Positions 1 through 24,875 of a stretch of 24,875 bases of DNA are shown piece by piece. Each line of letters opens with the position of its first letter. Positions within the stretch are counted from its first letter, which is position 1. The DNA is from Candidatus Micrarchaeota archaeon (lineage in GTDB: Archaea; Micrarchaeota; Micrarchaeia; Anstonellales; CAYTXD01). Position numbers and translations under genes: made by a program. The stretch is from contig CAYTXD010000001.1 in NCBI GenBank assembly GCA_964441305.1, positions 1-24,875 on the forward strand, in the 5' to 3' direction. The notes beneath the pieces are model-generated. The model worked only from the letters and a program-made list of their open reading frames with translations, had not been told where the DNA came from and did not search any database.

Positions 1-1
1 C

Positions 2-2068
2 CTCTCAAAAATAGGAATTTTCAACATGTCGGTCCACTCCTCTTCAGAGCTCAACTGCACCTATTGCAGCGTTTCAATCACCCTTTCAGAAGGCGAAAAC
101 CCCTTGCTCCTTTCCGAATGTGGGAAAAGGGTACTGCTTGAATGCCAGGGAAGCCAGGGAGAAATCTCCCTTGATTTTCAAAAGCCGCGAATGCCTGAAA
201 TATCAAATGCTTCAATTGAAGCATTTTACGAAAACAAAACCCTTTTCCTGGAGCTCTCCGGAATTTCCCATTCCGAAGGGCAGGCCCATTTCGTATACAA
301 ACTGGGCAATAAAACCATCCACTCGCCAATTGCAAATCTTGAAGAGGGAAAATTCGAGTTCAACGAGCAGCTAAAAATTGAGCCGGGGGAACACACTCTC
401 TCAATCTACTATTTGGAAGAAAAAATTGCGGAAAAACAGGTTTCCATTCCCGCCCCACGGTTTCCCCTTCCATTCGCATTCCTCCTCTTGGTTTCAATTT
501 CCATTGCCTACTTCCTCCCCGCGAACAACCTTGCCGAAAAATTCCTCCTGCTTTTCGCCGCGTCCGCTCTTCTGTTCACCCTCCACTACCAGTTGACTTC
601 AATAGGCCTCCCAGAATTCCTTGTCCCCCTCATATCTCTAGCAGCACCCCTTTACCTCCATTACTCCGGAAAAAAGGAAGACAAAAACAAAAAGCAAAAA
701 TACAGCCCAAAAAAAGCCGCCCTATTCGCCTTTTTCTTCACACTATTCATCCTCCTCCTAAATATTTCCCTTTCCTCCAATAACGCCTGGGGCGCATACT
801 ACTACCGCCATGCAGAGGAAACATTCTCAAGGGGAACCGTAATTTACGATGACGCACTTTCCTACTTGGGGCGCGGATTCACATACCCGGTTGCATACTT
901 TGAATGGGGGGCTTCAATTGCAAAGCTTGCGATGGCAAATTCATTTGAGCAGATAAGGATGCTCCAGCATGCACTTGCAGTTTTCGCATTCGCGCTTTCC
1001 ATGTACATTCTTTACAGCGACTACTCCCCAAGGCAGAGGATACTTGCCGCTCTTATTCTGCTTTCAGAAACATTCATTTTCGTCACTTCTGCACACGTGA
1101 CACTCCATGTTTTCGCATTCGCGCTCTCAAACATTTCCGTAATCCTGCTGAAAAGAAAGCAATACATCCCAAGCGCCCTTTCCTTTGGGATAGCATTCGC
1201 CTCCCACCCAGGAGTTCTTCTCATTTTCCCTTTCTTCTTCCCATTCTCCTACTTAGTTTCAGAGAAATTCAAACTAGATGTAAAAAAGGCGATCAGCTTA
1301 TTTGCAGTAATCGCCTCAGGAGTACTCTTCTCACTCATTTACTACCTCCCAATCTTCCTCCGCTACGGGCTGCCGTACGAGATAGTCCCAAATAAATGGG
1401 GCTACCTTTTGGCTTACGGGCTAACCGGTGTGCTTTCCGACTTGCACATGCTCTTTCCTTTGGGGCTTGCCGCAATCGTAGTTTCCCTTTTCGACAAGAA
1501 AACACGAATTCCATTTCTTCTTTTCTTCTCCGCACTTCTTGCAAACATTTTTATCTCATTCAGGATGAATTTGCTTGTTGCGCTAATGCTTTCCGGATTC
1601 GCTCCAATGGCCTTCCGAAATTACCTGAAAGACGATAAGACATTCATGCTATTGCTTTTATTCCCTCTCACCACCATGCTCATATTCTCCCCTCTCTTCC
1701 TTTCCGGCTCAAAGGACTACTGCACATTCGGGCTTGTTTCCGGCCACTGCCTGATGCCTATGGAGTACATAAACACATACACGCCAACAAGCTACAATGT
1801 GGTTTCCAACCCTTACTTCGGCCATTTGGAGAACTGGAAGGGCAAAAGGAAATCCCATGCAGACCTGTATGTTGAATATGCGGATGAGGAGAAATACTAT
1901 GCTTCAGACTATTTCTGGGAAAACCAAACTCTCCCAAGCGAAAAATACGGAATTGATATCTACCTGATGGACAACCTTTACAGGGAAAGGCCCGTCTCTT
2001 CGCTAGACAGGATTTATGACAACAGCTTCATGCATGCCTATGTCAACTGGAGCGGCGCGGGCAACTAG
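2..2068 (+). CDS. Multi-pass membrane protein, probable GT-C superfamily glycosyltransferase (STT3/PMT-like) with an N-terminal extracellular Ig-like region; 5'-truncated by the window edge
   Basis: The frame is open from base 2 (LSKIGIFN precedes the ATG at 26), so the true start is probably upstream. A beta-rich region with several N-x-S/T sequons is followed by roughly 12-14 hydrophobic segments. It has a GT-C-like first loop (AYYYRH...DDALSYLGRGFTYP) and a soluble C-terminal domain (VVSNPYFGH...R.SHAD). Confidence 0.6.
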   Translation, partial: LSKIGIFNMSVHSSSELNCTYCSVSITLSEGENPLLLSECGKRVLLECQGSQGEISLDFQKPRMPEISNASIEAFYENKTLFLELSGISHSEGQAHFVYKLGNKTIHSPIANLEEGKFEFNEQLKIEPGEHTLSIYYLEEKIAEKQVSIPAPRFPLPFAFLLLVSISIAYFLPANNLAEKFLLLFAASALLFTLHYQLTSIGLPEFLVPLISLAAPLYLHYSGKKEDKNKKQKYSPKKAALFAFFFTLFILLLNISLSSNNAWGAYYYRHAEETFSRGTVIYDDALSYLGRGFTYPVAYFEWGASIAKLAMANSFEQIRMLQHALAVFAFALSMYILYSDYSPRQRILAALILLSETFIFVTSAHVTLHVFAFALSNISVILLKRKQYIPSALSFGIAFASHPGVLLIFPFFFPFSYLVSEKFKLDVKKAISLFAVIASGVLFSLIYYLPIFLRYGLPYEIVPNKWGYLLAYGLTGVLSDLHMLFPLGLAAIVVSLFDKKTRIPFLLFFSALLANIFISFRMNLLVALMLSGFAPMAFRNYLKDDKTFMLLLLFPLTTMLIFSPLFLSGSKDYCTFGLVSGHCLMPMEYINTYTPTSYNVVSNPYFGHLENWKGKRKSHADLYVEYADEEKYYASDYFWENQTLPSEKYGIDIYLMDNLYRERPVSSLDRIYDNSFMHAYVNWSGAGN

Positions 2069-2071
2069 CCT

Positions 2072-2097
2072 TTGCAAAATTTCGCAAGGTTTAAAAG
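2072..2097 (+). promoter_or_regulatory. Archaeal promoter (TTTAAAA box 2090-2096) with an upstream 16-bp palindrome; leaderless start at 2119
   Basis: TTGCAAAATTTCGCAA at 2072-2087, then GG-TTTAAAAG. The ATG lies ~23 nt downstream with no SD. Confidence 0.55.
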
Positions 2098-2118
2098 TTT
2101 CCACACGCTATTCCCTGC

Positions 2119-3642
2119 ATGCTGGGAAAAGGTTTTGACACTGAATTATACATTAATGAGCAGACCAAAAAAATAGGGGAAAGAGCATCCAAATTCGACA
2201 AAAAGCTTTACATTGAATTCGGCGGCAAACTGCTTTTTGATTTCCATGCTTCAAGAGTTCTACCTGGCTATGACTCCAATGCAAAAATCCAGATTCTTCA
2301 AAATCTTAAGCAAGACATGGAGATGGTTTTCTGCGTAAGCGCAAGGGACATACAAAAGGGCAGGATAGCTGGAACTTTTGGTATCACCTACAAGGATTTC
2401 ACACTTAAAACGATAGATGATATCCGAAGTTACGGAATAGACGTTTCATCAGTAGTCATAAACCTCTTCTCGGGGGAAAGCTCGGCACTCCAGCTTAAAC
2501 AATATCTCGAGGATAAGGGGATAAAGGTATATACCCGCGAGCCCATTCCAGATTATCCCAATAACATAAAGCAGATTGCCAGCGAGAAGGGATATGGCGC
2601 AAAGCCGATTATGGAGACAAAGAAGCCAATTGTAATTGTAACCGGAGCAGGCCCGGGCTCCGGCAAAATGTCCACCTGTCTTGCGATGGTCTATCAAGAC
2701 AGCGAACAGGGAGTGGATTCGGGATACGCCAAATTCGAAACATTCCCAATCTGGAACCTTCCGTTGAACCACCCCGTAAATTTGGCATACGAAGCTGCAG
2801 CTGCAGACATTGGCGATTACAACCTTACCGATCCCTATCACCTTGATGCGTACGGGGAAGAGGCAGTCAACTATAACCGCGATGTCGAGAATTTTGTAAT
2901 AATACAGAAGATACTCCAGGCAATAATAAGCAAGGACAATTTTATGGGAGGATACAAATCCCCCACGGATATGGGGGTTAACATGGCAAAGGCGGGCATA
3001 ATTGATGACGAGGTTTGCCTGGAAGCGGCAAAGCAGGAGATAATCCGCAGGTACTACAGGTACAATTTAGAGCTGATAAAAGGTTTGGAAAAGAAAAGCA
3101 CCGTGGATTTAGTTTCAAAACTAATGGAAAAATTGGAGCTAAATTTAGATTATAGAAAGGTAGTTTCGCCTGCGCAAAAAGCGGCGCAAAAAGCCGAGAA
3201 AAATGGCAAGGGACATAAGGGAATTTTTTGCGGTTCCGCCATCCAGCTTCCAGATGGTGTGATAATCACTGGAAAAAACAGCTCCTTGCTTCATTCCGAG
3301 TCCGCGGTGCTGCTCAACGCAACAAAACATCTCGCAGGAATACCCGATGACGCCCATTTAATCTCAAGGGATGTAATAAATGCAATAAAAAGCATGAAGC
3401 ACAAACTCTTCAAGCACAGTGCCGAAAATCTTAGCGTGGACGAGCTCTTGGTTGCACTTGCCATAAGTGCACATTCCTCCAACAAAGCCAAGACCGCACT
3501 CAAACAAATCCCAAATCTGAACGGAATGGACATGCACTCGACACATATACCTGATAAGGAGGACGAGGAGCCCCTGAGAAAGCTCGGCATCTATCTTACA
3601 ACCGACGGCATACAGCCGGTATCGAGGCTTTACTTCAGATAG
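2119..3642 (+). CDS. DUF1846 (UPF0371) family P-loop NTPase of unknown function
   Basis: Family motifs KLYIEFGGKL..D.HASRVLPG, GAGPGSGK (Walker A), AKFETFPIWNLPLNHPVNLAYEAA, YNRDVENF, YKSPTDMGVNMA, LPDG.IITGK and MHSTH. Confidence 0.9.
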   Translation: MLGKGFDTELYINEQTKKIGERASKFDKKLYIEFGGKLLFDFHASRVLPGYDSNAKIQILQNLKQDMEMVFCVSARDIQKGRIAGTFGITYKDFTLKTIDDIRSYGIDVSSVVINLFSGESSALQLKQYLEDKGIKVYTREPIPDYPNNIKQIASEKGYGAKPIMETKKPIVIVTGAGPGSGKMSTCLAMVYQDSEQGVDSGYAKFETFPIWNLPLNHPVNLAYEAAAADIGDYNLTDPYHLDAYGEEAVNYNRDVENFVIIQKILQAIISKDNFMGGYKSPTDMGVNMAKAGIIDDEVCLEAAKQEIIRRYYRYNLELIKGLEKKSTVDLVSKLMEKLELNLDYRKVVSPAQKAAQKAEKNGKGHKGIFCGSAIQLPDGVIITGKNSSLLHSESAVLLNATKHLAGIPDDAHLISRDVINAIKSMKHKLFKHSAENLSVDELLVALAISAHSSNKAKTALKQIPNLNGMDMHSTHIPDKEDEEPLRKLGIYLTTDGIQPVSRLYFR

Positions 3643-3649
3643 CTTATGC

Positions 3650-3671
3650 CGAAAAAAGTTAGGTTTAAAAA
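3650..3671 (+). promoter_or_regulatory. BRE/TATA promoter of pyrG (leaderless)
   Basis: CGAAAAAAGTTAGG-TTTAAAAA, with the ATG at 3693 ~23 nt after the box. Same AGGTTTAAAA...TGCATG layout as the DUF1846 promoter. Confidence 0.55.
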
Positions 3672-3692
3672 CTTCTTAGAACATAAGCTTGC

Positions 3693-5306
3693 ATGCGCTC
3701 TAAAAATAGGAAATATATTGTAATATTAGGTTCGCTCATGAGCGGGCTTGGAAAGGGAATAGTTTCTTCTTCTATTGGAAAAATTCTCCAGTCCAAAGGG
3801 CTGAAAGTTGTGCCTATAAAATTCGACGGCTATTTGAATGTCGACTGCGGCACAATGAACCCTTACCGGCACGGGGAGGTATATGTTCTTGACGACGGAA
3901 CGGAATGCGACATGGATTTTGGAACATATGAGCGCTTCCTGAACATGTCACTCAAAAAGCACAATTCAATTACCGGAGGAAAGATTTTCCAGCATATTAT
4001 TCAAAAGGAAAGAAAAGGCGGATTTCTTGGGATGGATGTGCAGGTTGTGCCCCACCTGACAAACGAAATTAAGGAGTGGGTAAGAAAAGTTGGCGATGAA
4101 TTCAATTCAGACGTCGTAATAGTTGAGGTTGGTGGAACAGTCGGCGACCTGGAAAACTCCTATTTCATTGAAGCGATGAGGCAATTTGCATTCGAGGAGG
4201 AAGATGTGCTTTTCGTACAGCTCACATACGTCCACACTTTGAAAGGAAGCGAGCAGAAGACAAAGCCAACGCAGCATGCAAACCGGCTTCTTGCCTCTCT
4301 TGGAATCAAGCCAAAGATGATAATCTGCAGGGAGGATGAGCTGCTTTCAAAAGAAGTAAGGAGGAAAATTTCCCTTTTCTGCAATGTCCCCGAAGACGCT
4401 ATATTCGACGACCCCTTTGTAAACACAATATACGAGCTACCATTGGTGCTTGAAAAGCAGAATTTCAGCGAGGTCCTCTTCAGGGAGCTAAAGCTCTCTT
4501 CAACGGAAAAGGACATGAAGGGCTGGAAAAAGATAGTTGACAGGATAAGAAAGCCAGGGGAGAAAAAGCTCACAATAGGGATAACCGGAAAATACACCAC
4601 CCTCAAGGATGCATATGTGAGTATAAAAGAGGCACTTGTGCACGCGGCAGCCCACCACCATATAGACCTTTCCGCAAGATGGATAGAAACAACCGAGCTT
4701 GAAGAGGGTAACGCAGGAATGGAATTAATGAAAGGCCTCGACGGAATTGTCGTTCCAGGGGGGTTTGGCGCAAGGGGAATTGAGGGAAAGATTATGTGCA
4801 TAAAGCATGCGCGGGAAAACGACATCCCGTTTCTTGGGCTATGCTTGGGAATGCAACTTGGAGTAATTGAGTTTTCGCGAAATGTTGTCGGGCTTAAGGA
4901 CGCAAACTCGACCGAATTTGACAAGAAAACCCCGCACCCGGTAATTGACCTCCTTCCAGAACAAAAAGATGTCAGGAACAAGGGGGCGACAATGAGGCTT
5001 GGAGCGCACCCCATAGAACTGAAAGAAGGCACCAAAGTAAAGGAAATTTACGGAGGAAAGGATGTTATTGGGGAGAGGTTCAGGCACAGGTATGAAGTGA
5101 ACCCAGAATACATTTCCCAGCTTGAGGAAAAAGGCATGGTTTTCTCAGGCAAGGCAGAAGGAAAGGATATAATGCAGATGATGGAACTGCCCGGCCACCC
5201 GTTCTTTGTTGCAACCCAATCACACCCTGAATTCAAGAGCAGGCTGGTTGAGCCCGCGCCACTTTTCCACTCTTTCCTTTCCGCATGCGCAAAAAACCAG
5301 AAGTAG
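3693..5306 (+). CDS. pyrG: CTP synthase (glutamine-hydrolysing)
   Basis: MSGLGKG P-loop, KFDGYLNVDCGTMNPYRHGEVYV, EVGGTVGD, KTKPTQH, VPGGFGARG, and the glutaminase triad GLCLGMQ / HPEF. Confidence 0.98.
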   Translation: MRSKNRKYIVILGSLMSGLGKGIVSSSIGKILQSKGLKVVPIKFDGYLNVDCGTMNPYRHGEVYVLDDGTECDMDFGTYERFLNMSLKKHNSITGGKIFQHIIQKERKGGFLGMDVQVVPHLTNEIKEWVRKVGDEFNSDVVIVEVGGTVGDLENSYFIEAMRQFAFEEEDVLFVQLTYVHTLKGSEQKTKPTQHANRLLASLGIKPKMIICREDELLSKEVRRKISLFCNVPEDAIFDDPFVNTIYELPLVLEKQNFSEVLFRELKLSSTEKDMKGWKKIVDRIRKPGEKKLTIGITGKYTTLKDAYVSIKEALVHAAAHHHIDLSARWIETTELEEGNAGMELMKGLDGIVVPGGFGARGIEGKIMCIKHARENDIPFLGLCLGMQLGVIEFSRNVVGLKDANSTEFDKKTPHPVIDLLPEQKDVRNKGATMRLGAHPIELKEGTKVKEIYGGKDVIGERFRHRYEVNPEYISQLEEKGMVFSGKAEGKDIMQMMELPGHPFFVATQSHPEFKSRLVEPAPLFHSFLSACAKNQK

Positions 5307-5319
5307 TTTTCGCATTAGC

Positions 5320-5328
5320 TTTTTATAC
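5320..5328 (+). promoter_or_regulatory. Probable TATA box for the iscS-GNAT-iscU unit
   Basis: TTTTTATAC ~32 nt upstream of the ATG at 5360; SD-like GGTG at 5351-5354. Confidence 0.4.
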
Positions 5329-5359
5329 CTTCAAAGCCCGAGCTTTAGCTGGTGCATTC

Positions 5360-6595
5360 ATGAAAAAGATATACTTGGACCATTCCGCAACAACTCCCAT
5401 GGACCCAAAGGTTCTTGAGGAGATGAACCCCTACATGCTTGATAAATTCGGCAATTCCTCCTCTCCCCATTCATACGGGCAGGAGGCAAAAGAGGCGCTT
5501 GAGGAGAGCAGGGCAAAAATCTCAAAAATGCTCGGAGCATCCCAAAACGGAGTTTCATTCAGCCCAAATGGGCCCTCTTCGGACACATTCATTTTCACTT
5601 CAGGCGGCTCGGAGAGCGACAACCTTGCAATCATCGGCTCTGCAATGGCAAACAAGGGCAATGGAAATCACATCATAACCTCTTCCATTGAGCACCACGC
5701 AGTCCTCCACCCCTGCGAATTTCTTGAGAAAAACGGATTTGAAGTAACCTATATTCCGGTTTCAAGGGAAGGTTATGTATCCCCCGAAGATGTTGAAAAT
5801 GCGCTTAGGAAAAACACGATTCTCATAACCATAATGCACGCAAACAACGAAATCGGCACAATACAGCCATTAAGGGAAATCGGAAAAATTGCAAATGAAA
5901 AAGGCGTTCTTTTACATACTGATGCAGTCCAGACTGCAGGCAAAATCCCATTAAACGTAAACGAGCTTGGTGTTGACCTGCTTTCCCTTTCAGCCCACAA
6001 ATTCTACGGGCCAAAGGGAACAGGCGCTCTTTTTGTAAGGCAGGGAACCAAGCTTGAGCCGCAAATTCACGGGGGAGGGCATGAGAGGGGCCTTCGCTCG
6101 GGCACTGAAAACGTTCCGGGCGCAGTTGGAACCGCAAAGGCACTTGAGATTTGCCTTCTGGATATAAGGAGGGAGATGGAAAGAGAAAGGGGCACGAGGG
6201 ACCGCCTTATAGATTCAGTACTGCAAATTAAGGATTCCAGACTCAACGGCGCAAAAGAGCCCCGCCTTCCGGGAAATGCAAACTTCTCATTCAAGTTCAT
6301 TGAAGGGGAAAGCATGCTGCTTTACCTTGACCAGAAGGGAATAGCGGTTTCCACAGGAAGCGCCTGTTCCTCCGGCTCCCTGGACCCTTCCCATGTGCTT
6401 ACTGCAATAGGCCTGAAGCCAGAAGAAGCGCACGGCTCGCTGAGGGTTACATTGGGCAAAGGGAGTAGTGAAGAGCATATTGACTACCTGCTTAAGGAGC
6501 TCCCCCCAATAGTTGAGAAATTGCGTGAAATGTCTCCCGTAAACAAGGGAAATGTGGAAAGCTTGAAGGAAAATCCTGAAGAACATGAACATTAG
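5360..6595 (+). CDS. iscS: Cysteine desulfurase, IscS/NifS (MisS) type
   Basis: IYLDHSATTP, FGNSSS.H.YG, FTSGGSESDN, HTDAVQ, SAHKFYGPKG (PLP Lys), RSGTENV and STGSACSSG (catalytic Cys). Start moved to MKKIYLD at 5360. Confidence 0.97.
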   Translation: MKKIYLDHSATTPMDPKVLEEMNPYMLDKFGNSSSPHSYGQEAKEALEESRAKISKMLGASQNGVSFSPNGPSSDTFIFTSGGSESDNLAIIGSAMANKGNGNHIITSSIEHHAVLHPCEFLEKNGFEVTYIPVSREGYVSPEDVENALRKNTILITIMHANNEIGTIQPLREIGKIANEKGVLLHTDAVQTAGKIPLNVNELGVDLLSLSAHKFYGPKGTGALFVRQGTKLEPQIHGGGHERGLRSGTENVPGAVGTAKALEICLLDIRREMERERGTRDRLIDSVLQIKDSRLNGAKEPRLPGNANFSFKFIEGESMLLYLDQKGIAVSTGSACSSGSLDPSHVLTAIGLKPEEAHGSLRVTLGKGSSEEHIDYLLKELPPIVEKLREMSPVNKGNVESLKENPEEHEH

Positions 6596-6602
6596 TGGTT
6601 TT

Positions 6603-7082
6603 ATGAAATTCAAAATTGTCTGGGCAAAAAAATCTGATCTGGATGGTCTTTTCAAATTCTATATTAAGATTTGGAAAGAGTATGGCAGGAAAGGTTTGCT
6701 TCCAAAGCCCATGGTCAAAAACGAGATCTCAAAGCTTAGGAAAAAGCTAAAAAGCGGACTTGGCAAAAGGGAGATATTAATCGCGAAATCAAACTCAACT
6801 ATATTGGGCGCTTTGCCCATTACCATTTCAAACAAGGCAGCTAAACTTGGCCATTTTGCGGTTGGCAAACAATATCGAAAAAAGGGCATAGGGACCGCCC
6901 TGCTACAAAGATGCGAAAAAGAAGCAAACAAGAAGCAATGTTTTGTAATCCATTTACTTACCAGAAAAGATTTAGAGCCTGCGTATGCTCTTTACAAAAA
7001 ATTAGGTTACAAAAGGGAGGGAAAAATAAGTAAGGTTTTATATGGTGCTGATGCCATCATAATGACGAAAATTCTTAGGTGA
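6603..7082 (+). CDS. GNAT family N-acetyltransferase (RimI-like fold)
   Basis: Motif A FAVGKQYRKKGIGTALL and motif B PAYALYKKLGY. ATG at 6603 after GTGGT; an alternative ATG at 6585 overlaps iscS. Confidence 0.88.
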   Translation: MKFKIVWAKKSDLDGLFKFYIKIWKEYGRKGLLPKPMVKNEISKLRKKLKSGLGKREILIAKSNSTILGALPITISNKAAKLGHFAVGKQYRKKGIGTALLQRCEKEANKKQCFVIHLLTRKDLEPAYALYKKLGYKREGKISKVLYGADAIIMTKILR

Positions 7083-7086
7083 ATTA

Positions 7087-7458
7087 ATGGCTTATTCAAA
7101 GAAAGTAATGGACCATTTCATGAAACCGCAGAACATGGGAGAAATGAAGGATGCGGATGGGACTGGAATGGTCGGCAACCCAATATGCGGAGACGTAATG
7201 CAGATTTTCATCAAAGTAAAAGACGGAAAAATCTCGGACATCAAATTCAAGACAATGGGGTGCGCGTCAGCAATTGCCACCTCCTCCATGATTACTGAAA
7301 TCGCAAAAGGAAAGACCCTTGGCGAGGCAAAAAAAATTACGCGCGACACAGTTGCAGAGGAACTGGGAGGGCTTCCCCCGATAAAGATGCACTGCTCCAA
7401 CCTTGCGGCAGACGCGCTGAGAAAAGCAATAGAGGATTATGAGAAAAAGGGAAAATGA
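7087..7458 (+). CDS. iscU: Fe-S cluster scaffold, IscU/NifU-N (MisU) type
   Basis: YSKKVMDHF, GNPICGDVMQI, FKTMGCASAIATSS and LPPIKMHCSNLA (three Cys ligands); SD AGGTGA at 7077-7082. Confidence 0.96.
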   Translation: MAYSKKVMDHFMKPQNMGEMKDADGTGMVGNPICGDVMQIFIKVKDGKISDIKFKTMGCASAIATSSMITEIAKGKTLGEAKKITRDTVAEELGGLPPIKMHCSNLAADALRKAIEDYEKKGK

Positions 7459-7461
7459 GCA

Positions 7462-8064
7462 TCATCCCTCTCCATCGACTGCTTTAACCGGAGCTTCAAC
7501 ACACCCTGCCGCATCTATCGGCAGCCCCTTTTCCTGCATCTCAACGGCAAAAATGCATGCATCCGTTTTCTCTGAATCCATCACTCCCCCTATTCCCGCG
7601 TCAACAACAAATGCAACAGAAATAAGTACCCCGGCAACAAGTACTGCTATCGCAGCATTCCCCTTCTTCAGCTCCTTTACCTCGTCAATAAATTCAGTCA
7701 GCCTGTCAAGCATATTCAATGAAAGGTAAATTGTTATAACTGCAGCAATAAGCCCGAAAGCCAGCTTAACCAAATTTATGAACCCTACGGCAAGCAAAAG
7801 AGATATCGAGTATTCCGGCTGTATCCCCTGGGAAAACTCATGCACTCCAGAGCGCACCATCGCCGCAATAGCAATAATTATTGCGGCAGTCATTATCGCC
7901 ACCGCCATATTCCCCTTCTTCAGTTCCTTGATTTCATGGATTCCCTGAGTCAGCTTGTCAAATGCCCTTACCCCGAAATATACTGAAAGAACTGCCAATA
8001 TCACACTTGCAAAAAACCTAAGCACTCCGAATACTACTATTGTTGGAAGGTCAACATAACCCAT
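7462..8064 (-). CDS. Membrane protein with two tandem DUF350-like units
   Basis: Internal duplication FDKLTQGIHEIKELKKGNMAVAI / LDRLTEFIDEVKELKKGNAAIAV with four hydrophobic helices; SD GGTGG before the ATG at 8064. Confidence 0.8.
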   Translation of the reverse strand: MGYVDLPTIVVFGVLRFFASVILAVLSVYFGVRAFDKLTQGIHEIKELKKGNMAVAIMTAAIIIAIAAMVRSGVHEFSQGIQPEYSISLLLAVGFINLVKLAFGLIAAVITIYLSLNMLDRLTEFIDEVKELKKGNAAIAVLVAGVLISVAFVVDAGIGGVMDSEKTDACIFAVEMQEKGLPIDAAGCVEAPVKAVDGEG

Positions 8065-8148
8065 CAAACCACCGAAAAGGGTAGGAACCCGCGCTTTTTA
8101 ATTGTTTAGAAAAACCATCGTTTTTCATCGGATTGGTGCTGTTCGCCA

Positions 8149-8182
8149 AAACCGGGAAAATCCGTTTCCCGAAACCGGGAAA
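8149..8182. repeat. AAACCGGGAAA direct repeat (8149-8159, 8172-8182) with an inverted CGGGAAA copy between them (8165-8171)
   Basis: Read directly from the intergenic sequence between the rnhB stop and the DUF350 promoter. Confidence 0.75.
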
Positions 8183-8193
8183 GTTTGCACTTT

Positions 8194-8844
8194 CTAGTCA
8201 TTTCCAAAATCAGAAAGCCGCTTCTGCCTTATTTTATCAAGCGTTTTCCATTTGGTTCTCAAATAAGGTTTCAGCACTTCGTCATCCATATGCTTTTTCA
8301 GGTAATCAATTGTAACCGGGTCGGACGAATACCCTGAATTAAAATCATATCCAACAATTTCCTTGATTCTTTTAATCTCCCCATCCCTTGTGTGCTTTGC
8401 AATTATTGATGCACCCGCAACAATTACATATTTTGACTCTGCGTAATTCTCGCTCACAATTTTCAGCTTTTTTTTCAGGTACTTCTTGATTCTCAATGCA
8501 AATTTTCCAGGGTCATTGTCAGGGGAATCCACATAAACAATGCTGTTTTCAGGAAGGTCCTGTTCATTCAGCGACTCCCCCATCTTCATCGCCTCAATTT
8601 CATTCAGTGAATATTTTCCCATAAGCTCGTTTAGCTCCCCCGCGCTGATTTTGATCACAATATTCTTTGTTATATTTGCAAGCTTTTTGTAAATCTCCTC
8701 CCTGCTTTTTGGAGTTAGCTTTTTGCTGTCTTTTACCCCAATTTCCCTTAACCTGTCTATGTCTTTTTCTTCAATTGAGGCACAGCATATAACAAGAGGG
8801 CCGATTACGCAGCCCCTTCCAGCCTCATCTGCTCCAGTTATCAA
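8194..8844 (-). CDS. rnhB: Ribonuclease HII with a C-terminal PCNA-interacting (PIP) motif
   Basis: GADEAGRG.VIGPL, VKDSKKL, YVDS, AESKY.IVAGASIIAK and SGYSSDP.T; ends in QKRLSDF. Probable TTG start at 8844 after SD GGTG. Confidence 0.95.
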   Translation of the reverse strand: MITGADEAGRGCVIGPLVICCASIEEKDIDRLREIGVKDSKKLTPKSREEIYKKLANITKNIVIKISAGELNELMGKYSLNEIEAMKMGESLNEQDLPENSIVYVDSPDNDPGKFALRIKKYLKKKLKIVSENYAESKYVIVAGASIIAKHTRDGEIKRIKEIVGYDFNSGYSSDPVTIDYLKKHMDDEVLKPYLRTKWKTLDKIRQKRLSDFGND

Positions 8845-8885
8845 AAAAGCACCATTTAGACCCTGCAAAAAACAAATAACCAATG

Positions 8886-8896
8886 AAAAGAAAAAA
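8886..8896 (-). terminator. Probable archaeal oligo(T) terminator after the PRC-barrel gene
   Basis: TTTTTTCTTTT immediately follows the TGA on the minus strand. Confidence 0.45.
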
Positions 8897-9148
8897 TCAG
8901 ATGCCCTTCTTGTCAACGATTATGTGGTCGCTGGCGGCAAGGACAGAATTGTAAGCGACAATAATAAGCCCGTCCATCTTCTTCAGTTTTCTTGCAGTCT
9001 CGTTATCCAAGTTTGGATCAACAAGAAGCTCCTCGATTTTCCCGGACGCCTCACTAATGTTAATGTCAACGAGCTTTCCCAGCTCCTCTCCGTCATTTGT
9101 TATCAGGCGCTTCCCGGCTAATTGCTTTGCAATTACGAATTTCCCCAT
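8897..9148 (-). CDS. Stand-alone PRC-barrel protein
   Basis: KQLAGKRLITNDGEELGKLVDINI...GKIEELLV...IIVAYNSVLAASDHIIV; SD AGGTGA before the ATG at 9148. Confidence 0.88.
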   Translation of the reverse strand: MGKFVIAKQLAGKRLITNDGEELGKLVDINISEASGKIEELLVDPNLDNETARKLKKMDGLIIVAYNSVLAASDHIIVDKKGI

Positions 9149-9205
9149 CAATATCACCTTGCTTCTCTTTCAATGTAGAGGTTTAAATATATTGCGGTGG
9201 GCTCC

Positions 9206-10114
9206 TTAATTCTCTGCCGCAGAGCGGTACGCATTTCCTTCTTTCCTACCATCAACCATCTGCTGCCAAAGCATTATGGCTGAAAGAATCCGGACCGGCT
9301 CAATCAGGAGCACAGTTATTGCAACAATTGCCAGGCTTCCCAGACAGGGTATGCAGGCAATGGGAATCATAAGGATGGTCAGGCCAATGGTAATAGCAAA
9401 CCACAGCAGAATGAATGTAAATACTCTTACTGCGTTTGATGAAACGAGGCGTATTGATGACCTCAGCCCCTCGAAAATTCCCTTTTTGCCGAGTACAACC
9501 TCCTGCTCGAAAAAGTATATGAAAAACTTGACAACCAAGCCCACCAAAACAACAACTGCGATTACTGCAATAAGCGAAACAACAGTTCCGGATGCAAGCA
9601 GTGCGCTCATGCCCCCAGCAGCAATCTGGCCCTTCAGGGCAACCAGTTCCCCTGCATACAAGATTGCGAATACTATCACTGGAAGAAAAAGCAATGCATT
9701 GATTGCCGCCCTGGCAAGCCAAATTTTGAATGAGGTAAAAAGAAGCGGCCTAATATTCCCGCTTGCCTCCTCCACCTTCTTCCCATGAACCATCTGCCTG
9801 AACGATGGGTAGGCCGACAATGTCAATGCAACAATAATTATTCCGAATATTGTGCTTATGGGTATTGATGCCAGTGAAGGAAATGTGCAAACTGCTATTG
9901 CCGCCACTGAAGCTATATCTGTTCCGGATGAGGATGCCGCAAACTTGCATGCTGGTTCGGAAACAAAGTCCAGCGCGATGCTTATTAATGAAATCAGCAT
10001 GGACACGGCAAGAACGCCTATAAAAGGAAATATCACCCTGCTGTATTTTTCCCTGTACAGCTCAAAAGATTCCCGGACAATCTCGACAAGCCCCATATTT
10101 TTGTAATCTTTCAT
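9206..10114 (-). CDS. Multi-pass membrane protein of unknown function (about 6 TM helices)
   Basis: Long ORF with alternating hydrophobic helices and a ..GIFEGLRSSIRLV..N motif typical of uncharacterised archaeal membrane families. The start could extend to the GTG at 10171. Confidence 0.7.
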   Translation of the reverse strand: MKDYKNMGLVEIVRESFELYREKYSRVIFPFIGVLAVSMLISLISIALDFVSEPACKFAASSSGTDIASVAAIAVCTFPSLASIPISTIFGIIIVALTLSAYPSFRQMVHGKKVEEASGNIRPLLFTSFKIWLARAAINALLFLPVIVFAILYAGELVALKGQIAAGGMSALLASGTVVSLIAVIAVVVLVGLVVKFFIYFFEQEVVLGKKGIFEGLRSSIRLVSSNAVRVFTFILLWFAITIGLTILMIPIACIPCLGSLAIVAITVLLIEPVRILSAIMLWQQMVDGRKEGNAYRSAAEN

Positions 10115-10155
10115 AATATCACGAGCCCATCTGCATTCATGCCTTATAATCTTAT

Positions 10156-11322
10156 CTATGGCTGCTCCCACTCAATTTCATAATACTCATACTTTGAGCC
10201 GGGAAGCTCAATCCTTTTGATTAGGTAATATGTGACGCTGCTCTCCCTGTCCGCTATTGCAAGAAGCAGCCCAAGGCCTGATTTTTTGCACTCTTCAATT
10301 GCGTGCGCAAGCTCCGCGCCGCCAATATACTCCTCTTCCGTAAGAGAGAGCATGAGGTACTTTGGCTTTCCCTCCTTCGGGTTCTCAATCCCCCCTTTTC
10401 TTCTGTGATAAAGCAAAAAGTCCAGCTCCGCTTTTTTCTCTCCTTTTGACTCCTTTCCCGGAATTGCGAGTATGAACGTCTTTTTCACCGAATGCGCAAC
10501 CCTTATCGCCCTTGCCCATTCCGAAATGAGCAGCTTGCTTTTCCTAGGAAATACATGAATCACGTGCTTGGAGTGTATCCATTCCTTGTTTGCCCTTGTG
10601 GGCGATGCTTTCGGAAAGTAAATCCTGAAATGGGTTCCAAACTTGAAACCGGTTTTCAGTATAAACCCCCTCAACCTCCAGTCCTCGTAAACCTCATACA
10701 TCTGAAGGAAATCCTTCCTTCTCTTCAGCGCCTTTTTCACAATCTCTTTTTCGCTTGAATTTGCGAGTCCCAAGCCCGAGTGCCTCATAAGGAAAAGCGT
10801 TTCGTAAATGTCAAGCTTTGCAATATTCCCTCTGTGCTCCGCCTTGTATGTTCCGTACTGCCCAATCCAGTAATTTTCGTAAAGCTCCTTCCCAATGGTC
10901 TTGTCATCAATTGTTGCCACCAAATCATCAGGGTAGAAAAAGGCATCAATAGCATATCTTGGGATTTCAAACTCCTCGCTTGGGTACTTTCTCAAATTGC
11001 TTCTCTCATATTTCTCAGAAAGCTCTGAAATCGGCCTGGCAATAAGCCCCCTATCCCTCCAATCCTTGTAGGTAAAGTATTTTGCCATCTGCTTTTTCCC
11101 GGAAAAAATCTCCGCAATATCATTGAACCGGTACTCATTCATCGACTTGTCCCTGCACTTCGCATTCCTAATGTCTATCAAGTAAAGTGCCTCTTCAGGG
11201 TAAAGTGAGATAACCCCCTTTTCCATTACTCCATAATGCCCGTTAACTAGGGAGCTTACGCTCTGCGGGTCTGAAACGCTAATCTTTTTCTTTTTCCTGT
11301 CAAGCTCAAGCTGAACTGCCAT
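10156..11322 (-). CDS. endA: tRNA splicing endonuclease, three-unit epsilon2 (ARMAN/Micrarchaeota) type
   Basis: 388 aa. Motifs LYPEEALYL, YFTYKDWRDRGL, WIGQYGTYK (ARMAN-specific-loop-like), KLDIYETLFL, YEDWRLRGFILKTGFKFGTHFRIY, WIHSKHV, RVAHSVKKTF and a YYEIEWEQP C-terminus; SD GGAGGTG before the ATG at 11322. Confidence 0.93.
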   Translation of the reverse strand: MAVQLELDRKKKKISVSDPQSVSSLVNGHYGVMEKGVISLYPEEALYLIDIRNAKCRDKSMNEYRFNDIAEIFSGKKQMAKYFTYKDWRDRGLIARPISELSEKYERSNLRKYPSEEFEIPRYAIDAFFYPDDLVATIDDKTIGKELYENYWIGQYGTYKAEHRGNIAKLDIYETLFLMRHSGLGLANSSEKEIVKKALKRRKDFLQMYEVYEDWRLRGFILKTGFKFGTHFRIYFPKASPTRANKEWIHSKHVIHVFPRKSKLLISEWARAIRVAHSVKKTFILAIPGKESKGEKKAELDFLLYHRRKGGIENPKEGKPKYLMLSLTEEEYIGGAELAHAIEECKKSGLGLLLAIADRESSVTYYLIKRIELPGSKYEYYEIEWEQP

Positions 11323-11403
11323 TTTTGTACACCTCCACCCTGAAAACAAGCAAAGGGTGTTGTTTATGCGTAATAATTACCTACTCCACCCTTAAAAACC
11401 TAT

Positions 11404-12594
11404 TCAGAAGTCAAGAAGCCGCGTCTGTGCAATAATCCTACTCATTCTTCTGTATTCCTTTATCGGAATCCTCAACCTTGTGCCAATATCCTCCAACGCT
11501 TCATTCATGCTCTGGAATTTCTTTGGTGGGTTCTTCATAGCATTCCTAGCATTCTCACGAACTTCCCAAACACCAACTGGCACCATATACCCCTCATAAA
11601 CCTCCCTGAAAACAACAGATCTTGCCTGCCTCCTCATCCCAAGAAGCCCCTCGCATACTCCATATCTGCCGGCATAATACCCGCCCGCCTGCTTGTCAGC
11701 ATACTTCCATCTTCCCTCAAAGGGCTCATATTCCTCGCTTATCCTGAAATTGCTCTCACCCTGGCTCCATATCGTTCCAGGAGCCCATGATTCGAACTGC
11801 TCAAACTCCCAGGCGCCGGGCATGAGCAGTATCTCAAAGTGGTTATGCAGATATTCGCTGGTATACACCTGGTATTCTCCAATCTCTCGGAATTCCCTGA
11901 TTTTTTGCATCATCCTCTTTCCAACCATGTCATCCATTGCGGTAATGCTCCATCTGGTTGGAACAAGCTTTTTGTACTTCTTCCTTCCAAGCACCCCCGC
12001 ATTAAGCAACCTGGTCAGATAGTAATTGTCATACCCTTTTTCAAAAAGTTCATGCACAGCATCCCGCGACATCACCCCATCCTCTACAAGCTGGTCCACC
12101 CTCCTTGGGATTTTCGGGTTGTCAACAACTTTCATCCTTTTCATTGGCGCGGACGCGCCCATCGGCTGGGTGACGGAGGAAAACTTCATCTCATAAACCG
12201 GCTTTTTTGTAAAGCTCATCTCCATGTCAACATTCCTTATGCTCATTGCCGCCTCCTGCGCCTCGCGGAGAACGTGCTCGCGCGAAAGCACATTCGCCCT
12301 GCTCTGCCCCCTAACAATAGAGCTTCTCCAATTGATTATGTCATCATAGCTTGCTCCGTACCAATCGCTTGGATTATCGCTTCCCTCACCAATGCTCACC
12401 ATCGGGCCCCAATTCACATTCGGCCACCCATAGCTTCCAACAAAAAGGTTTGGCGGGGAAGGGCCAAAAACATCCTGCTTGAGCTTTTCCTGCATTCCCT
12501 TGCTTGCCTTAACTTTTTGCAGAACAGGGCAGGGTGAAACTCCACACAGGTTTTTGGTCCCCTTGCAGTAAATGCAGAGATTGTCAGGCCTCAT
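11404..12594 (-). CDS. nreA: Nre family DNA repair protein (NreA-like) with a C-terminal PIP motif
   Basis: N-terminal C-x2-C...C-x4-C (CIYCKG.KNLCG.SPCP), FGPSPPNLFVG.YGWP.V, KLVPTRWSITAMDD, GGYYAGR, VGVWEVRENAR; ends in QTRLLDF. Start moved to 12594. Confidence 0.92.
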   Translation of the reverse strand: MRPDNLCIYCKGTKNLCGVSPCPVLQKVKASKGMQEKLKQDVFGPSPPNLFVGSYGWPNVNWGPMVSIGEGSDNPSDWYGASYDDIINWRSSIVRGQSRANVLSREHVLREAQEAAMSIRNVDMEMSFTKKPVYEMKFSSVTQPMGASAPMKRMKVVDNPKIPRRVDQLVEDGVMSRDAVHELFEKGYDNYYLTRLLNAGVLGRKKYKKLVPTRWSITAMDDMVGKRMMQKIREFREIGEYQVYTSEYLHNHFEILLMPGAWEFEQFESWAPGTIWSQGESNFRISEEYEPFEGRWKYADKQAGGYYAGRYGVCEGLLGMRRQARSVVFREVYEGYMVPVGVWEVRENARNAMKNPPKKFQSMNEALEDIGTRLRIPIKEYRRMSRIIAQTRLLDF

Positions 12595-12679
12595 GTCAAA
12601 ATTCCCCAGGCAAAACTTAAATACACTGCAACACCTGCTTTCCACTTGTTTTTTAAATTTCCTTATTCCTTATCCATCC

Positions 12680-13629
12680 ATGGGAATATGCTCTGAAATA
12701 GCAACTGAATGCACAATAGGCAACATGCCGCACATCCCTTTCCAGAAGTGCTTTTTTGACACAATAACATACCATTGCGGGTACAACCAAGTCAACACCC
12801 TTGCCTATGCCCTTATAGCATTCATTTTTCTCTACATTATTTACAAGGAATTCTCCAAAACAGGGCTTACTTTCACAAAAGGTCTTACATACGCAATAAT
12901 CCCATTCGTGCTTTTCGGGGCAACCGCCCGTGTTGTAACCGACTCAATAGACACGGGGGCAATGCAGGCATTTGTTGACTCCGGAAACATTCTCTCCCCA
13001 ATCTACTCTTTAATAATGCAAACCCATATTTACGACTACTCAATTCTCACCACCTCCCCTGGCGTTTACTTCGTGACCGCTTTTCTGCTGCTCGCATCAA
13101 TTTTCATACTTCACAGATACGGCAAACTAAACCTTCTCCCTTACGTTGGAATAACCCTATGGCTTCCCCACCTGCTCATTCTTCTCCCCCTGATTTTTGC
13201 CTCCCAGTTTTTCCCAATTAACATAATCTACTGGATTTTGATTATTGCGCTCACAATCCTTTCTGCAGCGGTTGCCTATTACCTCTTCAAGAAAATCGGC
13301 GTGGACACATTCGCCTCATTCCTTGTGCTTTCCCATGCGCTTGATGGCTCTGCAACCTTCGTGGTAATCGATTTATTCGGCAAAATAACCGGCAAAGGAT
13401 ATTTCGAGCAGCATGTAGTTCCCAACTTTATCGCATCTCTTTTCGAATTCACAGGATTCGGGTTTTTCTTTTTCTTCATTGTAAAAGTCCTTTTCTCATT
13501 TGCCGCGGCATACATAATTGACAAGGATGCGGGCACCAAAAACGAGAAATTCTTTCTTTTCCTTGTGATAATAATACTCGGCCTCGCCCCGGCTTCAGGA
13601 GCATGCTGAGAATGCTTGTAGGTGCATAA
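12680..13629 (+). CDS. DUF63 family membrane protein with a 1-bp frameshift near the 3' end
   Basis: GYNQVNTLAY, FVLFGATARVVTD, SHALDGSATFV and YFEQHVV. As sequenced it stops at 13609 (GLAPASGAC*); the shifted frame continues GFRSMLRMLVGA* to 13629. ATG at 12680 lies ~22 nt after a TTTTTAAA box. Confidence 0.85.
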
Positions 13630-13630
13630 A

Positions 13631-14398
13631 ATGCTGAAGCTTATTGGAATGGGAATCTCGGATGAGCGCGACATTTCACTCAAAGGCCTTGATGAATTGA
13701 AAAAATGCGACATTGTATTTGCGGAAAACTACACCAACATAATGAAGGAAGGCACAATCGAAAGATTGGAGGAGATTTCAGGAATGAAAATCGAAATTCT
13801 TGAGAGGGAAGATGTGGAGGGGGAGGAAAAAATTCTCTCGGAAGCGGAAAGCAAAAACGTGGCACTCCTCATACCTGGCGACCCCCTGATTGCAACCACC
13901 CATTCCTCTCTTCTCCTTTCCGCAAAGAAAAGAAAAATCAAAACAAAAGTGGTCCACTCCTCATCCATTCTCAGCGCGGCAATAGGGGAAAGCGGGCTCC
14001 ACGCATACAAATTCGGAAAGACTGCTACCCTCTCATACTGGACTGATTCCTACAAGCCAACAACACCCTACAAAATAATCGAAACCAACAAATCAAACGG
14101 AATGCACACTCTTCTTTTGCTTGACATCAGCACGGAAAAGCAGCCAATGCATGCCTCCCACGCACTTGAGCTCCTCAGAAAAATTGAAAATGAATTGGGT
14201 AAAGGCATTATCAAGGACGACACTGAACTCTTGGTATTGAGCAGGGTCGGCTATGAAGACCAAAAAATCTCATTCGGCACGCTCTCAGCCCTTATGAAAA
14301 AAGGCGAATCGCTGGGCTCCCCTCCTTTCATATTCATCATACCGGGCGAGCTTCATTTCTCAGAGCGGGATTTCATTGAAATGCCCGGACAGAAGTAA
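13631..14398 (+). CDS. dph5: Diphthine synthase (diphthamide biosynthesis methyltransferase)
   Basis: MLKLIGMG...ISLKG, VFAENYT, PGDPLIATTH, SSILSAAIG.SGLHAYKFGKTAT, HTLLLLDI and IIPGELHFSE; SD AGGTG. Confidence 0.96.
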   Translation: MLKLIGMGISDERDISLKGLDELKKCDIVFAENYTNIMKEGTIERLEEISGMKIEILEREDVEGEEKILSEAESKNVALLIPGDPLIATTHSSLLLSAKKRKIKTKVVHSSSILSAAIGESGLHAYKFGKTATLSYWTDSYKPTTPYKIIETNKSNGMHTLLLLDISTEKQPMHASHALELLRKIENELGKGIIKDDTELLVLSRVGYEDQKISFGTLSALMKKGESLGSPPFIFIIPGELHFSERDFIEMPGQK

Positions 14399-14404
14399 CA
14401 AATA

Positions 14405-14412
14405 TTTATATT
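14405..14412 (+). promoter_or_regulatory. TATA box of the NlpC/P60-domain gene (leaderless)
   Basis: TTTATATT, with the ATG at 14434 ~22 nt downstream. Confidence 0.5.
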
Positions 14413-14433
14413 TCCTGATTGCCTAACAATCTC

Positions 14434-15969
14434 ATGAGCAATGTTCTTGCACGTCTCCCGGAATCGCATAAAAAGGTATTAACGAAATTCCTCTCCCTCC
14501 AGCCGGAAATACGCGACAAGGCGATGCTCAGGAAAAAATTCCTCTACTGTTTCCTTAACACCTTGGTTTCCCAGGCAAAGCACGCGATGAAAAAGGGAGT
14601 TAGTGAAAAAAAAATCAACAGTGCGCTGGCAGGTCTTCTTGAAGGGAAACAGAATAAAATAGGAATAGGGTATTTTCCGCAAGAAGATATTTACGGAAAG
14701 ATGGATTTCAATTTAGGCCTTCATCAATGGAAAATGGATAACAAAGGAAAGAAACCGAAGTTGAAATCCCTTCTTGAAATCTATTCCAGCAAGGCCGGGA
14801 GCTTTGAAACAGAAATTTCTGAAAAAGAGAGAATCGACATGAATGCTTTGGTTGTGAACGACAAAAAGTACGAGCTTGTGGATGTTGCGCTTAACTCAAC
14901 GGTTAATACACTTTTAACTCAGATAGACAAGCTAAGGAAAAAGAAGGGATGGAAGGACCTTTCGGATGACCAGTTCAAGAAGAGGGTAAACCGCCTTCTC
15001 TCCAACCTCATGCTCGGGGTCCCAAACGAATACGGAATCGGATTCGACATAGGAAGGGAGAGCCACAAGAAAAAGGTAGTGGACTTTGCGATAGGCCTTT
15101 GGGCATGGAACGAGAAATTCAAGGGCAAAAAGGACTTTGTTCTTGACTCTCTCATTGAGGTTAGGGATGGCATGAAACCCAGAAACCTGCCAAATAGTCT
15201 TTCGGAGGAACAGCGGATGACATTAAGGGAAGTAATCGCATCCGAAGCAGTTAATGGATTTTTTGAAAAACAGCAGAACCTTGATTTTGACGGTGCGGGA
15301 GTTCTTGACATAAGATTGGACGAGGAGGTTTACAGTGAAAACGCTTACGGAGATATAATCGGCAGGCTTGCGAAAATGATTTGGGAGCTATCTTCCATAG
15401 GATACAAGCCGATAAGGGGAAGAGGCGTCAAGGACAACTTATACGGCACCGATTGCTTTGATTTTCCTCGCCTGCTTACATACATTACGTTTTCCATGCA
15501 GGTTGATGTGGATAGCCATCTCAACAAGGCGAGGTTCAACCTTGACTCGGCGGACGGCCGCCTTCTTGGCTATGTAAAAAACGGCAGGCAGGTAAACCTT
15601 TACAACACAGTCTGGGCAAGGAAATCAGATAACCAGAGATGGCGTTACAATCAATACCTTGGAGAACACCCCGGGGCAAAAAAGATGGAAAAAGTTGGAG
15701 ACCTTCAGAACGGAGATTTCATAAAAGTAAGGGGGACCTCCAGCGATGACCATTGGGGAGTTTATTATGAAGGCAACATATACGATTTTGGCGGAAACCC
15801 GATGAAAATACAGAGAATGACCCTTGAGGAGTTCACCGGAAGCAGAAACAAATCCTTCGACAGCTCAACTCCTTTGAGCGAAACGGGGATAAAGGAAGTG
15901 AGGAGAGCCACTGCAGAGTACGTTCCGCCTGATCACAGGAAAGAGGAAGTGCTTGCTTCATCTATCTGA
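14434..15969 (+). CDS. Uncharacterised 511-aa protein with a C-terminal NlpC/P60 (papain-like) peptidase/amidase domain
   Basis: GY..IRG.G......GTDCFDF (Cys341), DLQNGDFIKV....DHWGVY (His440) and IYDF (Asp451). The N-terminal ~300 aa look helical and are unrecognised; no signal peptide or TM segment. Confidence 0.7.
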   Translation: MSNVLARLPESHKKVLTKFLSLQPEIRDKAMLRKKFLYCFLNTLVSQAKHAMKKGVSEKKINSALAGLLEGKQNKIGIGYFPQEDIYGKMDFNLGLHQWKMDNKGKKPKLKSLLEIYSSKAGSFETEISEKERIDMNALVVNDKKYELVDVALNSTVNTLLTQIDKLRKKKGWKDLSDDQFKKRVNRLLSNLMLGVPNEYGIGFDIGRESHKKKVVDFAIGLWAWNEKFKGKKDFVLDSLIEVRDGMKPRNLPNSLSEEQRMTLREVIASEAVNGFFEKQQNLDFDGAGVLDIRLDEEVYSENAYGDIIGRLAKMIWELSSIGYKPIRGRGVKDNLYGTDCFDFPRLLTYITFSMQVDVDSHLNKARFNLDSADGRLLGYVKNGRQVNLYNTVWARKSDNQRWRYNQYLGEHPGAKKMEKVGDLQNGDFIKVRGTSSDDHWGVYYEGNIYDFGGNPMKIQRMTLEEFTGSRNKSFDSSTPLSETGIKEVRRATAEYVPPDHRKEEVLASSI

Positions 15970-16324
15970 TTTCAAACTCAACTTCATTTCCATCAACATC
16001 GTAAACTGAGATATCCCCATCTTCATAGGGACTGCCGATTACCATGTGATATTTTCCAACTTTGCCAAAAACCCTCAAATCGTTTCCTGAAGGCCTGTTG
16101 CTTCTTCCCGGGTGGGAATGAACGCTTCCTGTGTAACCCCCTCCTGCGGGAAGGGCCCACAGGTCAAGGGTCGCAAACCCCCTCCCCTTTATTGAATTCG
16201 GCGGAATTATCAGCTCGCTAACCACCCCGTTTTTCTCCCTGAAAAGCGCAAGAAACTCATTAGGGTAAACCTCCCTGCAGGCGTTCTTCACCGTTTCTAC
16301 AAACTCTCTGCTGAAAACCATCAT
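15962..16324 (-). CDS. JAB/MPN+ (JAMM) zinc metalloprotease
   Basis: YPNEFLAL (Glu) and GSVHSHPGRSNRPSGNDL (H-x-H-x7-S-x2-D); SD AGGTGA before the ATG at 16324. Confidence 0.9.
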   Translation of the reverse strand: MMVFSREFVETVKNACREVYPNEFLALFREKNGVVSELIIPPNSIKGRGFATLDLWALPAGGGYTGSVHSHPGRSNRPSGNDLRVFGKVGKYHMVIGSPYEDGDISVYDVDGNEVEFEIR

Positions 16325-16372
16325 CTTGCCATTCACCTGAAGATTTATTAACCATTCATTTTTAATCTAACT

Positions 16373-16900
16373 ATGGCAGTTGCAAGCAAATCCAAGAAGT
16401 CCAAAGAGGAATCCTCCAAGAAGCGCTCATTTGTCAAATTCAAGGAAAAAGTGATAAAATCTTTAGAAAAAGCGGGGTTCACAAAAGAGGAGATAGAGCG
16501 GCTTGAAAGGATTCTCGATACCGCGGACAAGAGAAATCTCATTTTCATACAGGCACTTCTCACCTCTCTCCAGATGGCAGGCATTCCTCCCGAAGACCTT
16601 GCAAGGCTCAAAGTGCTTTTGAAGCTCGCATACAACAACATAATCAATGGCGTAAAGCCGGTGCTTGACAGGGAAATGAGTCTGGAGCTTATCAAGATAC
16701 TCTCAAGAAACGACCTCCCATACAAGGCGGCTCACCGGCTTGACCGGGACCTCCAGCTCGGTGATGACACATTGGTGACGCAATTCAACGAATCACTTGA
16801 CGAGGAGCTTGTGGAATTCAGCATCGGCTCCCAGACAGGGGAGGGGAAAAAGAAATCAAAGCTTTCCAAAACCATACCCAGAAAGAAGGAAACGGACTAG
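16373..16900 (+). CDS. Hypothetical all-helical protein with internal repeats and basic tails
   Basis: 175-aa ORF with ordinary coding composition, TTTATTAA box ~22 nt upstream, and internal repeats SLEKAGFTKEEIERL / SLQMAGIPPEDLARL. Confidence 0.7.
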   Translation: MAVASKSKKSKEESSKKRSFVKFKEKVIKSLEKAGFTKEEIERLERILDTADKRNLIFIQALLTSLQMAGIPPEDLARLKVLLKLAYNNIINGVKPVLDREMSLELIKILSRNDLPYKAAHRLDRDLQLGDDTLVTQFNESLDEELVEFSIGSQTGEGKKKSKLSKTIPRKKETD

Positions 16901-17289
16901 ATTTTTTTCAGATTTTCTATTTTATCTTTAAGAGCGCCATACAAATCCTCTGTTTTCCGGTCCCTTGACATCCTCAGGGTCCCCCCGAAGCTTCCGTGCG
17001 TGCATGAGAAATACGGCGTTTTCTTGTCTTTATCATTCGTGTATGAAATTCTAATGTGGTTTTTTCCAAAAATGCGGTTGTAATCGCTCTTCTCAATACT
17101 TTTCATCTCCATTTCCTTTATTTTTTTCACTGGAATGGAATCCATCTCTCCATCGCACGCGATAATCAGTTTCTTTTGAGTAAGGATAAGAATTCCATAC
17201 GGCGGCTCCCACTCTCTGGTTTTTTTCATAATCTGTATCTCCTCTTTAAGCAGAACCCTCTCTCCCTTCCTCACTCCTTTGATTTTCAT
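16897..17289 (-). CDS. Hypothetical protein, probable PH-domain-like fold
   Basis: GILILTQKKLII...SIPVKKIKEM...IRISY followed by a terminal helix (TEDLYGALKDKIENL), a pattern typical of bacterial/GRAM-like PH domains. Start is 17289 or 17304. Confidence 0.55.
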   Translation of the reverse strand: MKIKGVRKGERVLLKEEIQIMKKTREWEPPYGILILTQKKLIIACDGEMDSIPVKKIKEMEMKSIEKSDYNRIFGKNHIRISYTNDKDKKTPYFSCTHGSFGGTLRMSRDRKTEDLYGALKDKIENLKKI

Positions 17290-17308
17290 GCGTGTATATC
17301 TCATTAAC

Positions 17309-17316
17309 TTTTAAAA
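17309..17316. promoter_or_regulatory. Palindromic TATA box TTTTAAAA, probably shared by two divergent leaderless genes
   Basis: Lies 20 nt from the ATG at 17289 (-) and 23 nt from the GTG at 17339 (+). Confidence 0.45.
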
Positions 17317-17338
17317 TACATTCTTCATTACCATTTTT

Positions 17339-18013
17339 GTGAAAATCGATTTGCACGTGCACTCCATTCATTCCAGGGACGGGCTTCACTCAGTTCACCA
17401 GATGGCCGATTATGCGAAGAAAAAGGGGCTTGGCGGGATTGCAGTATGCGAGCACGACCGGCTGATTGGCGACCAAGGCGTTGATGACTTTTTCGTTCTT
17501 TACGGGGAGGAGGTTTCCACAAAACAGGGCCACTTGTGCGTATTCGGTGCCGGGAGGGAATTCAAGAGGGGCTCCGACGCATTCGAGGTATGCGAGCTGG
17601 CAAAAGAGGAGGACGCGTTGATAATAGCTCCCCATCCCTTTTCCCCAAGAAAAAGCGCATTGCGGGGTGTTGCGCTTAAGCTTGATGTTGATGCGCTTGA
17701 GCGGTTCAACGGGTTTGATGTGATTAGTAACCTGGTTACAATAGACCGCGAGATAAAAGGAACCGGCGGAAGCGATGCACATTCGATGTATGAAGTGGGC
17801 AACGCTTTTACGGTAATTGACTGCGAGCCATCAGAGGATGAGCTTTTTTCTGCAGTGAAAAAGGGAAAATACCACGCAATATGGAGCAGCAGCTTCCTGT
17901 CAATAGCAAAAAGGTATGCAGGCAGGGTGGAGAAGCTGCTGGACCAGATTGAAGTCGAATATGATTTCAAAAGGCACAGCATTCCCCGCCTTTTGGAGCA
18001 GGAGCTGCAGTAG
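17339..18013 (+). CDS. PHP domain phosphoesterase
   Basis: DLHVHS..S.DG, EHD, GEEVST..GH, APHP, ERFNG and GGSDAH; GTG start. Confidence 0.92.
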   Translation: MKIDLHVHSIHSRDGLHSVHQMADYAKKKGLGGIAVCEHDRLIGDQGVDDFFVLYGEEVSTKQGHLCVFGAGREFKRGSDAFEVCELAKEEDALIIAPHPFSPRKSALRGVALKLDVDALERFNGFDVISNLVTIDREIKGTGGSDAHSMYEVGNAFTVIDCEPSEDELFSAVKKGKYHAIWSSSFLSIAKRYAGRVEKLLDQIEVEYDFKRHSIPRLLEQELQ

Positions 18014-18044
18014 CTTTTAAGTTTATTCCCTTCTTTACAAATCC

Positions 18045-18431
18045 ATGGAATTCTCAGTTTCAACGCAGGAGCAATTGCAGATAATAGATATTACCGGAAA
18101 GGTAATTGAGCTTGCGGAAGGAAAAGTCGAGGAAGGAATGTGCCTTGTGTATGTTCCCCATGCAACCGCCTCACTTATCATAAACGAGCACGAGCCCAAC
18201 CTTGAGCAGGATTTCCTTCGCCTTTTCCGCGAGCTTGTTCCCAAGAGCGACTACAGGCACAATCAGATAGATGATAATGCAGAGGCGCACCTGAAATCCG
18301 GGCTCTTTTCTCCCTGTGTGACAATTCCCATTTCCGGTGGAAGCCTGGTGATGGGAACATGGCAGAGGATTATGCTGTGCGAGTTTGACGGCCCCCGCTC
18401 AAAGCGAAGGGTAGTGGTGAGTGTAAAATGA
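18045..18431 (+). CDS. yjbQ: YjbQ / UPF0047 (secondary thiamine-phosphate synthase) family protein
   Basis: VPHATASLIINE, YRHN..DDNAEAHLKS and GTWQRIMLCEFDGPR. Confidence 0.95.
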   Translation: MEFSVSTQEQLQIIDITGKVIELAEGKVEEGMCLVYVPHATASLIINEHEPNLEQDFLRLFRELVPKSDYRHNQIDDNAEAHLKSGLFSPCVTIPISGGSLVMGTWQRIMLCEFDGPRSKRRVVVSVK

Positions 18432-19162
18432 AACCCGTGGCTTCCGCAAAAGTGCTGGCAAACCCCAAGAAGAAGCAGGCCAAACAGCTTAAGAAAGAAG
18501 TGCTTAAATTCCTGAAAGATCAGGGAATAAAGACAAGGGCAAAAGAGCCAGACATTGCAATAATGATTAGTGGGGACGGGACAATACTCTACAACAAGCA
18601 GAAGCACAATGCACCGATATTCGGGATCGGCTCATACACCAGCTTCATCTGCCAGTCCACCAACCTAAACTGGAAAACCAAGCTTTCAAAGGTTCTTAAG
18701 GGAAGATACGAAATCCAGGAACGTTCCATGCTTGAGTGCATGCTGAACGGAAAGAAGCTCCCTCCCGCCCTAAATGAATACTGCATCAAAACGACCGGAG
18801 CAAGAGTCATTAGATTCACCCTCTCATTTGAAAAATCGATAGACAAAAGGAAAATCGATTTCAAGGCGGACGGCGTCATATTCTCCACTCCCACCGGCTC
18901 CACCGCTTATGCCTATTCATGCGGAGGAAAGGAACTTGAGCCAAATTCGGAAAAATACGAAATAGTTGCAATTGCGCCCTTCAGAAGGAATTTCGATCCA
19001 ATGGTGCTCGATGACAGGGTAGTTTCCAATCTCTCCATTGAAACTGACCAGAAGATGAGCGCGATAGTTGACGGCCAGTCCTCATTTCCTCTCAAGAAGG
19101 GAAAAAATTCCGCCAAGATATTCAAGAGCGAGGATACGGTTTCAGTTATCTCAATCAAATAG
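18428..19162 (+). CDS. nadK: NAD(+) kinase
   Basis: SGDGTIL (GGDG variant), ALNE and ADGVIFSTPTGSTAYAYSCGG; ATGA overlap with yjbQ. Confidence 0.92.
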   Translation: MKPVASAKVLANPKKKQAKQLKKEVLKFLKDQGIKTRAKEPDIAIMISGDGTILYNKQKHNAPIFGIGSYTSFICQSTNLNWKTKLSKVLKGRYEIQERSMLECMLNGKKLPPALNEYCIKTTGARVIRFTLSFEKSIDKRKIDFKADGVIFSTPTGSTAYAYSCGGKELEPNSEKYEIVAIAPFRRNFDPMVLDDRVVSNLSIETDQKMSAIVDGQSSFPLKKGKNSAKIFKSEDTVSVISIK

Positions 19163-19942
19163 CTATCCCATGATTTTTATTTTTCCGGAGGGAAGAAGCG
19201 AGAGGACCTCGTCGATATCCGCGTCAAGCTTTTTTGCAATTTCTCTTGCCGCCCTGCCCTTTTCCTCCCCTCCAGGGGCAAGCCCAATCTCTTTTTCCAT
19301 CCCCCTCCTGCAATCTATGGGAAGCACTTTAACCTTCTCCCCTTCCATGCCAACCTTAACCCCAAGTGGCGTTCCTCGGAACCATTCCCTCGCCCCTTTT
19401 ATTGCAAACCCCCCTTTGCCTATAAACCTCCCTTGCGCATGTTTGCCCAGCTGCCCCTTTTTTACTGCATAAACATCCACACCCGCACTCCCTATTTTCC
19501 ATGCGGATGAGAAGCTTGCCGCAAACTGTGCGGTTTCTTTTTTCTCCTGCTCTTCGGCCTCCTTCCCACCCTTCAAAATAGTTGCAGGCGCGCCCTGTAT
19601 ATCTGCATGAAACCACAAATCATTTTCCTCAAGATACTTTGAAGTGACAATATCATTCTGCTTTGCATCCCTTCCAGCAATAACCAGCTTTCCCCCGCTC
19701 GTGTAAAACCAGTGGTAGCTTTCATACCATTCCTTCTTCTTTCTCACTTTCACTTTCGCCTTCTTACCCTCAACTTCCTTTTTCTCCTTCTCTTTATTTG
19801 CCTGCTCCAGCTCCTTCCTGCTTTCCCTTATCGCTTTCTCAACTCCCTCCAGTTTCTTTCTCATTTTCTTGGATTTTTCATAATATTCTGACGCATTCTC
19901 ATTAACGCTTTTGGTGAAATCTATCTCAAATCTCATGCTCAT
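19163..19942 (-). CDS. Short NFACT/RqcH-related protein (coiled coil + NFACT-R/DUF814 domain)
   Basis: IDFTKSVNENASEYYEKSKK coiled coil, WYESYHWF.TSGGKLVIAGRDAKQND, WFHADIQGAP, A.FAASFSSAWK and G.FIGKGGFAIKGAREW; SD GAGGTGA. Confidence 0.88.
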   Translation of the reverse strand: MSMRFEIDFTKSVNENASEYYEKSKKMRKKLEGVEKAIRESRKELEQANKEKEKKEVEGKKAKVKVRKKKEWYESYHWFYTSGGKLVIAGRDAKQNDIVTSKYLEENDLWFHADIQGAPATILKGGKEAEEQEKKETAQFAASFSSAWKIGSAGVDVYAVKKGQLGKHAQGRFIGKGGFAIKGAREWFRGTPLGVKVGMEGEKVKVLPIDCRRGMEKEIGLAPGGEEKGRAAREIAKKLDADIDEVLSLLPSGKIKIMG

Positions 19943-19992
19943 AATTTCACCTCAAGGTTTATATTAATAAACAACTTATTTTCAATGATTAT

Positions 19993-20511
19993 ATGGATTC
20001 CGACAAAGACGAGGGAGGCGCAGGAAACGAATCTCTGACATCAAAGGCACATTCAAAGCTTGGGGATGCGCTGAATGATACAAAAGGGATGCGCAAAAAA
20101 CCCCAAAAGCAGGCACTGAAGCATTTTCTTTACTCTCTGCCCGCGCTTTTCATTGGCGGTTTGGTTGGAGGAACTGTTGCAGGCGCATTCATCTCCGTAC
20201 CCTATCTTGAAATGCTCTGCTTCGTGTGGATGTTCATAGGAGGTACAATATCCGCATATGCGGCAAAGGCGCTGAACAATGGCGAGATGGGAATCTTTTA
20301 TGGGGCTGCAGCAGGCATTTTCTCTTCCCTTACTGCGGCATTTGTTGTCCTATTCTTTGGAGGAACAATTAGCTTAATACTCTCCGTAATAGGGCCCACG
20401 CTGCCCCTTTCCTCAATTGACGAAAGAACAATAATCATTATTATTAAGTTGATTGTGCTAATGCCAATCGGTCCGCTTTCCGGAGCGCTGGCAGGCGCAT
20501 TTCTTAAGTAG
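19993..20511 (+). CDS. Small Gly-rich membrane protein (about 4 TM helices), function unknown
   Basis: Hydrophobic helices with GGxxGG / GAxAG motifs; TATA-like TTTATATT upstream; the stop overlaps the pheT SD. Confidence 0.65.
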   Translation: MDSDKDEGGAGNESLTSKAHSKLGDALNDTKGMRKKPQKQALKHFLYSLPALFIGGLVGGTVAGAFISVPYLEMLCFVWMFIGGTISAYAAKALNNGEMGIFYGAAAGIFSSLTAAFVVLFFGGTISLILSVIGPTLPLSSIDERTIIIIIKLIVLMPIGPLSGALAGAFLK

Positions 20512-20520
20512 GTGATATCA

Positions 20521-22077
20521 ATGGCAGTGATAACTGTTTCATATTCGGACCTGAAATCATTCGTTGACCTTTCCATGGAAGACGTTGAAAAAAACCTCAC
20601 GCTAATCGGAATACCTGTGGAAGGCATTGAAGGGGACGATATTTCCCTTGAAATAACTCCGGACAGGCCCGATTTCCTCTCTGTCGAGGGAATAGCAAGA
20701 GCGCTATACTCGTTCACCACCGGCAAAGCGAGGGAGTATTTTGCAGCTGGCTCTGACTACAGGATAGATGTTGACCCCTCCGTAAAGGATGCCAGGCCAT
20801 ACATAGGCGCGGCAGTTGTGAAAAGCGTTTCCATGGACGAAAAAATTCTCGATTCATTGATTCAGGTGCAGGAAAAACTCCATGACACGCTGGGAAGAAA
20901 GAGAAAGAAAGTGGCAATAGGCATCCACAACCTTGCGCCAATCTCATTTCCTCTTAAGTACCAAGCAGTGGGCGGGGAGTCCTATTCGTTTGTACCGCTT
21001 GAGAAATCGGAAAAAATGACGATGCATGAAATACTGCAGAGGCATGAAAAAGGGCAGGAATACAGCCACCTTGTGAATGGGAAATTCCCGCTTATTACTG
21101 ATTCAAGCGGGGAATGCGTTTCATTCCCACCAATAATAAATGCAGACAGAACAAAACTTGATGAAAGCACCAATGGCCTGCTTATCGAGGTTACAGGAAC
21201 TTCGAAAGAATCGGTGGAAAGCGCAGTCAATATACTTTCATGCGCCCTTGCGGACAGGGGAGGGCAGCTGTTTTCTGTTGAAATAAACGGGAAAATGCAC
21301 CCAAATCTCAAGATGGAGGAAAGGACTATACCTTTCAAGCAGGCCCTCAAGCTTCTTGACACATTCATCTCCAAAAAGCAGATGGGAGAAATGCTCGCAA
21401 AGATGGGATACAAGGTTGACGGGGAAAAAATATATGTCCCCCCTTACCGCACGGACGTGCTACATGACGTTGATGTTATTGAAGATATTGCGATTGCTTA
21501 CGACTACAATAAATTCGAGCCCTCCCTTCCAGATTTCTTCACCCCTGGGAAAAGAAATGACAGCAATTCCCTGCATTCCGCACTCACCGGGCTCGCGTTC
21601 AACGAGGTTGTCACCTGGACCCTAACCAATCCTTCACTTATGGAAAGGTGCCTTCTCCCCCCCAAGCTTGTTGAAATAGCTAACCCCAGGACTTCGGATT
21701 TCACCCATGTCCGCTCCACCCTTCTCCCAAACCTGCTGGCAATTTTCTCCCAAAGCAAGGACCAGAAGCTCCCCCAGAAGATTTACGAGCTCGGCGTCTG
21801 CGCGGAGCCCCAGCTAAAGAACCATTTAGGTTCTGCAGTAATGGATTCGGCAGTTTCTTTTTCGGACATGAAATCATATCTTGACTCCATTATGGGGGAA
21901 ATGTCAATTGAATATGAAATAGACGAGGGGCAGCACCCTGTTTTCCTTAAGGGCAGGTGCGCAAAAATTTCCGTTGGAGGAAAAAAGAAAGGTTATTTGG
22001 GGGAAGTTCACCCTCAGGTGCTCAACAATTTGGGAATCGAGCAGCCGGTGTGCGCATTCGAGATTGAGATGGAATGA
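20521..22077 (+). CDS. pheT: Phenylalanine--tRNA ligase beta subunit (archaeal type)
   Basis: EITPDRPDFLSVEGIARAL, RPYIGAAVV, QEKLHDTLGRKRKKVAIGIHNL, SFPPIINA, PPYRTDVLHDVDVIEDIAIAYDY and GYLGEVHPQVL; SD GGTGA before the ATG at 20521. Confidence 0.97.
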   Translation: MAVITVSYSDLKSFVDLSMEDVEKNLTLIGIPVEGIEGDDISLEITPDRPDFLSVEGIARALYSFTTGKAREYFAAGSDYRIDVDPSVKDARPYIGAAVVKSVSMDEKILDSLIQVQEKLHDTLGRKRKKVAIGIHNLAPISFPLKYQAVGGESYSFVPLEKSEKMTMHEILQRHEKGQEYSHLVNGKFPLITDSSGECVSFPPIINADRTKLDESTNGLLIEVTGTSKESVESAVNILSCALADRGGQLFSVEINGKMHPNLKMEERTIPFKQALKLLDTFISKKQMGEMLAKMGYKVDGEKIYVPPYRTDVLHDVDVIEDIAIAYDYNKFEPSLPDFFTPGKRNDSNSLHSALTGLAFNEVVTWTLTNPSLMERCLLPPKLVEIANPRTSDFTHVRSTLLPNLLAIFSQSKDQKLPQKIYELGVCAEPQLKNHLGSAVMDSAVSFSDMKSYLDSIMGEMSIEYEIDEGQHPVFLKGRCAKISVGGKKKGYLGEVHPQVLNNLGIEQPVCAFEIEME

Positions 22078-22081
22078 TTTC

Positions 22082-22612
22082 ATGCATTCTAACTGCGATT
22101 TTCAGAGGCAGGAACTATTCGGTTCGTATTCGTTGATTGAGAAGGCAAGTTCCGAGCTTTCCCGCCTCTCTGTCCGCGGCTCAATTGAAGGGCAGGAGCA
22201 TAAGTTTGAACAAGCAGTTCTTTCAGCCTCAAGCTCTGTTTCAAAACCGGCGATACTTGACCTTACCCATGTTGATTATGTGAGCAATTCTGCGCTTTGG
22301 CACCTAACAAGAATAAATTCAAAATTCGATGAGAAAGGAACCAAACTTGTTTTTCTTATTTCCCCAAAAAATGAGGCGATGAAAAGATGGGCCGGTTTAA
22401 ATTGGCAGTGTGGCGAATTCACATTTGCGGAGAGCATTGGGGAAGCAGTTTCACTATGCCAAAGAGATACTCCTGAAACCGAAAAAAAAGCAGTTTTGCC
22501 TGCAGGGCGTAATCTGCCCACCCAAAAGGGATTTTTCCAAAGAGACAAGAGGGCCCCAAACAAAAAAGGTGCATTCAGGGACAAGAAGGTTGTCCTGCTC
22601 AAGATGCAATAA
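22082..22612 (+). CDS. STAS (anti-sigma-factor antagonist-like) domain protein with a basic C-terminal tail
   Basis: LSVRGSIEG...AILDLTHVDYVSNSALWHL...GTKLVF...FAESIGEAV matches the STAS strand/helix pattern; ATG 4 nt after the pheT stop. Confidence 0.7.
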   Translation: MHSNCDFQRQELFGSYSLIEKASSELSRLSVRGSIEGQEHKFEQAVLSASSSVSKPAILDLTHVDYVSNSALWHLTRINSKFDEKGTKLVFLISPKNEAMKRWAGLNWQCGEFTFAESIGEAVSLCQRDTPETEKKAVLPAGRNLPTQKGFFQRDKRAPNKKGAFRDKKVVLLKMQ

Positions 22613-24176
22613 TGCCATCAACTATTTCGGGTGCGTTGAACTCTTTCAAATCGCTGTATGCCTGCCCCACTCCAATATAAAGTATCGGCACGTCCGCGGT
22701 TTTGCTTATTGAAAAAGCAGTGCCTCCCTTTGCATCACAGTCCAGCTTTGTAAGTATAACTCCATCCACCCCAATTTCCTCATTGAACCTCTTCACCTGG
22801 TCCACAACCGCATTTCCGCCTAAGCTTTCCCCCACATAAATGCTCATATCCGGGTTCACCACTCTCTTTATTTTCCGTAGCTCATCAATCAAATTCCTGT
22901 TCGTTTCCTGCCTTCCCGCGCTGTCTATAAGGACCGCATCAACATTGTTCGCTTTTGCGAAATTCACTGCATCAAATGCAACAGACGCAGGGTCTGCACC
23001 ATACTTGCTCTTGATAGCTCTGATACCAAGCCTTTTCGCATGCTCCTCGGTTTGCTCTATTGCCGCAGCCCTGAAAGTGTCAGATGCGGAAAAAACCGCA
23101 GTCATCCCATTCTTCATAAGCAAATCCGCAACCTTTGCAATAGTTGTTGTCTTCCCTGCGCCGTTCGGTCCAAGAAAAAGTATTTTCACCGGCTTTTCCA
23201 TTGACTTCACCTTGTTAACAAAATCGAACTGGCTTTCATTCTGCAAAACTTCAATCAGCACTTCCCTTATCGCTCCCTTAATCTCCTCATCGAGCTCCTT
23301 TTTCTTCACCTTCTTTCCAACAAGCCGCTCCCTCATACCATCAACGATCGCAAGAGCAACTTCGTATGCGACATCGCTTTCCAAGAGCGAAAGCTCCAGC
23401 TCGTCCATCAGCCCCCCCACATCCTTCTCCTTAATTTCAACTTCCCCGGAAATAAACGACTTTACGGTGCTTTCAATGCTCAACTTTACTTTCTTTTTTT
23501 CCGGCTCCTTTTTGGCAGGCTTTTTCTTTTTGGGAAGGATGCCTGAAATCCGCTTGGACCAGCTTTCCTTCTCCTGCCCAACCTCCCCCAAGGATTTTTC
23601 TCTCTCTACTTTCTCCTCAACATCCTGCCCCTTTTCCTCAACAATTAACTCCCTCTTTTTTTCTTTTGCCCTTTCAACTTTTTCAGGCATAACTTCAATT
23701 TCTTCTTTTCCTTCTTCCCTTTTCTTTGCTGCAGGCGGCTTTGGCCCTTTATCCTTCTTGATTTCTCCTACAGCAGGAACCTCAACTTCCTCTTTCGGCC
23801 CTTCTGTTTCTTTTTGAATTGGCTCTTCAACAGGCGGCTCTTTCTCTTTCTGCTCAATTGCTTCGATCTCTATTTCCTCTGCTTCTTCCGTTTCCCCTGG
23901 GCCTGGCCTCTCCCAAACTTCTTCTTTTTCCTCTACAGTTTCACTCTTCACCTTATCTGCAGGAACCTTTTCTTCCAATTCAATTTCCTTCTCAACACCG
24001 GGCTCCTCAACTTTTTCCGCCCTCTCTTCTCTCACTTCCGCCTCTTCAACTTCTTTCGCGGATTCCTTATCAATTTCAACTTCCCTTTTCTCGATCTCCC
24101 CCTTCTCCTCTTTAGCCACTTTCTTTTTTATCCCGTCAACAAAATTGGAAAGCTTGTTTTTCAGAAGGCCGAACAT
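22599..24176 (-). CDS. ftsY: Signal recognition particle receptor FtsY with a long acidic N-terminal region
   Basis: LLESDVA, GPNGAGKTTTIAK, DTFRAAAIEQ, DSAGR, TKLDCDAKGG and GVGQ.Y.DL. Confidence 0.97.
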   Translation of the reverse strand: MFGLLKNKLSNFVDGIKKKVAKEEKGEIEKREVEIDKESAKEVEEAEVREERAEKVEEPGVEKEIELEEKVPADKVKSETVEEKEEVWERPGPGETEEAEEIEIEAIEQKEKEPPVEEPIQKETEGPKEEVEVPAVGEIKKDKGPKPPAAKKREEGKEEIEVMPEKVERAKEKKRELIVEEKGQDVEEKVEREKSLGEVGQEKESWSKRISGILPKKKKPAKKEPEKKKVKLSIESTVKSFISGEVEIKEKDVGGLMDELELSLLESDVAYEVALAIVDGMRERLVGKKVKKKELDEEIKGAIREVLIEVLQNESQFDFVNKVKSMEKPVKILFLGPNGAGKTTTIAKVADLLMKNGMTAVFSASDTFRAAAIEQTEEHAKRLGIRAIKSKYGADPASVAFDAVNFAKANNVDAVLIDSAGRQETNRNLIDELRKIKRVVNPDMSIYVGESLGGNAVVDQVKRFNEEIGVDGVILTKLDCDAKGGTAFSISKTADVPILYIGVGQAYSDLKEFNAPEIVDGIIAS

Positions 24177-24178
24177 CT

Positions 24179-24604
24179 TTACCTACCATAATGCTCCTGC
24201 GCCTTGGATTCAATTTCCTGAAGCTTCATTGTGCCCTCGCTTTTCGCCTTTTCCATCTTTTCAAGAGCATCCTTAACCGCTTTCAGCCGCAAATCCAGAA
24301 TCTCGAGAGCATCCGAAACCTTTCTTTCCGCAACAATGCCCGAGCCGACGTCAACCAGCACGTTGTCCTTTTCGGGCATTTTTACTTTGCTGTGAACCCC
24401 TCCTCCAAGGGGAAAATACATCTCCTCCTCCGTTTCACCTATTCCTCTAAGGGCATTCACAGTATTTTCAATTTCCATTGAGCTTTTCTGAAGTGCGGAA
24501 ATCTGCTGCTGAATCATCTCCAGCCTCTGCCTGTAGAACTGGGATTCGTATGCAAGCTTCTCCATCTCCTTGTCCTTATTGCTCTCTTTCTGCTGTTCGC
24601 TCAC
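24179..24604 (-). CDS. pfdA: Prefoldin alpha subunit
   Basis: Coiled coil - YFPLGGGVH...VLVDVGSGIVAE - coiled coil; GTGA overlap with the LX stop. Confidence 0.94.
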   Translation of the reverse strand: MSEQQKESNKDKEMEKLAYESQFYRQRLEMIQQQISALQKSSMEIENTVNALRGIGETEEEMYFPLGGGVHSKVKMPEKDNVLVDVGSGIVAERKVSDALEILDLRLKAVKDALEKMEKAKSEGTMKLQEIESKAQEHYGR

Positions 24605-24780
24605 TCAACCACCTTCTCCACGCTGCTGATTTTGATTTTGCTCCTGACCAATCCATGATTCGAGCCAATCTGGGAAAGCGCCTTTTCCTTTGCCCTTTCC
24701 TCATTTTCTGCTATTATCTCCTTTACAAATTTCCTTGTCTCTCCTTTCAAATCCATTTCTCCTTCAACCCAATACTTCAT
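24601..24780 (-). CDS. rpl18a: 50S ribosomal protein L18Ae/LX (eL20)
   Basis: Y.VEG......RKFVKEI.AENE..AKEKALS.IGSNH.L.R.KIKI..V; SD AGGTGA before the ATG at 24780. Confidence 0.93.
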   Translation of the reverse strand: MKYWVEGEMDLKGETRKFVKEIIAENEERAKEKALSQIGSNHGLVRSKIKISSVEKVVE

Positions 24781-24784
24781 AACA

Positions 24785-24875
24785 TCACCTAATTTCAGAG
24801 CCCGCAGGAACCTCTTTTTCAGTGGTGAGCAGCACAGTTTTTCCTCCTTCCAGGTCAACTGCAAGAAGCATTCCC
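24785..24875 (-). CDS. C-terminal fragment of a tRNA-binding OB-fold (MetRS C-terminal / Trbp111 / CsaA type); 5'-truncated by the window edge
   Basis: The minus strand reads ...GMLLAVDLEGGKTVLLTTEKEVPAGSEIR* (stop at 24785-24787), matching the SEGMLLA...LL.P...V.PG..I end of that family. Absent from the ORF track. Confidence 0.75.
   Translation of the reverse strand, partial: GMLLAVDLEGGKTVLLTTEKEVPAGSEIR

Follow-up and report, generated by a model that had tools for sequence, protein, structure and literature searches.

Gene and genomic context

The window analysed here, a stretch of 24,875 nucleotides, comes from a Micrarchaeota metagenome-assembled genome (MAG) of 1.39 Mb that is 75% complete. 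Its forward strand contains an open reading frame at 14419–15969 whose first codon is TTG; translation from the ATG at 14434 gives a protein of 511 aa, hereafter P0001 (Table 1). This is a real gene. The preceding gene, encoding a diphthine-synthase-like TP_methylase, has its stop at 14398, and the 35-nt gap to the P0001 coding sequence holds the heptamer TTTATAT, in agreement with a preliminary description of this DNA that had given the gene a TATA box of its own. The case for this box rests on position and not on frequency, because the heptamer occurs four times in the window against 2.8 expected, which is not above chance. Homologous genes in other genomes have comparable boxes 25–35 nt 5′ of their ATG, and the ATG at 14434 is therefore favoured as the start. 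Judging from these sequence features, it is plausible that the gene has its own promoter and a leaderless or near-leaderless mRNA beginning at the ATG.

The neighbours of P0001 in the window are archaeal housekeeping genes (Nre, DUF63, tRNA-splicing endonuclease, PHP, UPF0047, and NAD kinase). GC content around the gene (0.43–0.46) is unremarkable against that of the window's 1-kb bins (0.41–0.48), and IMG/VR viral contigs contained no relatives of P0001; on these three grounds, a viral or mobile origin was rejected. This DNA is present in a microbial-mat metagenome. Immediately downstream, a Prok-JAB (JAMM) gene is convergent with the P0001 gene, the two 3′ ends overlapping by 8 nt. JAB orthologues (37–40% identity) occurred in all five related genomes checked, always on another contig than the family gene, and no JAB gene was found among the neighbours at loci L002 and L003; a JAB partnership was rejected because adjacency was not conserved in any of the five. 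Two downstream ORFs lack a Pfam match (Table 1).

In four loci of other genomes (L002, L017, L018, and L020), the family gene has as its tail-to-tail neighbour a gene for a conserved ~170-aa lipoprotein that combines conserved Cys pairs, a lipobox-like LFGC, and numerous NxS/T (N-glycosylation) sequons. The lipoprotein was rejected as a partner: it is found in 12/401 genomes of the phylum, some of which lack the family gene, it is unlinked to that gene in G224, G382, and the window's genome, and the V-ATPase-to-AMP-ligase neighbourhood of the four loci is syntenic as a whole. The gene preceding the family gene in genus g119 encodes a PAC2 protein (proteasome assembly chaperone; L003/L004), whereas in g142 and on the P0003 contig the family gene is flanked by the V-type ATPase operon and the lipoprotein gene; the family gene has therefore moved between contexts. 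Conserved neighbours across lineages comprised no immunity-like partner, secretion genes, or mobile-element context.

Table 1. Coordinates of the features at the P0001 locus and of related features in other contigs; positions without a prefix refer to the window.
Feature	Position	Strand	Remarks
P0001 CDS, 511 aa + stop	14434..15969	+	family member with duplicated N-terminal module
TATA-box-like TTTATAT	14405..14411	+	~26 nt 5′ of the ATG
Helical module copy 1, ~residues 27–135	14512..14838	+	module profile E 1.6e-27
Helical module copy 2, ~residues 142–248	14857..15177	+	module profile E 2.2e-25
Predicted NlpC/P60-like C-terminal domain, residues 296–511	15319..15966	+	AF2 model, fold searches
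Cys341 codon, proposed nucleophile	15454..15456	+	in invariant DCFD, 9/9 sequences
His440 codon, proposed general base	15751..15753	+	in invariant HW, 9/9 sequences
Asp451 codon, candidate third triad residue	15784..15786	+	next strand in the model; column variable
Prok-JAB (JAMM) gene, 124 aa	15962..16336	−	convergent with the P0001 gene
ORF, 175 aa	16373..16900	+	Lys/Glu-rich; no Pfam match
ORF, 135 aa	16897..17304	−	no Pfam match
Lipoprotein gene	L002:6968..7477	−	tail-to-tail with family gene
Lipoprotein gene	L017:2482..2991	−	tail-to-tail with family gene
Lipoprotein gene	L018:2585..3112	−	tail-to-tail with family gene
Lipoprotein gene	L020:955..1467	+	tail-to-tail with family gene
Lipoprotein gene in the window's genome	G000:C41:5848..6384		unlinked to the P0001 gene
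Transglut_core match in the window's genome	G000:C142:2405..2710	−	473-aa frame; papain-clan, unrelated to P0001

A rare family of Micrarchaeota

A HMMER search over 1.84 billion representative proteins yielded three matches besides P0001, one of them spurious: P0002, the best match after P0001 (E 3e-12), is an 882-aa tandem-repeat protein in which 12 short stretches matched, and it was discarded as a homologue. Iterated alignment searches and whole-genome searches enlarged the family to ten members including P0001. The nine homologues, found among billions of proteins, all derive from Micrarchaeota-type MAGs or metagenomes. They include the database proteins P0003–P0006 (310–350 aa; P0004, with 338 aa, is the copy of genome G382 and P0006 that of G224) and copies in genomes G340, G402, G240, and G408. 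Two metagenome scans and one scan of genome contigs added zero members.

Surveying homologues across Micrarchaeota, as the preliminary description had proposed, revealed a discontinuous distribution. The gene was present in 6/6 sampled genomes of family f30, was not found in the remaining 23 genomes of the order to which f30 belongs, and was found in 0/60 genomes of the window's own order; the genome of one homologue falls in the same class as the window's genome. The P0001 family is real, under selection, rare, and patchy. It is also small and not described before, and every member found belongs to one of a few Micrarchaeota lineages. The enzyme had been called undescribed, and this holds: no model in Pfam, NCBIfam, PHROGs, or PADLOC recognizes any family member scanned, and PDB sequences searched with the single protein and with a profile left P0001 unrecognized. 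Matches to Ribosomal_L5_C, WIYLD, DUF6950, Cas8a, and ZorC, each in one or two members only (E > 0.02), were dismissed. Literature searches on NlpC with DPANN and on Micrarchaeota peptidoglycan hydrolases found nothing relevant.

Conserved motifs in the C-terminal domain

The candidate catalytic residues and codons named in the preliminary description were correct: Cys341 lies in GTDCFDF, His440 in NGDF...DDHWGVYY, and Asp451 in IYDF. Across an alignment of nine C-terminal domains, the G408 copy included (18–27% identity to the query), only eight columns are invariant (N, D-C-F-D, one Trp, and H-W). The two proposed catalytic motifs account for seven of these columns and are therefore more than chance resemblances. 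Cys341 and His440, on whose conservation among homologues the preliminary reading had depended, are both invariant (9/9). The complete Cys-His-Asp set fared less well, as the Asp451 column is variable (D/S/H/S/H/D/H/N/D); a third polar residue of the kind His/Asn/Gln/Asp/Glu fits 7/9 sequences, and two closely related members have Ser. The Cys-to-His spacing is 99 residues in P0001, 68–89 in the homologues, and 52–84 in 11 canonical Micrarchaeota NlpC/P60 domains. The size of the ~50-aa insert after the Cys helix, described earlier, can be taken only as approximate.

Sequence profiles gave no significant assignment for this domain. By hmmscan against Pfam, there was no match to PF00877 (NlpC/P60) at E ≤ 10; a six-frame PF00877 search reached 13 bits, under the cut-off of 23, at 15652–15780, over the His motif, with one equally weak match elsewhere in the same genome. 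Even so, PF00877 was the sole papain-clan HMM tried that touched the P0001 ORF. The likeness to CHAP and to PeiW/PeiP, a comparison proposed in the preliminary description, was not borne out by HMMs: neither CHAP (PF05257), searched across the genome, nor Peptidase_C71 (PF12386; PeiW/PeiP pseudomurein endoisopeptidase) gave a match at E ≤ 10. The Transglut_core (PF01841) and DUF6950 HMMs did not touch the P0001 ORF. In hhalign comparisons with 15 canonical Micrarchaeota NlpC/P60 domains, neither half was significant: the His half gave P 0.12 and the Cys half P 0.023, with 5/100 column shuffles equally good. The local hhalign alignments, likewise not significant, paired the GD...H.G.Y...polar hairpin with the canonical hairpin with motifs in register, placing His440 on the canonical catalytic His and Asp451 on the canonical third-position His.

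Predicted fold of the C-terminal domain

The AF2 model of residues 296–511, built from the nine-sequence alignment, has a mean pLDDT of 63 and a pTM of 0.65 (core pLDDT 70–90; 70/216 residues below 50). A structured core spans ~residues 300–485, with poorly modelled inserts at ~357–387 and ~407–419, and confidence in the fold is only moderate because the alignment comprises just nine sequences. Cys341 (model residue 46) lies just ahead of the N-terminus of helix 48–59, His440 is the first residue of strand 145–150, and Asp451 is located within the adjacent strand 153–157. On these modelled elements, the order of Cys341, His440, and Asp451 is the NlpC/P60 triad arrangement. The model supports, with moderate confidence, a papain-like α+β core in which the nucleophile helix would pack on an antiparallel sheet.

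Structural comparison of this model with 48,161 PDB representatives by VIA-align ranked 8er5_B (NlpC/P60) first (Z 8.9, rmsd 3.1, 109 residues). Almost all of the first ~35 rows were NlpC/P60, CHAP, or related papain-like amidases, and C39 peptidases and deubiquitinases appeared further down (Z 3–5). By the tool's own calibration, Z values of 8–9 are common for models without a clear match, so the structural argument lies in the uniformity of the match list and not in the score. Foldseek against the PDB placed E. coli Spr/MepS on top (E 8e-3, probability 0.99), a re-examination of Foldseek's own matches agreed, NlpC/P60 entries in the AFDB clusters were matched at probability 1.0, and most of the ten rows from an ESM-Atlas shape search were NlpC/P60-type, with one more carrying a peptidoglycan-binding domain only. 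Independently, language-model features of residues 300–511 ranked an NlpC/P60 cluster first (0.93), CHAP clusters also being neighbours. The fold search suggested in the preliminary description thus returned a papain-like fold, with NlpC/P60 and CHAP dominating in the PDB, AFDB, and ESM Atlas. Its assignment of an NlpC/P60-like C-terminal domain is upheld by the AF2 model and structural matches, which most likely indicate a non-permuted papain fold with a conserved Cys-His pair. Overall, the C-terminal region is probably a papain-fold domain of the NlpC/P60 superfamily with an active Cys-His pair.

Among known systems, NlpC/P60 domains (MEROPS C40, PF00877) provided the best structural matches (Z 7–8.9, ~100–115 residues, rmsd 3.1–3.4); the examples compared were E. 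coli MepS/Spr, B. subtilis LytE, the C. innocuum domain (8er5), and Trichomonas vaginalis NlpC A1/A2. P0001 shares with them the D-C at the nucleophile and the GD...H-x-G-x-Y...polar hairpin and, as modelled, the same order, with Cys at the start of a helix, His opening a strand, and a candidate polar residue in the strand that follows. Unlike them, it has DCFD in place of the usual DCSG, an invariant HW, and a longer Cys–His spacing; it falls below the Pfam threshold, lacks a signal peptide and SH3b, LysM, or PG-binding domains, and carries a new, duplicated helical module in an organism without murein. CHAP domains (PF05257; endolysins LysGH15 and PlyGRCS) have the same papain-like fold (structural Z 7.4–8.1), but the motif context of P0001 (DC..., H-x-G-x-Y) is nearer to NlpC/P60 and it has no CHAP HMM match.

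The NlpC/P60 superfamily is not new to DPANN archaea, because canonical PF00877 domains were detected in 22/301 Micrarchaeota genomes sampled; the preliminary description overstated the oddity of such a domain in DPANN, although the divergent, signal-less family itself is new. Unlike P0001, these canonical Micrarchaeota proteins score above the PF00877 threshold (up to 85.9 bits); none turned up in the window's genome or the two genomes sampled from f30. Two canonical PF00877 domains lie in very long frames of 2,088 and 2,049 aa (L028, G109:C11, and L029, G100:C28), and several small canonical Micrarchaeota NlpC/P60 proteins (137–259 aa) have no hydrophobic N-terminus. What is new within the superfamily is most likely the divergent, signal-less family together with its helical module.

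A duplicated helical module at the N-terminus

Residues 1 to ~295 of P0001 gave no recognizable match and are helical by prediction, at low confidence (single-sequence AF2 of the whole protein, pLDDT 36). With Lys making up 10.6% of P0001, these results agree with the earlier picture of an unrecognized, helical, Lys-rich N-terminal region of ~300 aa. The N-terminal 270 aa consist of a helical module, specific to this family, that has been duplicated internally: internal BLASTP aligned residues 37–143 with 153–271 (E 1e-9, 30% identity), and the module profile detected both copies (Table 1). Homologues contain a single helical module of ~95 aa, followed by a linker and the C-terminal domain. 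A search of 401 genomes for the module in other architectures found matches only in the P0001 family; weak matches that were inspected proved to be coiled-coil or NFACT-type proteins and were set aside as unrelated to the module.

The short homologues (P0003–P0006, L008, L009, and L020) have a hydrophobic-V-Y-[IV]-P-[RN]-K motif at ~residues 10–25, and the N-terminus of P0001 lacks it. The motif could be a docking or sorting signal.

Proposed mechanism, location, and alternative readings

Our main reading, to which we assign a probability of about 0.7, is that P0001 represents a family with a very divergent, non-permuted NlpC/P60-type C-terminal domain, thiol chemistry, and a helical module for binding. 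The C-terminal ~190 aa would form a divergent papain-fold domain in which Cys341, at the N-terminus of a helix, attacks a bond of the amide or isopeptide type, or possibly an ester. His440, on the facing β-strand, would serve as the general base, oriented by a variable polar residue on the next strand (Asp451 here), and the acyl-enzyme formed in catalysis would be a thioester, as it is in C40 peptidases. The ~100-aa helical module, in tandem in P0001, most likely binds a substrate or a partner. As a working model, we picture a thiol amidase/peptidase that stays in the cytoplasm or is exported unconventionally and whose module(s) would choose its substrate. The fold implies the chemistry; like the location and what the N-terminal module does, this chemistry is inferred.

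With respect to location, none of the nine members analysed has a signal peptide, lipobox, hydrophobic N-terminus, or transmembrane (TM)-like segment. The maximum Kyte–Doolittle 19-residue mean is 0.75 in P0001 and ≤1.7 across all nine, in keeping with the initial view of P0001 as a protein lacking signal peptide and TM segment. With signal peptides and membrane anchors missing from every member, an intracellular site of action on an amide substrate other than murein is most likely, barring export by an unrecognized route. The more specific proposal that in this signal-less Micrarchaeota family the module, single or duplicated, directs the enzyme to a non-murein target, either a host surface or lipid component accessible via the contact between episymbiont and host or an intracellular archaeal γ-glutamyl/isopeptide-linked substrate, is tentative, and we consider it unlikely in that form.

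The preliminary description had named, as one of two candidates, an effector used on a host or competitor envelope. Such an enzyme would be exported or contact-delivered by a non-classical route and would cut the peptide stem of a host or competitor wall, be it murein, pseudomurein, or some other glycopeptide, with the modules serving targeting or delivery. DPANN archaea are commonly episymbionts, the microbial-mat source of P0001 is rich in potential bacterial neighbours, and the closest structures are nearly all peptidoglycan hydrolases, including the Trichomonas NlpC enzymes and the Type VI amidase effectors Tae3, Tse1/Tae1, and Tae4. The latter are small NlpC/P60-fold proteins without a Sec signal that are contact-delivered (Z 5.3–7.1). 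However, they are single-domain proteins with an adjacent immunity gene and a T6SS; for P0001, neither an injection system nor a conserved neighbour resembling an immunity gene was detected. Neighbours of the family gene vary by lineage, and neither conserved secretion genes nor a mobile context adjoin it. A signal peptide, lipobox, or TM segment is present in 0/9 family members, whereas 7/12 canonical NlpC/P60 proteins inspected from the same phylum have a hydrophobic N-terminus. The cell-wall-binding domains SH3b, LysM, and PG_binding were likewise not detected by hmmscan, and a common fold does not define a substrate. The effector reading is not supported, and we regard it as improbable though the best of the alternatives to the main one.

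Somewhat less probable still is that the domain has no papain fold at all. The motifs would then be fortuitous, a shallow model would have been drawn to a common α+β topology, and Cys and His would have another role, e.g. in metal binding. Every sequence-profile test was non-significant, the model is of moderate quality, and its Z values reach only ~8–9, all of which fit such a view. Against it, five structural libraries or methods and the sequence-embedding search converge on one superfamily, and the invariant residues occupy the required positions and elements in the right order, in typical DC and H-x-G-x-Y contexts.

That the shared fold serves not hydrolysis but acyl transfer (LRAT/PLAAT-like) or transglutaminase-like cross-linking (Tgl-like) appears decidedly unlikely. 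In this superfamily, an amine or alcohol can take the place of water in resolving the thioester intermediate, and PLAAT/HRASLS structures and a Geobacillus transglutaminase were among the matches. LRAT/PLAAT proteins, however, are permuted, with His before Cys, whereas Cys341 precedes His440 in P0001; the PLAAT matches span just 83–101 columns (TM 0.22), and the Transglut_core HMM misses the P0001 ORF yet finds another protein of the genome at 84.6 bits, its sole match there (Table 1).

The least probable reading, an isopeptidase for ubiquitin-like (SAMP-type) conjugates partnered with the adjacent JAB/JAMM protein, draws on the convergent, overlapping JAB gene and on papain-fold deubiquitinases low in the structural lists (Z 3–4.6), but these folds score far under NlpC/P60, and the idea gains no support from a JAB neighbour whose orthologue lies on another contig in 5/5 related genomes and which was the sole hint for the isopeptidase or amidase on a protein substrate put forward earlier.

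Implications

NlpC/P60 enzymes are among the main wall-cutting tools of bacteria, phages, and some parasites. Family databases overlook divergent members such as those described here, and the practical value of the P0001 family is modest pending a substrate. Present in DPANN archaea, which have no wall and depend on hosts, a signal-less branch with its own new module could point to a substrate not yet known for the scaffold; alternatively, it could be a factor in archaeal symbiont–host interaction. If the module does direct the enzyme to a non-murein target, the family would represent a new substrate class and a new delivery mode for the superfamily in archaea.
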